Of a stretch of DNA of 64,000 nucleotides, positions 1-64,000 are shown piece after piece (the first letter of the stretch is position 1; each line of letters opens with the position of its first letter). A program made the translations under genes and the position numbers. The stretch lies in the IMG/VR virus record IMGVR_UViG_3300031867_004305, positions 117,043 to 181,042 of that record; one strand, written 5' to 3'. The notes under the pieces were generated by a model. That model was not told the origin of the DNA and did not search any database. It saw nothing but the letters and a program-made list of their open reading frames with translations. The stretch is from a virus (lineage: Duplodnaviria > Caudoviricetes).

Positions 1-1476
1 GAAGACGCAAACCAATATACCTATAAAGGAGATACAGCTAAAACTGTTCGTGTAGTGCCAGGAACAGATTTGGAAATTACAGCCAGTAGCAATAGAGTAG
101 TAATCAATCACGCCGCAGCCGCAGAAGCAAATGGCGATGCTCTTTCTACACCTAATACAGCTCAAACCCCTGCTTTTGGAGCAACATTTAATATACCTGT
201 TGTGAAAAAGAACGCACGCGGGCATATTACTGCTTTGGATACTACAACTGTTACTATACCTGCGTTTCCAAGTTTAAGCGACACCGATGCTTATACTGGA
301 GTATTGCCTATTACAAAAGGTGGTACTGGTACAGGTGTATTAAACGCGGGAGAAGCCGGTTCAGTTGTTGTGCGTGAGTTAAGTGGTGAAACACTTAGCA
401 CTCGTACTATAGTTAATAATACTACACCTACCGCCGCGGTAAGTAGCACTGGAATACCCACTATGGCTACATTGACAAATACCTTAACTAAAATTAATGG
501 TCTTTCTCAAAGTGGAGACATAGGTACTAATAATAGCGGTATTTACGCTCCTACTAGTGCTGGTAGTTCTGGACAATTTTTAAAATCTAGTGGTACTGGT
601 GCACCTACTTGGGAAACTGTAACTATTCCCGCCATTACACTAAATAATGCTGTGACTAATTCACCTAATTTTTATGCTCCTACTACTTCCGGGGCTGCAG
701 GAGATGTATTAGTTTCAAATGGTACTAGTCAAGCACCTAGTTGGAGTACATTTAAAAGTTTAGTTTTAGAAACAATTTATCCAGTTGGTAGTATTTATAT
801 TACTACGGATGCTACTAGTCCAGCCACTTTATTCGGCGGGACTTGGGATAGGTATGCTCAGGGCAGAGTTTTGCTTGGATATAGTAGTTCCAGTGTTAGT
901 GATGGTACTAATAGTATGACATTTGATACTCTCGGAGCAACTGGTGGTAAATTCTATGTACCAGGTGTTGTAAACCATAATCATAGTATCACTGGTAGCG
1001 TTGGAGGTAGTGATGGAACTCATACACATGGAAGTAGTATGACCGGATTATCAATTAGTGGCGGTAACCATACACACTCCCACACTTTATCTGTTTCTTC
1101 ACATAACCATAGTTTTACTGTACCAGATCATAGACATTATAATGGAGCAAGTAGTGGTTTAAAGGGTAGCGGTTCAGGTACTGCTAGCGATGTAAACTAT
1201 GATAGTGCTAGTCAAAAAACAACTTTTCATACTGGTGGTATCAACTTTACAAAAACACCTGCTACTGGAACAACTGGTTCAGCATCTCCTTCTCTTTCTG
1301 GCAGTATTAGTTCTAGTACCTCACATTCTCATACTATTAGTGGTTCTGTGACTGTAAATTCTACCAATAGCGGCCATAGCCACTCATTTTCTCTAACGGC
1401 ATCTTATAAGGGTGATAGCTCAGTTTCTAACTTACAGCCATATGTAGTAGTTTATATTTGGAAACGTACAAGATAA
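1..1476 (+). CDS. Tail fibre/baseplate protein, 5' end outside window, with gp10-like C-terminal domain
   Basis: Frame open from base 1; Gly/Ser/Thr-rich; IYPVGSIYIT...GGTW...GRVLLG, HxH repeats and a terminal NLQPYVVVYIWKR motif. Confidence 0.75.
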   Translation, partial: EDANQYTYKGDTAKTVRVVPGTDLEITASSNRVVINHAAAAEANGDALSTPNTAQTPAFGATFNIPVVKKNARGHITALDTTTVTIPAFPSLSDTDAYTGVLPITKGGTGTGVLNAGEAGSVVVRELSGETLSTRTIVNNTTPTAAVSSTGIPTMATLTNTLTKINGLSQSGDIGTNNSGIYAPTSAGSSGQFLKSSGTGAPTWETVTIPAITLNNAVTNSPNFYAPTTSGAAGDVLVSNGTSQAPSWSTFKSLVLETIYPVGSIYITTDATSPATLFGGTWDRYAQGRVLLGYSSSSVSDGTNSMTFDTLGATGGKFYVPGVVNHNHSITGSVGGSDGTHTHGSSMTGLSISGGNHTHSHTLSVSSHNHSFTVPDHRHYNGASSGLKGSGSGTASDVNYDSASQKTTFHTGGINFTKTPATGTTGSASPSLSGSISSSTSHSHTISGSVTVNSTNSGHSHSFSLTASYKGDSSVSNLQPYVVVYIWKRTR

Positions 1477-1487
1477 GGAGGTACATT

Positions 1488-1955
1488 ATGTATTATTTTC
1501 AAACAAAATCAGAAGATGAAGGATATGTAACCTTAATGGTAATGTACGCTCCTTCACAAGAGTTTCTAGAACAAGAGCTTAAAAATTCAAACTGTTATTA
1601 TAGCGACAGTATAGAAGACGCAATCAAGCATTTTAACATTCAAATAAAAGATGGCTCTTTTTACATCCCCAACAAAGATGAAGAAGCCCTTAAATCAATA
1701 GGAGTTGCCGCGAACGAATCAAAAAATTTCCGCACCACTCTTAATTCCCTTCTAGCCGAAATGCCCAACTCCGAAGCATTACAAAATGTAATCCTCTTTC
1801 CGGCTTGGGCACCTGATACGCATTATGTTGCGGGCGAACGCATACGTTATGATAACACTCTCTATCGTGTAATTCAAACCCATATTTCCCAACCTGACTG
1901 GTTGCCAAATATCGTAACCAGTCTATTTACACCAATCATTTTAGAAGCCGAATAA
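1488..1955 (+). CDS. Tail-associated protein with C-terminal carbohydrate-binding (CBM5/12-like) domain
   Basis: AGGAGG RBS; C-terminal WAPDTHYVAGERIRYDNTLYRVIQTHISQPDWLP motif. Confidence 0.6.
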   Translation: MYYFQTKSEDEGYVTLMVMYAPSQEFLEQELKNSNCYYSDSIEDAIKHFNIQIKDGSFYIPNKDEEALKSIGVAANESKNFRTTLNSLLAEMPNSEALQNVILFPAWAPDTHYVAGERIRYDNTLYRVIQTHISQPDWLPNIVTSLFTPIILEAE

Positions 1956-2008
1956 ATTACTTTAAATAAGCCAAAGCAAACTCCACCTCACATAACGAGG
2001 TGAGATAA

Positions 2009-2482
2009 ATGAAAAAAATCCTCGTCGCTCTAATCGCGGCTTTGCTTCTTTGCCCTGCGGTAAAAGGCATCCCAATTACCGACGAAGCCTTGACTCATTT
2101 AGGTAAGCCTTATGTATATGCGACAGCCGGTCCAAATACATTTGACTGTTCTGGCTTCACTTGTTACTGCTATAAAGTAGTAGAGGAAGTAGAACTAAAA
2201 CGTTCCGCGAGAGACCAAGGGTATGACGACTCATATGAAAAGATTGAAAGTGCAGAAAGCTTGATACCAGGAGATCTCGTCTTTTTCAACACTAATCAAT
2301 CGGACCTAGACAAAAGCGACCACGCGGGTATGTATCTCGGGAACGGAGAATTTATTCATTGTTCCTCTAGTAAAGGGAAGGTAGTAATTTCTTCTCTGCT
2401 TGAAGGATTTTATAATGAACATTTTTCTTGGGGTAGAAGAGTTATTACACGAACTACTAAAACTTATCCACATCGAAGATGA
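2009..2482 (+). CDS. NlpC/P60 cell-wall peptidase with signal peptide
   Basis: GKPYVYA...FDCSGF...GDLVFF...HAGMYLGNGEFIH catalytic motifs; hydrophobic N-terminus. Confidence 0.9.
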   Translation: MKKILVALIAALLLCPAVKGIPITDEALTHLGKPYVYATAGPNTFDCSGFTCYCYKVVEEVELKRSARDQGYDDSYEKIESAESLIPGDLVFFNTNQSDLDKSDHAGMYLGNGEFIHCSSSKGKVVISSLLEGFYNEHFSWGRRVITRTTKTYPHRR

Positions 2483-2498
2483 AGGAGGAACGATACCT

Positions 2499-3059
2499 AT
2501 GGCATATCAAGCAAAAACTTGGGTTGGGCGCGAGCTAATTAGGGCTACCGCGCTCAACCATATTGAAGAAGGTATTGAAACTAATAGTGAAAAAATTGAA
2601 GCGTTGGAAGAATCCAGCGTTAGTTATAAAGAGCAACAAATTCTTACTGAACAAGAAAAATTGTTGGCTAGGGAGAATATCGGGGCGGCAGGAGCAGGAG
2701 AAGCAGGAATGGCCCAAAATGGAGTTGCTGCCGGCGGTGCTAGCGGCCAGATGCTTGTAAAAACATCTTTAACTGATTATGTTACTGGTTGGACAGATGT
2801 ACCGCATACCAATGTTTTAAATCTTACTGTGCTAGCTAATGCGTGGCAAAATTCTAGTGTAACACTTACTGCGAACGGCGTCACGGCAAGTAATGATATA
2901 GTTGTAAGTATGAGTGAGAATATGACAGAAGCACAATATAATGCTGTGCGAGGAGCCGGTATTATATGTACAGCACAAGGTACAAATAGTATTACTCTAA
3001 CTGCCTATGATGAAGTACCATCAATAAATATTCCTATTACTGTATTTATTTTACCATAA
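2499..3059 (+). CDS. Putative tail/structural protein
   Basis: RBS plus ATG at 2499; LNHIEEGI and GGASGQMLVK motifs seen in fibre proteins. Confidence 0.5.
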   Translation: MAYQAKTWVGRELIRATALNHIEEGIETNSEKIEALEESSVSYKEQQILTEQEKLLARENIGAAGAGEAGMAQNGVAAGGASGQMLVKTSLTDYVTGWTDVPHTNVLNLTVLANAWQNSSVTLTANGVTASNDIVVSMSENMTEAQYNAVRGAGIICTAQGTNSITLTAYDEVPSINIPITVFILP

Positions 3060-3074
3060 TAGGAGGGGAGATAA

Positions 3075-4649
3075 ATGGCAATTACAAGCATTTTCCCTTC
3101 TGGTAATAGCGGCAAAAAAATTAACGATGCTGTTATTACTTTGGTATCGAATAATTTTGTTTATGATGGTATAAAAAAGACACAACAAGTTTCTTCAGTT
3201 GTATTAAATGGGACTACATTGACACAAAATGTTGATTATGTGGTTGTTGGCAACAGAGCCACAAACGCAGGTACATATATGCTTTCTGTTCTTGGTGCGG
3301 GACACTATACAGGCACAGCATCTAGTAGTTGGAATATAGCAAAAGCACAAGGAAGTATTGAAGTCGATACAAATAGTATGACTATACAGGGAGAAGGAAC
3401 AGAAGAAACTGCGGAGTTTTCTGTGGTTGGAGACGGAACTGTGACGGTTAGTAGTAGTGATAGTAGCGTTGCGGTTGCGAGGATTGAAGAAAATAGAGTA
3501 TATGTTGAGTGTGTGGGAAGTGGAGAAGCGAATATTACAGTTGTGTTGGGAGAAGGAAATAATTATTTGGGAGCAAGTTGTGAGATTGCGGTGAGTTGTA
3601 GTACAGTACATATTTATGGGGTGAGTTGGGATAAATCCTCATCCACTGTGCTAACCCGCACGGATGATGCGGCATTGTTTACAGATCCGAATCCAGCTAT
3701 CAACAACGGCACAGGTTCCAGTCCATTTGATAACATATTACCCTGGAGTGGTATGGTTAAAGAAACTATTGATGGTAATACGATGGTCAAGATACCCAAA
3801 TTCTGGTACAAATGGACTGACGAGAACGGCGCATTAAAGTTACAGATTGCCGATGGGCCGCTGGATGGCTTCCACGTCTCTCCCGCCCATGCGGATCGCG
3901 GCGACGGCAAGGGCGAGCGGGATTACGTGTATGTGGGCCGCTACCATTGCGCCAGCGACTACAAGTCCAAGACCGGCGCGTCCCCGAAGGTCAGCATCAC
4001 CCGCGCCACCGCCCGCTCCGGTATTCAGGCGCTCGGCACCGGCTATTACATGTTCGACTACGCCATGTGGTGGACCATCAACATGCTGTACCTGGTGGAG
4101 TTCGCCGACTGGGACTGCCAGAAGGCTATCGGCTACGGCTGCGGCGGCGGCACCGTCCGGAACACCGGCAACAGCGATGGCATGACCTACCACACCGGCA
4201 CGCGGCAGAGCAGCCGCACCACCTACGGCGTGGGCGTGCAGTACCGCTGGATCGAGGATTTGTGGGCCAATGTGTTTGACTGGATGGACGGCATCCGCTT
4301 CAACAACCGCGCGGTGTACGCCTACATCAAGCCCTCTGAGTACGGCAACTGCGAATCCAGCGGCGGCACTCAGGTGTTCTCCACAAGCGCCGATCTGAGC
4401 GGCTGCATCTCCGACTACAAGGTCCCCACCGTCTCCGGGCTGGAATGGGCGCTGTTCCCGAGCAAGGTCACTGGTTCGGACTACACCGTTTACGTTGCGG
4501 ACTACTGCTACCTGAGCAGCGACAGCGTGGTCGCCTTCGTCGGCGGTTACTTCAACCAGTTCCGCTACTACGGCCTGTTCCACGTCGGCCGCAGCAGCGC
4601 GTCGGCCTCGGACGGCAGCATCGGCGCTCGACTCCAATACCTCCCCTGA
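3075..4649 (+). CDS. Receptor-binding tail protein: Ig-like domains + C-type-lectin-like C-terminal domain (DGR-target-like)
   Basis: Ig-like repeats; MVKIPKFWYK; YRWIEDLWANVFDWMDG; terminal GG...GLF...IGARLQYLP. Confidence 0.7.
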   Translation: MAITSIFPSGNSGKKINDAVITLVSNNFVYDGIKKTQQVSSVVLNGTTLTQNVDYVVVGNRATNAGTYMLSVLGAGHYTGTASSSWNIAKAQGSIEVDTNSMTIQGEGTEETAEFSVVGDGTVTVSSSDSSVAVARIEENRVYVECVGSGEANITVVLGEGNNYLGASCEIAVSCSTVHIYGVSWDKSSSTVLTRTDDAALFTDPNPAINNGTGSSPFDNILPWSGMVKETIDGNTMVKIPKFWYKWTDENGALKLQIADGPLDGFHVSPAHADRGDGKGERDYVYVGRYHCASDYKSKTGASPKVSITRATARSGIQALGTGYYMFDYAMWWTINMLYLVEFADWDCQKAIGYGCGGGTVRNTGNSDGMTYHTGTRQSSRTTYGVGVQYRWIEDLWANVFDWMDGIRFNNRAVYAYIKPSEYGNCESSGGTQVFSTSADLSGCISDYKVPTVSGLEWALFPSKVTGSDYTVYVADYCYLSSDSVVAFVGGYFNQFRYYGLFHVGRSSASASDGSIGARLQYLP

Positions 4650-4678
4650 CCCATCCCACCCAACAAAAGGAGGACAAA

Positions 4679-6274
4679 ATGGCAATTATAAGCAATTTTC
4701 CCGCCGGTGGTGGCGGCAGTAAATCATTAAATAACGCCGTCATTACATTAGCTACTTCTAGCTTCGTGTATGACGGTACAGAAAAAAATCAACAAATACA
4801 AAGTGTTGTACTAAATGGCACAACATTACACGAAGGTGCGGATTACCTAGTTACTGGCAATTTGGCTACTGAAGCAGGTACGCATACTATTTCTGTGCTA
4901 GGTATTATGGATTATGGTGGCATAGCAACTGCGACTTGGAATATTGCTAAGGCACAGGGAAGTGTTAGTGTAGAGCCTAGTAGTTTGAAAGTGATTGGCA
5001 AAGGTAGCATTATAACAGCGACTATTAATACTGTTAGTAATGGTATTATTTCTGCTAGTAGTAGTGATGAAAATATAGTAACGGCGAGTGTTAGTGGGAA
5101 TGTTTTAAGTGTGGTTTGTGTGGGAAATGGAGACGTGATTGTTACTGTCTCGCTTGGAGAGGAAAATAATTACCTTGGAGCAAGTTGTGAAGTAAATGTG
5201 ACGTCGAGTTTGGTACATGTCTATGGAGTTAGTTGGGACAAGAGTGATACAACAATACTTACTCGCACAGATGATGCGGCATTATTCATTGACCCCACGC
5301 CCGCCGTCGGCACCGGCAGCGGCAGTAGCCCGTTCGACGACATTCTACCTTGGTCTGGTATGGTGAAGGAGACCGTCGATGGTAACGTCATGGTGAAGAT
5401 ACCCAAGTTCTGGTACAAGTGGACGGACGAGAACGGAGTGCTAAAATTACAGATTGTCGACGGGCCATTGAACGGCTTCCATGTTAGTCCCGCCCATATG
5501 GATAGAGGTGACGGCAAGGGCGAACGCGACTACGTGTATGTGGGTCGCTACCACTGCAACAGCGGCTACAAGTCCCAAACTGGTATGTCCCCAAGGGTTG
5601 GCGACACCCGAGCCTCCGCTCGCTCTGGTATCCAGGCGCTCGGCTCTGGCTACTATATGTTCGACTTCGCCATGTGGTGGACAATTAACATGTTGTATCT
5701 GGTGGAGTTCGCCGACTGGGATTGCCAGAAGACCATCGGCAAAGGTTGCGGTAACAGCTACAACACCATCAGAAACACCGGTACCAGTGATGATGTGGCT
5801 TATCACACCGGCACACATCAGCCAAACCGCAATACCTACTATGAGGGCGTACAGTACCGCTGGATCGAAGATCTGTGGGCTGGTGTTTTTGATTGGATAG
5901 ATGGCATCCGCTTCAGTGGTCGCAATGTCTACGCTTATATCAATCCCTCCGAGTATGGTAACTGCGAATCCAGCGGCGGTACACAGGTGTTCTCCACAAA
6001 CGCTGATATGAGCAGCTGCATTTCCGACTACAACGTCCCCACCATCTCCGGGCTGGAATGGGCTCTGTTCCCAAGCAAGGTAACTGGTGCTGTGAATTAT
6101 ACCTCTTACGTTGCGGATAGTTGCTCTCTGGACAGCAGCTCCGTGGTCGCCTATACTGGCGGTGGCTACTACTCCCAAGGCAGCAGCTACGGCTTGTTCC
6201 GTATCGGCAGCGGAGCCGCCAGCACGATAAACCCCAACGGCTACATCGGTGTCCGACTCCAATACCTTCCCTAA
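4679..6274 (+). CDS. Paralogous receptor-binding tail protein (Ig-like + lectin-like)
   Basis: RBS AGGAGG then ATG at 4679; collinear and highly similar to 3075-4649. Confidence 0.7.
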   Translation: MAIISNFPAGGGGSKSLNNAVITLATSSFVYDGTEKNQQIQSVVLNGTTLHEGADYLVTGNLATEAGTHTISVLGIMDYGGIATATWNIAKAQGSVSVEPSSLKVIGKGSIITATINTVSNGIISASSSDENIVTASVSGNVLSVVCVGNGDVIVTVSLGEENNYLGASCEVNVTSSLVHVYGVSWDKSDTTILTRTDDAALFIDPTPAVGTGSGSSPFDDILPWSGMVKETVDGNVMVKIPKFWYKWTDENGVLKLQIVDGPLNGFHVSPAHMDRGDGKGERDYVYVGRYHCNSGYKSQTGMSPRVGDTRASARSGIQALGSGYYMFDFAMWWTINMLYLVEFADWDCQKTIGKGCGNSYNTIRNTGTSDDVAYHTGTHQPNRNTYYEGVQYRWIEDLWAGVFDWIDGIRFSGRNVYAYINPSEYGNCESSGGTQVFSTNADMSSCISDYNVPTISGLEWALFPSKVTGAVNYTSYVADSCSLDSSSVVAYTGGGYYSQGSSYGLFRIGSGAASTINPNGYIGVRLQYLP

Positions 6275-6291
6275 CAAAGGAGGTCTAACCT

Positions 6292-6621
6292 ATGAATTAC
6301 ATATTCGGAAACAAGGGTGAAATTGAAGTGCTAAAAACCAAAGGCGACTCTCATACCAACCTCACCGGCTATCACTCCATCGAACAAGTCTATCCCGACC
6401 AAACTATCACCGACAACTTCCACATTGTCCGCAAAATAGATAGCAAGGAAGACATCGAGGGTAACTGCTATGATTGGTATGAAATCGACCGCCATTATCG
6501 CACTCAAGATAAAGCCACCCCACTTATAGAAAAAATAAACGCAAACATAGACTACATAAGTATGATGGCAGACATAGAACTACCGGAGGTGGAACCAAAT
6601 GGAACACAGCCCGAAGTTTAA
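6292..6621 (+). CDS. Tail-fibre-associated hypothetical protein
   Basis: RBS; C-terminal ANIDYISMMADIEL typical of fibre assembly helpers. Confidence 0.55.
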   Translation: MNYIFGNKGEIEVLKTKGDSHTNLTGYHSIEQVYPDQTITDNFHIVRKIDSKEDIEGNCYDWYEIDRHYRTQDKATPLIEKINANIDYISMMADIELPEVEPNGTQPEV

Positions 6622-6727
6622 TAAAGTAAAAGACTACTATGATCGTGGCCTTTGGAATGAAACTATGGTACGTAATGCCATCAATAAATGGATTACCGCA
6701 GAAGAAGCGGAAGAAATTTTAAAATAA
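6599..6727 (+). CDS. XkdX-family small protein
   Basis: Read from sequence: MEHSPKFNKVKDYYDRGLWNETMVRNAINKWITAEEAEEILK; GGAGG RBS. Confidence 0.7.
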   Translation: MEHSPKFNKVKDYYDRGLWNETMVRNAINKWITAEEAEEILK

Positions 6728-6783
6728 TTATACCGTGGGCCTTTTTGGCACCACGGTATTTTTCTATATGGAGGCAAAGGAGA

Positions 6784-7209
6784 ATGGAATATATCACTAC
6801 ACGACGAATTAAGCACAAGCGTGGTGCCTGCGGGCAAGAACTCAACATCCCTCGTGGTACCAAATTTGAATCTAAAAATGATATGATACTAGATAATTCT
6901 GGTCGTCTAATTTGCTTCACAACAAGCCAAATCGGCCACGAATACTTCGCACGCAATAACGATAACATGGGTTTGCGGCGTGGTGCCTTAACCTACGCAA
7001 TTGCTTTTAGTTCGCGTGCAAGAATGAATAATGAAAAAACACGCAGACAGCGTTTTACAGATAAAGAAATCGAAACACTAGAAACCAAATGGTCTAAGTT
7101 CCTAGTTCCAGATATAGATGTAATTCTCTTCAACCACAACTTCTTTGAAGCAGAAATTATGGAACTAGAACACATGGCCACTGAAATAAACATCAAAGTA
7201 AAGGAGTGA
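6784..7209 (+). CDS. Hypothetical phage protein
   Basis: AAGGAG RBS and ATG at 6784 within ORF 6688-7209. Confidence 0.6.
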   Translation: MEYITTRRIKHKRGACGQELNIPRGTKFESKNDMILDNSGRLICFTTSQIGHEYFARNNDNMGLRRGALTYAIAFSSRARMNNEKTRRQRFTDKEIETLETKWSKFLVPDIDVILFNHNFFEAEIMELEHMATEINIKVKE

Positions 7210-7215
7210 TACATT

Positions 7216-7536
7216 ATGTATGCCGTTATGCACGGAGACGAAATCCTTTCTATATGCGAAAAACCCACCTACATCAAAGTGAAGCCAAGTACTGGCATAT
7301 ATATCGAAGCCACTCCAGAAGAAGCCTACGGCATCGCTGTGGCGGGAAAAGTTTATAATTTGGGTGATAGAGTAATACTGGAAGGAGCAGATAGCGTCTA
7401 TGTATTAGAGGATAACACAGGAGAATGGATTTATAAGAACTACCAGTCTCTACTACAAACAAAACAGGAACTAGAAGAAAAAAATCAAGAACTAGTTGAT
7501 TGTATCCTCGAAATGAGTGAAACAGTTTATTCATAA
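7216..7536 (+). CDS. Hypothetical tail-module protein
   Basis: ORF with RBS; terminal ELVDCILEMSETVYS. Confidence 0.55.
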   Translation: MYAVMHGDEILSICEKPTYIKVKPSTGIYIEATPEEAYGIAVAGKVYNLGDRVILEGADSVYVLEDNTGEWIYKNYQSLLQTKQELEEKNQELVDCILEMSETVYS

Positions 7537-7547
7537 GGGGTGATATT

Positions 7548-7775
7548 ATGGCTGTAAAGAAAGTAGTTTATGGCTCTAGAACCCTTATAGACCTAACTCA
7601 AGATAATGTTACTAGCGATAAAATGTTAAAGGGTACTTTCGCTCATGATGCTTCGGGTCAAATAATAGAAGGCTCCATTGAAATTGCTACTGACGCAGAA
7701 GTAAGTGCCTATTTTGCAAATATAATTGAAATTGCTGGTGATACAGAAGTGAATACCTATTTTGGTATTGGGTAA
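7548..7775 (+). CDS. Small tail-fibre-related protein
   Basis: KVVYG..TLIDLTQD.VT.DKML.G..AHD.SG..I.G motif common in Firmicutes phage tail modules. Confidence 0.55.
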   Translation: MAVKKVVYGSRTLIDLTQDNVTSDKMLKGTFAHDASGQIIEGSIEIATDAEVSAYFANIIEIAGDTEVNTYFGIG

Positions 7776-7789
7776 GGAGGGATAAAAGC

Positions 7790-9508
7790 ATGGCAACTGA
7801 TAATAAACTTATGACAGCTAGTCAAATAAAGGCTGTTACTGATACTAAACTCAATGCTAATAAAGTATATGATGGATTAGATAAAACTGAGGCTGGTTAT
7901 GTTTTAGATGCAAGACAAGGCAAGATACTAAAGGAAATGGCGGAAAATAGCGTATCAAATGTCACCATAAATGGGGATTACCTACAAGTAGGCAGTACCA
8001 ATTTGACCATTCCCTACGCGACAAAAGCACAGAAGGATGCTAGCGGTAACACCATCACAGAAACCTACGCTCCCATAGCTTCTCCTAACCTAACTGGCAC
8101 TCCTACCGCTCCAACCGCAAATGCAGGCACAAATAGCACCCAAATTGCTACTACCGCGTTCGTTGCTAATGCGATAAGTGGTATGGCAGCCGCAGCCGAA
8201 GTGATGGCATTCAAAGGTACGATTAGCTCTGCGGCAGGCTTACCCGCAACCCACAAACAAGGTTGGACTTATAAAGTTACTACCGCCGGCCAGTACGTTG
8301 GAGTACAGTGTGAAATTGGGGATATGATTATATGTATTGCAGACGGTACAGCCGCGAGCGATAGCGACTGGACTGTGGTTCAGGCAAACATAGATGGAGC
8401 AGTTATTGGCCCCGCAAGTGCGGTTGACAGCCGTATCGCAGTATTTGATGGAGCAACAGGCAAAGTAATAAAGGACAGTGGCTTTACCATAGGGACTTCC
8501 GTTCCTGCCAACGCAGTTTTTACCGATACCAATACCGACACACATCGTCCCATTCAAGTAAATGGAACCCAAGTGCTTGGAGATAATACAACTCCCTTAA
8601 ATCTTGCGGCGGGTAGTAATGTTGGACTTGTAGAGAGTGAAGGAACCGTTACTATAAGTGCCACTGACACAACCTACGAAAGTAAGGCAGCAGCCGCGAA
8701 TGGAACTGAAGTTTCGTTGGTTACTACTGGCGAGAAAGCGATATGGAACGCCAAAACCTCCAATGAAGGTACTGTTACTTCTGTTGCGACAGGAGTAGGT
8801 TTAGCGGGCGGAAGTATTACTACTAATGGTACTATAAAAGCAAAACTAAAAAGTGAAACTGCTTTGACAAACAATGCGGTCGCCGCGACTGAAACCGCAG
8901 GTAGAGTGTATCCAGTTGCAGTGGATAGTAGCGGAGATTTAGCGGTGAATGTGCCATGGACGGATACTGATACTGATACTACTTATACTGCAGGTACTGG
9001 TATTGATATAACAAATGAGGTTGTTACTAATACAGGAGTACGAAGTGTTGCTTCTGGTACTACAAATGGCACTATAAGTGTAAATACAAATGGAACTGAT
9101 GCAGAAGTAGCGGTTGCGGGATTGGGGAATAGTGCTTATGCTAGTATTGCTAATAATTTGACTACTACCGTTGCTGGTTCGGTACTGGATGCTAGTCAAG
9201 GTAAGGAATTGAAAGACAGCGTTGATTTGAAATGCCGTAGATATGTATTCAGTGCTACTTTGCCCACTACTGGATGGACTGAAGGAACTGACTTATATAG
9301 TATTAGTGTGACTGTAAATGGTATTTTAGCTAGTGATGAAGGTGGCGGTATCGGCACAGTACAAAGTGGCGTAGAGGAAACTGACGCTGAAATTAGAAGT
9401 TCATGGGCTAATGTTACTAGGGTTATTACAGCAAATGATAGTATTACTGTCTATGCGTTGGATGTGCCTACGGTAGCGGTTCCATTGAAGATAGAGGTGT
9501 TTAGATAA
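7790..9508 (+). CDS. Tail fibre/structural protein
   Basis: SPNLTGTPTAPTA...TQIATTAFV fibre motif; LDARQGK repeats. Confidence 0.65.
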   Translation: MATDNKLMTASQIKAVTDTKLNANKVYDGLDKTEAGYVLDARQGKILKEMAENSVSNVTINGDYLQVGSTNLTIPYATKAQKDASGNTITETYAPIASPNLTGTPTAPTANAGTNSTQIATTAFVANAISGMAAAAEVMAFKGTISSAAGLPATHKQGWTYKVTTAGQYVGVQCEIGDMIICIADGTAASDSDWTVVQANIDGAVIGPASAVDSRIAVFDGATGKVIKDSGFTIGTSVPANAVFTDTNTDTHRPIQVNGTQVLGDNTTPLNLAAGSNVGLVESEGTVTISATDTTYESKAAAANGTEVSLVTTGEKAIWNAKTSNEGTVTSVATGVGLAGGSITTNGTIKAKLKSETALTNNAVAATETAGRVYPVAVDSSGDLAVNVPWTDTDTDTTYTAGTGIDITNEVVTNTGVRSVASGTTNGTISVNTNGTDAEVAVAGLGNSAYASIANNLTTTVAGSVLDASQGKELKDSVDLKCRRYVFSATLPTTGWTEGTDLYSISVTVNGILASDEGGGIGTVQSGVEETDAEIRSSWANVTRVITANDSITVYALDVPTVAVPLKIEVFR

Positions 9509-10914
9509 TGAGTGAGTTATTTATTACAGATCAATCAGGTGGCAAAAGTAATATTATTTCTCTTCAAGAAGCAACGATCACATTAGCAAATAATGAAAAC
9601 TATGTTTATGATGGAACTGAAAAAACTAGAAGTATTGCTAGTATAGTTATCGACGGGCAGACGCTAGTTGAAGGAAGAGATTATATTGTAGTAGGAAATA
9701 AGGGTACTAATGCGGGAACTTATATTATAAGTGCTTTTGGTATTATGAATTATAATGATGTAATCTCTGCTGAATGGACTATCGCAAAAGCACAAAGTTC
9801 TATTACTGCCACTCCTTCTGCTATGGAAATCCGTAGTATTGGTAACTCCGATACTTCAACTATTACATATATTGGCGATGGTGAATTAAGTGTAAGTAGC
9901 AGTAACGAAGGTATTGCTACCGCTTCACTTGATGAAAATATAGTAACTGTTGAAGATGTTGGAGCAGGTAGTGCTACTATTACTATTACTATTTCAGAAG
10001 GCAGAAATTATTTAGGTACTACGGCTACTATTGATGTTACAACATTAGCGGTTTCTAATATTTTAGAAGAAAATACCTGGGATAGTATTTCAAGAGTATC
10101 TAAAGCAGGTGAAGGAGCATTATATTGGAATGTAGGTGATTCCAAGGCTATTATTGTAAATGGAAAAATCGGTGATTATCTCACACTGAATAATCAAACT
10201 ATGTATGTATTTATTCTAGGCTTCAATCACATAGATGGTGGCGTAGAAGATAATAATATCATGTGGGGATGTTTTAAAAACGGTTCAAAAAATATAGGGT
10301 TACGTAGTGAAGGATATGGTAACTCTTATACTGATAGAGTAGATATGAATATGAATCATTGGGGAAATTATAATTATGGAGGATGGAAAGGATGTGATTT
10401 ACGCTATGACATTTTAGGTGCTACAGAAAAACGTCCTACTGACTATGGCACTCAAGTATCACAATATTCTCGCCTCGGTTATAATGCTACGAATATTGTT
10501 TTTACTAATCCTAAAGCTAATACGCTTATGGCTGCTCTTCCTAATGATTTACGCAGTATTATGCGATTACGCACCCATTATTGTGATAATCATGGAAGCG
10601 GTAATGATGGTTCATATTTTATAACTTCTGTTATAGACGGTATATCATTAATGATGGAATTTGAAGTATTTGGAAGTCGTACTTCTGCTAATTCTTATGA
10701 AAAAGATAAGCAAACACAATTTACTTATTTTAAAAATGGTAATTCTAAAATTTGTTATAGACATGATAATACTGGTAATACTATTACTTGTTGTCTTGGT
10801 TCTTCATATTCTGGTTATTCTGATAGATTTATAAGTATGGGAGATAGTTCTACATCTCCAAGTAATGGATATGCTAATATTGTGAGGGGAATCTTTTCAG
10901 TTTTTAAAACCTAA
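9508..10914 (+). CDS. Ig-like + DUF6273-like receptor-binding protein
   Basis: Same N-terminal Ig cassette as 3075/4679; different C-terminal domain (ILGFNH, GGWKGCDLR, EFEVFG). Confidence 0.55.
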   Translation: MSELFITDQSGGKSNIISLQEATITLANNENYVYDGTEKTRSIASIVIDGQTLVEGRDYIVVGNKGTNAGTYIISAFGIMNYNDVISAEWTIAKAQSSITATPSAMEIRSIGNSDTSTITYIGDGELSVSSSNEGIATASLDENIVTVEDVGAGSATITITISEGRNYLGTTATIDVTTLAVSNILEENTWDSISRVSKAGEGALYWNVGDSKAIIVNGKIGDYLTLNNQTMYVFILGFNHIDGGVEDNNIMWGCFKNGSKNIGLRSEGYGNSYTDRVDMNMNHWGNYNYGGWKGCDLRYDILGATEKRPTDYGTQVSQYSRLGYNATNIVFTNPKANTLMAALPNDLRSIMRLRTHYCDNHGSGNDGSYFITSVIDGISLMMEFEVFGSRTSANSYEKDKQTQFTYFKNGNSKICYRHDNTGNTITCCLGSSYSGYSDRFISMGDSSTSPSNGYANIVRGIFSVFKT

Positions 10915-10964
10915 TTTATAATTATTTCTATAAATAAAATATAGAGTAAAAGGAGGAAAATAAA

Positions 10965-12587
10965 ATGGGAGTACTAAATATTAAGTCTCAACAACTGCGG
11001 TCTTCCGTTTCACCTAAAACTTCAATTGCTCCAGCGATAATTAATCTAACTCCCGGTACAATTACTTATGATGGCACAGAGAAAACCCAGGGAGTAGATA
11101 ACATAATTTTTATGCTTACTGAAGGTACAGATTATATGCTTGCTGGTACAACCGCAATAAATGCAGGTACGCATACTATCACAGCAATAGGTACTAATAA
11201 TTACAAAGATACTGCTTCAATAGAATGGACTATACAAAAAGCAAATAGTTCTATTACACCAAGTGTCTCTTCCCTAAAAATCCAAGAGCCAGAAGATATT
11301 GGTACATTTACAATTATAACTACTGGTGATGGAACTATAAGTGTTTCAAGTAGTAACTCGGCAGTTGCTACAGCAACTCTAAATAATAATACTATAACCG
11401 TTACACCGATAGGAGAAGGAACTGCTACAATCATTGTTACTATTAGTGAAAGTAATAATTATAATGAAGCAAAAGCAAATGTAGAAGTAAATGTAGATTT
11501 TACAAAAGTATTTGGTGTAGTTTGGAATTATAATAGTTCTTCTCCTGTACTTACACGTCTTACACCAGCTAGTGATCCATTTGAATTTGTTAATACTATA
11601 GTTTTAGCTGATCCAATTCCAGCAATTGGAACAGGCCGTGGAAGCAGTCAGTTTGATAATTATATGCCATGGAAAGGAATGGAAGAATATAATGTAATAA
11701 ATAATGAAATTGTATATAAAAAAGGAGATAGCAATTTTAGTCGAGAAAATGATACTGTAATATATATACCAGAATTTTATTATAGAATAATATTAGATAG
11801 TGTAAATAGTAAACTCTATTTCTATATATCAAATCATCCATTTCAAGATTTCGAAAAGCATCCTGGCTCAGGAGCTTATATCGGAAAATATCACCTTGGT
11901 AGCGGATATGTCTGTAGAACAGGAATGGATCCACAAGTTAATATGACAAGAGCTACTGCTAGAACAAATATAACAAGTAATTTAGGTAGTAAGTGGTCTC
12001 AATGGGGCCTACATCATTGGAATGCTATCCAGTTACTATATATAATTGAATTTGCTCATTGGAATAGTCAATCTAAAATTGGCCTAGGACTTGTAAAGAA
12101 TAGTACACGTGAAAAAAGTGGAAAAACTGATACAATGACATATCATACTGGCATTGCTTCAGATTCTAATCTTTATGAGGCTGTTCAGTACAGAGGTATA
12201 GAGAACTTGTGGGGTAATGTAAACCAGTGGATTGATGGCGTAAATATGAATAGTAGTACAATTTACTGTTGTACTGATCCTTCTAAATATTATGATAGTA
12301 CAACTTCTAATTATATTAATTGTGGCTCTGTAACTACTAGTAGTGGTTATATTAGTAGTTTAAATATTAGCTCAAATGCAAATTGGGTAATATTACCTAA
12401 TGGTGCTAGCGGTACCAGTTCTACTTATATACCTGATTATTATGGATATTATAATAGTACTTGGTGGGTAATATTCGTAGGTGGTGGCCATGACTCAGAT
12501 AAACAAGCTGGTTTATTTTATACTTCAGGTGTTTATACATCCTATACAGGCTCATATATCACTTCCCGCCCAGTATTCATCCCCTAA
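10965..12587 (+). CDS. Ig-like + lectin-like receptor-binding protein (third paralogue)
   Basis: YRGIENLWGNVNQWIDG; terminal VGG...AGLFY...SRPVFIP. Confidence 0.65.
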   Translation: MGVLNIKSQQLRSSVSPKTSIAPAIINLTPGTITYDGTEKTQGVDNIIFMLTEGTDYMLAGTTAINAGTHTITAIGTNNYKDTASIEWTIQKANSSITPSVSSLKIQEPEDIGTFTIITTGDGTISVSSSNSAVATATLNNNTITVTPIGEGTATIIVTISESNNYNEAKANVEVNVDFTKVFGVVWNYNSSSPVLTRLTPASDPFEFVNTIVLADPIPAIGTGRGSSQFDNYMPWKGMEEYNVINNEIVYKKGDSNFSRENDTVIYIPEFYYRIILDSVNSKLYFYISNHPFQDFEKHPGSGAYIGKYHLGSGYVCRTGMDPQVNMTRATARTNITSNLGSKWSQWGLHHWNAIQLLYIIEFAHWNSQSKIGLGLVKNSTREKSGKTDTMTYHTGIASDSNLYEAVQYRGIENLWGNVNQWIDGVNMNSSTIYCCTDPSKYYDSTTSNYINCGSVTTSSGYISSLNISSNANWVILPNGASGTSSTYIPDYYGYYNSTWWVIFVGGGHDSDKQAGLFYTSGVYTSYTGSYITSRPVFIP

Positions 12588-12650
12588 TCCCAAAACAAAC
12601 AAACCCAAACCCATTCCCATTCTCACCACAATATATAAGGAGGAAACAAC

Positions 12651-12803
12651 ATGCTAGCAAAACTATGGGCCGATCAAATTATTGACGGCAACAAAAAGTT
12701 CAGCGAAGTTCCTCGCCTTTTAAAGGAACAAGTCCGAGCGATTCTTATTGAGAAGGAACGTGAAGATTTATTAGAAGAGCAGGAGGTAACACAAAATGAG
12801 TAA
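12651..12803 (+). CDS. CD1375-like small protein
   Basis: Read from sequence: MLAKLWADQIIDGNKKFSEVPRLLKEQVRAIL...; AGGAGG RBS. Confidence 0.6.
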   Translation: MLAKLWADQIIDGNKKFSEVPRLLKEQVRAILIEKEREDLLEEQEVTQNE

Positions 12804-14247
12804 CATAATGACAAAACGTGGTTCACAAGATAACGTAGTGACTTACGAACATTATTGTGATACCACAGCAGATTTGACTAATATACCTAAAAACCAAATT
12901 ACACTTGGGTCTATCGCGGTGGTACTACAAGATGAAGATGGCGGATTAGGTATTTATATCGCGAGCTCAAATAAAGAATGGATCGCAGTTTCAACCTCTA
13001 GTGGAGGAGCTGGTGGAGGTATTCCTTTTGTTGGCAAACTGCCTATCCATTTGTGCGGTGAAGGTGAATATGACGCTGAAACCGGCAAGCCGACAGTGGA
13101 AAGCCCGGAGGAAGATATTTTCTACCTTGTTCCTACAGGTGATTCGTTGGGTGATGACCAGTTTAAGGCTTGGGTGTATTCCGAAGGCCGCTGGGAAAGC
13201 TGGGAAAGCATGAGTGTTGAAATCCCGCAAAGCGACTGGAATCAGAGTGACCCTACGGCGACGGATTATATCAAGAATAAGCCCGCGATTAAAGCAGGAA
13301 CAGGCACAAGCTCTATCTTGGAGGCCAGTGCGGCTGTGGCAAGCGGGCCACAGTCCCATGCCGAGGGTGCTGGCACAAAAGCAAGCGGGCCACAGTCCCA
13401 TGCCGAGGGTGGTGGCACAGAAGCAAGCGGGATACAGTCCCATGCCGAGGGTAGTGGCACAAAAGCAAGCGGGGCACAGTCCCATGCCGAGGGTGCTGGC
13501 ACAAAAGCAAGCGGGGTACAGTCCCATGCCGAAGGTAGTAGCACAGAAGCAAGCGGGCCACAGTCCCATGCCGAGGGTAATGGCACAAAGGCATTGGGGC
13601 AGACTGACCATAGCGAAGGATACCAGTGTGTAGCGGGCGCTGCAACCGGTGGTCAACCAGGCAATCATGCCGAAGGTTACGGAACAAAAGCAACGGGTGG
13701 CGCGTCCCATGCCGAAGGTTACGGAACAACAGCAAGCGGGGAACAGTCCCATGCCGAGGGTAATGGCACAACAGCAAGCGGGCAACAGTCCCATGCCGAA
13801 GGTGGTGGCACAAAAGCAAGCGAGGCATATTCCCATGCCGAAGGTGGTGGCACAAAAGCAACGGGTGTCGCGTCCCATGCCGAAGGTGGTGGCACAGAAG
13901 CAAGCGGGCCACAGTCCCATGCCGAGGGTGGTGGCACAAAAGCAAGCGGGCCACAGTCCCATGCCGAGGGTAGTGGCACAACAGCAAATCATGCAAGCCA
14001 ACATGTATTTGGCGAATACAATATTGCAGATAGTTCTGCAGAAGCAGAAACAAAACGAGGCGACTATGTTGAAATCGTTGGTAACGGTACAAAGAATGAC
14101 GCTCGTTCCAACGCACGTACCCTTGACTGGTCTGGCAATGAATGGCTGGCCGGGAACTTGACGGCGGCTGGCGGCAGTATCACAATAGGTGCTACGACTA
14201 TTACCGAAGCGCAGTTGCAGGCGTTACTTGCACTGCTGAATGCTTAA
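12796..14247 (+). CDS. Tail fibre/adhesin with YadA-head-like 14-aa SHAEG repeats
   Basis: ASGxQSHAEGxGTx repeats; IVGNG...RSNARTLDWSGN motif. Confidence 0.7.
   Translation: MSNIMTKRGSQDNVVTYEHYCDTTADLTNIPKNQITLGSIAVVLQDEDGGLGIYIASSNKEWIAVSTSSGGAGGGIPFVGKLPIHLCGEGEYDAETGKPTVESPEEDIFYLVPTGDSLGDDQFKAWVYSEGRWESWESMSVEIPQSDWNQSDPTATDYIKNKPAIKAGTGTSSILEASAAVASGPQSHAEGAGTKASGPQSHAEGGGTEASGIQSHAEGSGTKASGAQSHAEGAGTKASGVQSHAEGSSTEASGPQSHAEGNGTKALGQTDHSEGYQCVAGAATGGQPGNHAEGYGTKATGGASHAEGYGTTASGEQSHAEGNGTTASGQQSHAEGGGTKASEAYSHAEGGGTKATGVASHAEGGGTEASGPQSHAEGGGTKASGPQSHAEGSGTTANHASQHVFGEYNIADSSAEAETKRGDYVEIVGNGTKNDARSNARTLDWSGNEWLAGNLTAAGGSITIGATTITEAQLQALLALLNA
13340..13990 (+). repeat. 42-nt coding tandem repeat (about 15 units, some degenerate)
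   Basis: Unit GCAAGCGGGCCACAGTCCCATGCCGAGGGTGGTGGCACAAAA. Confidence 0.9.
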
Positions 14248-14408
14248 CGTCCAATGTAGTCCACGATTCCCGGAACTATGAAATCATGGGTGAAATGGAC
14301 ACATTAAGCAATTCTGGAAAATACTGGTATTTCTGATAAATACCAAAAGGAAGAAGGGCTACTCAGTAGCCCTTATAATAAAAACTAAATTAAAATTGAA
14401 ATAATAAT

Positions 14409-14458
14409 ATTTAACTCCATTTTAATCTCCATAAAACAATATTAAAATGGAGTTAAAT
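14409..14458. repeat. 18-bp perfect inverted repeat
   Basis: ATTTAACTCCATTTTAAT ... ATTAAAATGGAGTTAAAT. Confidence 0.8.
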
Positions 14459-14487
14459 TAATATAAAATAAAATGGTGGTGAGCCAA

Positions 14488-14679
14488 ATGAATATAATGA
14501 CAAAACGCGGCTCGGAAGATAACATCGTAACTTACGAGCATTATTGTGATACCGCCACTGATATGCAAAACATAGACCCAAAATACATCACTCTTGGTTC
14601 CATCTGTATTGTAGTAAAGGGAGCAACTGGCTTAGAGGTATATATCGCAGGTAGTGATAAACAGTGGGCTATCGTATAA
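14488..14679 (+). CDS. Small protein paralogous to N-terminus of 12796-14247
   Basis: NIMTKRGS.DN.VTYEHYCDT shared between the two. Confidence 0.7.
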   Translation: MNIMTKRGSEDNIVTYEHYCDTATDMQNIDPKYITLGSICIVVKGATGLEVYIAGSDKQWAIV

Positions 14680-14691
14680 GGAGGTAATACA

Positions 14692-16518
14692 ATGGACATA
14701 ATTGATATCATCCTAGCCAAAAAACAAGCACAAGGTACTGGTGCGGCCTTAGCAGCGGCCGCACAACAGGCCATTGTAGACGCAAATAACGCGACTTCCA
14801 CAGTAAATGGTTTATTGGACGACGCCCAATCCGCTACCGAAGCAGCGAATGCCGCGAACGCACAAGCACAGGCCGCCGCGGCAATCTATGATGGTCTACT
14901 TGCCATAACCGACGAAGCTTTTGTAGCGGAACTAGAACCACAACTAACTGAAATCGTTTCTGACTACGCAGTAGAAAATGTAACAGTAGAAGAAGAAACC
15001 GAACCTGCTGTCAAAACCAAAAAACTCAAAGTCCGCAAAAAGAACATCGACAATGCCTACACCCTAATGAAGTCCTACACTACCACAGGCAACAACGAAG
15101 ATGGCACTATGACCCAAAAGGCCATAACTGATGCTATCGCGGCGATACCTACTGGTGGCGGTAATAGCGGTTCCATCTCTATCGATGCCGACCCAGGACA
15201 CCTTGTTGTAGTAGGACAAGATGGCGAATTAACAGCAACTGACCTAACCGAAGATGACCTAATTCGTACAGCGGTTGCTATGGGAACCTATCAACCCAAG
15301 GACGCACTAGGACTAGAAATTGACTACGAAAATAAAACTTTTACCCGCCTATACAGCAACACAACATCCACCAACTTCGATGCCTTCGATATGTTTGGCG
15401 GCCGCAAGCGTTGTATCGTATCTGACGCGGGCGAAATCGTAGCTTTCCATGGCCAAAATAATTACGTTGAAGATGGCTCACTAGGCCAAGTTATGGTCTA
15501 TCAGCCCAAATTTTACTACCTAATCCAACCTACCAAACTGGACGGTAATAAAATCCTAAAAGAAATTGTAGCAATTTCTTCAACCAAACAATCAGGCTTA
15601 GCTCTATTCCCGCTATTCTACGACGCCAATGGCAATGAACTAGAATATGCTCTACTTCCAGCCTATGAAGGATGTGCCTATCGCACAAATTCAAGCACTT
15701 ACGTACTAGACGACGCACAAACAGTCAATCTAACAAACGATAAGCTCTCATCTATCGCTGGAGCCAAGCCTATTTCAGGTGAAACTCAAGCCTTTACTGT
15801 TTCCGCCGCGACCAAAATGGCTTCCAATCGTGGAAACGGCTGGCAAATTACTAATCTACCTTTTGAAGCACTAAATCAAATCTTAATGTCAATTGAATTT
15901 GGTACCTTAAACGTCCAAAGTGCTTTCTATCGTGGTATAGTAGACCTACAAAATCAAACTACAAATGCCAGTTGTATTACTGGTGCTACCGCAACATTAG
16001 GTTCTCAGAGTGGTATGGCGGAAACTACAACTCAAACCTACGGTCTCACAACCGAAACTCTTACTGGTAACGGCAAAAGTTCCATTTCCTATCGTGGTAT
16101 GGAAAATCCATATGGTAATATTTGGCGTTTTGTTGGCGGCGTAAAAGTAAGTAGTGGTAAATTCAGTTACAACACTCACCAGTTATCATTTGCCCTACCA
16201 ACCAATACAAGTTGGATTTCCGCTTTTGGATATGACCGCGAAATGCCTTGGGCTTTCTTACCAATTGAATGTACTGGTGCGAATAGTTCCTTACCTGTGG
16301 GTGACCAATTCTTCCCCATCGCAGGTAATGATGATGAATACTGTTGTGTTGCCGGAGGTAAAAATTCTTCAGCAAACAGTGCTGGACCATTCTACTATGG
16401 TGTAGACCATAAATATAATATTTTCGCCTACTCCTATAGTGCACGCATAATGTATATTCCCACCGCTACGAACTCTTACTATCAATCTAACCTAACAAAA
16501 TGGAGGGGAGTAAGATGA
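14692..16518 (+). CDS. Tail protein with lectin-like C-terminal domain
   Basis: QVMVYQPKFYY; SYRGMENPYGNIWRFV; terminal GG...AGPFYY...SARIMYIP. Confidence 0.6.
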   Translation: MDIIDIILAKKQAQGTGAALAAAAQQAIVDANNATSTVNGLLDDAQSATEAANAANAQAQAAAAIYDGLLAITDEAFVAELEPQLTEIVSDYAVENVTVEEETEPAVKTKKLKVRKKNIDNAYTLMKSYTTTGNNEDGTMTQKAITDAIAAIPTGGGNSGSISIDADPGHLVVVGQDGELTATDLTEDDLIRTAVAMGTYQPKDALGLEIDYENKTFTRLYSNTTSTNFDAFDMFGGRKRCIVSDAGEIVAFHGQNNYVEDGSLGQVMVYQPKFYYLIQPTKLDGNKILKEIVAISSTKQSGLALFPLFYDANGNELEYALLPAYEGCAYRTNSSTYVLDDAQTVNLTNDKLSSIAGAKPISGETQAFTVSAATKMASNRGNGWQITNLPFEALNQILMSIEFGTLNVQSAFYRGIVDLQNQTTNASCITGATATLGSQSGMAETTTQTYGLTTETLTGNGKSSISYRGMENPYGNIWRFVGGVKVSSGKFSYNTHQLSFALPTNTSWISAFGYDREMPWAFLPIECTGANSSLPVGDQFFPIAGNDDEYCCVAGGKNSSANSAGPFYYGVDHKYNIFAYSYSARIMYIPTATNSYYQSNLTKWRGVR

Positions 16519-16793
16519 TTAAACATGGAACAACCTATTCATCAATTCGTCCCCAAGGGATAGAAATAAACGAGTCAAAAGTTTTTGTCGCTACAAACAT
16601 CGTAGAGACTACAGGAGAAAATGACCACGGTGATTTTCTTACTTACTATTCCTACGATTTAGATGAATATGATAAAAATGAGTATATGGGAATGCTTGCG
16701 GAAAAAAATATCCAATTAGAGCAAGAATTACTAAATACTCAAATGGCTCTTTGCGACCTATATGAAGCAATGGAAAAAGGGGGTAGTTTATAA
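16515..16793 (+). CDS. Tail-fibre-associated hypothetical protein
   Basis: RBS; terminal TQMALCDLYE motif. Confidence 0.55.
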   Translation: MIKHGTTYSSIRPQGIEINESKVFVATNIVETTGENDHGDFLTYYSYDLDEYDKNEYMGMLAEKNIQLEQELLNTQMALCDLYEAMEKGGSL

Positions 16794-16903
16794 TGGCAAA
16801 GATTTATGCTAACCTCATTATACACGGCCTCAAAACATTAGATGATGTTCCGCAACATTTGCGGCTTGCTGTAGAAACATTACTTATGAAAGAAAATGTT
16901 TGA
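16793..16903 (+). CDS. CD1375-like small protein
   Basis: Read from sequence: MAKIYANLIIHGLKTLDDVPQHLRLAVETLLMKENV. Confidence 0.6.
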   Translation: MAKIYANLIIHGLKTLDDVPQHLRLAVETLLMKENV

Positions 16904-16928
16904 CTTTTTTTGAAAATTGGGTTATAAT
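16900..16928 (+). promoter_or_regulatory. sigmaA-type promoter, first of about 20 similar copies
   Basis: TTGACT-17 bp-TATAAT. Confidence 0.85.
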
Positions 16929-16993
16929 TATTACATCAGGAGGAGGAAAGGAACTCTTTCCTGATGTAATAAATTATAAGGAGAGGAACTTAT

Positions 16994-17296
16994 ATGAAGT
17001 ATTATTCAGAGGTACTAAACAAGTATTATGACAATGCTAATGATTGTCTAACTGCTGAGCGTGAATATAAGGCAAAGCAGGAAAAGGAAGAGTATGAAAA
17101 GAAGCGTGTTGCGGCCGAACGCAAGGCAGCCGCAGATAAGGTTGAAGCCGCACGCAAGGTTATGACTGAGGCTCAGTCAAACTACAAGAAGGAACTAGAA
17201 GCCTTCTGTGCTAAGTATGGTAGTTATCACTACTCTACTAAGGACGTAAGTGATATTCCTACCCTATTTAGTGATATTTTCAATATCTTTTCCTAA
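16994..17296 (+). CDS. Hypothetical coiled-coil protein
   Basis: ORF with RBS downstream of promoter. Confidence 0.65.
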   Translation: MKYYSEVLNKYYDNANDCLTAEREYKAKQEKEEYEKKRVAAERKAAADKVEAARKVMTEAQSNYKKELEAFCAKYGSYHYSTKDVSDIPTLFSDIFNIFS

Positions 17297-17321
17297 CAAA
17301 CGCCCGTGAAAACGGGCATAT

Positions 17322-17414
17322 GCCCGCGTACTCAAGTTTGGCTGAAGAGGTCGGTCTTGAAAACCGAGAGGTCAGGAAACTGGCGCAGGGGTTCAAATCC
17401 TCTCGCGGGCGCCA
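17322..17414 (+). tRNA. tRNA-Ser(UGA)
   Basis: Cloverleaf; TCGGT-CTTGAAA-ACCGA; long variable arm; GCCA end. Confidence 0.92.
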
Positions 17415-17429
17415 TGTCCCATTAGCGGT

Positions 17430-17527
17430 TAGGCACACACAGCAATTTTTATTTATTATAAGAATTGTATTATTTGTTTGTTTTCGTGCCGCGGCTGATA
17501 GTACAAAAATAATTTTGATGTGCCTAG
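17430..17527 (+). ncRNA. CAGCAA-family stem RNA 1
   Basis: TAGGCACA-CACAGCAA ... TGTGCCTAG terminal stem. Confidence 0.65.
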
Positions 17528-17575
17528 AAAATACAATCTGAAATTATTAGTAGTGCTATTGGTCGCGAGAATTAT

Positions 17576-17652
17576 GCCGGTGTAGTTCAGATGTATAGAA
17601 CAACAGTCCTCTAAATTGTAAGTCGTGGGTTAGAGCCCCACCGCCGGTGCCA
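17576..17652 (+). tRNA. Atypical tRNA, Arg(UCU)-like
   Basis: Cloverleaf with CCA; loop CCTCTAA (C at position 33); T-loop TTAGAGC. Confidence 0.6.
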
Positions 17653-17668
17653 TTTAAAAGAGGTAAAA

Positions 17669-18643
17669 ATGAAACTACAATTCCTAATTCCTCAATACAG
17701 AGAAACAGAGGAAATGATTTGGCCTTTACTTACTTCAATTGCTCTTCAGCGTAGATTAGACTTTTCTGAGATAGGTGCTATCATTTGTAATGATGGTAGT
17801 GATACGATATTATCAGAAAGCTTTTTAGCACAATTTCCATATAGGATAGAATATATTCGTGCACCGCACGGCGGAGTATCTGCCGCGCGCAATATTTGTT
17901 TGCGACAAGCTACCGCAGATTATGTTATGTTTTGTGATGCGGATGATATGTTTTGTTCTACACATGAGTTGTGGCAGGCTTTGGATTCGCTTTATAAAGA
18001 CCCGTGTGATGTTTTGGTCTGTGATTATATAGAAGAATGGGCTACTTCGAAACAAAAATATACTTATAAAACTGTTACTGAACCAGACCATACTATTCAC
18101 GGGAAGATTTTTTCCCGTGTTTTTCTAATGGAAAAACAAATTTTTTGGAATGAAAAATTAACAAATATAGAAGATAATTATTTTTGTTTTTTAGTTTATA
18201 GCGAAAATCCAAAATTAGGGCAATACCATTATTCTACATATATGTATTGTAATTCAGAAGGCTCAATCACGCATAAGTTAGATTATAATTATTTTTCTAC
18301 ATTGGACGTTATTAAATGTTTTGTAGCGTTAATAGAAGAACTGCTGCGACGAGGTAATTATAATTGGGCACAAGATATGCTATTGAGTGTTTATTATAAA
18401 ATTTTCTTTACTACAAATCTAGAAGAATGGCAAACAGAAGAAAGAAGGGATTTAAAAACTAAAGTTGAACAAAGTTTTAAAAAAGAACTCCTTCCTTATT
18501 GGGATTTATATCTACAAACCAATGAGGAACAACGAGTTCAATTGTATAAGGAAACTAAAGTAGCTATAGAATATATTTGGCATCCATTTATTGAAACTAT
18601 TAGTTTCAAAGATTGGATAGAATATATAAGGGGGTTAACATGA
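17669..18643 (+). CDS. Glycosyltransferase family 2
   Basis: IPQY...CNDGSD...GVSAARN...YVMFCDADD motifs. Confidence 0.88.
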
Positions 18644-20544
18644 AAAAACTAATTACAGCAATTTTACTCCTCTTCTTCATTCCCCACATTCTTCTCGCAG
18701 AAGAAATTACTTCTATCCAAGACATTCTTCCATCAGAAGAAACTTTGTCTATTGAGGATACCGAAGTAATCATATCAGCGGAAGAAGAATTAACTCCAGA
18801 AGAATACACATTCAATCTTGAGCCGGAAGTTGAATTTATTGCTTCTAATGAAACAGAAGAAGAAGAAACAACCGAAGAAGAAACAACCGAAGGAGAAGAG
18901 GAAGAAGAAGAAACAACCGATGAAGAAACAGTAGTCTTTAAAGGAGAAGTTGAACTAACCGAAACACTCGGTATAGTAGATATTTCTCAAACCGTAAGCG
19001 TTTATAACTACTTCTACGACCGTGTAGCCAAGAAGTATTCAGTTCCTATGCAGACTGAAGTAAAACAACTAGGGCTTGACGCATACGTGCGTGTGCACCT
19101 AAATGCTTATCGCACGGTCAAGGCAACAGACGAAGAAGAAGAAATAGACTGGGATTTTCTTGAATGTGGCGTTTTAGACGCAGACGGAAATCTTCTTGAA
19201 GAAGGAACTCCCGACTATGTACTTATTGGTGATACAGTATACTACACCAAAATACTACCAAAGGGATATACTTTTTACGTAGCTTATTACGGACGTTTTA
19301 ATGACTATCAGCATTTAGCAACTAGTTCTCGCGTTAGCACTCGTCCTAGTGCCGACGCAGTTCAAAGTCAAAATTTTTATCCTGACTTTAGTAGCGACGA
19401 CCCTTGGAATAACATAAATATTCAAGAAAAAGAAAAAGACGAAGTAGAACAAGTAGCTTCTTTGACTTTTGAAGTCATAGAAGGCGAAGATTACGGAGAA
19501 CTTGAAGCGACAGTAGATGAAGAACAACTAAAAAATTATGCGATGCCAGGCGATAATATAGAGATGGAAGTCCAATTAGATGTAACTGGCGAAGAAGGCT
19601 ATATTTATGAAGTATTTCATAATATCAAAGCAATAACTTCTATGTCAGAACTAACCGATTCTATCATAGAAAATCTAAAAGTTTGGTTATCTGTAGACAA
19701 TGAAGAAAGAAATGAAATATATAATTCTGAAATACCTGAAGAAAAACAGTCATTAGGCCAATATATCAAAGGCCAAATACTAAATCTATGGTATTCTTTT
19801 ACACTCGCACCCGAATTAGATAATGATTTTGAAAGTGAACAACTCACTATCAAAACAGAATACGAATACGCAATCGCGGCGACCCCTACACCTTCACCTA
19901 CACCGACGCCAACTCCATCTCCAACCCCAACACCTACTCCATCGCCATCTCCTACACCTACACCAAGTCCTACTCCTACACCAACACCTAGCCCTACTCC
20001 CACTCCAACTCCCAGTCCTACCCCAACAATAACACCTTCTCCTAGTCCAACTCCAACACCAACTCCAACGCCTACACCCACACCTACCCCAACTCCAACA
20101 CCAACACCTACTCCTAAACCTACACATACGCACAAACCAACTTCAACACCAAAACCGACTCGTACTCCTAAACCTACAGAGGAAGTAGTTATAATAGTAA
20201 CTCCTACACCCACACCTACGCCCACTCCTACTTCTTCTCCTACTCCCACTCCTATTCCTACTCCAACCCCAACACCCACTCCAAAACCAACGATGTCACC
20301 ACGCGAGAAGGAACGTATTAGAAATTACATTATCAAAAATCGCGATACTGACCCAAGACTAAGCCAATACAAAGACATGACTGTAGAAGAATTAGAAGAG
20401 TTAATTGACCTTCTAGATTATGAAACTCCTTTGTATGGCGAGTTACTCAAAACAGGAGACGAAATCCCTATTTATCCATTTATTTTTGCGGGTGCGGGTA
20501 TATTAATTCTTTTATTTGCGATTTTCCGCAAACGTATTATTTGA
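18640..20544 (+). CDS. Secreted Pro/Thr-rich protein with sortase-type anchor
   Basis: Signal peptide; acidic domain; (PT/PS)n stalk; [16 protein letters not shown] + TM helix + RKR tail. Confidence 0.75.
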
Positions 20545-20569
20545 CTTTACATAAAAATTCTGCTATAAT
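20541..20569 (+). promoter_or_regulatory. sigmaA-type promoter for tRNA cluster
   Basis: TTGACT-17 bp-TATAAT with TG extension. Confidence 0.85.
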
Positions 20570-20636
20570 TATATTGTAAGGTTGAGAAAGGGCTACACTT
20601 CCTCCCTAGTCATAATGACTTAAAGAAGTGTTTTAT

Positions 20637-20710
20637 GGGGTATTAGTTCAATAGTAGAACACGACCCTTGCAAGGTTGAAACAGCGGAGCGTTACCGCTA
20701 TACTCCACCA
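20637..20710 (+). tRNA. tRNA-Ala(UGC)
   Basis: G3:U70 pair; CTTGCAA loop; non-canonical T-loop AGCGTTA; ACCA. Confidence 0.85.
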
Positions 20711-20815
20711 GGAGGTACGAAAGCACGGTGCCAAGCCCCAAGCAGCGTCATGAACTGTACAGTGCCTTGTGTGTTTCCTATTTCCACAAGTAAAGCTAAA
20801 AAAAATAGGACGCGT

Positions 20816-20890
20816 GTACCATTCGTTCAGTGGATAGGACACCTGACTACGGATCAGGAAACAGGAGTTCAAATCTTCTATGGTACGCCA
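20816..20890 (+). tRNA. tRNA-Arg(ACG)
   Basis: CCTGA-CTACGGA-TCAGG; GCCA. Confidence 0.92.
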
Positions 20891-20893
20891 CAA

Positions 20894-20961
20894 CTAGACA
20901 CGTACAGCAATCTTTTCTATACTACCTGCGCCATTTTTGCTGGAAATTAGAATGTGTCTAG
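20894..20961 (+). ncRNA. CAGCAA-family stem RNA 2
   Basis: CTAGACACG-TACAGCAA ... TGTGTCTAG, filling the spacer between two tRNAs. Confidence 0.65.
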
Positions 20962-20965
20962 ATTT

Positions 20966-21039
20966 AGGAGTTTAGTGTAATGGTAGCATACCGGTCTCCA
21001 ACACCGTTGGTGAGGGTTCAAATCCTTCAACTCCTGCCA
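20966..21039 (+). tRNA. tRNA-Trp(CCA)
   Basis: CTCCAAC loop; GCCA end. Confidence 0.9.
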
Positions 21040-21470
21040 TTAGGTTCCTCCTGTAAAAATCCTTCTGTTCGCGACAGTGAAAAGGGGTGGTTGGGGCTAG
21101 TAATATAAGCAAAGTAGAACTTATATTGCGTGTTCGCCATTAAAGAACGCTGGGAGTTCTCTTACCCCATAAGGTAGTCCGGAATACTCACAAGATTCGC
21201 TCGGTAACTAATTTTATCGTAACTTGAAATTAGCGGTAGTCAACCTCGTAAGTGTTGGACGTGTTGGCCTACGAATAGAAGCTACCAGTCTTCAGGTAAA
21301 TGGAGAATGAGGTGCCCGGGTGGGCGTGCCAACCAAGAGTAGAAAGAGGCACAATGGAGTATACACAACGCGAGTGTTTATTCCTACTGTTACTCGCGGC
21401 AGGTAGGATGATAGAACTGATGGATTGAGGCCCGGAGGTATTGATTCTGAACTTGCTGCGAGATTTATAC
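21040..21470 (+). ncRNA. Unassigned structured ncRNA candidate (~430 nt)
   Basis: No credible ORF; GC-enriched; several hairpins (GTAATATAAG/CTTATATTGC, CGCGAGT/ACTCGCG). Confidence 0.5.
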
Positions 21471-21619
21471 CGATCCCTAGCTCAGTAGGTCTAGAGCAGC
21501 GGCCTTCACGAAGTACAATCAAGTAGATGGTCTGAAATTACTCAGGCGGGTGACAGGTTCAAATCCTTCCTTCGTGACCAATAAGCCGTGTGTCCTGGGT
21601 TCGAGTCCCAGGGGATCGA
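21471..21619 (+). tRNA. tRNA-Ile(UAU) interrupted in the anticodon by a 74-nt tRNA-like insert (21507-21580)
   Basis: CGATCCC/GGGATCG acceptor, D and T arms intact; GCGGC-CTT[insert]ATAA-GCCGT. Confidence 0.8.
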
Positions 21620-21699
21620 GAGATACATAAACTCAGCCTTCACGTGGCGTATCTTGTTTTCACTAATGGGTTTACTTTATAAAAAGGAGGTATTTAATT

Positions 21700-22338
21700 A
21701 TGCCATACATTTATAAAATTGTAAATGATATTAATAATAAAATATATGTTGGGAAAACATTGAAAACAGTTCAAGAAAGATGGAAGCAGCATTTATATGA
21801 TTATGATAAAAAAAGAAATGAAAAACGACCTTTATATGATGCTATGTTAAAATATGGTCCTAATCATTTTCATATAGAAGAATTAGAAAATGTTTTAGAC
21901 GCGACTTTATTAAATGAACGCGAAAAATATTGGATTGAATTTTTACATTCTTTTCAAGATGGGTATAACGCCACATGCGGCGGAGATGGGACCCCATATG
22001 CTGATTATGCATTAATCTATGAATTATATACAATTCATAACTTAACATTTGAAAAAATTCAAAATATAACTAATTATGATATGCGTACTATACGTGCTGC
22101 TATTATGAGTTGTGGTATTTCAAAAGAAAATATTGAAAAAATCCGCTTACAAAGATTAAGAAAGCCTGTAATGCAGTTAGATATAAAAACAGAAGAAATT
22201 TTAAAAATTTTTCCTAGTTGTACTGCTGCACAGCGTGAAGTTAGTAATAATCCAAATGATTATTCTGGTACTCATATTTCTGCTGTATGCCGTGGCAAAA
22301 GACGTACTGCCTATGGTTATAAATGGAAATACTTGTAA
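21700..22338 (+). CDS. GIY-YIG homing endonuclease with NUMOD1-like C-terminus
   Basis: YIYKI.N.IN.KIYVGKT...R...H...E...GYN.T.GG; terminal ISAVCRGKRRTAYGYKW. Confidence 0.88.
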   Translation: MPYIYKIVNDINNKIYVGKTLKTVQERWKQHLYDYDKKRNEKRPLYDAMLKYGPNHFHIEELENVLDATLLNEREKYWIEFLHSFQDGYNATCGGDGTPYADYALIYELYTIHNLTFEKIQNITNYDMRTIRAAIMSCGISKENIEKIRLQRLRKPVMQLDIKTEEILKIFPSCTAAQREVSNNPNDYSGTHISAVCRGKRRTAYGYKWKYL

Positions 22339-22409
22339 GCACTAGTGGGAGAATGGTTATCCGGAAGTCTGCAAAACTTCATAAGCCAGTTCAATTCTGG
22401 CCTAGTGCT
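22339..22409 (+). tRNA. tRNA-Cys(GCA), CCA not encoded
   Basis: GAAGT-CTGCAAA-ACTTC; U discriminator. Confidence 0.88.
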
Positions 22410-22429
22410 CTAAAAAGGAGAAAGATTTT

Positions 22430-22624
22430 ATGGCAATAAGAGTTATTAAACACGGACTTGATTTTTTAAATGCAGAGTGCCCGAAATGTAAATGTTTATT
22501 TGAATTTACAATTGAAGATATGGAAACCTACTCTACTGGTATAGACAAAATTGAACAAATTAGATGCCCTGATTGCAATTATCCAATGAAATGGTGGTAT
22601 GGAGAAAAATCAGGACGAACATAA
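22430..22624 (+). CDS. Small zinc-ribbon protein
   Basis: CPKC...CPDC; paralogue of 31502-31705. Confidence 0.6.
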   Translation: MAIRVIKHGLDFLNAECPKCKCLFEFTIEDMETYSTGIDKIEQIRCPDCNYPMKWWYGEKSGRT

Positions 22625-22658
22625 ATTATTATATTTCAAAATTAAAATTACCACTTAC

Positions 22659-22688
22659 AAAACGCACGGGAAACCGTGCGTTTTTTCT
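22659..22688 (+). terminator. Intrinsic terminator
   Basis: CGCACGG-GAAA-CCGTGCG followed by T-run. Confidence 0.8.
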
Positions 22689-22913
22689 ATTTGACTTCTA
22701 GTAGAAATTATAGTATAATTATTATATAAAAGAAAAGGAGCATTTTTATGAACGTTATTTTTATTTCCCCTGACAATAATCGAGAAACTTTTAAAAATAT
22801 TCATAATTTTGAAGAGAAGAAAGAAGGAGTATCTTTCTATAATAATATAAATGACTATTGGTTCATAAGATATAGTGCTTTCAAGGCTTTTATCCTTTCG
22901 GAGGTAAAGAACA

Positions 22914-23375
22914 ATGACACTTGACGAATGTAGAGTGGAAACTCAAAAGCACATTGAAAAGGTGCGTAAGTATATCCGCTTTTTTACTGATAAGTTAACT
23001 ACTCGTGGCGAAAATCATGATGCTAGCAAATTAGATACTCCAGAAATTGAACTATTTGCCGAGCATACTGAACGTCTAAATGAAATTGAATATGGCTCTG
23101 ATGAATATAAGGCGGAATTAGAAGCTTTGAAGCCCGCTTTGGATCATCATTACGCTGTCAATTCTCACCATCCAGAGCACTGGCCAAATGGTGTGAATGA
23201 TATGTCATTATGGGATATTTGTGAAATGTTTTGCGACTGGAAAGCATCTGCTGAACGAGTACGTGCGGGTAATATTTTAAAATCTATTGAAACAAACGCA
23301 GAGCGTTTTAAAATTGATAATCAATTAAAGCAGATTTTAATAAATACCGCTCGTTTGATGGAGGAACATGAATAA
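22914..23375 (+). CDS. DUF5662-like (HD-related) protein
   Basis: HDASKL...HHY..N.HHPEHW...EMFCDW motifs. Confidence 0.7.
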   Translation: MTLDECRVETQKHIEKVRKYIRFFTDKLTTRGENHDASKLDTPEIELFAEHTERLNEIEYGSDEYKAELEALKPALDHHYAVNSHHPEHWPNGVNDMSLWDICEMFCDWKASAERVRAGNILKSIETNAERFKIDNQLKQILINTARLMEEHE

Positions 23376-23509
23376 AGAACTCACTCATGATTTTATAAAA
23401 TTTGTGATGGAAAATTATGGAATACGACTAACAATGACTGAATCAGATGGTGAAAAGTTTGAAGAACTTTTTCCTGATTTAGCCACGGTATTAGAAAAGG
23501 AGAAAGAAA

Positions 23510-24058
23510 ATGATAACTCATAATGATGGTTCTATTGAAATTGAAATACCCGATTTACATATACCAGAATCAGAAGTAGATAGTATTACTCGCAATTTTC
23601 TTCATTCACGCGATGTAAAGACTATTGAAACTAAAATTGAAGATTTAAGGCAAACACTTCTGTCATTGGAAAATAATAATAATCGTCTTCAAAAGCGTTT
23701 CAATGAAATCTATGATGAAAAGTGGAAAGACAATGAACTTATGGAAATGAAGCTAAAAATGGAGCGTGCAATTCGTGAACGAAGCTATGGCTTCCCGCTA
23801 ACTGAAGAGCAACGAAATCGCTCCTATGATTGGCAACGTAAACATGATACAGAAGTTCATTCTAATCCAGAAGGCTATCATGGAGCATCTGGCGGCGGCT
23901 TCTCATACACTTTCTATCCTACCGGCTTAGGTACAACTTGTGATTGCTTTTGTAATCAATGTAAGGCAAAGGCAATTCGTGAGGCCGGTGCAAAATGGTA
24001 TGACAGATGCAAGGAACTTGGCGGTGTTTGTGAAGTCGTTGGATGGGAGGCTTTCTAA
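23510..24058 (+). CDS. Hypothetical protein
   Basis: ORF with RBS; GASGGGFSYTFYPTGLG. Confidence 0.6.
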   Translation: MITHNDGSIEIEIPDLHIPESEVDSITRNFLHSRDVKTIETKIEDLRQTLLSLENNNNRLQKRFNEIYDEKWKDNELMEMKLKMERAIRERSYGFPLTEEQRNRSYDWQRKHDTEVHSNPEGYHGASGGGFSYTFYPTGLGTTCDCFCNQCKAKAIREAGAKWYDRCKELGGVCEVVGWEAF

Positions 24059-24239
24059 TTGATTTGGGATGATAATTTATATGACGCGATGAAAGATGTA
24101 TATGACTATGCCTATCGCGTTTTTTTTGGAAAAGCACCCATAGATGTTACTTATCGTGTGAATTATGGCAGTAGAGGAGCAGAACAAAAAGTTTTACAGT
24201 ATATTTGGAACACTTATATTGAACCGAAGGGAGAAAATA

Positions 24240-24821
24240 ATGAGTAATATTTATTTCAGTAGTGACTTGCATTTTTGTCATAACCGCGGTTTTCTTTATG
24301 AGCCACGCGGTTTTTCATCTATCGAAGAACATGACTCTGCCATTATTGAAAACTGGAATAAAATAGTTAAAAATAATGATGTTGTTTTTCTACTTGGTGA
24401 TTTAATGCTTAATGATAATGTAAATGGTATTAAAAAATTAAATAAATTAAATGGCACGATATATTACATACGAGGAAACCATTGCTCAAATGCGCGTTGC
24501 GTCCTATACGAAGAACAAACTAATATGATTCCGCTATGTAATAATTTCTTTAGTAGTTGGGCTTCATTAGAAAAAATCAAAGGATATAATTTGTATTTAT
24601 CTCATTATCCAACTATAATTGGCTCATTAAAAGATATGACGCCATTAAACAAGAGATTAATAAATCTTCATGGTCATCTTCATAGTAAAAATAAATTCTA
24701 TCAAGATATTCCTTTTATGTATAATGTAGCACTTGACGCACATAATAACGCGCCCGTATCATTTGATGAAATTATTTCAGATATTGAAGCAAAAGCAAAT
24801 GAATGTATTGCTATGCTATAA
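24240..24821 (+). CDS. Calcineurin-like metallophosphoesterase
   Basis: SDLHFCH, LGD, GNH, SHYP, HGHLH motifs. Confidence 0.88.
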   Translation: MSNIYFSSDLHFCHNRGFLYEPRGFSSIEEHDSAIIENWNKIVKNNDVVFLLGDLMLNDNVNGIKKLNKLNGTIYYIRGNHCSNARCVLYEEQTNMIPLCNNFFSSWASLEKIKGYNLYLSHYPTIIGSLKDMTPLNKRLINLHGHLHSKNKFYQDIPFMYNVALDAHNNAPVSFDEIISDIEAKANECIAML

Positions 24822-25129
24822 GGAGATAATATGATTTACGAGGGGCCTTATGTACTTATTTTAATTATCCTATTAGGGATAGGCGCTAGTTTATTATTGA
24901 CTGGTTTTATGAATAGTTAATCAAGGAGGAAATATGGGATTACCATTTATTTTTGGGAAAAAGAAAACAGAAGAAACCCCTGATATTACTAATGAAGAAT
25001 TAGAGAAAATATTAAAATCTGCTCCTGTAATATCTTCAAATACAATAAAACCAGAAGTTATAAGTTTAACTACTTCACGTGAATTAAAGTATTTAAAGAA
25101 ACGAATATGGAAATTCTATCATAAATAAT

Positions 25130-25158
25130 TTGACTTTTACTAAAAAATCTGCTATAAT
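25130..25158 (+). promoter_or_regulatory. sigmaA-type promoter of the DUF2828 gene
   Basis: TTGACT-17 bp-TATAAT with TG extension. Confidence 0.85.
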
Positions 25159-25222
25159 AATATTGTAAGAAAGAAACGAGCCCTAGTCCAGGGCTGACCA
25201 AATGAAAAGGAGAAAATAAATT

Positions 25223-26758
25223 ATGAATCGTCTTTACAATGCTATGGCTTCTCAGAACACCTACAAGACTACCGAGAATGGTGCTATCGCACGCACCACG
25301 ACCAGCTCTAAGCTATATGACCTCTTCTCTTTCGGCGCGGCTTACCGTCAGCGTACCGAGAGTGATTGCGTGCTACTATTTAAGGAGGCATATAAGGAAA
25401 GTCCTATGTATGCCCTAAAGTGCCTGTTCTATATCCGCGATATTCGCGGCGGACAGGGTGAGCGTCGTTTCTTCCGCACTTGCCTGCATTGGCTTGCGGA
25501 TTATGACCGCAATGCCGTACTACGCAATCTTGACCAGATTGCTGAGTATGGCCGCTGGGATGACCTATATGCCCTAGTGGGGACTTCTTGTGAACATGAT
25601 GCTCTTTATGCTCTTGGCAAGCAGCTTGCCCTTGATTACAAGACCAAGGGTGCTATTTCCCTTGCCGGTAAGTGGGCAGCTTCAGAGAACGCTTCTTCTG
25701 CCAAGACTAAGCGTTATGGTCGTCTAACTGCTCATACTATGGGTCTAACTTCTCGTCAATATCGCAAGGTGCTTTCTACCCTTCGTGAGCGTATTCGTGT
25801 TCTGGAGCGACTTATGTCCGCAAATCGTTGGAATGAGATTGAATTTGACAAGATTCCTTCTCGTGCTGGCCTAATCTACAAGAACGCTTTTGCACGCCGT
25901 GATATCATCAAGGCGAAGTATGAGTCTTTTGCAAAGGATAAGACTACCAAGGTTAACGCGGCAGCCCTCTATCCTTACGATGTCGTAGCTAAGGCAATTA
26001 AGCTGATGGGCTCTGACAGCTGGTATGGCCGTGGTAATCATGTTGCTCTTGACAATACCGATCGTCTAATGATTAACAAGTATTGGGAGAATCTTGTTGA
26101 TTATCTGACTGGTGCTCCACTAAATGCGGTGGTAGTGGCTGATACAAGCGGAAGTATGTGTTCAGGTGCTAATAGTGTGGCTCCAATTGATGTTGCTGTT
26201 TCTTTGGCTCTATACGCGGCCGAACGTATGCGTGGTCCTTTTGCCAATCATTATATTTCTTTTAGCCGTAAGGCTCGTTTAATCGAGACTACTGGCGTGG
26301 ATTTTTGTGATAAGGTAGATAGGATTGTAAGGACGAATCTATGTGAAAATACGAATTTAGCTTCCGTATTTGACCTTATCCTAAGTACTGCTTGTCACTA
26401 TAATCTATCTCAAAAGGATATGCCAGAAAGCATTATTATTGTAACAGATATGGAAGTAGATTCCGCACAGGGTTATTCTTCTTGGGGACGAGCACCTGAA
26501 TATGGACACGGCGGTAAGGGAATTCAAACCTTTATGGATAAGATGCGTAGTCGTTGGACTGACGCAGGATATAAAATGCCAAAAATTGTATTTTGGAACG
26601 TAAACGCACGAAATAATACAATTTTGGATGATGGCCCTGATGTTACTAATGTCAGCGGTTGCTCACCGGTTCTATTTGAATCTATCCTATCTGGAAAAAG
26701 TTCTTATGATCTTATGATGGATAAGCTAAATAGTAATCGTTATAAGCCAATTCATTAA
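25223..26758 (+). CDS. DUF2828-family TROVE/Ro60-like protein with C-terminal vWA domain
   Basis: TENGA, RDIRGGQGERRFF, EYGRWDDL, KW motifs; MIDAS DTSGSM; TDME; FWNVN. Confidence 0.82.
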   Translation: MNRLYNAMASQNTYKTTENGAIARTTTSSKLYDLFSFGAAYRQRTESDCVLLFKEAYKESPMYALKCLFYIRDIRGGQGERRFFRTCLHWLADYDRNAVLRNLDQIAEYGRWDDLYALVGTSCEHDALYALGKQLALDYKTKGAISLAGKWAASENASSAKTKRYGRLTAHTMGLTSRQYRKVLSTLRERIRVLERLMSANRWNEIEFDKIPSRAGLIYKNAFARRDIIKAKYESFAKDKTTKVNAAALYPYDVVAKAIKLMGSDSWYGRGNHVALDNTDRLMINKYWENLVDYLTGAPLNAVVVADTSGSMCSGANSVAPIDVAVSLALYAAERMRGPFANHYISFSRKARLIETTGVDFCDKVDRIVRTNLCENTNLASVFDLILSTACHYNLSQKDMPESIIIVTDMEVDSAQGYSSWGRAPEYGHGGKGIQTFMDKMRSRWTDAGYKMPKIVFWNVNARNNTILDDGPDVTNVSGCSPVLFESILSGKSSYDLMMDKLNSNRYKPIH

Positions 26759-26781
26759 AAGACGGATTATTCCGTCTTTTT
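26757..26781 (+). terminator. Intrinsic terminator
   Basis: AAAAGACGGA-TTAT-TCCGTCTTTTT. Confidence 0.75.
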
Positions 26782-26798
26782 ATTTAGGATGTGATTCT

Positions 26799-27542
26799 AT
26801 GGGAAGGCCCGCTAAAGATTTAACAAATCAAAGATTTCAACGATTATTAGTAATTAAGCGTGATGGTTCTACAGCTGATGGTCATGCTAAATGGTTATGT
26901 TTATGTAACTGCGGTAATTATATAAGTGTATCATCCAATAGTTTAAAACGCGGTGATACTAAATCTTGTGGATGCTTAAATAAAGATGTAGCAAGAGAAA
27001 AAGGTAGACAATCTTATAAAGATCTCACTAATAAACGTTTTAATAAACTAATTGCTAAAGAATATTTAGGAAGTAATAATAAAGGAAGTGGTTTATGGAG
27101 ATGCGAATGTGATTGTGGAAATAATAATTTTATTACAACGTCGCACCATTTAATTAGCAGCAATACGCAAAGCTGTGGTTGCTTAAAATCAAAAGGAGAA
27201 GCAAATATAAAACAACTACTTATAAATAATAATATTAATTTTATTTCACAATATTACTTTAAAGATTTATATTATGAAAGTAATATACCTGTTCGATTTG
27301 ATTTTTATTTACCCGATTATAACCGATTAATTGAATTTGATGGTATTCAACATTATACTTCTGGCGGTGGATGGAACACCGCTGAATTATTTAAACGCAA
27401 TAAAAAACACGACGAAATTAGAAACCAATATGCCCTTTCCCACAACATTCCTCTCGTTCGCATACCATATTGGGAACGTGATAATATTACTCTTGAAATG
27501 TTATTTAGTGATGAATATTTAGTGAAAGAAGAAGATGAATGA
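26799..27542 (+). CDS. Putative homing endonuclease (Zn-binding repeats + Vsr/DUF559-like nuclease)
   Basis: Two DLT..RF..L...W.C.C.CG...SCGC repeats; RFDFYLP...IEFDGIQH. Confidence 0.75.
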   Translation: MGRPAKDLTNQRFQRLLVIKRDGSTADGHAKWLCLCNCGNYISVSSNSLKRGDTKSCGCLNKDVAREKGRQSYKDLTNKRFNKLIAKEYLGSNNKGSGLWRCECDCGNNNFITTSHHLISSNTQSCGCLKSKGEANIKQLLINNNINFISQYYFKDLYYESNIPVRFDFYLPDYNRLIEFDGIQHYTSGGGWNTAELFKRNKKHDEIRNQYALSHNIPLVRIPYWERDNITLEMLFSDEYLVKEEDE

Positions 27543-27612
27543 AAATTCATCTTCTTTTTTATTGACTAAATATAAAAATTATAGTATAATAATTATAGAA
27601 AGGATGAGGAAT

Positions 27613-27969
27613 ATGAATTATTATATCTATCTTGATGATGTACGCGAAGATGATACTTGGTTTCGGCAACATTTAAATACAGAGCATTGGATTCCTTGCG
27701 TTGTTCGTTCCTATGATGAAGTAATTCATGTTCTCAATCATATGCGAGATTATATGAATGAGAATGAAGTGCTTATTCTTGACCTCGACCACGACCTTGG
27801 CGAAACTGAAGAAGGCTATAATGAACTCGCGCGCACAGGATATGACGTTTGTAAGTGGATTGTTGAAAACGATTTTCAAAATCTTTACTTTCATATACAT
27901 AGTATGAACCCCGTTGGGTCTGCAAATATGCGGCAACTTCTTACTCATTATGGATATAAGGAGATTTAG
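27613..27969 (+). CDS. Cyclic-phosphate-processing receiver domain protein
   Basis: IYLDDVR...LDHDLG...GYDVCKWI...IHSMNPVG signature. Confidence 0.75.
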   Translation: MNYYIYLDDVREDDTWFRQHLNTEHWIPCVVRSYDEVIHVLNHMRDYMNENEVLILDLDHDLGETEEGYNELARTGYDVCKWIVENDFQNLYFHIHSMNPVGSANMRQLLTHYGYKEI

Positions 27970-27970
27970 T

Positions 27971-28189
27971 ATGAAAAATCCTTGGGAAGATTGTACTCAT
28001 TATGATGGCTGGAATGGGTTTGAAGGAGCGGTAGTAAAACATGACCGTGGTATTTGGTCTGATGAAGTGTTTGATAATTGGTTAAGTGAATATTGTGAAC
28101 GTTGCCCATTCTTTGCGAGTGGAGAGGCTTGTGTATATGGAGACAAAGATGTTATGAAAATGATGAAAAACAAATATGAGGAAATTTAA
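27971..28189 (+). CDS. Hypothetical Cys-rich protein
   Basis: ORF in operon context. Confidence 0.5.
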   Translation: MKNPWEDCTHYDGWNGFEGAVVKHDRGIWSDEVFDNWLSEYCERCPFFASGEACVYGDKDVMKMMKNKYEEI

Positions 28190-28397
28190 TATGTGGAAAA
28201 AAGTAAAGGATTGCGAAACTCTTTCAATACAAGCCCTTGCAGCTATGGCACTCGTAGAAAAGAAAAATAATCGTTTAATTACTTGGTCTACTAGTGACGG
28301 ATTAATTCATTTATGCTCTTTTGAAACTTTAGCACAAATCAAAGAAACTGAAATAGAATCCAATACAAAATTTACTCTATGGGAGAAAAAATAAAGT

Positions 28398-29048
28398 ATG
28401 AGAAAGTATGAAAAGATTGATACTCTCTATCAAAGAGACACAACCGGAACTAAAAAGTTGCTTCCGGGAGTATTTCGTGATCCTACCGTAGAATATCTCA
28501 GCGACAATAATTGGATTTGGACTGAAAAGGTTGATGGCACTAATATCCGTGTATGTTGGGATGGCCATACTGTAACCTTTGGCGGCCGCACCGATAATGC
28601 TGCTATTCCCGCAGAACTTGTTACTCGTTTGAATGAGTTGTTCGGTGGAGAAACAAATGCTCAAATTTTTGAACAGGTTTTCGGCGATAAGGAAGTCATT
28701 CTTTTCGGTGAAGGCTATGGTCGCAAGATTCAAAAGGGCGGTGGAAAGTATATTCCCGACGGCGTAGATTTTATTCTTTTTGATGTGCTTATTGGCGACA
28801 ATTATCAAGAACGAGAATGGGTAGAAGAAACTGCCACAATGTTTGGAATTAAAGCTGTTCCTATTGTTGGCACTGGTAGTCTATATGCCGCAGGAGAGTA
28901 TGTAAAAACCCATCCTAATTCTGTAATTGCAGAAGAGCCGCGTGAAATGGAAGGAGTAGTATGTCGTCCTGCAATTGAACTACGCAATCGTCGCGGCGAG
29001 CGTATAATCGTAAAAATCAAATGGGAAGATATGAAGGAGCTAGTATAA
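28398..29048 (+). CDS. ATP-dependent RNA ligase (Rnl2-like nucleotidyltransferase core)
   Basis: Motif I EKVDGTN, III FGEGYG, IIIa FILFDV, IV EGVVCR, V IVKIK. Confidence 0.85.
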   Translation: MRKYEKIDTLYQRDTTGTKKLLPGVFRDPTVEYLSDNNWIWTEKVDGTNIRVCWDGHTVTFGGRTDNAAIPAELVTRLNELFGGETNAQIFEQVFGDKEVILFGEGYGRKIQKGGGKYIPDGVDFILFDVLIGDNYQEREWVEETATMFGIKAVPIVGTGSLYAAGEYVKTHPNSVIAEEPREMEGVVCRPAIELRNRRGERIIVKIKWEDMKELV

Positions 29049-29050
29049 TT

Positions 29051-29260
29051 ATGCTAATACGTTATGAAGTAGAGTTTTGGGATGAAATGGATCATCAAAT
29101 ACGAGCAGAGAAGGGTTTAACAGCAAGCGTCTCTACTCTAGGAGAAGGCGTAGATAAAATTGCTGAATATTATGGTAAAAGTAATATCAGTTTTATTAAA
29201 GTATATGAATGTGAAGATTGTATTTGTGATGAAGAACTAAAAGATTTACTAGAAGATTAG
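29051..29260 (+). CDS. Hypothetical protein
   Basis: ORF with RBS. Confidence 0.5.
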   Translation: MLIRYEVEFWDEMDHQIRAEKGLTASVSTLGEGVDKIAEYYGKSNISFIKVYECEDCICDEELKDLLED

Positions 29261-29263
29261 TAT

Positions 29264-29292
29264 TTGACTTTTATTAAAAATTCTGATATAAT
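29264..29292 (+). promoter_or_regulatory. sigmaA-type promoter for tRNA-Met and the large ncRNA
   Basis: TTGACT-17 bp-TATAAT. Confidence 0.85.
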
Positions 29293-29328
29293 TATTATAC
29301 AAGGTGAGGGAAAGAGCCCTCACAACGA

Positions 29329-29406
29329 TGCGGGATCGCCAAGTTGGTTAAGGCACGAGCCTCATAAACTCGTTACGCGTGGGTCCGAGTCCCACTCCCG
29401 CAACCA
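29329..29406 (+). tRNA. tRNA-Met(CAU)
   Basis: TGCGGGA/TCCCGCA acceptor; CTCATAA loop; ACCA. Confidence 0.85.
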
Positions 29407-29412
29407 CCAACG

Positions 29413-30144
29413 AACAGGCGTTGTAAAATATCCTGTGTCCGCAAGAGTGATTGATACTAGTCTAAGTGGTCTCAACGGCGGAATATAAATAGGCAAAACC
29501 AAATTAGTATTGTATTAAATGAGCGGTGTTTAATGGGAACTGGAAATTACACACGGAAGCCCTGAGCGGGAGTACTACCGCAAGTTCTGCTATATGGGAG
29601 CAGACGCTCATTTAAAGCAACCGGTTGATTTACGTAATTAAGTCGTTAGGAGCGACATGAGCAGCAATGCGGTAATACCGGTGCACCGGTAGCAAAGTTA
29701 CCCTGGCTCCCCAGATGGCGCACTGGGTTATCAAAGGGCCGCTTGGCACCCTATCCCGAGCGTCTTCGTCGCGGTGCTAGAAACTCGCCCCATTAGCTGA
29801 GGGTCGAGGCAAAGAGGGAACGTTGTTGGTGGTAACGGTGAAGATTCGCCCGGTATTCTAGGCTTGCCGTAAAAGTGGTGGGTATACACACCACAGTCTA
29901 AACCCCAGTATATGTTGCGAACGACCTGGGTAAACAAAGTCGTTAGTTGGCGTCTTATCCCAAGCCTTTACGCGGCGACGCTATAAGTACCAAGAAGCAT
30001 TTTTAATGCTGGGCGTGAAACAAAGAGGGAACTAGGAGGCTGTGACCAAGGGTGATGTGGTCTGACAGTCCGAGTAATGACCGTTGAAGTCATTCGGTCG
30101 GTAGCAGGGCTCGGCCGTTACAACAGTGGATGCATACGCTTGTT
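29413..30144 (+). ncRNA. Large structured ncRNA candidate (~730 nt)
   Basis: End-to-end pairing AACAGGCGT/ACGCTTGTT; many internal helices; no credible ORF. Confidence 0.65.
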
Positions 30145-30302
30145 AGCCCTTTTTATTGATTCGGGAGGAAGTGTCCGTAGATGAACTTCTCGGAGTAATC
30201 GCCAAAATCGAATCGTGGTATACCATTGTACGAAACTTCTGTCATCCTTAGTTTCTTGCAGTTTCAAGGATGAGGGTCGCGGCCACCAGAGCGCCGCAAT
30301 AT

Positions 30303-30373
30303 GCTGCGTTAGTCCAGTGGTAAGACACGAGGCTTTCAATCTCGGCAGAGGGGTTCAATTCCCCTACGCAGTA
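30303..30373 (+). tRNA. tRNA-Glu(UUC), CCA not encoded
   Basis: CGAGG-CTTTCAA-TCTCG. Confidence 0.85.
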
Positions 30374-30506
30374 CTCCTCCTTTTGGAGATATTTCCTAAC
30401 CTTACAAGAAAAAGTCAAGTTGAAAACTTGACTTTTTTCAATTTTATGTTATAATTATACATAAAGGTAGGCCCAGGCCTATTTAAATAAAGCGAGGTGT
30501 ATAATT

Positions 30507-31451
30507 ATGGCAGAAAATAAATTTACAGCCACAGATTTAAAAGAAATGCAAAACTGGTCGTTAGAGCATAAGATTGGAGTAACTCAAACGCGTATTTGCG
30601 AATTTGGATTACATTATGATAATCAAGTATTCGTAGCCTTTAGTGGCGGAAAAGATAGTACAGTATTATTAGATTTAGCTAGACGTTGTATTCCAGATGT
30701 ACCAGCAGTTTTTATTGATACTGGACTTGAATATCCAGAAGTAAAGCAATTCGTTAAATCTCATGAAAATGTAGAAATTATTCGGCCTAAAAAAACTTTT
30801 AGACAAGTTATTGAAGAATTTGGATACCCTATTGTAAGCAAGAAAATTGCCGGTTATGTAGCAACAGCAAAACGTAATCCAGATTCTGCTCGTGCAAAAT
30901 TCCTTAGTGGAGAGTATGATAGTAAAATTTTTGGGTTTGGAGATGGAAAATGGAATTTTCTTGTAGATGCTCCTTTTAAGGTAAGTGACTATTGTTGCGA
31001 TGTAATGAAAAAACAACCTAATCATCACTATTCAAAAGAAACGGGTCGTTATCCTATTTTAGGAACTTTAGCTTGTGAATCTATCGCTCGTCGTAATGAA
31101 TGGATGCGTAGCGGATGTAATTTATTTGATAGTAAGAAACCCACTTGTAAACCTTTATCTTTCTGGACTGATAATGACATTTTTGAATATATCAAACGCT
31201 TTGATGTACCTTATTGTTCTTTGTATGGAGATATCGTGAAAGATAAAAAGGGAAATTGGACTACTACAGGAATTAATAGAACAGGTTGTATTTTCTGTGG
31301 CTTCGGCTGTCATCGTGAGAAGTGCCCAAATAGATTCCAACAATTAAAAGAAACTCATCCAAAAATTTGGGAATACTGTATGCGACCTTGGGATGAAGGT
31401 GGACTTGGATTGCGTGAAGTTTTAGAATATATAAATGTACCAGTTGAATAA
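30507..31451 (+). CDS. PAPS-reductase-family (PP-loop) protein
   Basis: FSGGKDSTVL; DTGLEYPE; CC..MKK; RTGCIFC. Confidence 0.85.
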   Translation: MAENKFTATDLKEMQNWSLEHKIGVTQTRICEFGLHYDNQVFVAFSGGKDSTVLLDLARRCIPDVPAVFIDTGLEYPEVKQFVKSHENVEIIRPKKTFRQVIEEFGYPIVSKKIAGYVATAKRNPDSARAKFLSGEYDSKIFGFGDGKWNFLVDAPFKVSDYCCDVMKKQPNHHYSKETGRYPILGTLACESIARRNEWMRSGCNLFDSKKPTCKPLSFWTDNDIFEYIKRFDVPYCSLYGDIVKDKKGNWTTTGINRTGCIFCGFGCHREKCPNRFQQLKETHPKIWEYCMRPWDEGGLGLREVLEYINVPVE

Positions 31452-31501
31452 TTGACTTCTTCTAAAAATTATATTATAATACATATAGAAAGGAGATAAT
31501 T

Positions 31502-31705
31502 ATGATTAAAATTATCAAGCATGGTCATGCACAATATAAAGCCACTTGTGAATATTGCGAATGTGTCTTCTCATTTGAAGATGAAGATATTCAAAATAGT
31601 GGATGCCAATGGGACTGGTATGAATGGGTTACTTGTCCAGAATGCCATCGAAAAAATGAATTATCCAGTCGTAGTGCTTTTAAATTCCACCAATTTCAGG
31701 ATTGA
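31502..31705 (+). CDS. Small zinc-ribbon protein
   Basis: CEYC...CPEC; own promoter. Confidence 0.6.
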   Translation: MIKIIKHGHAQYKATCEYCECVFSFEDEDIQNSGCQWDWYEWVTCPECHRKNELSSRSAFKFHQFQD

Positions 31706-31872
31706 CTTTCTATAAAAATTATAGTATAATTATTATAGTAAGAGGAAAGGAGCAAATCATTTATGGATTATCTTGATGATTTTGTTTGCGAATATCAATC
31801 TGATGAATTTGAAGAAGATTCGTTCTGGTTTTGGATTGATGAATATGATTTAGGAATGGGGATAGAAAATTA

Positions 31873-32217
31873 ATGTATAGTAGAGATTATCTTGATGATT
31901 ATGACCCATCATCAACCTATTCGGACGCCTTTTCTACAACTGGTAGAACTGCGGCGGAACGTCGTAAGAATGATTGGAAGTATGCTAAACGTAATCAAGC
32001 GATAGTTAATGCGATTGGCGGCGTTGATAAGCCTCTTCATTATTATGTTAAAACCGCACCAGAATATTATTATCAAAGATGTAATAAAACTAATAATAAA
32101 GGCAAACATCGCACCGCTTATGGTAATTATAATGATTCTAAAAATTGGAGTCCAAACGATAAACGTAAATTAAACGATTATCAAAATCAAATTGAAGAAT
32201 TATTTGACGAAGAATAA
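31873..32217 (+). CDS. Hypothetical protein
   Basis: 114-aa ORF on the coding strand. Confidence 0.55.
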   Translation: MYSRDYLDDYDPSSTYSDAFSTTGRTAAERRKNDWKYAKRNQAIVNAIGGVDKPLHYYVKTAPEYYYQRCNKTNNKGKHRTAYGNYNDSKNWSPNDKRKLNDYQNQIEELFDEE

Positions 32218-32544
32218 AAATTGTGATATAATATTTATAGAAACAAGGAAAGGATGATAATTGTGCGTAAGACTTCTCGTACTGTGTTTTCTTCTTCTTG
32301 GACTCGCCGCGAGCAGGCTGAAAAGCTTGATGAGTGGCAGAATTAGCCGGTATAAGCAGACAAATTGCGGCCAATAGAATGCCGGTACCGTAAATGTTCT
32401 TCTAACGCCTCTCGAAGAAGCGCACCACTAGAAGACTTATTACCTAGGTAGTTGCGGCGAACAACGATAAAAATCGCTAGTTGCCCAGATACTTACTTGA
32501 AGGGTTTCTGCCGCGTTAATCTTGGTATCGGATTGCGGTTGTAT

Positions 32545-32679
32545 CCACGCGTGGTGCAAATGGCGAGACACAGCGGACTTACGTAGGCCCAGTGGCTTGT
32601 TGGAGAGCAACACTCCTTCCTACGACCAAAATCCGCGACGCAAGATACATTGCTGGTTCAAATCCAGTCGCGTGGACCA
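32545..32679 (+). tRNA. tRNA-Leu(UAA) interrupted in the anticodon by a 47-nt tRNA-minihelix-like insert (32582-32628)
   Basis: CCACGCG/CGCGTGG-ACCA; GCGGA-CTTA[insert]AAA-TCCGC; long variable region; T arm intact. Confidence 0.8.
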
Positions 32680-32682
32680 TAT

Positions 32683-32759
32683 GTTCCATTACCCCAATTG
32701 GTAGAGGGAATCGGCTCAAACCCGATGTAGTTTCAGTTCGAATCTGAAATGGAACACCA
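32683..32759 (+). tRNA. tRNA-Leu(CAA), short variable loop
   Basis: ATCGG-CTCAAAC-CCGAT; ACCA. Confidence 0.88.
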
Positions 32760-32837
32760 GAAAATTTTATTTCGAGTTCAAATTGAAATAATTTGAACTT
32801 CGAATAGCCACTTTCTAGTAGAAGGAGGTGGTAAGTA

Positions 32838-33794
32838 ATGGAAACTTACACAAATATTTGGTTAGATATTTCAGAAGAACAATGGAGAAAAATTATTTCT
32901 ACTAGTCTAACTCGTGCAGAGGTCGCACGCAAAGTTAATCGTTGTCCCAATTCAAGTTTTAATGAGCGTTTAAAAAAATATTGTGATGAACATAATATCT
33001 CTATTGAACATTTTACAATTAATGAAAATGGCAATAAAGAGAAATATCAACTTGAAGAAATTCTAGTAGAAAACTCTCCTGCTTCGAGAAAAACATTAAG
33101 AGACTATTTAGCAAAATATAACATTCTAGAATATAAATGTGCTATTTGCGGGAATGTTGGAGAATGGAATGGAGTTTCTTTAACTTTACAAATAGACCAT
33201 ATTAATGGAATAAATAATGATAATAGAAAAGAAAATCTTCGTTGGTTATGTCCAAATTGTCATTCTCAAACTGACACGTTTACTGGGAAAAATAAAACTA
33301 AAAAAGAAGTTGTTAATTTCACAGTAGAAGAAGCGATTAAAGCATTAAGACAAACTGAAAATGTAAATCAAGCAACTAAATTAATCGGTTGTGCGCAAGG
33401 TGGAGCAAATTGGATTAGAGTAAATGATATTAAGAAAGAATATGGAATTGTTCAATCTGGAGATTTAAAAAAAGAAGAAAAATATAAGTTTGAAGAAAAT
33501 CATATTAATGTAAAACCAATGAACTTTATTAAATTATGTAAAAAGTGCGGTCGTCCATTATCGACAAAAGATGCTGAGTATTGTCAAACTTGTATTCACG
33601 AATTTCAACGAAAATGTGAATGGCCTTCCCGCGAAGAACTTAAAAAATTAATCCGTTCCACACCTTTTTTACAAATAGGTAAAAAATATAATGTAAGTGA
33701 TAACGCTGTAAGAAAATGGTGTTTAAATTACGGTTTACCATCTAAAAAAAAGGAAATCAAAGCAATTTCAGATGAAGAGTGGGCTACCATTTGA
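32838..33794 (+). CDS. HNH homing endonuclease
   Basis: CAIC...LQIDHING...DNRKENLRWLCPNCH. Confidence 0.88.
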   Translation: METYTNIWLDISEEQWRKIISTSLTRAEVARKVNRCPNSSFNERLKKYCDEHNISIEHFTINENGNKEKYQLEEILVENSPASRKTLRDYLAKYNILEYKCAICGNVGEWNGVSLTLQIDHINGINNDNRKENLRWLCPNCHSQTDTFTGKNKTKKEVVNFTVEEAIKALRQTENVNQATKLIGCAQGGANWIRVNDIKKEYGIVQSGDLKKEEKYKFEENHINVKPMNFIKLCKKCGRPLSTKDAEYCQTCIHEFQRKCEWPSREELKKLIRSTPFLQIGKKYNVSDNAVRKWCLNYGLPSKKKEIKAISDEEWATI

Positions 33795-33848
33795 CTTTCT
33801 TCTAAAATTATAGTATAATAATTATAACAAAAGGAAAGGATGATATAA

Positions 33849-34067
33849 ATGGAAAATATCATTCATGAAGAAGCCGAAAAAATTAAACAGAATATCATTA
33901 ATGAATTTGGAAAGAATAATATTTTAGATTTACACGTAGAATTAAATGAAGATTGGCGTGGAGACTATCTCGCTTGGTGGATTATTTTAAAAAATAATCG
34001 CAGAATAGAATGTATTAGATACTATAACAGCGATGGAACAATCAAAAAGAATTTGACTTTCTTCTAA
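33849..34067 (+). CDS. Hypothetical protein
   Basis: Promoter + RBS + ORF. Confidence 0.55.
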   Translation: MENIIHEEAEKIKQNIINEFGKNNILDLHVELNEDWRGDYLAWWIILKNNRRIECIRYYNSDGTIKKNLTFF

Positions 34068-34113
34068 AATTATAATATAATAATTATAGTAAAGGGAAAG
34101 GAATTAAGATGTA

Positions 34114-34179
34114 AGGCGGAAACAGCAACATTCTTTTAAGTAGCAATCTGTTAAATTGTAAGACTTATTAACCGCCTAG
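34114..34179 (+). ncRNA. CAGCAA-family stem RNA 3, carrying an Asn(GUU)-like anticodon hairpin
   Basis: AGGCGG-AAACAGCAA ... GCAAT-CTGTTAA-ATTGT ... CCGCCTAG. Confidence 0.65.
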
Positions 34180-34186
34180 AATTTAT

Positions 34187-34264
34187 GTGCCCGTGGCGCA
34201 ACTTGGCAGACGCGCTACACTTAGGATGTAGATTTTCAGAGTTCAAATCTCTGCGGGCGCACCA
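34187..34264 (+). tRNA. tRNA-Leu(UAG), short variable loop
   Basis: CTACA-CTTAGGA-TGTAG; ACCA. Confidence 0.88.
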
Positions 34265-34551
34265 GTCACTTCCCACAAATAGTGACAAGTCGCGTTAACA
34301 TTCGTTTGTTAGCTACGCTGGGAAAACGCGACTTTAAAATATAAGGAAGCCAGGCCAACGGCACTAACCGTATGTAGTGACCGCCGTAACTATCACATTC
34401 TAGGAGCCTTGATACCGGTATTAGGCTTAATACTCCCCGAAAGTGCACGAACAAATCCTAGGATGTTATGGCATCAAGTAAAGAGCCTTCTCGTGGCGAT
34501 GCTGATTTCGACTAATCTTTACAAAGTATTAAAGGCAGAGCACTTTAATAT

Positions 34552-34580
34552 TTGACTTTTTCTGAAAATTCTGGTATAAT
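34552..34580 (+). promoter_or_regulatory. sigmaA-type promoter directly upstream of the ROOL-like RNA
   Basis: TTGACT-17 bp-TATAAT. Confidence 0.85.
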
Positions 34581-34603
34581 TATTACAGAAACAAGGAAAG
34601 GAA

Positions 34604-35197
34604 GTAGATACCCTATTTAATAAAATGGTTGAACCAAGTGAAGAAGAGCTAACCACTCTGCTTGGACTATCCGAAAAACAGCCCCAAACTTGATGGGATA
34701 CTTTCAAGCCAAGGCCGCGAAATCAGTAATGATTAGCGATATGGAGAAACTCCTAATGTTAAGGGTAGGTGCTTGGTTATCCGCTAACAAAAACTTGGCT
34801 CCTCGCGGCGTCGTAATAGAAGGTGGGCGTTAAAAGCGTGACCTGAATCCAAGTTAGGCGTAGGATGGCTGCCACCGCAAACCTTGGAAATGCCAACAAG
34901 ACGCTTGGTGTCGTTGAAACCTAGAAATAGGATATAAGCGAGGTTCACAGAAAAAGTAGCCCAAAACGACAATGATTCTAATAGATATTTGTAAATATTA
35001 CTTGGAATTATTGTGCTGAACGGTTCGGGTGAAATTTGAGAGTAAGCAATCTCTCCGTTGCTCACCGAAAGGTAGGGTGAAGAAGTCCGGAATTGCTACC
35101 CGTGGCTCAGCCTTCATCTTCAACGTGGTTGAATATGTTAGAAGGATAATACAAGTACGACGAAGGTCGCAACGGTTTTATTAAATAGGGTATTTGC
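34604..35197 (+). ncRNA. Large ncRNA, ROOL-like (~590 nt)
   Basis: Long closing helix ATACCCTATTTAATAAAA/TTTTATTAAATAGGGTAT; size and tRNA-cluster context fit ROOL; family assignment is recollection, not a search. Confidence 0.6.
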
Positions 35198-35294
35198 CCT
35201 AAACTTTAAGGTAGCATTGGAGTAATTAACCAATGAGATGAAGATGCTCCTACATCAGCTTAAAGTTTAAAATATAATCATAGGAGTGATTAAT

Positions 35295-35855
35295 ATGCCA
35301 AAGAAAATTGATTTAACAGGAAAAATTTTTGGAATCGTACAGGTAGACTCACCAGCACCAAGTCAATCTGGTAAAACATATTGGAATTGTCATTGTACTA
35401 TTTGTAATACTAAAAAAGTAATTCAAGGCTGTGCTTTAAAAAATGGTTCTATTAAAACTTGCGGTTGTGGTTGTTCTTTTCATAAACAAAACACTTCAAA
35501 AATTTGCGAAATTTGCGGAAAAGAATTTATTCCAATAAAATTTGGCGGTGCTAGAAAATATTGTTATGAATGTTCTCCGCAAGAAGGCTCAGAAACAGAT
35601 AAACGCACAGTTATAAGACGAGCTTTGAAAAAGATGCTAGTTGATTATAAAGGTGGAAAATGTGAGCTATGTGGATATAATAAATGTTTACGAGCATTAG
35701 AATTTCATCATTTAAATCCATCTGAAAAAGATTTTGGAATTTCTGGATGTATAACTAAAAATGTAGAAGAATTAAAAAATGAAGTTAATAAATGTATTTT
35801 AGTTTGTTCTAATTGTCATGCGGAAATCCATGAAGAGCTAGACGAGGCCCGTTAG
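35295..35855 (+). CDS. HNH endonuclease
   Basis: GGKCELCGY...LEFHH...CILVCSNCHAEIH; stop codon overlaps tRNA-Asn. Confidence 0.85.
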   Translation: MPKKIDLTGKIFGIVQVDSPAPSQSGKTYWNCHCTICNTKKVIQGCALKNGSIKTCGCGCSFHKQNTSKICEICGKEFIPIKFGGARKYCYECSPQEGSETDKRTVIRRALKKMLVDYKGGKCELCGYNKCLRALEFHHLNPSEKDFGISGCITKNVEELKNEVNKCILVCSNCHAEIHEELDEAR

Positions 35856-35922
35856 TCCAGTTGGCAGAACGATAGACTGTTAATCTATGTCAGCGCTGGT
35901 TCGAGTCCAGCACGGGCCGCCA
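35846..35922 (+). tRNA. tRNA-Asn(GUU)
   Basis: ATAGA-CTGTTAA-TCTAT; GCCA. Confidence 0.9.
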
Positions 35923-35999
35923 TCACGATAGCAAATAAGTGAATAAACGGATGTGCGGTTAGCTGACCTTAAAGCCATTTCATAAAAGGAGTAATAAAT

Positions 36000-36416
36000 A
36001 TGGGATTAGATAATGGTATAATTGTCCGTTCAAATCGTCGTAAGATTACGCGTGATATGCTACCAGAAGGAATGGTATATCCTTGGGATGAAAAATTTGA
36101 CAGTCCAGAAGGAGGGGTAGAGATTCTTTACTGGCGAAAGAATTGGGGTTTAAGAGATATAGTAGTAGATACTTTTCCAGTTTATGAAGATACTGGTTAT
36201 GACTACCTTATCGAAACTCCGCAACAAGTATTTGAACTAATCCGAATTATTGTTCCTTTTATGAGTAAGGAAAAGTGGGAAGAAGACGGTGATTCTATTT
36301 GGGATTACGATGAAATACTTCCTATTTTACAACAAAATATCATAAATTTGGCATTAATTGCTTCATTTATGAAAAATAACCCTGATGTTTATTTATTATT
36401 CTACGACTCATATTAA
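36000..36416 (+). CDS. Conserved phage hypothetical protein (MGLD...YWRK...YDSY)
   Basis: ORF with RBS and recognisable motif. Confidence 0.6.
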   Translation: MGLDNGIIVRSNRRKITRDMLPEGMVYPWDEKFDSPEGGVEILYWRKNWGLRDIVVDTFPVYEDTGYDYLIETPQQVFELIRIIVPFMSKEKWEEDGDSIWDYDEILPILQQNIINLALIASFMKNNPDVYLLFYDSY

Positions 36417-36428
36417 GGAGAAAATTAC

Positions 36429-36968
36429 ATGAACGAAGTAAGACTAAAGATTCTACCTCCTTGGACTATTGTAATTCGTAAGTTCGAGGCCCTATTTGAT
36501 GGTGACCCACAAATTGCTTGTAATTGTAACTTTAATGGTGCTAATCCTTCTATCGTTCTTGCTTGTAATAACGGAGATAAGGTCGCCGCACTCCTGAAGA
36601 TTCTACCTTCCGAAGTTGATTTTGGTAATATTAAGCTAAAGGTTGTGGTCGATGGCATTCCTTCTAATAAGGCATTTACTAGTAAGGTTGAGCTATTTGA
36701 CACCGCTTTTAAGGGTAATCCCGCATATGCATATTCCATATGTCCTGCTGAAGAAGGTTATATGTGGATTGGAACTACTTATGTAGTGTTCAAGAATTTC
36801 GTCGTACAGTTTGCTGCTGATAATCTAAACGATTGTCACGGCATTATTAGCACTCTATATCAAGATATTGCAGAAGAGCTTCTACGTGGAGAAGCTACTG
36901 AAGGTGTTTTTTACAATACTGATGTAGAACGTGCGAATCTCGGTAAGCCCCTAGGTGAGTGGCCATAA
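36429..36968 (+). CDS. Hypothetical phage protein
   Basis: ORF with RBS; VVQF.ADNL.D..G motif. Confidence 0.6.
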   Translation: MNEVRLKILPPWTIVIRKFEALFDGDPQIACNCNFNGANPSIVLACNNGDKVAALLKILPSEVDFGNIKLKVVVDGIPSNKAFTSKVELFDTAFKGNPAYAYSICPAEEGYMWIGTTYVVFKNFVVQFAADNLNDCHGIISTLYQDIAEELLRGEATEGVFYNTDVERANLGKPLGEWP

Positions 36969-36981
36969 GCCACTCTAATCT

Positions 36982-37057
36982 GGGCCTATAGTTCAGCGGC
37001 TAGAATGTCCGGTTGTCTCCCGGAAGATCGCAGGTTCGAATCCTGTTAGGCTCGCCA
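36982..37057 (+). tRNA. tRNA-Asp(GUC)
   Basis: TCCGG-TTGTCTC-CCGGA; GCCA. Confidence 0.9.
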
Positions 37058-37175
37058 TAGACTCATCCAGCAATTTCTTTTGCGCTGTAGGAGCCGGTAA
37101 TATTGGTTCAAATCCAATTCTCCTCACCATATGAGGAGATAGTGTAATAGGTAGCACGCCGTAAAATGAGTCTAG
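37058..37175 (+). ncRNA. CAGCAA-family RNA 4: permuted tRNA mimic (YrlA-like)
   Basis: TAGACTCAT-CCAGCAA; T arm, then closed acceptor TCTCCTCA-CCATA-TGAGGAGA, then D arm; ATGAGTCTAG. Confidence 0.75.
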
Positions 37176-37183
37176 TATATTAT

Positions 37184-37260
37184 AGGGGTGTGGGCTAAAG
37201 GTGAGCCGCCTCATTTGGGGTGAGGACATCAAGTGAGTTCGATTCTCACCACTCCTACCA
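37184..37260 (+). tRNA. tRNA-Pro(UGG)
   Basis: CCTCA-TTTGGGG-TGAGG; ACCA. Confidence 0.88.
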
Positions 37261-37358
37261 ATTAAGAAAAAGAGAAGCGTAAGAGTAATTAACTTATGAG
37301 ATAACAATACCTCAATATTGAGTCTTTTTCTTATATAAATATTATTGAGGCGATATTT

Positions 37359-37907
37359 ATGCCTAAAAGAATGACACAAGAAGATTTTAATGCTAGAATA
37401 AAAGATTACACTAATGATTCTATAATAGTTATTGGAGAATATAAAAATAAAAAAACTCCTGTTTTAATACAATGTAAAAAATGTAATTACAAATGGTATT
37501 ATTCTCCAGCATCATTAATGCCTAGTTCTACAAAAAATTATCATTTTAAAGGTTGCCCTAATTGTAAAAAAGTAACTCTTTTTTGCTTAGAATGTGGAAA
37601 AGAATTTACTCGGTTAAAAACTGAAATAAATGACAATAATTTTTGTTGTAAAACTTGTGCAAATCGTTATAAAAATAAACAAAAAATCAATAAAATTGAT
37701 AGTTTAGCATACAGACGCAATGCTTTTGAATATTATCCGCACAAATGCGATATTTGTGGTTGGAATAAAGATGAAAGAGTATTAGAAGTTCATCATTTAG
37801 ACGAAGATAGAACTAATAATCATATTGATAATTTACGAATTTTGTGTCCAAATTGTCATAAATTTTTAACATTGCATCTTTATTCTTATGAAGAAATGAA
37901 ACAGTAA
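37359..37907 (+). CDS. HNH endonuclease
   Basis: CDICGW...LEVHH.DEDRTNN.IDNL.ILCPNCH. Confidence 0.85.
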   Translation: MPKRMTQEDFNARIKDYTNDSIIVIGEYKNKKTPVLIQCKKCNYKWYYSPASLMPSSTKNYHFKGCPNCKKVTLFCLECGKEFTRLKTEINDNNFCCKTCANRYKNKQKINKIDSLAYRRNAFEYYPHKCDICGWNKDERVLEVHHLDEDRTNNHIDNLRILCPNCHKFLTLHLYSYEEMKQ

Positions 37908-38010
37908 TCAACTGGGTTTGGAGATTATCCCAACCGTAAAATCTCCTCCTTTCTGGTTTGACTTTTCTTAAAAATTTTGATATAATAAATATATCAAAGG
38001 AAAGGAAATA

Positions 38011-38244
38011 ATGAGTATGAAAAAGGAAGTTTTAGGTGTCAATCAAACTAAGGCAGAATTTGTCAAGTCTATTCATGATTGGCTGATGCGTACACTTAAA
38101 TCTTTAGATCGTGAAGAATATCAAAAATGTTTTAAAATTGAAGGATCTAGTATCATGTGTGAACTTCCAGATAATTTTTTTGATAATTATGAAATTCCTT
38201 CTGGCACACGCATTGAAATGAAATTTATTACAAAGAAATCTTAA
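38011..38244 (+). CDS. Hypothetical protein
   Basis: Promoter + RBS + ORF. Confidence 0.55.
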   Translation: MSMKKEVLGVNQTKAEFVKSIHDWLMRTLKSLDREEYQKCFKIEGSSIMCELPDNFFDNYEIPSGTRIEMKFITKKS

Positions 38245-38248
38245 AATT

Positions 38249-38351
38249 TTAAGCCGTCACAGCAATCTTTTTAAGTGGTTAAATTATTTTGATTGAGAAG
38301 CAAAATGAGAGACGGTTCAAACCCATCACAATTAAACAATTAACGGCTTAA
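38249..38351 (+). ncRNA. CAGCAA-family RNA 5 with degenerate D/anticodon/T arms in normal order
   Basis: TTAAGCCGT-CACAGCAA ... AAGTGGTTAA ... GACGG-TTCAAAC-CCATC ... ACGGCTTAA. Confidence 0.65.
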
Positions 38352-38367
38352 TATTAATACAGTGAAT

Positions 38368-38447
38368 AAGGCACACACAGCAATTACTTTTATAATTACA
38401 AGATATAGATATTGGGCAGTATATTAAAGTAAATTATTAGTGCCTTG
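38368..38447 (+). ncRNA. CAGCAA-family stem RNA 6
   Basis: AAGGCAC-ACACAGCAA ... GTGCCTTG. Confidence 0.65.
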
Positions 38448-38454
38448 AATTTAT

Positions 38455-38529
38455 GCCGGCGTAGCCCAATGGTAAGGCAGCTCACTTGTAATGAGCAGAT
38501 TGGGGTTTCGACTACCTCCGCCGGCTCCA
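38455..38529 (+). tRNA. tRNA-Thr(UGU)
   Basis: GCTCA-CTTGTAA-TGAGC; TCCA. Confidence 0.9.
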
Positions 38530-38549
38530 TTATTTAAAAGGAGTTTATT

Positions 38550-38966
38550 ATGGGATTTTTCACTAAAAAGAAACCAGTTACAGAACCGCTTAACCCCATT
38601 GAGAAAAAGTGCGAACATAAGTTTCAAGATTTTCCTTGGTTTTTAACTTGGGATTTACAATATAATAAATATATTATAAAAGTAATTGAACCTTATGTTT
38701 GTATCTTTTGCGGCGAAAGGAAAAATAAAATCCTCGCTTCTTATACTGGTACTAATTATAAGGAAGGCGAAAAACTTTTAAATGAACTCCATAATCGCTT
38801 TGATAATCATATTAAATATCAAGAAGAAGTAGAAGATATGATAAATGATATGATTTTAGTAGATCCAGAATACTTAAAATGGTATCATTTACTACGCGAA
38901 CAACAAGATCCATCTACTTCTCGGCCGCAAACCGAATTTAATAAGAAACCAGAATTAAAATTATGA
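38550..38966 (+). CDS. Hypothetical protein
   Basis: ORF with RBS; CEH...CIFC. Confidence 0.55.
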   Translation: MGFFTKKKPVTEPLNPIEKKCEHKFQDFPWFLTWDLQYNKYIIKVIEPYVCIFCGERKNKILASYTGTNYKEGEKLLNELHNRFDNHIKYQEEVEDMINDMILVDPEYLKWYHLLREQQDPSTSRPQTEFNKKPELKL

Positions 38967-38970
38967 TAAA

Positions 38971-39087
38971 TAGGCACATGCAGCAACTTACATAGATAAT
39001 CTATGAGTCATCGGTTCGATTCCGATTATGCAATCCAAAGCTTTGCGTATCGCCCAGATGGTAGGGCAATAGAAACAAGGTGCCTAG
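38971..39087 (+). ncRNA. CAGCAA-family RNA 7: permuted tRNA mimic (YrlA-like)
   Basis: TAGGCAC-ATGCAGCAA; ATCGG-TTCGATT-CCGAT; TATGCAA-TCCAAAGCT-TTGCGTA; GCCC-AGATGGTA-GGGC; GTGCCTAG. Confidence 0.75.
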
Positions 39088-39100
39088 ATGAAAGGTTTTT

Positions 39101-39538
39101 ATGAAGATTTATATTTCTTATTTTGCTCAAATTCGCAATTTTCCGCCTAACCTTGTTGGGCTTTCTACTGCCGTTTGGAACCCAAAATGGCTTCAGAAGG
39201 GAAGAAGTCAAAATGGAATTATTTGGTTAGATATTCCGCCTCTAAAACCCGGTAAGAGGTGTAATGGGCTATGTAATGGCAAATGTTCTCCTAAGCATCC
39301 AAATGATTGTAGTTTCTTACGTGAATATAAAAATCAACTAGATAAAATAGATTTCAATATGATAATGGAGCATCTTCAAGTATTAAGTGAGGCTATAAAA
39401 GTTGAAGAACAATTTGATGATGTAGATTTTGCGTTATTAGTCTATGAAAAATATGATAATATTTGTTCTGAACGATGGCCTCTTATTCAATGGTTTAAAG
39501 AGCATAGTGTTATATTAGAAGAATGGGAACTAACATAA
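39101..39538 (+). CDS. DUF488-like protein
   Basis: IYISYFA...PKW...L.P...LLVYEK...CSER; 3' end overlaps tRNA-Gln. Confidence 0.55.
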   Translation: MKIYISYFAQIRNFPPNLVGLSTAVWNPKWLQKGRSQNGIIWLDIPPLKPGKRCNGLCNGKCSPKHPNDCSFLREYKNQLDKIDFNMIMEHLQVLSEAIKVEEQFDDVDFALLVYEKYDNICSERWPLIQWFKEHSVILEEWELT

Positions 39539-39597
39539 TAGTAGTGTATTCGGCTCTGACCCGAAGTGTGATAGTTCAATTCTATCGTTCCCAGCCA
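39524..39597 (+). tRNA. tRNA-Gln(CUG)
   Basis: TTCGG-CTCTGAC-CCGAA; GCCA. Confidence 0.85.
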
Positions 39598-39600
39598 TAT

Positions 39601-39675
39601 GGGTGTGTAACCAAGAGGTAAGGTAACGGACTTTTAATCCGTGATTCGTGGGTTCGATCCCCGCCACACCCACCA
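39601..39675 (+). tRNA. tRNA-Lys(UUU)
   Basis: ACGGA-CTTTTAA-TCCGT; ACCA. Confidence 0.92.
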
Positions 39676-39685
39676 ATTATAATAC

Positions 39686-39775
39686 GCGGTATTAGCGTAG
39701 AGGCCGAACGCGGGAGTTTGCTAAACTCTGTCGATCTTCAGTGATCCGAAGGTTCGAATCCTTCATACCGCGCCA
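39686..39775 (+). tRNA. tRNA-Ser(GCU)
   Basis: GGAGT-TTGCTAA-ACTCT; long variable arm; GCCA. Confidence 0.88.
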
Positions 39776-39777
39776 AA

Positions 39778-39934
39778 TGTGGACAGTAGGCTTGGAAGCA
39801 GCCATCTGATAATGAGTCTTTAATTTCTCCATCTGTGCGAAATGTATTATAGGCTACATTTGTTATAATGTCCTATGAGTATGATGTGCGGATGGGCAAT
39901 AGAAATATGAAGTTTGGCGTAATAGCACACCACA
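39778..39934 (+). ncRNA. 23S rRNA L11-binding-domain (H43/H44) mimic
   Basis: GGCTTGGAAGCAGCCATC and GCGTAATAGCACA closed by TGTGG/CCACA. Confidence 0.7.
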
Positions 39935-40063
39935 TAGCTCATCTGCCATGTGTAGAAGGAGCGGAGAAATCGTTCTGCGATTTCGTTAATAGACTTGCCC
40001 ACGCCTCTGATTCAAGCGTACCTTGGGGAGCACGCGGCCACAGCGGTTAAAGTGGCACTATGC

Positions 40064-40138
40064 GCGGGTGTAGTTCAACGGCTCGAATACCTGGCTTCCA
40101 CCCAGGAGATGAGGTTTCGACTACCTCTACTCGCACCA
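40064..40138 (+). tRNA. tRNA-Gly(UCC)
   Basis: CCTGG-CTTCCAC-CCAGG; ACCA. Confidence 0.88.
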
Positions 40139-40142
40139 ATAT

Positions 40143-40218
40143 AGGCGTGTAGCCAAGTGGTTAAGGCACATGGCTTTGACCCATGCATTCGCTGGTTCAA
40201 ATCCAGCCACGCCTGCCA
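40143..40218 (+). tRNA. tRNA-Gln(UUG)
   Basis: CATGG-CTTTGAC-CCATG; GCCA. Confidence 0.92.
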
Positions 40219-40222
40219 ATTT

Positions 40223-40286
40223 TAGACGCCATTGTGCCACAACAACAGCAATTATTTTGTAGCTCCATTTTTTATAAGGCGTCTAG
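40223..40286 (+). ncRNA. CAGCAA-family stem RNA 8
   Basis: TAGACGCC-(small hairpin)-AACAGCAA ... GGCGTCTAG. Confidence 0.6.
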
Positions 40287-40309
40287 CAAAGTTCAAGGAG
40301 GTATTCGGG

Positions 40310-40618
40310 GTGAACAAAGAAATTTTAGATTTTATGAAGCGTCGTTTTCCAATAGATAAGGATTGCGATTGGATGGAAGGAAATTGTTACTATTTCGCAC
40401 GCATTCTCAAAATGCGTTTTAAGGGAGAAATTTGGTATGACCTTGTAGATGGACATTTTCTTTTCCGTAATTTTGATGATTTTTATGATTGGAGTGGTTT
40501 ACGAAATGAATATGATTTAAGTAAGCCTGAAACTGTAGAAAATCTAGTAAAGTGGTCAGATTATAAGCAAATTGATCCTATACATTATAATAGAATTGTA
40601 CGTGACGTAATTGAATAA
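40310..40618 (+). CDS. Hypothetical protein
   Basis: AAGGAGG RBS + GTG; GNCYYFA.IL motif. Confidence 0.55.
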   Translation: MNKEILDFMKRRFPIDKDCDWMEGNCYYFARILKMRFKGEIWYDLVDGHFLFRNFDDFYDWSGLRNEYDLSKPETVENLVKWSDYKQIDPIHYNRIVRDVIE

Positions 40619-40630
40619 AGGAGAAAAAAT

Positions 40631-40870
40631 ATGAGTAAATTTTTAAAGAATATCAATGATCTAGAAGCATTTAAAGCAGCCGTAAGAAAGTGTACTGGTG
40701 ATGTTTATCTACTAAAGGATGATAAGTCAGAACAGTTTAATTTAAAGAGTACCTTGTCAGAGTATCTTGGTTTAGCGAGACTAGCAGATGCTCATGGCGA
40801 TGAATATGAGATCTTTTGCCAGTTCCCTGCCGATGAAAGTAATCTGTTGAAGTATTTCTTTGAAAGATAA
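40631..40870 (+). CDS. Hypothetical protein
   Basis: F..AV..C.GDVYL....NLKS.LS motif. Confidence 0.55.
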   Translation: MSKFLKNINDLEAFKAAVRKCTGDVYLLKDDKSEQFNLKSTLSEYLGLARLADAHGDEYEIFCQFPADESNLLKYFFER

Positions 40871-40914
40871 TAGAATAGTTTTGGTATTGTAAGAATACCT
40901 AATAGATAGAGGAA

Positions 40915-40940
40915 CGCCCGCATTTGCGGGCGAATTTTTT
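40915..40940 (+). terminator. Intrinsic terminator
   Basis: CGCCCGC-ATTT-GCGGGCG followed by T-run. Confidence 0.75.
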
Positions 40941-40957
40941 GTATATGGGGTGAGAAA

Positions 40958-43030
40958 ATGAGCAAAACTTCTAGAACACCACCAGATTATAGTATATATT
41001 TTAAAGATAATTATCCATTTAATGTTGGTCAAAGATATATTTATTTTTCTTCTTTAGCTAAAACACGTTCTAAAATAGGACAATATACATATAAACAGGC
41101 TTCTGAGCTTATAAATAAAGGAATGGGACAAATTACATATAATCCTAAAAAAGAAAATAAAATGTGGCAAGCTTTACAACGATTACAACAAGCAGCAAAT
41201 ATCGAAAGAGAAAAAGAAATAAGAGTAATAGAAGAATTTTTAAATAGATTTCCAGAAAAGGTACCAGAATCTTTACGCACAATAAAAAAAGATGATTATC
41301 TATCAATAATACAGCAAATTAATTTTTTAATAAAAGGTATTAAACCATTTCAAGAACAACTAAAATTAGAACAAAAAAGAGAAAATGAACAAAGAATTTT
41401 AGAAAATGATCAATTACAAAATAAAGAACAAAAATATCCAAAATTAAAATCATTATTTAAAGGAGAGCTAAGCGGGAAAAAATCACTTAATAATAAAACA
41501 ACAGATCAAATGCTTAATGGTATTTTTGATGAAGATACTAATATAAGTATGTATCAAAAAATTATTATTGAAAAATATGGAGCTAAATTATTTGAATTTA
41601 AGCAAACTTTAATATTAAACGAAGGTCAAATGAATGCTCTATTGCGAATTTTAGGGGTAAAAGCTAATGAATTGTTTATGCGAAAAGTCTCTGATTATTT
41701 TACTTATGGTATTAATAAAAATAAAGAAGAATTTTTAAAACAAATAGAAAATGCAATAACTACCGATACTGAATTAGATGATTTTTTTAATAATTTAATG
41801 AATTCGCCCAATTTAAATGAATCTTTATTATCAATTGCTAAACAATATGGTTTAGATAATACATCAGGACAAATAGAAAACATTGAAAAAAAAATACAAA
41901 TATTTAAAAATCGTTTATTTGAATCATATAAAAAAGAACATAAAAACGCTTCAATAAAAGATTTTGATGAATGGAGAAAAATAATCGGAGCAGATGATGA
42001 CACTATTTCAAAAATGTATACTAGTGTTAATAACGTATCAGCACAAGGGTATTATCAATCAGAAAATATAGCAATAGCAGAATTAATTACCGCTGGCATT
42101 TCAGCAACATTAGGAGGAAATACTAATCCAACAGATGATTTTCTAGCTGGAAAATTATTTTTTGAATTTACGACTAATTCAGATTTTAATAATAAATTAA
42201 TTCAAGCTGAAAAAGAAATTAATCAAAAAAGAATAGAAACTTATAATAAAATATTAACCACCACTAATAAAGAAAGTTATAAAACCAATATAAAAGCTCT
42301 AAAAGATTTAAGGACAGAGCAAGAGCAATATATTAAAACTTTACAAGAAGAAGCGAAACAGGTAGAAAAAAATTTAGAACTTTTTTTAAGCCAAGTAAAT
42401 ATACATGGTACAATTAAAGGATATGAGTCTTCAGGTAAAAGATATAGAGAAGAAATAGGTTTCCAAGGCGCCAGCTTTGGATCAAATATTTTTGAACAAC
42501 TATCAATAATACAAGAAACTATGGGAGATATTATATCAATACAAGATATACAATGGTTACAATTTGCTATGATTAACGCGGCAACACAAGCTATTGGGGC
42601 AAATAATAAAACAAGTTTAGAAGACTATTTTTCTTCAATGATAGGATATTTAATGTTCAACGATGGACAAATGCTAGTAGAGGATGCGGCGAATCAGCGA
42701 GGCTATATCGCAAATGGAAGTAATGATATCCATTTATATATGATTAATTCAATTTATTTACCTAATTCATACATATTACAAAAAACTTATGAAGCCTTAA
42801 CACAAATTGCGGGTGATATCGAATCTAAAAATAACGGCATAAAAGCACGACTATATGTTTATACAGGAGAGCCAATTAATTATACTCGTAATTTAACTTT
42901 AGAAGAATGGGACGCTTCTTATGATGTCGCCTATAATGCCACATATTTAGATATGCATTTTCTTGCCGGCTTTCTTGATATTTTAAATAATATAGCTACT
43001 CAAGTATCTAACGCTCTTAATTTAAATTAA
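40958..43030 (+). CDS. Large AT-rich hypothetical protein
   Basis: 690-aa ORF; no recognised motif. Confidence 0.7.
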   Translation: MSKTSRTPPDYSIYFKDNYPFNVGQRYIYFSSLAKTRSKIGQYTYKQASELINKGMGQITYNPKKENKMWQALQRLQQAANIEREKEIRVIEEFLNRFPEKVPESLRTIKKDDYLSIIQQINFLIKGIKPFQEQLKLEQKRENEQRILENDQLQNKEQKYPKLKSLFKGELSGKKSLNNKTTDQMLNGIFDEDTNISMYQKIIIEKYGAKLFEFKQTLILNEGQMNALLRILGVKANELFMRKVSDYFTYGINKNKEEFLKQIENAITTDTELDDFFNNLMNSPNLNESLLSIAKQYGLDNTSGQIENIEKKIQIFKNRLFESYKKEHKNASIKDFDEWRKIIGADDDTISKMYTSVNNVSAQGYYQSENIAIAELITAGISATLGGNTNPTDDFLAGKLFFEFTTNSDFNNKLIQAEKEINQKRIETYNKILTTTNKESYKTNIKALKDLRTEQEQYIKTLQEEAKQVEKNLELFLSQVNIHGTIKGYESSGKRYREEIGFQGASFGSNIFEQLSIIQETMGDIISIQDIQWLQFAMINAATQAIGANNKTSLEDYFSSMIGYLMFNDGQMLVEDAANQRGYIANGSNDIHLYMINSIYLPNSYILQKTYEALTQIAGDIESKNNGIKARLYVYTGEPINYTRNLTLEEWDASYDVAYNATYLDMHFLAGFLDILNNIATQVSNALNLN

Positions 43031-43120
43031 AGTAAATAATACCTTAAAGTTCTTCTTTCACAACTACATATTTTATGAGAAATGTTCTTCATTTCATCAT
43101 ATTTACGGAGGGGAAGACCA

Positions 43121-43585
43121 ATGGGAAATGCCCAACAAGTGTGGGAGTGGATAGGCCATAACTTATGGCAAATTATAGTTATCGCCTCTGTATTCATACA
43201 AATCGCTCCCATAAAAATAAATCCCTGGACTACTATATTCAAATGGATAGGCAAATCACTCATAGGCGAAACATGCGGAAAAATTGATAGTATAGTTTCT
43301 AAACTTGATTGTCTTGACAATGAAGTAAAGAAAAATGAAATAGATAGAATACGCTGGGAAATTCTTGATTTTTCCAACTCTTGTCAAAAACATAAAAAAC
43401 ATACTAAAGAAGAATTCAAGCATATTATCGAATTGAATGATAAGTATAATGTTTTGCTTGCTATGACTGGCGAGCAAAACGGCGTTTTCCAAGCTGAATA
43501 TAGGTATATTAAAAAAATATATGATAAACTAAATGAATCCGGTGGTTTTTTAATACCGGGAGAAGGAGATGATTCTAATGACTAA
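43121..43585 (+). CDS. Putative lysis-cassette membrane protein
   Basis: N-terminal TM helix; IQIAPIKINPW; IRWEILDF motif. Confidence 0.6.
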   Translation: MGNAQQVWEWIGHNLWQIIVIASVFIQIAPIKINPWTTIFKWIGKSLIGETCGKIDSIVSKLDCLDNEVKKNEIDRIRWEILDFSNSCQKHKKHTKEEFKHIIELNDKYNVLLAMTGEQNGVFQAEYRYIKKIYDKLNESGGFLIPGEGDDSND

Positions 43586-43787
43586 TTTAAAGAAATGGTT
43601 CGCGGCCGCAGGTGTTCGCGCACTAAAGACAGTAGCCCAAACAGCAGTAGCAACTATTAGCACAAGTGCTATTATGTCTGAAGTAAATTGGCCAGTAGTT
43701 GCTTCGGCATCTTTATTAGCTGGTATTCTAAGTCTATTAACTAGCGTTGCTGGTCTACCTGAACTCAAAGTCGAGGAAGAGGCGTAA
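43578..43787 (+). CDS. Holin (r1t-like)
   Basis: AAGVRALKTVAQTA...SLLTSVAGLPE. Confidence 0.85.
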   Translation: MTNLKKWFAAAGVRALKTVAQTAVATISTSAIMSEVNWPVVASASLLAGILSLLTSVAGLPELKVEEEA

Positions 43788-43852
43788 GCCTTTTCCTTGA
43801 CTTTTTTTTATTTTTATAGTATAATAATAAAAAAGAGATAAGGAGAAAAATA

Positions 43853-44365
43853 GTGGAACATAGAAGTCGTGAAAAAATTATTCCTCTTGAAATTTATACT
43901 GATGGCTCATTGAAAAAATTAGGACAGCAATCTACTTTTGGAGGATGGGCTTTTTATGTTTTAAAAGAGGGAAAAGAATTGTATCATAAATCTGGCAATG
44001 TTCCTATGACAACTAACCAACGCATGGAATTGAAAGCTATTTTAGAGGCTCTAAAATATGCTGAAACCGTGCGTGAACGTCAAGAAAAGGTAATTATTTA
44101 TAGCGACTCAGCCTACGCGGTAAATTGTTATGATAAAGAATGGTATATGACATGGCGTACAAATGGCTGGATGAATGCTTCAAAAAAGCCAATAGCAAAT
44201 CAAGATTTGTGGTTAGAAATTATTCCTTTTTTTGATAATTTTTGGTATGAACTACGCAAAGTAGAAGGACATACTGGAGTTTATTGGAATGAAAAATGTG
44301 ATGAACTTGCACAACTTGAAGCCGAAACTCTTAAAATAAAATGGCGAGGTTATAAACATGAATAA
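43853..44365 (+). CDS. rnhA: Ribonuclease HI
   Basis: IYTDGS, TTNQRMEL, SDSAY, NQDLW, GH...NEKCDELA. Confidence 0.9.
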   Translation: MEHRSREKIIPLEIYTDGSLKKLGQQSTFGGWAFYVLKEGKELYHKSGNVPMTTNQRMELKAILEALKYAETVRERQEKVIIYSDSAYAVNCYDKEWYMTWRTNGWMNASKKPIANQDLWLEIIPFFDNFWYELRKVEGHTGVYWNEKCDELAQLEAETLKIKWRGYKHE

Positions 44366-44699
44366 TAGTATCTTTGAAGTAACACGAGATGAATATAAAG
44401 GATTTGTAGATGAAATAAAACAAGAATGCCGCCGTGTTGAAGTAGTACAAATTGATAAAAAGCATACCGCGGCAAAAATATATAGTAAAAAGACTGGAAA
44501 ATGTTTATGTAGTAGAGTAGCATATTCTGCTGAAACAGGTGAACCTGATCCAGAAAAATATTATATTTTTGAAATGCCTGATAATGATGAACGTAAGGCT
44601 CCTACTCCAATTAGAAAAATCGTTTTAGAAACTAAAGAACAAGTCCAAGCATTCTTTGATTTTCTCGCACGAAAAAATAAGGAGACAAAAAATGATTGA
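44358..44699 (+). CDS. Hypothetical protein
   Basis: ORF in operon. Confidence 0.55.
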   Translation: MNNSIFEVTRDEYKGFVDEIKQECRRVEVVQIDKKHTAAKIYSKKTGKCLCSRVAYSAETGEPDPEKYYIFEMPDNDERKAPTPIRKIVLETKEQVQAFFDFLARKNKETKND

Positions 44700-44901
44700 A
44701 TTATTTACTGATATTTCTCCTTTTATAAAACAACAACTAGAACGAGTTGTAAATCTAGCTATAGATTCTATGGAACTAAAAGAATGTGCAGCATTAATTG
44801 CTGACTTTGCTAAGACTCGTCCCGATAGAGAACAAGATTTTATAGATTTTTATTTCAATTTAAGAATGGAGCAAATGAAAAATGAAAACAATTCTAATTA
44901 G
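44692..44901 (+). CDS. Hypothetical protein
   Basis: ORF with RBS. Confidence 0.5.
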   Translation: MIELFTDISPFIKQQLERVVNLAIDSMELKECAALIADFAKTRPDREQDFIDFYFNLRMEQMKNENNSN

Positions 44902-45415
44902 TGGAAAAGCTGGTCATGGAAAAGATACAGTAGCACAACTAATGAAAGAGGAACTTGAAAAGCAAGGAGAAAAAGTTCTAATTATCAAATTTGGAGACCC
45001 TGTGAAATGGTTCGCACGCGAATATTATAATTGGAATGGAGAAAAGGATGAAGCTGGACGAAGTCTTCTGCAATATATCGGCACTGAAATGATGCGAACT
45101 TATGATAACCATTATTGGGGTAATATTGTAGCTAAATTCATCGCGGCAAATCATGATTTTACTGTAGCTTTAATTCCTGATTGGCGTTTCAATTCAGAAG
45201 AATATTGTATTAATATGGAAATAGGAAACTATTACACATTAAGAGTAGAGAGACCTGGATATAGAAATCCTAATATGACAGAACAACAATTAAAGCATGT
45301 AAGCGAAACTGAATTAGATCATAAATCTTTTGATTATATCATTTATAACAGTAGTGATTTAGAGAATTTGCGTGAAAATGTAAAGCTAGCACTTGATTAT
45401 TTTAAAAATATGTGA
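44882..45415 (+). CDS. Deoxynucleoside monophosphate kinase-like P-loop protein
   Basis: ISGKAGHGKDT; R.LLQ.IGTE; DWRF; H.SETELD. Confidence 0.8.
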   Translation: MKTILISGKAGHGKDTVAQLMKEELEKQGEKVLIIKFGDPVKWFAREYYNWNGEKDEAGRSLLQYIGTEMMRTYDNHYWGNIVAKFIAANHDFTVALIPDWRFNSEEYCINMEIGNYYTLRVERPGYRNPNMTEQQLKHVSETELDHKSFDYIIYNSSDLENLRENVKLALDYFKNM

Positions 45416-45442
45416 TATAATTTAAAAAAGGAGAAAAATACA

Positions 45443-46567
45443 ATGGATTATTTTACTAGTGAACCTATGCGTTATTGGGCTCCTGCGAGTTCTATGACAC
45501 CAGAAATTAAACGCCAGCACTTAGAAGAGATGATTGCGAGCGGTCAATATATTTGGAGCCGTAAGTACGATGGAAACTGGTCTCGTGCTGTTATTACTCC
45601 TGAACGTAATGCTTTACAAACACGTGGCATTAGTAAGAAAACCGGGACTTATGGCGAGATTCAAAATAAAGTTTTCTTTTGGAATGATGTTGTAAAAGCT
45701 TTTTCTGACACTACTGTAATTCTTGGTGAAGTTTACCTACCCGGCGGCATAGATAAAGACGTTGGTTCTATCTTGCGATGCCTTGACCCAAAAGCACTCG
45801 CACGACAAAAAGACAAAAAGTTAGAATGGCGTATTTTTGATATTCTTGCTCTCAATGGCAAAGACATGATGAATTGCGGTGTTGAAGAACGTGTAAAACT
45901 TATTCCAGAAGTTGTGAAAATGATAAATAGTCCATTAGTTACTGGAATTGATTATCACTACATGGATGAAGATTTTTTTGATGATTTAAATAATATTTTT
46001 ATGGACGGCGGCGAAGGTGCCGTATGTTATAAGCGTTCTTCCATTTATATTCCAGGAAAGCGTGGCCCTTCTGCTTGGGAAACTTGTAAAGTAAAGCAAG
46101 AGATTTCCGCAGATGTTGATTGTTTTATTACAGGCATTGAACCAGCTGTACGAGATTACACTGGCAAAGATATTGGTTCTTGGAATCTGTGGGAAGATGA
46201 ACGCAGTGGTGAAAAACTAAGTGGCGAACTATATGGCGAATACCGCAATGGACGAGCCATTCGTCCAGTATCAAAAGGGTATTTTTATGGATGGCCCGGT
46301 GCAATTTATACTAGCGTATATGATGATAATGGCAACATCATTCCACTATGTAAAGTTGCTGGTCTCACAGAAGATTTCAAAACTGAACTTCGTGATAATT
46401 TTGACGAATGGTATATGTGCCCGCTAACTATTGGGGGTATGATGGTTTCAACAGCCCAAGCGGAAAGTGATGGAACTGGCATCTCGATTCGCCACCCTTA
46501 TATAAAGAGTATTAGAAAGAATGATATCGACCCAAAAGATTGTACTCTATCAAAAATTCTTTCTTAA
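45443..46567 (+). CDS. ATP-dependent DNA ligase
   Basis: KYDG, LGEVY, IFDIL, EGAV, CKVK motifs; OB-fold ending IRHP. Confidence 0.82.
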   Translation: MDYFTSEPMRYWAPASSMTPEIKRQHLEEMIASGQYIWSRKYDGNWSRAVITPERNALQTRGISKKTGTYGEIQNKVFFWNDVVKAFSDTTVILGEVYLPGGIDKDVGSILRCLDPKALARQKDKKLEWRIFDILALNGKDMMNCGVEERVKLIPEVVKMINSPLVTGIDYHYMDEDFFDDLNNIFMDGGEGAVCYKRSSIYIPGKRGPSAWETCKVKQEISADVDCFITGIEPAVRDYTGKDIGSWNLWEDERSGEKLSGELYGEYRNGRAIRPVSKGYFYGWPGAIYTSVYDDNGNIIPLCKVAGLTEDFKTELRDNFDEWYMCPLTIGGMMVSTAQAESDGTGISIRHPYIKSIRKNDIDPKDCTLSKILS

Positions 46568-46616
46568 TATATAAATAAAATAAATCTAAGCTACTCAAAG
46601 TGGCGAGGAGGAACTA

Positions 46617-47219
46617 ATGAACGACCTTGAATTTTTAGGGTTTGCTAATGATGTTAGCACTCTTGATCCTGTAATGTATCAGTACTTTAATCAACTTTTA
46701 AATAAAAGAACTATTGTTCTTAATTCTGAAATTGATGAAAGTATTTTAGAAACAGTTGTACTTCCATTAAAAGATTTTGAGCAAGATGGTGATAATACTC
46801 CTATACGACTGATTCTAAACACTCCAGGAGGCTCTGTTGCTGATGGATTAATGCTTTGTAATATTATTGATAATTATAAAAAGCCTTTAGAAATTATCGT
46901 GCCTTCTTATTCTTGTAGTATGGGAACAATTATTTTATGCTCAGGTAACAAAAATCCTAATATAACAAAAAAATGTTATCCTTTTTCTTTTGCTTTATTT
47001 CATTCTGGTCAAACCTATGTTGGTGGAGAATCTACTTCAGTAGATGATGTTATTGATTTTAACCGTAGTGTAGATAATAAAATTAAGGAATATGTAATCA
47101 ATAATACAAATATTTCTGAAGAACTTTATACCCAGCATCATCGTAAGCAATGGTATATTTCCGCTGAAGAAATGTTGGAATATGGTTTAGTAAATGAAAT
47201 AATCGGAAGTGAGAATTGA
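46617..47219 (+). CDS. clpP: ClpP-like protease
   Basis: LNTPGGSV; CSMG; His; W.ISAEE.LEYGLV. Confidence 0.8.
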   Translation: MNDLEFLGFANDVSTLDPVMYQYFNQLLNKRTIVLNSEIDESILETVVLPLKDFEQDGDNTPIRLILNTPGGSVADGLMLCNIIDNYKKPLEIIVPSYSCSMGTIILCSGNKNPNITKKCYPFSFALFHSGQTYVGGESTSVDDVIDFNRSVDNKIKEYVINNTNISEELYTQHHRKQWYISAEEMLEYGLVNEIIGSEN

Positions 47220-48439
47220 TGCTTTATTTTGCTGATACTTCTGCACTTTTAAATGGATGTGCAAAGGAGTATGAAAAAATTTGGATTAGTCCTCTTGTAG
47301 TTAGTGAACTAGAAAATATAAAAACTAGTTTAACAAAAGATGAACATATTAAATATCTCGCACGTCAACTCGTCCGAGATATTCTTTTTAACGTCAAGTA
47401 CGAGAATTTCAAACCTTCTCAAAGAAAAATAGACTCTTTTATCAAGCATCATCCGACATTAAGCAATATAAACGACCATCGTATACTTGCGGCCGCATAT
47501 CTTTTACAGGTACAAACCGGAGAAAACGTTACTTTTCTAACCAGTGATGGCTCTTTATATTTGTTAGCCTGGGGCGTTGGAATAGAAACAGTATATTACC
47601 AGCCAAAAGAAGAAAAGAAAGAAGAATACTGTGGCTGGAATAAATTTGTTCCAAATGAAGAACAGTTAATTTCTTTATATACAGACCCAACAATAAATAT
47701 TTTAAACGCAAATATAAACGAATATTGCGAAATCTTTGAAAATGATGAATTAAAAGATGTACTTCGTTGGACAGGAGAAAAATATACTTCTCTAAAATAT
47801 AACAGTTTCAAAAATAATTTTTTGAATAAAAAAATACAACCTTATAATTTAGAACAAAAAATGGCTTTTGATTTATTACAAAATTCTGATATAGCGGTTA
47901 AAATACTAGTTGGCCCGCCAGGCACTGGCAAAGATTATTTAATGTTACTACATGCTCTTGATTTAATACAAAAAGGAGTAATGGATAAAATTATCTTTGT
48001 AAGAAATCTAGTGCCTTTCAAAGATGCTCCTGAAATAGGATTTTTAGCTGGTGATTTACAACAAAAAATCTCTTGGGGTCTAGGTCCAATTAGTAGTATT
48101 TTAGGAGAAGAAGGACTTGCTGAATATGAAGAACAAGGACTTATTGAAGCGGTAAATCTAGGCTTTATTCGCGGATGTTCCTGGGATAAAACTATTATCT
48201 ATGTTTCAGAAGGTCAAAATATTACTGGCGGCGGTTATAAATTATTAGTAAGTAGATGCGGCCAAGGCAGTCAGTTATGGGTAAATGGTGATATTTTACA
48301 AACTGATAATAAAGAGTTTGAAAAAAATAACGGCCTATTTAGACTTTGTAATTCATTAAAGGATAATAAATTAGCTGGTATGGTTAAATTATTGAAAACT
48401 GAACGCAGCGAAGTGGCTGATTTAGCAAAAATTATATAA
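47219..48439 (+). CDS. phoH: PIN-domain PhoH-family protein
   Basis: DTSALL...ELE...NDHRIL...TSD PIN domain; GPPGTGKD; FIRG; GDILQTD. Confidence 0.82.
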   Translation: MLYFADTSALLNGCAKEYEKIWISPLVVSELENIKTSLTKDEHIKYLARQLVRDILFNVKYENFKPSQRKIDSFIKHHPTLSNINDHRILAAAYLLQVQTGENVTFLTSDGSLYLLAWGVGIETVYYQPKEEKKEEYCGWNKFVPNEEQLISLYTDPTINILNANINEYCEIFENDELKDVLRWTGEKYTSLKYNSFKNNFLNKKIQPYNLEQKMAFDLLQNSDIAVKILVGPPGTGKDYLMLLHALDLIQKGVMDKIIFVRNLVPFKDAPEIGFLAGDLQQKISWGLGPISSILGEEGLAEYEEQGLIEAVNLGFIRGCSWDKTIIYVSEGQNITGGGYKLLVSRCGQGSQLWVNGDILQTDNKEFEKNNGLFRLCNSLKDNKLAGMVKLLKTERSEVADLAKII

Positions 48440-48516
48440 GAGGGAAATTTTTCCCTCTTTTATTTTTTGACTTTTTTCAAATTTTGTGATATAATAAAAG
48501 AAAAAAGGAGATAAAA

Positions 48517-48831
48517 ATGGATATCAATTATTTCAAAGAAATGAAAGATAAATTTTGGAACCAAACAATTGCCGATGAATTAAAAACAACATTTAATATC
48601 AACAATTGGGCTGAAAATTTATATGAGCAAATTCAAGATGATGTTGCGGCAATGGCTGCCTTTGTAACTGTTCTAAATCATAAATGCTGGTATTGGTATG
48701 ATAATCATAATGAAGAACTTTCTAAAATCTATTCAGACCTTTATTATAAGTATAATTATTTAGAATGGGATTGGCTTGAAGCTCATGGAACTGAAGAAGA
48801 AAAACATTGGTATTTTAAGACCTTGGATTAA
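48517..48831 (+). CDS. Hypothetical protein
   Basis: Promoter + RBS; VLNHKCWYWY motif. Confidence 0.6.
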   Translation: MDINYFKEMKDKFWNQTIADELKTTFNINNWAENLYEQIQDDVAAMAAFVTVLNHKCWYWYDNHNEELSKIYSDLYYKYNYLEWDWLEAHGTEEEKHWYFKTLD

Positions 48832-48843
48832 TGGAGGAGTAAT

Positions 48844-49362
48844 ATGAAAATTTATTTGGCAGGTTCAATATTTTATCACGGTGATGTTCTACGAAATACT
48901 GAATGGGCCGCAAAAATTCGTGCTGCAATACCTAATGTAGATTTATATAGCCCAATTGAAAATACTGAAATTAATGGGACAGAAGGCAAAAAGAAGTTCG
49001 CAGGCTCACAAGAAATTGCTAATGGTGATAATATTAGACTAAATAATACCGACATTCTAGTCGCCTGTATTGATGGAGATATTCTTCCCGCGGGTACTTG
49101 TGCGGAAATTGGCAAGTTCCATGAAAAAATTGAGCGTGGTGACCATAAATACGTTGTTGGTATTTGTACAGATAATCGTCAAATGTACCTAACTCATAGT
49201 GAAGCTAAAAATATTGGTGGTGCCGCCGCACTTGGAGAACAGCAATATAGTTATCAAAATCTATACGTAACTGGTCTAATTAAGCAAGGTGGTATTTTAG
49301 TATCTAATATTGAAGATGCTATTGCTTTTATTAAGGAAAAGGAGAATGAATTTGATGAATAA
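48844..49362 (+). CDS. Nucleoside 2-deoxyribosyltransferase-family protein
   Basis: IYLAG...YSP...D...GT.AEIG...NLYVTGLI. Confidence 0.8.
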   Translation: MKIYLAGSIFYHGDVLRNTEWAAKIRAAIPNVDLYSPIENTEINGTEGKKKFAGSQEIANGDNIRLNNTDILVACIDGDILPAGTCAEIGKFHEKIERGDHKYVVGICTDNRQMYLTHSEAKNIGGAAALGEQQYSYQNLYVTGLIKQGGILVSNIEDAIAFIKEKENEFDE

Positions 49363-50653
49363 TATGTTATATGGTATCAATGACAAGCCACAGACCTTAA
49401 AAGAATGGGTTGGTTATTCTTTTCAGGTTGTTTTATCTTGTATTACAGCAACACTTTTAATTTGTTTAATCGCAGGCACTAATCTAACTGCTGGTATGTG
49501 CGCCGCAGGTATTTCAACAATATTTTTTCTATTTATCACAAAATTTAGAGCTCCCATTATAATTTCAAATAGTGGTGCGACAGTTTCCGCAGTTATCGGT
49601 GCTATTGCTCTCGCCGGGCCAGTTCAAAAAAATTTTGCTGGGGTAATTTTAGGTGGCATAGTTATTGCTAGTATTTATTGCCTTGCCGCCTTATTTATTA
49701 AGCGATTTGGCGTAGATTGGATAACTAAATTAATTACGCCAGTAATGTCAGGAGCAATTATATTAATTATTTCTATTCAATTAGGGTTTTTTATTCCTAC
49801 TTATGCACAAATTAATAATTCTTATTCATTACTTGGCGTTGGAATAGCATTGTTTGATATGTTAATTACTTTACTTTGTGCATTTTATGGTAAAGGAATT
49901 ATTAAACGTTGGCCCATTCTTTTTGGTGTTTTAGGAGGTTATGTTTTAAGTTTAATTTTAACTCTAACCAATTTTGCTCCATTAGTAGATTTAACACATT
50001 TCCAAAATATGAAATTAATTACTATTCCTGATTTTGCATTTTTACATGTTTCGTTTAAAAATTTTGATTGGAGCGTTTTACCACAAATTATTATTAGTTT
50101 CGCATTAGTTTCCGCCGCGGCATTAGCCGAACATCTTGGGGATATGATAAATGCTTCAAATATTTGTGGAAGAGATTTTCTAAAAGATCCTAGTTTATCA
50201 AAAACGCTATGCGGCGATGGTTTAGGCTCTTTAATTGGAACTATTATTGGTGCTCAGCCAAATACAACTTATACAGAGAATCTTTCTGCAATTCTTATTA
50301 GTAAATGTGCAAGTGTGTATATTACATTACTCGCAGCAATAGAGTTAATTTTATTAGCATTCTTAGGGCCTTTTAATGCCGCACTTCAAGCAATGCCTAA
50401 TGCAGTATTCGCGGGAGCATCCATTTGCTGCTATGGCATGATTGGGGCAAGTGCAATGAAATACTTAAAACAAACAAACATTAACTTTGAAAATCAAAAG
50501 ACTATGTGGATTTTTGCTATTATGCTAATGGTAGGAACTTCTGGTTTAACGATTACTTCCGGAGCTTTTAATATTTCAGGTATTTGCCTTGCAATTATTG
50601 TGGGAATTATTTTAAATATTATTTTAAAAGATGAAAATCTAGAAAATACTTAA
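49355..50653 (+). CDS. NCS2 (uracil/xanthine) nucleobase permease
   Basis: Multi-TM; EHLGD; GDGLG; PNTTYTEN NAT signature. Confidence 0.88.
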   Translation: MNNMLYGINDKPQTLKEWVGYSFQVVLSCITATLLICLIAGTNLTAGMCAAGISTIFFLFITKFRAPIIISNSGATVSAVIGAIALAGPVQKNFAGVILGGIVIASIYCLAALFIKRFGVDWITKLITPVMSGAIILIISIQLGFFIPTYAQINNSYSLLGVGIALFDMLITLLCAFYGKGIIKRWPILFGVLGGYVLSLILTLTNFAPLVDLTHFQNMKLITIPDFAFLHVSFKNFDWSVLPQIIISFALVSAAALAEHLGDMINASNICGRDFLKDPSLSKTLCGDGLGSLIGTIIGAQPNTTYTENLSAILISKCASVYITLLAAIELILLAFLGPFNAALQAMPNAVFAGASICCYGMIGASAMKYLKQTNINFENQKTMWIFAIMLMVGTSGLTITSGAFNISGICLAIIVGIILNIILKDENLENT

Positions 50654-50728
50654 AAAAATCAGAGAAATGAGAAGAAATTAATATATTTCTTCTCTTTCTC
50701 CATCACTATCCCTATGGAGGGATTGAAT

Positions 50729-50926
50729 ATGACTTTAAAGGAAAAAATTCAATATCTAATTGACAACGGTTTTTCATTCAATCAATTAGGAAAAATTTGC
50801 GGATGCCATGCAACTAGTATTTCTAAATGGATGAAAACAGATTACAATATTTCCAAACGGATGGAAGAATCAATAGAACACCATATTCAATCTTTTATTA
50901 AACAATTAGAAGAAATATGGATGTGA
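50729..50926 (+). CDS. Small HTH protein
   Basis: SFNQLGKICGCHATSISKW. Confidence 0.6.
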   Translation: MTLKEKIQYLIDNGFSFNQLGKICGCHATSISKWMKTDYNISKRMEESIEHHIQSFIKQLEEIWM

Positions 50927-50930
50927 TTTT

Positions 50931-51758
50931 ATGGGAAAATTTATTGACATGACAAATTGGGTTATGAAAGAACACGGCGTTCCTGCTAGTAAAATAACCG
51001 TTCTTCATAAAAATACTAAAATATACCATCCAATAGAATGGTGGTGTAAATGTGAATGCGGAAAAATTTTCTCTGTTCGCGGAACAGAGATTCGTTCTGG
51101 CCGCACAAAAAGTTGCGGATGTTTACAGAAAGAAAAGGCTGCCCAAATTGGTCATAATAATCAAATTAATTTAGTTAATAAAACTTTTGGTTATTTAACT
51201 GTTTTATATGATTCTGGCAAAAGACGAAATAGACAAACTATTTGGCATTGTAAATGTGTTTGTGGCAATGAGAAAGATGTCTCCGAAGACGATTTAAAAC
51301 AAAGTAAAACGACTTCGTGTGGTTGTAGAAAATATTCTCTTGGCGAAGAAAATATAAAAAATATTTTAGATAAAAATAATATTTCTTATAAATATAATAT
51401 TGCTTATTTCCAAGATTTATATGGATTAAATAATTCTTTATTACGATATGATTTTATTATTTTTAATGATAATAATGAACCAATTAGATTAATAGAATTT
51501 GATGGGATACAACATTTTCAATCAGTGCCATTGTTTGGCGGTGAAGAAAATTTTAAAAATACTCAACAAAGAGATAATATTAAAAATCAATATGCCCTAT
51601 CCCATAAAATTCCACTTGTTCGTATTCCTTATAAAGAACGTGATAAAATAACCCTTGATTTACTTATGAGTGATAAATATTTAGTAGAAGATAAAAATAT
51701 TTTAGACATATTCTTACGTGAAAATTTAGAAGGGACTCCACCGCCTCCTTTATTTTGA
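50931..51758 (+). CDS. Putative homing endonuclease, paralogue of 26799-27542
   Basis: SCGC repeats; RYDF...IEFDGIQH; shared QYALSH.IPLVRIPY. Confidence 0.75.
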   Translation: MGKFIDMTNWVMKEHGVPASKITVLHKNTKIYHPIEWWCKCECGKIFSVRGTEIRSGRTKSCGCLQKEKAAQIGHNNQINLVNKTFGYLTVLYDSGKRRNRQTIWHCKCVCGNEKDVSEDDLKQSKTTSCGCRKYSLGEENIKNILDKNNISYKYNIAYFQDLYGLNNSLLRYDFIIFNDNNEPIRLIEFDGIQHFQSVPLFGGEENFKNTQQRDNIKNQYALSHKIPLVRIPYKERDKITLDLLMSDKYLVEDKNILDIFLRENLEGTPPPPLF

Positions 51759-52220
51759 CTTTAAAACAAAATTATGCTATACTTATTTTAGAAAGGAAAA
51801 AATATGATACAATGGCATGAATATTCTTATTTAGCAGAGACTTGCGGCAATACGCATTGTAAATATTTTGAAATAGATGGTTGTCATCATCCTTATGTAA
51901 AAGACTGTAAAAATGCTAGTTTATATTGGCCTTGGCAATTAGATTATGAAAATATGAAAATCTTAATTCAACGGAGAGAAGAATGCAACTCAATGAACAA
52001 CACATGAAAACAATTATCATGTTTAACAAAACCCATTAACGTGCTTGCTGGCACAAGAAACACAGAGCAAGAAAAAAGAACTACGCCCGAGCATGGTATA
52101 TGCTGAGAAGAGGAAATCAAATTTCTAGGCGAGAATGGAATAAAATGTTTAAGAAATAAATTAGAAATAATACCTATCTTATGATAGGATTATTTCTTTA
52201 TATTGGAGGTGTGTGATTAA

Positions 52221-52418
52221 ATGACACAGGCAGAGGATGTACTAAATACATTGTTTATAGATTTCAAACAAAAATTAAAAGATATGGGAATGAGCCAACA
52301 AGAAGCCGCGGATAAATTAGAAATTACTCGTTCACATTTAAATAAGGTTATAAACAAGCGAACAACACCCTCATTAAAATTAATTCAAGATATGGAGAAT
52401 TTTTGTTATGGAAAATAA
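52221..52418 (+). CDS. XRE-family HTH regulator
   Basis: MSQQEAADKLEITRSHLNKVIN...PS. Confidence 0.8.
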   Translation: MTQAEDVLNTLFIDFKQKLKDMGMSQQEAADKLEITRSHLNKVINKRTTPSLKLIQDMENFCYGK

Positions 52419-52593
52419 ACTTTATATAATCTATATGCCAAGAGTTGCGGCCGCATTACGCGATTTAGGATTTAAACTAATAAAAACTACTGCTAATATA
52501 AAAAAACCTCAATATGATGTTTATTGGTTTGAAGATACCCCTGAGTTGCGTGCAGCCATTCCTCAAGCTGCCGCAATAGCAAAAAAACACTGA
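52408..52593 (+). CDS. Hypothetical protein
   Basis: ORF overlapping upstream stop. Confidence 0.55.
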   Translation: MENKLYIIYMPRVAAALRDLGFKLIKTTANIKKPQYDVYWFEDTPELRAAIPQAAAIAKKH

Positions 52594-52611
52594 TTACAGG
52601 AGGAATTCAGG

Positions 52612-52950
52612 ATGATTACAGGTAAAAATAATGCTCCCGCTTTATATATAAATGGGCAAAAATGGAAACAACAAAACGAACAACGTATAAGTGTCGCGGA
52701 CAGACTATTGGTAGCAATAGGCAATAAAAAAGGATTAACAGCAAATGACAGGCTGCTACTTATAGTTTTAATAGGACAAACGGATGATCCGACTCGCCCT
52801 TTTCATCCATCAGAAAAATGGATAAGAGATAGAACTGGTATGTCGCATGATACATATATAGAACGGCGTAAATCCCTCGCGGCAAAAGGTATAATTGAAT
52901 ATAAAGAGTATGAATCAATTACTATTAATTTAGAAGCATTAGAAAACTAG
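52612..52950 (+). CDS. Winged-helix protein, possible replication initiator
   Basis: FHPSEKWIRDRTGMS..T....RKSL..KGII resembles initiator HTH; abuts the repeat array. Confidence 0.5.
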   Translation: MITGKNNAPALYINGQKWKQQNEQRISVADRLLVAIGNKKGLTANDRLLLIVLIGQTDDPTRPFHPSEKWIRDRTGMSHDTYIERRKSLAAKGIIEYKEYESITINLEALEN

Positions 52951-53250
52951 TCGGATTTTCCTACCTATTATTAGGTCGGAAAATCGTTCTATATTTTAGG
53001 TAGGAAAATCCGCCCGAACAAGTAGGAAATTCCTACTTATTATTAGGTAGGAAAATTCTACCGAGAAGTTGTCAGAAAATCCTACCTATAACATAATAAA
53101 AACATAATAAATAAACATAATAATAACAATAAAAATAATTATTGGAGCAAGTAGGATTTTCCGACCTTCTGATATTTACTGCTTCGCCCGCTGGGCTCCG
53201 CAGTAAATATCAGAACCGCTTCGCGGAATTTTCGCTCCGCGTGAAACGAA
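52950..53250. repeat. Iteron-like palindromic repeats + AT-rich tract + hairpin (putative origin)
   Basis: About 7 copies of GT(A/C)GGA(A/T)3(T)CC(T/G)AC; ACATAATAA x3; 16-bp inverted repeat 53167-53215. Confidence 0.65.
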
Positions 53251-53302
53251 TATTTGACACAATTTAAAAACTATGCTATAATAAGAAAAAAGGAGAAATG
53301 AA

Positions 53303-53665
53303 ATGGATATTCAAGGTGTAAATATTCTTACTCAACAAATAATTTTTGGTCCTATATGGCAAGGTATTGCTGCATGGGTTATTATAATGTGCATTACTTT
53401 TTTCTTTGCTATGATGTGGATAGATGGATGTGAAGATTGGGCTGGTCCTGTTAGTGCGGTTTGTTTTGCTTTATTTATTATTTGTTTAGCTTTAAATTTT
53501 ACAGATCATGATAAAACTTTTTTAAATCATCCATCTAAGATTGAATATACAATTGAAATAATTGATGACAATGCGTGGAAAGAACTTGGTCCCAATTATA
53601 CAGTAAAGAAAAAGCCTTATGAAATGAAGGAAATTTATGTGGTTGAAGGAGATTATGTAGAATGA
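53303..53665 (+). CDS. Two-TM membrane protein
   Basis: Promoter + RBS; two hydrophobic helices. Confidence 0.6.
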   Translation: MDIQGVNILTQQIIFGPIWQGIAAWVIIMCITFFFAMMWIDGCEDWAGPVSAVCFALFIICLALNFTDHDKTFLNHPSKIEYTIEIIDDNAWKELGPNYTVKKKPYEMKEIYVVEGDYVE

Positions 53666-53967
53666 TTAAGATTATTGGTCCCCGTGGAACAGGAAAGACA
53701 ACCAAACTATTTGAACTCGCACGCGAAAACAATGCTATGATTCTTACTTCAAATTCTCGTGCTATGAAAGAGAAAGCACGTAGTCGTGGATATAATGACA
53801 TAGAAATTATTGGCTATGGCGACTTGGACAGTGATAATTTTTCTCTTAATAAAAATGTTTTTGTAGATAATGCTGACGACGTACTCAACTGTTTAATCAA
53901 TAAGTTTTATAGTATCAAAGTAATTGGATATACGGCTACAATAGATGAAAATGAAACGAGGAACTAA
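53662..53967 (+). CDS. Small P-loop protein
   Basis: GPRGTGKTT. Confidence 0.6.
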   Translation: MIKIIGPRGTGKTTKLFELARENNAMILTSNSRAMKEKARSRGYNDIEIIGYGDLDSDNFSLNKNVFVDNADDVLNCLINKFYSIKVIGYTATIDENETRN

Positions 53968-54187
53968 CCACTGGTGGGAAGTGCGGCGATACCAAGGAGA
54001 TATCGCACTTTACGCCCATTGTAAATGCGGTTTCCAATACAACTGTTCTTCATATGAAAAAGATGAAGAAGGCTATTGGAAATCAAAAATAAAATACATT
54101 TATTCATATTGCCCGCATTGCGGTGCCTGCAAGAAATGGTATAATGAAGAGCCAAAGAAATATAATAAATATTCATGGGAGGGATAA
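53951..54187 (+). CDS. Zinc-ribbon protein
   Basis: CKCG...YCPHCG. Confidence 0.55.
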   Translation: MKRGTNHWWEVRRYQGDIALYAHCKCGFQYNCSSYEKDEEGYWKSKIKYIYSYCPHCGACKKWYNEEPKKYNKYSWEG

Positions 54188-54188
54188 T

Positions 54189-54440
54189 ATGCCTAATCAA
54201 CCAGATATTAACATTGTTGCTAATTTAGACGTAGACAATACTAACGCAAATGAACATATTAAAGAAGTTAGAGAAAATCTTGAAGAACTTGCTGAACTAA
54301 TCGAAGAAATTGAATTACCAGATATTCGTCCAATTATTAACTTTTATGGTTGCTCCTTTAACTTTGCAAACGATGGATGTGCAGAAGGAAGATATTATAA
54401 TGGTTCCGATATTTATAATCGAGGAAAGGAAGATTCTTAA
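54189..54440 (+). CDS. Hypothetical protein
   Basis: ORF in operon. Confidence 0.5.
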   Translation: MPNQPDINIVANLDVDNTNANEHIKEVRENLEELAELIEEIELPDIRPIINFYGCSFNFANDGCAEGRYYNGSDIYNRGKEDS

Positions 54441-55156
54441 TGAATAGAATTTTTGTCATGGGAGATAAACATTTTCCCGCAGAATATAAATATTTAAGTT
54501 TTAAACATTGGCCACTCGGCCATGAACTTTCGCGTGAAGATTATATAATTATTTTAGGCGATTTTGGAATTTGCTGGGATAATTCCGCGGAAGAAAATTG
54601 GTGGCTAGATTGGTTTAATGATAAGCCATGGACTACCCTTTGGATTGATGGTAATCATCAAAATTTTCCACTTTTATATTCGTATCCAATAGAAAATTGG
54701 AAAGGCGGCCAAACTCATGTTTTGCGGCCAAATGTAAGACATCTATGCCGTGGAGAAGTTTTTAATTTAAATGGTCAGACTTTTTTTACCTTTGGAGGAG
54801 CTCGTAGCGTAGATAAGGTTTATAGAAAAGAAGGAAGGTCTTGGTGGCCAGAAGAAATTGCATCCTATCAAGAGATGGAATACGGTATTAATAATCTTGA
54901 AAGATATAATTTTAATATTGATTACATTCTCGCACATTGTGCTCCAAATCATATAGTAGATATTTTATATCCTTATGAAAATCAACATGATGCAATGACT
55001 TCATATTTAGAGCATGTATGTCAAAGAACTCATTTTAATAAATTTTTTTGTGGTCATTATCATATTGACCGTTCATATGATGATCAAAAATTTAATATTC
55101 TTTATCAAGACATACTTGAAATTATGCCTGATGGAAGATGGGAGATAGTAGCATGA
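54440..55156 (+). CDS. Metallophosphoesterase
   Basis: GDKH, LGDFG, DGNH, GGARSVD, HCAP, GHYH. Confidence 0.88.
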   Translation: MNRIFVMGDKHFPAEYKYLSFKHWPLGHELSREDYIIILGDFGICWDNSAEENWWLDWFNDKPWTTLWIDGNHQNFPLLYSYPIENWKGGQTHVLRPNVRHLCRGEVFNLNGQTFFTFGGARSVDKVYRKEGRSWWPEEIASYQEMEYGINNLERYNFNIDYILAHCAPNHIVDILYPYENQHDAMTSYLEHVCQRTHFNKFFCGHYHIDRSYDDQKFNILYQDILEIMPDGRWEIVA

Positions 55157-55289
55157 TAGGAGATATACTTATTATTATTGTAGGAGCAATAATTACATTA
55201 GCCATTGTACTTCCTTGGATTTCTCTTTGGTCGTTAAATGGTATTGAACAAGAATTACGAAAATTCAGACAAATCATGGAGCGTAAATT

Positions 55290-55664
55290 ATGAGCCAAAA
55301 ATATGAATATAAAACAGAAATGACAACTGATATATTAGATTATATTAATTCCAATATTACATTAGAAGATTGGGAATTTCGTGATGACCTTGAAGATTAT
55401 CTCTTTAATGAATTATGGGCGGACGATTCTATTACGGGTAATGGTGGTAATTATTATAGTCTTGAATTTGTTTGTAATAATTGTCTGGCTTATAATCTTG
55501 ATCTAATGATGGAAGCTTGCGAAGGGTTTTGTGTAGATATGAAAACTCTTTTACAGCATTATCATGATGGAGATTTAGCTAGATATTTGGATTGTACTAT
55601 AAGATGTTATTTACTTGGGGAAGTTCTTTATGATGTTTTAAATGAAATTTGGAAGTCAGAATAA
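55290..55664 (+). CDS. Hypothetical protein
   Basis: LW.DDSITGN...D.TIRCYLLG motif. Confidence 0.6.
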   Translation: MSQKYEYKTEMTTDILDYINSNITLEDWEFRDDLEDYLFNELWADDSITGNGGNYYSLEFVCNNCLAYNLDLMMEACEGFCVDMKTLLQHYHDGDLARYLDCTIRCYLLGEVLYDVLNEIWKSE

Positions 55665-55731
55665 GATTTGACTTCTTATTTAATTTCTGATATAATATTT
55701 ATAGAAAAAAAAGAAAGGAATTAATAATAAA

Positions 55732-56388
55732 ATGAATAAGTCCGAATATATTGGTTTAAATTATGTAAAGAAATTTATTGATCCTGATGCGTATGGTATT
55801 GGAGGTTTTAATGCCGCTGCACCAGATATTATTTCACCTCGTTTAAATTCAATAATAGAAGTAAAAGAACCTGTAGCTCAGGCTGGTCAATTTGTAAAAA
55901 GTACAATAAATAAAAATCCTTTTAGCCGTGCTATAGCGGCTAAACCTCGTGAAGAGGTTACTCCAGAAGAAGCAAAAAATTGGGTGCGAGAGCACTATCG
56001 CCAAAAGGGAGTTGGATATTTTTTAATTGTAAATAAAGATTCTACTTGTACTTTCTATACTTTTGAAGAATTTTTTGCTAATTGGAATTTTAAAATTGAA
56101 TCAAGATCTGTAAAGGGTAGTGGGTCTAGCCCATTAGCAAAAAAATATTGGAATCAAATTCCAGAAGATTTATTAAAAATTGGATTAATAGATGGCTTTA
56201 ATAGTCGTAAAAGAAAAGTAAAAATTTGTCCTGATAAAAATTTATGGAATTATAAATACTCTTTTAAAGTTCTTTACGATGATAAAACCATAAGAGCTGC
56301 AGGGGTAAATGCAAATGGTATGATTTATGTAAAATCAACTACACGAAATGAAACTTGGATTTTTCAACTGGACGGTCGATATAAATGA
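55732..56388 (+). CDS. Putative PD-(D/E)xK nuclease
   Basis: APDIIS...IIEVKE; own promoter at 55668-55696; overlaps the methyltransferase start. Confidence 0.5.
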   Translation: MNKSEYIGLNYVKKFIDPDAYGIGGFNAAAPDIISPRLNSIIEVKEPVAQAGQFVKSTINKNPFSRAIAAKPREEVTPEEAKNWVREHYRQKGVGYFLIVNKDSTCTFYTFEEFFANWNFKIESRSVKGSGSSPLAKKYWNQIPEDLLKIGLIDGFNSRKRKVKICPDKNLWNYKYSFKVLYDDKTIRAAGVNANGMIYVKSTTRNETWIFQLDGRYK

Positions 56389-57329
56389 TAACTCTAATAG
56401 AATTATTTGCTGGTATTGGTACACAATATCAAGCATTTAAAAATAACTATGAAGTAAAATGTATAGGCATTTCAGAAATAGATCCTCGTCCATTAAAAGC
56501 GTATAAAGCTTTATTTGGCGAGCCAAATAATTTCGGAGATATTACAAAAATTAAAGAATTGCCAGAGTCTGACGTCTGGACTTATTCTTTTCCTTGTACA
56601 GACTTATCTATTGCAGGTAAACAAGAAGGATTTGAAGGAAAACATTCTTCCTTAATTTATGAAGTATATCGTTTACTTTGCGTTTCTCCGAAACCAGAAG
56701 TATTAATTATGGAAAATGTAGCTAATATTTGTAATACAAAATTTATGCCACAATTTCAAGATTGGATTGATACTCTTACTGAATTGGGTTATACTTCTAC
56801 TTGGAAAAAAATTAAAGCAAATGTTTATGGTGGAGCAACTATTCGTGAACGCGTTTATATGATTTCTATATTAGATGCTAATACAAAATATAATTTTCCT
56901 CCCACTATTCATCAGGACAAGGTTTTACAAGATTTTTTAGAACCAATCAAAAATGAATATTACATAGATGAATATCATGGCCCTACACCAAATACTATTA
57001 AAAATTTTTCTAATTCAATAAAGTTATGTGATTATAAAAATGGCGGGCAGGGGAATCGTGTTTATAGCCCATATGGAATGGGTGTAACACTTACCGCTAC
57101 GGGTGGAGGCAAAGCTGGTTCTAGTGGTGGATTATATTATCGAGAAAATAAAATATATAAATTATCTCCTATAGAAATGTGTAAGATCATGGGGTGGCCT
57201 AAAGAACAGGCTCAAATTATTTGCTCAGCTCTAACTCCTCGAGAAGTCGGTTTTTGCATGGGAAACGCAATTGATTTAACTGTTTTAACTAAAATAGTAG
57301 CTGGAATAAAGGAGCAAAATATTTTATGA
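56385..57329 (+). CDS. C5-cytosine DNA methyltransferase
   Basis: ELFAGIG, FPC, ENV, RERVY, GNAI motifs. Confidence 0.9.
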   Translation: MITLIELFAGIGTQYQAFKNNYEVKCIGISEIDPRPLKAYKALFGEPNNFGDITKIKELPESDVWTYSFPCTDLSIAGKQEGFEGKHSSLIYEVYRLLCVSPKPEVLIMENVANICNTKFMPQFQDWIDTLTELGYTSTWKKIKANVYGGATIRERVYMISILDANTKYNFPPTIHQDKVLQDFLEPIKNEYYIDEYHGPTPNTIKNFSNSIKLCDYKNGGQGNRVYSPYGMGVTLTATGGGKAGSSGGLYYRENKIYKLSPIEMCKIMGWPKEQAQIICSALTPREVGFCMGNAIDLTVLTKIVAGIKEQNIL

Positions 57330-57790
57330 AAATTTATTTAGCTGGCCCTTGCGATACTGAAAATCGCACAATTATGATGAATATTGCTTGGTGGCTTCGT
57401 CATGAACCAGGTTTTGAAGTTTATTGCCCTTGGGAACTTAAAATTGAAGATGCTTGGCACATGTCACAAGAAAATTGGGGCGCGCAAGTATTTTGGAAAG
57501 ATGTAGAGGCAATTGATGATTGCGATGTTTTTCTAATGATTAGCCTTGGAAGGCATAGCACAGCTGGTACAAATTGGGAACAAGGGTATGCTTTTGCGAA
57601 GAAAAAAGTTATTTATGTTATTCAAATTACAGAAGAAACAACTTCTTTAATGACTTTTTGCGGGTGCTCTCATTTTTGGAACTCAAATAAAAAGAATCTT
57701 TATGAAGATATTAAAAAGATTATTGAAGTGATTCTTGATCCGACTTTATTACTTTATCAACATAAAGAATGTGAAACGGTATTAACATAA
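57326..57790 (+). CDS. Nucleoside 2-deoxyribosyltransferase-family protein
   Basis: IYLAGP...D.EAIDDCD...GTNWEQGYA. Confidence 0.8.
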   Translation: MKIYLAGPCDTENRTIMMNIAWWLRHEPGFEVYCPWELKIEDAWHMSQENWGAQVFWKDVEAIDDCDVFLMISLGRHSTAGTNWEQGYAFAKKKVIYVIQITEETTSLMTFCGCSHFWNSNKKNLYEDIKKIIEVILDPTLLLYQHKECETVLT

Positions 57791-57959
57791 TGCGGAAAAC
57801 ATTTAAACAATTACGAGAATATTGGTCTTTCTTTAATTATTGCTATAATTGGGGGCCCTTGGCCAAAAGCTGAATGGATTTATGAAAATAGAATTGAGCC
57901 TATTGCCCAAAAGCATCCTATTTTAAATCTTATAGCATCTATTATATAGGAGAAATAAA

Positions 57960-58364
57960 ATGTCTAAATACCAAGAAATATTAGATTATGTGAAATGGTA
58001 TCAAGAAAACCATAAAGATAAAAATGGTAATATTCCAAACCCTATTTTTGAAATTATGCTTTTTGAATATCCAAATAAAGAAATGACTTATCCTACACCA
58101 GAAGGAAATGTTCGTTCTGGCTGGCCAGATACTGGTTGTATAGACCATATGGGATTTTACTATGAATTGGATACTGCAATTCAGGCAATGAATGAAAATT
58201 GGTGTGATATTCAAGAAACTTGTTACTATGCTGGTTTTATTATTTGTCGCTTTCCTGGGCTATATTATGCTGGAATTTCTAGAATGTATTTTCTTTGGAA
58301 CGAAGAAAAGAAAGGTTTCTTTGAAACAGAAGAACCGGAAATTTTTAAGCACGTTGCTTATTGA
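57960..58364 (+). CDS. Hypothetical protein
   Basis: GFY...A...N.CDIQET.Y motif. Confidence 0.6.
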   Translation: MSKYQEILDYVKWYQENHKDKNGNIPNPIFEIMLFEYPNKEMTYPTPEGNVRSGWPDTGCIDHMGFYYELDTAIQAMNENWCDIQETCYYAGFIICRFPGLYYAGISRMYFLWNEEKKGFFETEEPEIFKHVAY

Positions 58365-58652
58365 CTTTTTCTTTAATTTATATGAAAAGTATTTGTGCGG
58401 CGGTATTAAAGACGAAGATTGGGTGAAGATTAGAGATGGTAAAATACTTTTGTGATAAATGCGGGAAAGAATTATTTTGGTATGGAAATATTACGCCAAG
58501 TAATACTTATGCAAATATTAATATAATGGTACAACAATTTAATACAGATGGTTATAAAACTTATGACGCTCCATCAGGGCAATGGTTGGATTTATGTATG
58601 GAGTGTAAATATGGTCAAGTCAATAAAAATGAAGACTAGGTGAAGATTAGAG

Positions 58653-59441
58653 ATGTCTAAATGTGGTATTTATGGTTTTTTTCAAATTTCTAGTGGTAAA
58701 TGGTATGTTGGGCAATCTATTGATATAGAACGTCGTGAAAAAGAACATCGCACTTGCATTGATTTAGATTGGCATCAATTTCTTTTAAAAAATCCAAATG
58801 ATTTTATTTTTACTATTTTAGAAGAATGTAAAGAAGAAGAACTTGATTCGCGCGAAGCCTATTATATTAATTTATATAATAGTTATGAACATGGTTTTAA
58901 TTCTACCCATGGTAATCATATTGAAGAACAGCAAGAAAAAATAGATACAAGCATACTTCTAACAGAATGGCGCGGATATACTATTACTGATGAAGATAAA
59001 CAACGTATTTTAAGGGCAATTCAAAGAGAATCTTTTTCAAAATTAATTCAAAAAATTTTAATAGAATTAGATAAACAATATGATTATATTAAGTATGATT
59101 TAACTTGGAAATTTGATGAGAATTGTTTTTTAATTAAAGCTTTTCCTTTTAAAGACGGCGGATGTAAATTGGACGACGCTATATTTATATATTTAAATTT
59201 AAAAAATAATACCACAAAAGAAGAACAAGATAATCTTTTTCAACAACAAATACCAGAAAATCTTTACTATTTTATGAGAGACATAGACTCTTATAACGGA
59301 CCATATCATAATTATTTTTATATCTTTAATAGGTATGGATATAAATGCAATGCTATTTTTAGACTTTTATCATGGCACTATAATTGGACAAATTCCCAAG
59401 AAATAATAAAAGATATTGAACCACACTATGTCAACTTTTAA
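58653..59441 (+). CDS. GIY-YIG domain protein
   Basis: CGIY...WYVGQSIDIERR..EH...E.YYI...GFN. Confidence 0.8.
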   Translation: MSKCGIYGFFQISSGKWYVGQSIDIERREKEHRTCIDLDWHQFLLKNPNDFIFTILEECKEEELDSREAYYINLYNSYEHGFNSTHGNHIEEQQEKIDTSILLTEWRGYTITDEDKQRILRAIQRESFSKLIQKILIELDKQYDYIKYDLTWKFDENCFLIKAFPFKDGGCKLDDAIFIYLNLKNNTTKEEQDNLFQQQIPENLYYFMRDIDSYNGPYHNYFYIFNRYGYKCNAIFRLLSWHYNWTNSQEIIKDIEPHYVNF

Positions 59442-59717
59442 TAGTTGACTTTTCTTTTAATTTATGGTATAATTAAATGTAAAGAAAAGGAGGGATAATG
59501 TGAATATTGAATGTAATAATTGCAAAGATTTAAAAGATCAATTTGGTAATTTTGTATTTTGTCCTTTTCTTAAACGTTTTGTAGACTGGGAGTATTGGAA
59601 TGGAACTTGTCCAGAAGATTGTCCTAAATTAAATAATAAAATAAATTTTTCTGGACTGGAAGAACTTACATAAAGTTTAGTCCAGTAAAATCACTTATCT
59701 TATGAGAGGTGATGAAT

Positions 59718-60461
59718 ATGCCAGATAAAGTTAAAAATGAAATTGGTAATATTTATGGTTATTTAACTGTAATAAAACGAGCAGAAAATAATAAAGAAGG
59801 CAGAGCACAATGGCTTTGTCAATGCAAATGTGGGAATCAAGTTGTAGTTCTTGGAAAACATTTACGCTCGGGGAATACTAAATCCTGCGGTTGTTATCAG
59901 CGTGAACAAGCCAAAAAAAGTAATTTATTGCGCGGTGGAGATTTAACTGGAAAACGTTTTGGAAAATTAGTAGTTATAAAAGAAGACGGTTTTATTACTA
60001 GAACAAATGGTAAACACAGCAGATTGTGGTTATGCCAGTGTGATTGCGGCAATCAATGCCATGTTCAACACCAGTATCTTACTTTTGGTGATACTTCCTC
60101 ATGTGGCTGTATTAATTCAAAAGGCAATATGACAATTCACCGATTATTAACTTTAAAAGGAATTAAATTCAGTACAGAATATGTTTTTCCAGATTTATTT
60201 GGAGATGGTGGCCGTCAATTGCGATATGATTTTGCGATTTTAAATGAGGATGATACTTTAAAATGCTTAATTGAATATCAAGGCGATATTCATTATACTG
60301 TTCGTTCTCACGGTTGGAATACGCCTGAAGCTTTTGAAATTAGAAAAAAATATGATAAAAGAAAATTAGACTATTGTCTTGACAATAATATAAAATTATG
60401 TTATATTACATATAAAGATGATATAGAAGAAAAATTGGAGGAAATAATTAATGGCTTATAA
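59718..60461 (+). CDS. Putative homing endonuclease, third SCGC-repeat paralogue
   Basis: SCGC repeats; RYDFAI...IEYQGDIH. Confidence 0.75.
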   Translation: MPDKVKNEIGNIYGYLTVIKRAENNKEGRAQWLCQCKCGNQVVVLGKHLRSGNTKSCGCYQREQAKKSNLLRGGDLTGKRFGKLVVIKEDGFITRTNGKHSRLWLCQCDCGNQCHVQHQYLTFGDTSSCGCINSKGNMTIHRLLTLKGIKFSTEYVFPDLFGDGGRQLRYDFAILNEDDTLKCLIEYQGDIHYTVRSHGWNTPEAFEIRKKYDKRKLDYCLDNNIKLCYITYKDDIEEKLEEIINGL

Positions 60462-62316
60462 TGCTGATTCAATTCAAGTAAGAGATTTTAGAACCGCGGC
60501 CAGAACAACTCCTGGTATGTATATAGGTGCTGATGGCCAAGATGCGGTTTTTAATTGTTTTCTTGAAATTCTTAATAATTCTTGTGACGAAGCTATTATG
60601 GGCCGCGGAAAAGAAATTATTGTAGAAGTAACGGATAATGATATTCAAATTACCGATTTTGGCGCCGGAGTTCCTCATGGCCCAAATAAAGATTGTGATG
60701 AAGTATTAATTGAACTTTATACATCTGCCCATTCATCCGGAAAATTTTCAAATGATAATTATTCTCGTGTGCGAGGTATGCACGGTGTTGGGGCTTCAAC
60801 AGTATGTGTTTGTTCTAAATCATTTGTTGTCACAACTAAACGTGAAGGTGGCGAATGGACTTTAAAATTCATAGATGGAATTCCAGTTGCACCTAAAGCC
60901 GCGCGTCTTCGTGACACAAAAGAAACTGGAACTATAATTTATTTTCAACCAGATAAAGAAATTTTTCATATAGATGATAATACTCCTGCTTTTGATATTC
61001 CTCGTATTAGAGACGAACTTCGTTTAACAAGTTATTTTATTCCTAACGTCGCCTTTACTCTACGAGATGGAACACGAGAAGATTGTTTCTTTTCTAAAAA
61101 TGGATTAAAAGATTTTGCGGCTGCACAAATTACGAATGCTCTACATAAAAATTATATTTATGGAAATAAGCATTTTGATGGAGATATTGATATTGAAGTC
61201 TTTGCTCAATGGACCTCTGGAAAAGAAAAATGTTATGTATTTTCAAACGGGGCATTAAATGCATCTGGCGGTACTCCGGTGTCTGGCATGAAAGCGGCTT
61301 TTACTAGAACAATTAACGATCAGTCAAAAGAATCTTTTGACGGTGATATGATTCGTAAAGGTCTTGTTACAATTATTAATATCAAGCATCCGCATCCTGT
61401 TTATCAAAATCAGGTTAAAGATAAAATACAAAATCAAGAACTTCGCGGTCAAACACAAACAGTTTTTACTGAAGCAATTAAAGATTGGATTATCAAGAAC
61501 AGAGAAGATTTTGAAAAAATTATTAATCTTCTAATTCGTGACAAGAAAGCAGAAGCAGCCGCGGAAAAAGCAAGACTTGGAGTTCTAAATTTTGATAAAA
61601 AAGAAGCGGAACATAAAAAGAAAAAAATTACTTCTTCTGATAAATTTAAGGATTGCGAGAAACACGGACAAGATTCTATGCTAATTGTTTGCGAGGGTAA
61701 TTCTGCGTTGGGTGGACTTCTTCCTGCGCGCGATGTTAATACAGAGGCTCTTTATGCTGTGCGCGGTAAAGTAAAGAATCTATTAAAGCACCCACTTGAT
61801 GAATGTCTTGAAAATCAGGAAGTTTCGGATATTGTTATGGCGCTTGGTTGCGGCATTCAGAACCGATATAATAGTAAGAAGTTGAATTATGGTAAAGTCG
61901 CTATTGCCACAGACGCCGATGTGGATGGATATTCAATTATGTGCTTAATTGCTACTATGTTTTATGTACTTATGCCTGATTTTATTAAAGAAAAAAGATT
62001 ATGTTGGCTACGAGCACCTTTATATAGGCTAAGTAAAGGAAATCAAAAAATTTATGCTTACACAGATGAAGAATTAAAAGAATTATCTAAAGGCAGAGAA
62101 AATTGGGAACAAAGTCGCTATAAGGGCCTTGGGGAGTGTTCCCCTGAAGATATGGAAAAATCGATGCTTCATCCTACCGAACGACGTCTTGAAATATTAA
62201 CCATTAATGACGCAGAAGCCGCGGCTGAAAGTCTAAAGATGCTTATGGGTGTTGATGTTGAACCAAGAAGAGAATTTCTGTTTGAGAATGTTGATTTTAG
62301 TATTTTAAATAATTAG
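60451..62316 (+). CDS. gyrB: Type IIA topoisomerase subunit B
   Basis: PGMYIG, E...N..DE, HSSGKF, GMHGVG, EGNSA, RGK, DADVDG, RYKGLGE. Confidence 0.92.
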   Translation: MAYNADSIQVRDFRTAARTTPGMYIGADGQDAVFNCFLEILNNSCDEAIMGRGKEIIVEVTDNDIQITDFGAGVPHGPNKDCDEVLIELYTSAHSSGKFSNDNYSRVRGMHGVGASTVCVCSKSFVVTTKREGGEWTLKFIDGIPVAPKAARLRDTKETGTIIYFQPDKEIFHIDDNTPAFDIPRIRDELRLTSYFIPNVAFTLRDGTREDCFFSKNGLKDFAAAQITNALHKNYIYGNKHFDGDIDIEVFAQWTSGKEKCYVFSNGALNASGGTPVSGMKAAFTRTINDQSKESFDGDMIRKGLVTIINIKHPHPVYQNQVKDKIQNQELRGQTQTVFTEAIKDWIIKNREDFEKIINLLIRDKKAEAAAEKARLGVLNFDKKEAEHKKKKITSSDKFKDCEKHGQDSMLIVCEGNSALGGLLPARDVNTEALYAVRGKVKNLLKHPLDECLENQEVSDIVMALGCGIQNRYNSKKLNYGKVAIATDADVDGYSIMCLIATMFYVLMPDFIKEKRLCWLRAPLYRLSKGNQKIYAYTDEELKELSKGRENWEQSRYKGLGECSPEDMEKSMLHPTERRLEILTINDAEAAAESLKMLMGVDVEPRREFLFENVDFSILNN

Positions 62317-62326
62317 GAAATAATTA

Positions 62327-62554
62327 ATGACATATAATTTAAATGATTATAGAGAAGTAAATTGTAAAGAATTCCAAGAATATTTTAAAAACGCTCCTAA
62401 AACTTATCCAGTAGTTTTTTCAGATTTACAAATTAATTTTGGTAATTGTTATACTTATGGTTATTGTACCTATGATACAAATAAAATTATTGGAATATTT
62501 AAAGGAGCAAATTGTAATGAACAATTTAGTAAATATTACATATTAAAAAGTTGA
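62327..62554 (+). CDS. Hypothetical protein
   Basis: Short ORF between topoisomerase genes. Confidence 0.45.
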   Translation: MTYNLNDYREVNCKEFQEYFKNAPKTYPVVFSDLQINFGNCYTYGYCTYDTNKIIGIFKGANCNEQFSKYYILKS

Positions 62555-62608
62555 CTTTTATACGAATCTATGTTATAATATAATAAATAAGAAAAGGAAG
62601 TGAACAAT

Positions 62609-64000
62609 TTGATTTACGAAACTGATTTTCAAAAACAAATTGAAGGAGCTTTCTTGACTTACGCCGCTTCGGTGGCACAGGAACGTGCAATACCGGATGC
62701 TAGGGATTTTCTAAAGATTGGCTTACGTCAAGGATTGTACGCTCAATTTTCTAATAAGATAACACATAAAGATAAATTTCAAAAAGCACAAAAGTCTGTT
62801 GCTGCAGCGATGGCTCAGTCATATGTCCATGGTGATGTAGCAATGTATGATACTTTTATACGAACTGCTCGTCCATGGTCATATCGTTATCCGATTGAAG
62901 AAGTTCAAGGTAACTATGGTAATCCATCTTCTCCTGATAGCCACGCGGCCGCACGTTATGTTGAAATGCGTGCTGGTGAAATGGCTGATTACTTCTTTGC
63001 GGGTTTAAAGAAAAACGCAATTGGAGAACAATGGTATTCTAATTATGATGATACAGAAATGATTCCTTCTGTATTGCCTTCTATTGGATTCTGGAATATT
63101 GTAAATGGATGTTCTGGTATTGCCGTTGCAATGGCAACTTCAGTTCCACAATTTAATTTGCGCGAAGTAAACGAGGCACTAATTAAGATTATCCAGAATC
63201 CCGATGTAAGTTTCAATGAAATTTATTGTGCTCCTGATTTTGCGACTGGCGGAACTATTACAAATGCAAAGGCAATTCGTGAAAGTCTCAAGAATGGCAA
63301 GGGTGAATCTATTCGTATCAAGGCGAAACTAGATTATTTCCCTGACCAGAATATGATTCAAGCAACTGAACTACCTTATGGTGTTTTTACAAACACTATA
63401 ATTGACCAACTAGCCACTCTAACAAATGAAAATGAAAGTTATGGAATAGAACGAGTTGTAGATCATACCAAGAAAGTAGCTGATATTCGTATCTATCTTT
63501 CAAAAGGCGCAAATCCAAAGCGAATGATAGCCAAGCTTTACAAGGACACAAGTCTTGAGAATTGGTATGCAGTAAACATGATTCTGCTGGATAATGGGCG
63601 CTTTCCAAAAGTATTTGGTTGGCGTGAAGCGTGTGATGCCTACATCACTCATATTCGTGAATGTAAGCGTAACATTATTCAATTTGATTTGGATAAGGCA
63701 CTTGCACGCGAAAATGTAGTAGAAGGACTTATTCTTGCGGCAGCTTCTATTGATGAAGTCGTAGCAATTATTCGTTCTTCTCAAAATCCAGCAGAAGCAT
63801 CTGAAAAACTTATTGCTCGTTTTAAGTTTAATGAAGAACAGACAAAGGCAATTCTCGCTATGAAACTTTCTTCATTAACAAAAATAGATGCTATCAAATT
63901 AAACGATGAACTAGAAGAACTTAAAAGAAAAATAGAGGAGTATCGTCACTTATTATCTGATACTACCGCTTTGAATAATGAACTAATTAAAATACTACAG
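62609..64000 (+). CDS. gyrA: Type IIA topoisomerase subunit A, runs off window
   Basis: Read from sequence: ERAIPDARD.LK, HGD, QGNYG, AAARYVE, NG.SGIAVAMAT, PDFATGG, TELPY; missing from ORF track because it has no stop in the window. Confidence 0.9.
   Translation, partial: MIYETDFQKQIEGAFLTYAASVAQERAIPDARDFLKIGLRQGLYAQFSNKITHKDKFQKAQKSVAAAMAQSYVHGDVAMYDTFIRTARPWSYRYPIEEVQGNYGNPSSPDSHAAARYVEMRAGEMADYFFAGLKKNAIGEQWYSNYDDTEMIPSVLPSIGFWNIVNGCSGIAVAMATSVPQFNLREVNEALIKIIQNPDVSFNEIYCAPDFATGGTITNAKAIRESLKNGKGESIRIKAKLDYFPDQNMIQATELPYGVFTNTIIDQLATLTNENESYGIERVVDHTKKVADIRIYLSKGANPKRMIAKLYKDTSLENWYAVNMILLDNGRFPKVFGWREACDAYITHIRECKRNIIQFDLDKALARENVVEGLILAAASIDEVVAIIRSSQNPAEASEKLIARFKFNEEQTKAILAMKLSSLTKIDAIKLNDELEELKRKIEEYRHLLSDTTALNNELIKILQ

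What the first reader, a model, noticed from the sequence alone, without database searches (positions are those of the whole stretch)
38971..39087. Second permuted tRNA mimic of independent sequence
Seen: T arm ATCGG-TTCGATT-CCGAT; acceptor TATGCAA/TTGCGTA closed by a loop beginning TCCA; D arm GCCC-AGATGGTA-GGGC; short CTAT/ATAG stem in place of the anticodon arm; all inside TAGGCAC/GTGCCTA with CAGCAA. Same plan as 37058 but with different arm sequences, suggesting repeated recruitment of tRNAs into this RNA family.
Basis: seen in the sequence. Interest (0 to 1): 0.75.

Follow-up and report, generated by a model that had tools for sequence, protein, structure and literature searches.

The report
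tRNA-shaped partner RNA of Ro60-like protein
This 116-base phage gene encodes a small RNA shaped like a tRNA with its ends moved (the known YrlA type of Y RNA), and it carries a conserved "handle" that marks the likely partner RNAs of a Ro60-like phage protein, a branch of the Ro60/Y-RNA system that I did not find described.

Summary
The element is a circularly permuted tRNA mimic: hairpin, variable loop, T arm, 7-bp acceptor stem closed by a loop starting N-CCA, then D arm. All of this lies inside a 7-bp terminal helix followed by AUG-CAGCAA.

- **Conservation:** Orthologues keep every pair. Twenty-seven members from diverse phages covary in all helices, including the G15-C48/A15-U48 tertiary pair.
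- **Known architecture:** This is the layout of bacterial YrlA Y RNAs. Rfam YrlA matches the exact interval, but at 30.9 bits against a cut-off of 69.
- **Protein partner:** The phage has no Pfam TROVE protein. ORF 25223-26758 (DUF2828+DUF7788) has a full-length Ro60 fold (Z 23).
- **Handle:** The signature AAGRCNC-AUA-CAGCAA lies beside DUF2828 genes in IMG/VR phages, about 20-fold enriched upstream on the same strand. It also lies there in cultured E. coli, Listeria, Enterococcus, Bacillus, Campylobacter and Mycobacterium phages.
- **Reading:** It is most likely a YrlA-like partner RNA of a divergent Ro60. Binding and expression are untested.
- **"Repeated recruitment":** This is only partly supported.

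This scan has noted the same RNA-protein pairing on many other genomes. The handle also matches dictyostelid Class I RNAs.

The parts
38971..38977 (+). 5' strand of the terminal 7-bp helix (the 'handle'), TAGGCAC
   Evidence: Pairs with 39080-39086. The pair at column 12/118 changes A-U to G-U in orthologues. Five of 7 pairs covary across 27 members.
38978..38986 (+). Unpaired AUG + CAGCAA, the invariant motif of the handle
   Evidence: The motif sits in a fixed register in 113 family members, with consensus AAGRCNC-AUA-CAGCAA. The same motif occurs in the RNAs next to DUF2828 genes of cultured phages.
38991..39005 (+). Local hairpin CATAGA-TAA-TCTATG, at the position of an anticodon or variable arm
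   Evidence: It is chosen by the MFE fold. A hairpin at this place occurs in nearly all of the 27 members, with different sequences.
39001..39004 (+). CTAT, which can instead pair with ATAG 39069-39072 (an anticodon-stem-like helix closing the junction)
   Evidence: The 4-bp helix is kept in 21 of 27 members in a fixed register, D stem + 1 nt. It is mutually exclusive with the local hairpin.
39005..39009 (+). Variable-loop equivalent GAGTC, ending in C48
   Evidence: C48 and G15 (39057) form the Levitt pair. The family shows G-C in 17 members and A-U in 10, with no exceptions.
39010..39026 (+). T arm ATCGG-TTCGATT-CCGAT
   Evidence: G53, T54, T55, C56, A58 and C61 are invariant in 27 of 27 members. 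Four of 5 stem pairs covary.
39027..39049 (+). Acceptor-like 7-bp stem TATGCAA/TTGCGTA, closed by the loop T-CCA-AAGCT
   Evidence: Compensatory changes A-U to C-G to U-A occur in orthologues. All 7 pairs covary in the family. N-CCA directly follows the 3'-type strand in 13 of 27 members.
39050..39067 (+). U8-N9 connector (TC) and D arm GCCC-AGATGGTA-GGGC
   Evidence: U8 and A14 are invariant in 27 of 27 members, and the GG of the D loop is kept. The D stem changes G-C to A-U in two orthologues.
39069..39072 (+). ATAG, partner of CTAT 39001-39004. It repeats the 5' strand of the local hairpin.
39080..39086 (+). 3' strand of the terminal helix, GTGCCTA
25223..26758 (+). Gene for the presumed protein partner: a 511-aa Ro60-like protein (helical ring + vWA domain with the MIDAS motif DxSxS)
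   Evidence: Pfam assigns DUF2828 + DUF7788. The AF2 model has pLDDT 77. The top 12 Foldseek hits are all Ro60/Rsr/TROVE, with E 4e-8. VIA-align gives Z 23.3 with 398 residues aligned to 1yvr. D307, T308, S309 and S311 are invariant.
37058..37174 (+). Sister handle RNA with a different permuted tRNA-like interior (the '37058' element)
   Evidence: R1 scores it at 41 bits, E 5e-7.
17430..17526 (+). Sister handle RNA with no tRNA-like interior
20894..20961 (+). Sister handle RNA, directly 5' of tRNA-Trp
34114..34177 (+). Sister handle RNA (6-bp helix AGGCGG/CCGCCT), directly 5' of tRNA-Leu
38249..38351 (+). Sister handle RNA with a T-arm-like hairpin only
38368..38446 (+). Sister handle RNA with a short A/U-rich interior
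40223..40285 (+). Sister handle RNA with a longer spacer between helix and CAGCAA

Best explanation
Window 38971-39086 (+) encodes a non-coding RNA of about 116 nt of the Y-RNA kind.

**Shown by computation**
- The two ends pair into a 7-bp helix. On the 5' strand this is followed by three unpaired bases and CAGCAA.
- This handle is shared by eight RNAs of the phage's tRNA island.
- Across phages of at least four bacterial phyla, the same handle marks RNAs encoded next to the gene for a Ro60-shaped protein (Pfam DUF2828+DUF7788). The phage's own copy of that gene is at 25223-26758 on the same strand.
- The interior is a circularly permuted tRNA: hairpin, variable loop, T arm, 7-bp acceptor stem closed by a loop that starts N-CCA, U8, then D arm. 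It keeps every nucleotide needed for the tRNA L-shape.

**Inferred**
- The Ro60-like ring binds the handle, as Ro60 binds the terminal stem and 5'-strand motif of Y RNAs.
- The tRNA-shaped module is displayed to tRNA-handling enzymes. Candidates are RNase P, the CCA-adding and modification enzymes, and the phage's own RNA ligase and cyclic-phosphate module at 27535-29048.
- It thereby tethers or gates the ring during tRNA quality control or repair, probably in conflict with host defences.
- The RNA is probably cut out of a long tRNA-island transcript.
- The copies with a 7-bp acceptor stem and N-CCA are plausible RNase P substrates, as was shown for M. smegmatis YrlA.
For: **Structure**
- All features are at the stated coordinates.
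- Orthologues are 100% paired, with two compensatory pairs.
- In 27 members, 24 of 27 pairs covary, with a score of 0.82 against 0.21 for shuffled controls. RNAalifold agrees.
- Universal tRNA nucleotides are invariant and the Levitt pair covaries in 27 of 27 members.

**Kinship with YrlA**
- Rfam RF02553 matches 38971-39089 over the full model, at 30.9 bits and E 3.8e-4.
- The same architecture is published (PMC4201824; 10.1101/312249).

**Protein**
- Pfam assigns DUF2828+DUF7788.
- The fold is Ro60 over the full length: Foldseek E 4e-8 and Z 23.3.

**Coupling of handle and protein**
- PF11443 is present in 17 of 25 records that hold closed handle RNAs. This includes all 7 records that are at least 72% complete. 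It is present in 2 of 19 controls; one of these (L074) holds a handle RNA that my first filter missed, and the other (L113) was not resolved. Fisher p = 1.7e-4.
- In 80 loci found through the protein alone, there are 117 handle RNAs upstream on the gene's strand. That is 3.3 per 10 kb, against 0.14-0.33 per 10 kb elsewhere.
- Handle RNAs abut the DUF2828 gene in E. coli phage fjerdesal, Mycobacterium phage Jobypre and Listeria phage A511. They also do so in Campylobacter F365, Enterococcus UTI-EfS3 and Bacillus PK-3.

**Context**
- A cREC domain and an RNA ligase lie next to the Ro60-like gene.
- In phage Bas63, a Ro60-like gp130 upstream of the tRNAs counters the Ppl defence (PMC11482910).
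Against: - There are no binding, expression or end-mapping data.
- In this phage the element lies 12.2 kb from the protein gene, beyond the 4 kb used to define YrlA loci.
- Rfam YrlA scores stay far below the gathering cut-off, here and in relatives.
- The published Ro-binding motif GNCGAAN0-1G is absent.
- The phages compared are partly related, so the co-occurrence statistics overstate independence.
- Aeromonas phage Aeh1 has the protein but no CAGCAA element within 5 kb.
- A permuted tRNA mimic without the handle exists in a phage that has neither DUF2828 nor TROVE (L010 5470-5600). The tRNA-like module can therefore exist without the protein.
Confidence: 0.8

Rival explanations
1. A free-standing tRNA decoy. 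The tRNA-shaped RNA acts on its own, for example as a sponge or bait for host tRNA-cleaving defence nucleases or tRNA-binding enzymes. In this reading the handle only serves processing or stability, and the Ro60-like protein is not its partner.
For: A handle-less permuted mimic exists in a phage without the protein. The element is 12 kb from the protein gene. It sits among 19 tRNA genes.
Against: It has no anticodon loop to bait anticodon nucleases. The handle, not the tRNA module, is what tracks the DUF2828 gene across phyla, and about two thirds of handle RNAs have no tRNA-like part.
Confidence: 0.09
2. A cis-acting processing signal. The terminal helices with CAGCAA are recognition sites for a nuclease that cuts the polycistronic tRNA-island transcript, and the interior is incidental.
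For: There is no strong promoter or terminator next to the element. A strong promoter lies only at 37958-37986. Several copies abut tRNAs. Some family members enclose whole tRNAs.
Against: The interior is under strong structural selection, with all helices and a tertiary pair covarying. In Mycobacterium phage Jobypre, three copies stand alone after the protein gene, followed by a terminator and with no tRNA beside them.
Confidence: 0.07
3. A decaying remnant of a tandem tRNA duplication: the 3' half of one copy plus the 5' half of the next, with no function.
For: N-CCA follows the acceptor 3' strand. The strand after the D arm repeats the 5' strand of the upstream hairpin, as a dimer origin predicts. 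A dimeric-tRNA origin has been proposed for YrlA (10.1101/312249).
Against: The element is conserved with compensatory changes in orthologues and in 27 distant members. The handle is invariant.
Confidence: 0.02
4. A true permuted tRNA gene, or a two-piece tmRNA, that is processed into a decoding molecule.
For: It has a 7-bp acceptor stem, a discriminator base plus CCA, and a complete elbow. The phage tRNA set includes no Phe, Tyr, His, Ile or Val tRNA.
Against: There is no 7-nt anticodon loop; the hairpin loop is 3-5 nt. ARAGORN and the Rfam tRNA and tmRNA models do not call it. There is no tag reading frame.
Confidence: 0.02

Closest known systems
YrlA Y RNAs of bacteria and TROVE-encoding phages (Rfam RF02553; Chen et al. 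2014, PMC4201824; structure in bioRxiv 10.1101/312249)
   Same: Both have a terminal 5'-3' helix with a conserved 5'-strand motif. Both have an interior in the order T arm, closed acceptor-like stem-loop, D arm, with tRNA tertiary nucleotides and a covarying Levitt pair. Both are encoded on the strand of a Ro60-type gene, with shorter YrlB-like siblings. M. smegmatis YrlA also has a 7-bp acceptor stem, is cut by RNase P and gains CCA.
   Different: The motif is CAGCAA rather than GNCGAAN0-1G. The second helix of the Rfam model is absent. Scores are 30-39 bits against a cut-off of 69. The partner protein is Pfam DUF2828+DUF7788, not TROVE. N-CCA is genome-encoded in about half the members. There are up to eight copies per genome, inside a tRNA island.
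Class I RNAs of dictyostelid social amoebae (Kjellin et al. 2021, PMC7919456)
   Same: Both have a short covarying helix joining the 5' and 3' ends. This is followed directly on the 5' strand by an unpaired conserved motif ending in CAGCAA (CCUUACAGCAA; for example GTTGAC-CTTA-CAGCAA...GTCAAC-TG in the paper's supplement). The interior is variable, and there are many copies per genome.
   Different: Class I RNAs are eukaryotic, 42-65 nt, and driven by their own DUSE promoter. No tRNA-like interior has been reported. The known binding protein is the RRM protein Rnp1A. That paper reports the class as unique to Dictyostelia. Whether amoebae use a DUF2828 protein with them was not tested here.
Thermus phage phiLo Ro60 with Yrl1/Yrl2 (PMC12135203), and other phage Ro60 genes with Y-like RNAs
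   Same: A phage-encoded Ro60-fold protein (PDB 9kop/9l5y is among the structural hits) has small stem-bulge-stem RNAs encoded beside it.
   Different: phiLo uses a canonical TROVE protein and a CGAA motif. No tRNA-like permuted domain is described.
Bas63 (Felixounavirus) gp130, a Ro60-like counter-defence protein (PhageMaP preprint, PMC11482910)
   Same: The same kind of protein sits directly upstream of a tRNA array. In the related phage fjerdesal, four handle RNAs, one of them a permuted tRNA mimic, lie among those tRNAs.
   Different: The preprint only speculates that some annotated tRNAs might be Y RNAs. It does not identify the RNAs.
Circularly permuted tRNA genes of the red alga Cyanidioschyzon merolae, and two-piece tmRNAs (from my own knowledge)
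   Same: In gene order, the 3' half precedes the 5' half.
   Different: Those genes yield complete decoding or tagging molecules after processing. This element has no anticodon loop or tag frame, and it keeps its acceptor stem closed in the gene.

Membership tests
YrlA (Rfam RF02553) | Order: terminal helix, T arm, closed acceptor-like stem-loop, D arm, terminal helix | tested here: met
   The cmscan alignment covers model positions 1-114.
YrlA (Rfam RF02553) | Conserved tRNA tertiary nucleotides and a covarying Levitt pair | tested here: met
   U8, A14, G53, T54, T55, C56, A58 and C61 are present in 27 of 27 members. R15-Y48 is G-C in 17 and A-U in 10.
YrlA (Rfam RF02553) | Score at or above the curated gathering cut-off (69 bits) | tested here: not met
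   The score is 30.9 bits here. Other members score 30.6-39.3 bits.
YrlA (Rfam RF02553) | 5' motif GNCGAAN0-1G (the proposed Ro60 contact) | tested here: not met
   The sequence reads GGCAC-AUG-CAGCAA. The family consensus is AAGRCNC-AUA-CAGCAA.
YrlA (Rfam RF02553) | Encoded within about 4 kb of, and on the same strand as, a TROVE-domain Ro60 orthologue | tested here: inconclusive
   The element is on the same strand but 12.2 kb from the gene. The protein is not Pfam TROVE, but it has the Ro60 fold. In 43 of 60 other loci, a handle RNA lies within 6 kb upstream.
YrlA (Rfam RF02553) | Binds Ro60/Rsr and is modified by TruB and Dus enzymes | not testable with these tools
   This needs immunoprecipitation and modification mapping.
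CAGCAA-handle RNAs beside DUF2828 Ro60-like genes (not found in Rfam 15 or in the papers searched) | A 6-10-bp terminal helix with AG at positions -9/-8, 1-4 unpaired bases, then CAGCAA | tested here: met
CAGCAA-handle RNAs beside DUF2828 Ro60-like genes (not found in Rfam 15 or in the papers searched) | The genome encodes a DUF2828+DUF7788 protein on the same strand | tested here: met
   ORF 25223-26758.
Dictyostelid Class I RNA | A short terminal helix followed on the 5' strand by the 11-nt motif CCUUACAGCAA | tested here: inconclusive
   The last six bases of the motif and its register match. The first five bases differ: CACAU in place of CCUUA.
Dictyostelid Class I RNA | 42-65 nt, DUSE promoter about 60 nt upstream, dictyostelid genome | tested here: not met
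   The element is 116 nt and in a phage genome. DUSE was not searched for.
tRNA (RF00005) | Normal order with an anticodon arm carrying a 7-nt loop | tested here: not met
   ARAGORN and the Rfam tRNA model make no call at 38971-39086. The hairpin loop is 3-5 nt.
Permuted or two-piece tmRNA | tRNA-like domain plus tag reading frame and pseudoknots | tested here: not met
   ARAGORN finds no tmRNA. The only hit is a 17-nt T-arm match to beta_tmRNA at 10.4 bits.

The most novel reading that the evidence does not exclude
The CAGCAA handle defines one ancient ribonucleoprotein family: a DUF2828-type Ro60 paralogue plus handle RNAs. In this reading the family spans phages of at least four bacterial phyla and the Class I RNAs of dictyostelid amoebae, and perhaps plants, whose genomes also hold DUF2828 genes.

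Within this family, the tRNA-shaped members would be switchable. The strand 5' of the variable loop pairs either with an upstream copy or with a downstream copy of the same sequence. After RNase P cleavage, these members would expose a genuine N-CCA end, giving a two-piece tRNA mimic used in tRNA repair or counter-defence.
Probability: 0.3. Interest if true: 0.85.

Novelty: new variant of a known kind. Interest (0 to 1): 0.6.

Why it matters
- **A large unnamed protein family gets a candidate ligand.** DUF2828 proteins occur in 703 GenBank phage records, including Felix O1-like, A511/P100-like and mycobacteriophages. Many are annotated only as "hypothetical", "vWFA" or "RNA-binding" protein. 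A specific, recognisable RNA ligand would make them a tractable second branch of the Ro60/Y-RNA system.
- **Standard annotation misses these RNAs.** They fall below every Rfam cut-off and lie between tRNA genes.
- **Direct experiments are possible.** One member of the protein family is already linked to escape from a bacterial defence system (PMC11482910). The RNAs identified here allow direct tests in laboratory phages.
- **A second open question becomes approachable.** The shared handle with dictyostelid Class I RNAs offers a concrete protein candidate for a class of RNAs whose molecular function is still unresolved.

Tried and rejected
- **blastn against GenBank phages:** Window 36900-40300 found only tRNA matches and no close relative.
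- **Pfam TROVE:** No hit in the phage, nor in the L009/L010 records.
- **PDB sequence search:** A profile of the DUF2828 alignment gave 0 hits by sequence. Only fold comparison showed the Ro60 relationship.
- **14-mer scan of IMG/VR:** GGCACACACAGCAA returned mostly chance matches (95 of 120 loci by my first filter; three of these, L026, L065 and L074, later proved to hold handle RNAs). I filtered the matches for the closing helix.
- **Element finder:** My generic finder has a real false-positive rate in GC-rich or coding DNA. I therefore relied on strand and position asymmetry and on control motifs.
- **Donor tRNA:** The 38971 copy has no convincing donor among the phage's 19 tRNAs.
- **Limits of model R1:** It is weak in Felixounavirus (12-18 bits), although the handle finder recovers the elements there.
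- **Aeromonas phage Aeh1:** No CAGCAA element within 5 kb of its DUF2828 gene.
- **Promoters and terminators:** No strong promoter or terminator flanks the element.
- **Reviews not available:** PMC10870794 and PMC6047535 are not held.
- **Literature searches:** "DUF2828" and "Ro-like + phage + Y RNA" found nothing relevant.

Full report
**Setting.** The window is bases 117043-181042 of a 181-kb IMG/VR phage record rated complete. It holds 19 tRNA genes and a ROOL RNA. The finding fills the 134-nt gap between two small same-strand ORFs, 38550-38966 and 39101-39538.

**Observation.**
- Terminal helix: TAGGCAC 38971-38977 pairs with GTGCCTA 39080-39086.
- Motif: AUG-CAGCAA at 38978-38986.
- T arm: 39010-39026.
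- Acceptor-like stem: 7 bp, 39027-39033 with 39043-39049, closed by the loop T-CCA-AAGCT.
- Connector and D arm: TC, then the D arm at 39052-39067.
- Short helix: CTAT 39001-39004 with ATAG 39069-39072.

CTAT can also pair with an upstream CATAGA to form a local hairpin, which is the minimum-free-energy choice. The single-sequence fold is only modestly better than shuffles (z -2.1), so the case rests on comparison with other sequences.

**Orthologues.** Two flanking ORFs brought in related IMG/VR contigs. The element is 81-90% identical there. In seven distinct orthologues all 189 pair cells are standard pairs. There are compensatory changes in the acceptor stem (A-U, C-G, U-A) and in the D stem (G-C to A-U).

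**Wider family of permuted mimics.** A covariance model built from these orthologues (R1) finds 27 full-length matches at E < 1e-5 in diverse phages.
- On their alignment, 97% of cells pair and 24 of 27 pairs have double-sided changes.
- The covariation score is 0.82, against 0.21 for shuffled and 0.07-0.13 for slid controls.
- That alignment is fitted to the model. However, RNAalifold independently recovers the terminal, T, acceptor and D helices on it.
- U8, A14, G53, T54, T55, C56, A58 and C61 are invariant, and R57 is always a purine.
- The tertiary Levitt pair covaries without exception, G15-C48 in 17 members and A15-U48 in 10.

The tRNA-mimic reading is therefore strongly supported.

**What is known.** This is the published architecture of YrlA, the tRNA-like Y RNA bound by bacterial Ro60 (Rsr). 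The literature describes it as a circularly permuted tRNA with a closed acceptor stem and proposes an origin from dimeric tRNA transcripts (PMC4201824; bioRxiv 10.1101/312249). Rfam's YrlA model matches exactly 38971-89 over its whole length, but at 30.9 bits against a cut-off of 69. Other members score 30.6-39.3 bits. The published Ro-contact motif GNCGAAN0-1G is replaced by CAGCAA. The element therefore works like a YrlA but fails two membership criteria.

**The protein.**
- Pfam TROVE is absent from the phage.
- ORF 25223-26758 is Pfam DUF2828+DUF7788.
- Its AlphaFold model has pLDDT 77 and pTM 0.77.
- By Foldseek its 12 best PDB matches are all Ro60/Rsr/TROVE structures, with E 4e-8.
- It aligns to Ro60 over 398 residues at Z 23.3, far above the vWA-only matches at Z about 10.
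- A MIDAS motif, DxSxS, is invariant.
- Next to it lie a cREC domain protein and an RNA ligase.

**The handle and its link to the protein.** Eight RNAs in the window share the terminal helix plus CAGCAA. Their interiors are unrelated.
- *From RNA to protein.* PF11443 is present in 17 of 25 IMG/VR records with closed handle elements, including all seven that are at least 72% complete. It is present in 2 of 19 control records; one of these (L074) holds a handle RNA that my first filter missed, and the other (L113) was not resolved. Fisher p = 1.7e-4.
- *From protein to RNA.* The protein alone retrieved 80 loci. In them, 117 handle RNAs lie upstream on the gene's strand. That is 3.3 per 10 kb, against 0.14-0.33 per 10 kb in every other compartment. 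Permuted control motifs give 6-45 hits against 140.
- *Signature.* The motif sits in a fixed register: AAGRCNC-AUA-CAGCAA.
- *Caveat.* The phages are partly related, so these p-values overstate independence.

**Independent confirmation in cultured phages.** The protein family occurs in 703 GenBank phage records. Three tested members are DUF2828+DUF7788 rather than TROVE. Handle RNAs abut the gene in six of seven cultured phages examined:

| Phage | Handle RNAs beside the gene | Permuted tRNA mimics among them |
|---|---|---|
| E. coli phage fjerdesal (Felixounavirus) | 4, among the tRNAs just downstream | 1 |
| Mycobacterium phage Jobypre | 3 in tandem after the gene | 1 (R1 47.8 bits) |
| Listeria phage A511 | 3 just upstream | 0 |
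| Campylobacter phage F365 | 2 | 0 |
| Enterococcus phage UTI-EfS3 | 3 | 2 |
| Bacillus phage PK-3 | 5 | 1 |
| Aeromonas phage Aeh1 | none within 5 kb | not applicable |

The same unpaired hexamer, with covarying helices, thus lies next to proteins only 27-38% identical in hosts from four phyla. This is the strongest argument that the handle is the protein's recognition site. The PhageMaP preprint reports that a structurally Ro60-like gp130 of the Felixounavirus Bas63 counters the Ppl defence. It only speculates that some neighbouring "tRNAs" might be Y RNAs (PMC11482910).

**Mechanism.**
- *Shown:* the structure, its conservation, the protein fold and the genomic coupling.
- *Inferred, by analogy with Ro60/Y RNA:* the ring binds the helix and the 5'-strand motif. 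The tRNA-shaped module is presented to tRNA-handling enzymes, or it gates the ring. The gene context suggests a role in tRNA repair or quality control and in counter-defence.
- *Release of the RNA:* with no strong promoter or terminator nearby, the RNA is probably cut from a long transcript.
- *N-CCA:* it follows the acceptor 3' strand in 13 of 27 members. Together with the 7-bp stem, this makes RNase P cleavage plausible, as was shown for M. smegmatis YrlA. This is inference.

**An unexplained regularity.** In nearly every member, the strand just 5' of the variable loop can pair in two ways. It can pair with an upstream segment, forming a local hairpin of 5-9 bp. Or it can pair with the four bases that follow the D arm plus one nucleotide; this pairing is 4 of 4 in 21 of 27 members, in a fixed register. 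The two partner segments are copies of each other and covary together. This could be a relic of a tandem-tRNA origin, or it could be a maintained conformational switch. I cannot tell which.

**"Repeated recruitment".**
- The two window copies are as unlike each other as unrelated tRNAs. The 38971 copy has no donor among the phage tRNAs. The D arm of the 37058 copy nearly equals that of the phage tRNA-Trp.
- The permuted class is architecturally uniform and shares acceptor sequences between distant phages. This favours descent from an old ancestor.
- Across the whole handle family the interiors vary. In a crude motif-based sorting of 146 elements, about two thirds had no tRNA-like part. Of the rest, 21 were permuted, 7 were non-permuted tRNA bodies, 11 had a T arm only, and 11 held ARAGORN-callable tRNAs (examples checked). 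tRNA material therefore entered the family more than once. This is not shown for this particular copy.

**Further resemblance.** An earlier report of this scan noted a likeness to dictyostelid Class I RNAs. I checked the supplement of PMC7919456. Those RNAs read helix-CUUA-CAGCAA ... helix-UG, with the motif CCUUACAGCAA. This is the same handle design. Whether amoebae pair them with a DUF2828 protein was not tested.

**Verdict.** The element is real and conserved. It is a YrlA-like, tRNA-shaped member of an RNA family that I found neither in Rfam 15 nor in the papers searched. It is most likely the partner RNA of a divergent Ro60. This scan has recorded the same pairing in many other genomes.

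Noticed in passing
window 38991-39005 with 39069-39072; alignment A4: There is a three-way covariation. The strand 5' of the variable loop can pair with an upstream segment, or with an identical segment just after the D arm. These are two mutually exclusive helices, kept in 21 of 27 members. This is either a relic of a tandem-tRNA origin or a conformational switch.
   Followed up: partly
L010:5470-5600 (IMG/VR record of 214 kb): A permuted tRNA mimic (T arm, closed 7-bp acceptor stem, D arm, terminal helix TAACGG/CCGTTA) without the CAGCAA motif. Its phage has neither DUF2828 nor TROVE.
   Followed up: partly
L055:1895-2010, L093:10396-10512, L168:3260-3370: Some handle RNAs enclose a complete, normally ordered tRNA that the Rfam tRNA model scores at 52-66 bits. 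The handle then acts as a leader-trailer duplex around a possibly functional tRNA.
   Followed up: partly
window 37058-37174 versus tRNA-Trp 20966-21039: The D arm of the first permuted mimic (TAGTGTAATAGGTAGCA) is almost identical to that of the phage tRNA-Trp, and the acceptor shares AGGAG. This hints at a recent donor or at gene conversion.
   Followed up: partly
window 34610-35188: A full-length ROOL RNA (307.6 bits) lies in the same tRNA island. A sub-threshold ROOL match (87.5 bits) lies about 1 kb upstream of the DUF2828 gene of Listeria phage A511 (L220:4507-5058).
   Followed up: no
window 24165-29048: An RNA-repair-like gene set surrounds the Ro60-like gene: a cREC receiver domain (27535-27969), an RNA ligase PF09414 (28398-29048), and unassigned ORFs at 24165-24821 and 26799-27542. 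A511 has RtcB and an RNA ligase downstream of its copy.
   Followed up: partly
window 21700-22338, 32838-33794, 37359-37907: One GIY-YIG and two HNH homing-endonuclease-like genes are interspersed among the tRNA and handle-RNA genes.
   Followed up: no
L168:3845-3924 and L206:1879-1955: Elements of about 80 nt match the Rfam tmRNA model end to end (69.5 bits, above the cut-off of 47, and 35.3 bits). They are far too short for a tmRNA and may be another kind of tRNA-like mini-RNA.
   Followed up: no
supplement of PMC7919456 (outgroup candidates): The authors' rejected outgroup candidates include an Arabidopsis and a Capsaspora sequence with helix-(A/C)TTA-CAGCAA ... helix. Plants also carry DUF2828 genes (the Aeh1 annotation cites an Arabidopsis homologue).
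   Followed up: no
L221 (Aeromonas phage Aeh1): This T4-like phage has the DUF2828 gene but no CAGCAA-helix element within 5 kb on either side. Its RNAs may lie elsewhere or use a variant motif.
   Followed up: no

Follow-up and report, generated by a model that had tools for sequence, protein, structure and literature searches.

The window, a stretch of 64,000 nucleotides that forms the right-hand terminus of the complete 181,042-bp record of an uncultured phage, carries a 159-nt non-coding RNA element (39777–39935, plus strand) which, by sequence and structure comparison, is a self-closed copy of the GTPase-associated centre (GAC) of 23S rRNA, equivalent to E. coli nucleotides 1051–1108. A first-pass annotation had proposed a free-standing mimic of the uL11-binding GAC at this place, and this structural claim is strongly supported by covariation and by the conservation of tertiary contacts. 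The picture of a singleton that came with it is not borne out, the element being one member of a phage family with hundreds of copies.

Architecture of the element

The letters from which the mimic had been proposed are found at 39778–39934, and because the closing stem comprises six base pairs (AUGUGG/CCACAU) the full element extends from 39777 to 39935. The Rfam LSU rRNA model bears out the resemblance of the flanks to 23S H43/H44, aligning 39780–39831 to its own GAC positions (E = 0.0012). A search for the two-part core pattern gives a single match in the 64-kb window and none in 100 dinucleotide shuffles.

All parts of the element lie on the plus strand and are described in E. coli 23S numbering. 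The 5′ strand of the closing stem P1 (AUGUGG, 39777–39782) corresponds to the tip of H42 (about 1050–1055) and pairs with the complementary 3′ strand CCACAU at 39930–39935. It is followed by A1056 (39783) and by the H43 hairpin 1057–1081 (39784–39808), which matches the LSU rRNA model positions and harbors U1060 at 39787, C1072 at 39799 and, at 39794, a guanine instead of the adenine at position 1067. The triloop hairpin 1082–1086 (AUAAU, 39809–39813) is closed by an A-U pair and leads into the segment GAGU (39814–39817), namely G1087, A1088, G1089 and U1090, which makes up the 5′ side of the H44 base and agrees letter for letter with the bacterial LSU consensus GAgu. At the U1090/G1091 junction, inside H44, the rRNA-like sequence is interrupted by an arm of what we call the W-type, a long irregular hairpin which had been put at about 90 nt and measures 95 nt (39818–39912). 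A family-specific UUUG linker without rRNA counterpart (39913–39916) connects the insert to the tip of H44 (39917–39926), which consists of G1091-C1092, a GUAAUA loop with A1095 at 39921, and G1099-C1100. A1101, C1102 pairing with G1087, and A1103 facing A1056 follow at 39927–39929. The residues of the tertiary contacts are thus U39787, A39815, C39799 and the pair C39918-G39925. The pairs 1057-1081, 1058-1080 and 1082-1086 are C-G, A-U and A-U in the window, which are minority variants within the family and fully compatible with the fold.

As had been noted from the letters, the element lies between tRNA genes and is accompanied by no other rRNA. A tRNA-Ser(GCU) gene with encoded CCA, identified by ARAGORN and Rfam (39686–39775, plus strand), ends one nucleotide upstream of the element, and a tRNA-Gly(UCC) gene begins downstream on the same strand (40064–40138). 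Together they belong to a same-strand run of five tRNA genes in the order Gln, Lys, Ser, element, Gly, Gln. Because the tRNA-Ser ends just one nucleotide before it, the 5′ end of the element should be set by tRNA 3′ processing. No convincing promoter or terminator was found between the element and the flanking tRNAs. Neither the window nor the complete phage genome contains further rRNA; in the genome the element occurs once and LSU rRNA gives no match. The element is therefore not embedded in a 23S rRNA gene, its flanks being tRNA genes.

The 128 nt from the element to tRNA-Gly (39936–40063) consist of two blocks, roughly 39936–39990 and 39991–40063, both of which are conserved in the related phages L087, L101 and L022, where an extra tRNA-like gene lies in between. 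The interval has no Rfam match and its predicted fold is not better than that of shuffles; the blocks may be further small RNAs or processing elements.

Occurrence of the element in phage genomes

A distant BLAST search of the element against GenBank phages led to Aeromonas phage 4_4572 and Pseudomonas phage pf16. Each of them carries the matching sequence, with the same split architecture, inside a tRNA array, where it occupies an unannotated gap on the strand of the tRNAs. The IMG/VR collection was scanned with five exact patterns directed at different parts of the core, and at least 271 stretches matched. Complete elements were defined by the 5′ core, the H44 pairs, a closing stem of at least 5 bp and an insert-base stem of at least 3 bp. 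Among the IMG/VR matches listed, this strict rule is satisfied by 144 loci, 123 of them unique, with inserts that range from 26 nt to several hundred nucleotides (median 140 nt). A consensus-like query revealed unannotated copies, with both halves confirmed, in the cultured phages Cronobacter GAP32, Xanthomonas XacN1, Ralstonia RSP15 and Acinetobacter ME3, and matches to the 5′ half in Serratia phage BF, Pectobacterium phage CBB, jumbo phages of Yersinia, Erwinia and Vibrio, and others. The survey thus extends the family beyond IMG/VR to the six cultured phages pf16, 4_4572, GAP32, XacN1, RSP15 and ME3.

In bacterial and archaeal genomes, searched with the family-specific 3′ half, mostly chance matches were obtained; the 5′ half was present in 13 of 120, and these two-half matches lie largely in tRNA-dense contigs resembling phage or prophage. 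The evidence for the family consists of anchored pattern searches together with explicit pair counts. Its signature, which the window element displays in full, comprises the self-closing stem, the junction GAGU-[insert with covarying basal stem]-UUUG-GC, and A1101.

Many elements are slotted between two tRNA genes with a gap of 3–11 nt on each side, and such narrow gaps imply release by tRNA-processing enzymes. Among the 123 unique complete elements a tRNA is found within 20 nt in 48, within 100 nt in 60 and within 500 nt in 81, and in all 81 of these tRNA-neighbouring cases both are on the same strand. In GAP32, RSP15 and ME3 the element occupies unannotated gaps of 290–630 nt flanked by protein genes; in XacN1 (L292, 30–680) its place is immediately downstream of an annotated 2′-5′ RNA ligase gene and not in a tRNA array.

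A phage-encoded binding partner was sought and rejected. The complete genome contains no genes or domains of uL11, uL10, bL12 or RelA/SpoT, and when 2,772 open reading frames within about 5 kb of 221 elements were clustered, no protein family recurred in more than 16 of the 221 loci. Since neither a candidate gene nor a recurrent neighbour is present, the binding partner is most likely a host protein. The most frequent neighbour families are homing endonucleases (HNH in 16 and GIY-YIG in 11 of the 221 loci), TerD and a DUF2828/DUF7788 protein. The latter, about 470 amino acids long and carrying both domains, is encoded no more than 5 kb from the element at 8 of the 221 loci (for example L254:5810–7219); this association is weak and probably reflects the shared tRNA neighbourhood.

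Covariation of the secondary structure

The GAC structure and the insert-base stem, 22 pairs in total, were scored in an alignment of 33 short-insert members. Canonical pairs account for 94.2% of the cells versus 69.2% in shuffles, and both sides of a pair are changed in 191 cells versus 60, double-sided changes being found in 13 pairs. The covariation score is 0.634 compared with 0.145 for shuffles, none of 500 of which scored as high, and in a slid control with the 3′ partners moved by one to three columns it does not exceed 0.17.

Each helix of the four-helix GAC fold (closing helix, H43, 1082–1086 hairpin and H44) is thereby recovered. Across the family the closing stem is 5–8 bp long and covaries freely in sequence; all six pairs of P1 show compensatory changes and 99% of its cells are paired. 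In H43 the pairs 1057-1081 and 1058-1080 covary. The 1082-1086 pair alternates between U-A, C-G and A-U around the invariant U1083, A1084 and A1085, and the positions 1056 and 1103 always combine a purine, rarely a cytosine, with an adenine. The insert-base stem shows compensatory changes as well, its first four pairs being canonical in 97, 95, 85 and 77% with all pair types represented.

Conserved positions and tertiary contacts

The tertiary fold was assessed on elements retrieved with selected parts of the core left free. In sets whose retrieval constrained neither residue, U1060 is present in 99 of 99 and A1088 in 61 of 61 elements; G1087 is likewise found in 61 of 61 where it was not constrained. 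For the triple between position 1072 and the pair 1092-1099, elements were retrieved via the 5′ half alone so that the 3′ half remained free. Elements with a cytosine at 1072 have C-G as this pair in 71 cases and U-A in one case; those with a uridine have U-A in 23, U-G in 8 and C-G in none. An exchange of C/C-G for U/U-A is reportedly also seen in rRNA phylogeny and in the GAC crystal structures of Conn, Gutell and Draper in 1998 and of Conn et al. and Wimberly et al. in 1999, and we take the switch in the phage family to be the same one. The tertiary-contact residues are kept in the homologues, namely U1060, A1088, G1071 and C1072 or the covarying uridine, with both the U1060-A1088 contact and the 1072/(1092-1099) triple retained and with conserved loops at 1066–1073 and 1093–1098.

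Conservation extends to the loops themselves. In 99 elements, retrieved with an anchor that excluded these positions, G1059, U1060, G1062–C1064 and U1066 are invariant. In the H44 loop, unconstrained in detection, G1093, U1094 and A1098 occur in 86 of 86 elements and A1095 in 84 of 86; A1101 is present in 85 of 86, C1102 in 86 of 86 and A1103, also unconstrained, in 86 of 86. The linker reads UUU in 81 of the 86 elements and continues with G in 74. Variation is seen at 1061 (U, A, G or C), 1067, 1068 and 1069, position 1067 being an adenine in 85, a guanine in 13 and a uridine in one of the 99 elements. The family-variable positions 1061, 1067 and 1069 coincide with the set described for rRNA as unconserved and not contributing to the fold, while A1095 is described there as invariant, devoid of tertiary contacts or a structural role, and one that 'contacts cofactors' (PMC6239185).

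The putative uL11-binding surface

[quoted passage not shown] Wherever the first set allows unbiased scoring, its positions are either invariant or change together as partners in a helix; nucleotides 1075–1079 were fixed by the retrieval patterns and so carry no independent information. The insertion point at 1090/1091 lies outside both sets. An isolated GAC of 58–60 nt folds autonomously and binds L11 (PMC6239185, PMC1802607), and since the contact nucleotides are kept in the phage RNA, it is a strong inference from the sequences that it can bind uL11 too. A decoy for the uL10/bL12 stalk, which had been considered alongside, is unlikely because the closing stem, at 5–8 bp and of free sequence, does not copy the uL10 site of H42.

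The inserted arm

The arm is variable among the family members, yet not random, and falls into several classes. The W-type class has 13 members including the window element, and its alignment shows a long hairpin with compensatory stem changes. In the window the arm has a covarying basal stem and a predicted fold with z = −2.5. Its conserved features are a purine-rich internal loop, UGCGAAAUG ... UGAUGU, at 39836–39846 and 39879–39890, and an NAAUR bulge at 39896–39902. An assignment of the two strands UGCGAAAUG / UGAUGU as a K-turn or box C/D was rejected, as they misfit the geometry of a 3-nt bulge with tandem G-A pairs; the loop reads better as a 2×2 purine loop with flanking G-U and A-U pairs. 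A second class, with 24 members including pf16 and 4_4572, ends in a small GNRA-type hairpin followed by GGUAAGG, and a further one is common to GAP32, XacN1, RSP15 and ME3.

In a class of long inserts an AGUAC-GNRA-GGA hairpin sits on a stem inside the insert, which amounts to a copy of the sarcin-ricin loop (SRL). It is found in the IMG/VR loci L040 (3691–4065), L046 (8376–8800) and L112; by our own estimate about 0.06 chance matches to AGUAC-GNRA-GGA are expected in the roughly 15 kb of inserts. Because the hairpin is located within the insert, these members copy both rRNA halves of the factor-binding site. An SRL pattern search of the window arm was negative, and an SRL or bulged-G motif proposed there was rejected, its AGUA not being conserved in the W-type relatives. 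Rfam returned no match on the inserts beyond the LSU GAC, the SRL hairpin of L040 being too small to score.

At the other extreme, L265 (13974–14060) has an insert of only 27 nt and L014 (3711–3772) and L079 (4596–4658) have none, so that these three are essentially the bare self-closed GAC domain. Because some members carry almost no insert, the GAC core is the common denominator of the family.

Proposed mode of action and alternatives

We lean towards a decoy acting off the ribosome, namely a stable RNA, processed together with the tRNAs and possessing the GAC tertiary fold, whose target would be host uL11 and possibly also factors reading the uL11-GAC surface. In this model the element is a stable non-coding RNA gene which would be transcribed with the phage tRNA operon and excised by tRNA-processing enzymes. 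The RNA would adopt the same compact tertiary structure as the 58-nt 23S GAC, closed by its own 6-bp stem, and the variable arm would protrude from helix 44. Free of the ribosome, the RNA would present the uL11-binding surface and the 1067/1095 cleft, and would thereby bind uL11 of the host, and possibly proteins recognising the uL11-GAC complex, serving during infection as a decoy or sponge for the GAC site of the ribosome. A dampening of the Rel-dependent stringent response, which had been suggested as something such an RNA could do, is plausible, weakened RelA activation being one possible benefit for the phage.

As uL11 is very abundant, a uL11 sponge would require copy numbers like those of tRNAs, and it would have to compete with ribosomes. 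Position 1067 is contacted by factors and by thiostrepton, and the guanine found there in the window and in 13 of 99 members counts against the decoy model, as do the conserved features of the variable arm, which a pure uL11 sponge leaves unexplained. The conservation of A1095 and the SRL hairpin of some long members suggest selection on more than uL11 binding. With inserts this varied and an SRL copy in some members, the target is likely broader than uL11 alone and may comprise the whole factor-binding site.

The copying of both halves of that site in L040, L046 and L112, with a near-exact SRL hairpin, would also suit a decoy for enzymes or toxins that attack it, such as ribotoxins of defence systems or competitors, ADP-ribosyltransferases or methyltransferases, the RNA soaking up the attackers much as phage tRNAs replace or shield host tRNAs. 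The residence of the element in tRNA arrays fits this explanation, since phage tRNA arrays are widely read as counter-defence. We nevertheless consider it unlikely, as we know of no defence toxin aimed at H43/H44 and found none, the window copy has no SRL, and the conservation pattern fits the uL11 contacts equally well. Toxins against the RNA of the factor-binding site do exist in the form of SRL-modifying enzymes; a Photorhabdus Rhs effector that ADP-ribosylates the SRL is cited in bioRxiv 10.1101/2024.02.24.581848.

A trap or modulator, in which the RNA, with or without uL11, binds directly to translational GTPases or to RelA and changes how available or active they are, would account for the retention of A1095, a cofactor contact without structural role, in 84 of 86 elements, and for the existence of SRL-bearing members. 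According to a 1997 report by Munishkin and Wool, EF-G binds oligonucleotides that copy the thiostrepton domain and the SRL in isolation. This interpretation is rather doubtful, however, as the affinity of factors for isolated rRNA pieces is weak, trapping of EF-G or EF-Tu would also harm phage translation, and position 1067 varies. The GAR and the SRL are the two parts of the factor-binding centre (PMC2330231).

With inserts from 26 to several hundred nucleotides and conserved W-type, GGUAAGG-type, SRL-type and jumbo-phage-type classes, the GAC fold, perhaps capped by uL11, might instead serve as a nuclease-resistant, self-closing frame for an arm that carries the actual function. We hold this to be improbable: the insert is down to 27 nt in L265 and missing altogether from L014 and L079, core conservation including A1095 far exceeds the needs of a frame, and cargos as different as these would not all need the same one.

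The homing endonuclease genes as commonest neighbours and the abutting tRNAs could raise the suspicion that the element has no mimic function and is either a piece of 23S rDNA captured from a host, possibly interrupted by a mobile insertion, or a signal acting in cis in the processing of the tRNA operon. This is very improbable given that the closing stem is of non-rRNA sequence and covaries, that the UUUG linker and A1101 are common to phages of unrelated hosts, that purifying and compensatory selection acts on hundreds of copies, and that the inserts show no intron signature in Rfam; an intron with its exons was rejected for the covarying non-rRNA stem and the family-wide junction.

Relation to known RNAs

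The phage element resembles the bacterial 23S GAC in its secondary structure, loop sequences, U1060/A1088 contact, 1072/(1092-1099) triple, 1082–1086 triloop and pattern of variable and invariant positions. Unlike the rRNA domain, it lies outside any rRNA, is phage-encoded among tRNA genes, has its own short closing stem, and possesses the 1090/1091 insert, the UUUG linker and an adenine at 1101.

Ribosomal-protein mRNA leaders, such as the autoregulatory sites of L1, L10(L12)4 and S15, mimic rRNA sites too and are thus likewise RNAs that imitate the rRNA site of a ribosomal protein off the ribosome; they are cis-regulatory, cellular and loose, partial mimics. A leader of this kind mimicking the rRNA site of uL11 is not known to us. 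The phage element, in contrast, is a stand-alone, near-exact copy in a tRNA operon with no ribosomal-protein gene nearby, and is not situated in the 5′ UTR of a ribosomal-protein operon. Such leaders are surveyed in PMC3616713.

The phage RNA further resembles synthetic oligoribonucleotides in being an isolated GAC copy, with the SRL also copied in long family members, and differs from them in that those are laboratory constructs and the phage RNAs a natural, evolving gene family. Such 'ribosome-in-pieces' constructs of the thiostrepton domain and the SRL were reportedly used in vitro by Munishkin and Wool in 1997.

ROOL (RF03087) and YrlA-type Y RNAs share the niche in phage tRNA arrays and are probably co-transcribed and processed with the tRNAs in the same way, while they have no sequence or structure similarity to the element and do not copy an rRNA domain. 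A full-length ROOL RNA (307.6 bits) is present in the same tRNA region of the window at 34610–35188.

Rfam 15 has no family for the element and yields only a local LSU rRNA match of 19 bits, below the gathering score of 50. No description of a phage GAC-mimic RNA family was found in the searchable literature. The catalogue of about 10,000 candidate structured RNAs of viruses in PMC10690425 reports that they do not overlap with predicted rRNA, and its main text mentions no rRNA-like class.

As to the wider proposition, we see the balance as even. It holds that large phages of many bacterial phyla encode a natural 'ribosome-in-pieces', a stable replica of the factor-docking site, with the GAC always and the SRL too in some lineages, that captures uL11, GTPase factors, RelA or ribosome-directed toxins. 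If so, these RNAs would constitute a previously unrecognised class of viral RNA decoys against the translation apparatus and the first case in nature of a functional rRNA domain copied as a free-standing RNA. They are widespread in large phages, including the six cultured ones named above, which can be grown on laboratory hosts, pf16 being a phage of Pseudomonas putida. Such RNAs would point to a new viral route of manipulating translation or the stringent response and to a second kind of cargo for phage tRNA arrays.

The family also provides hundreds of natural variants of the GAC, a classic model RNA, together with naturally tolerated insertion points. The cultured phages RSP15 (L293) and ME3 (L294) carry the U1072/U1092-A1099 form and are natural compensatory mutants well suited to binding experiments.
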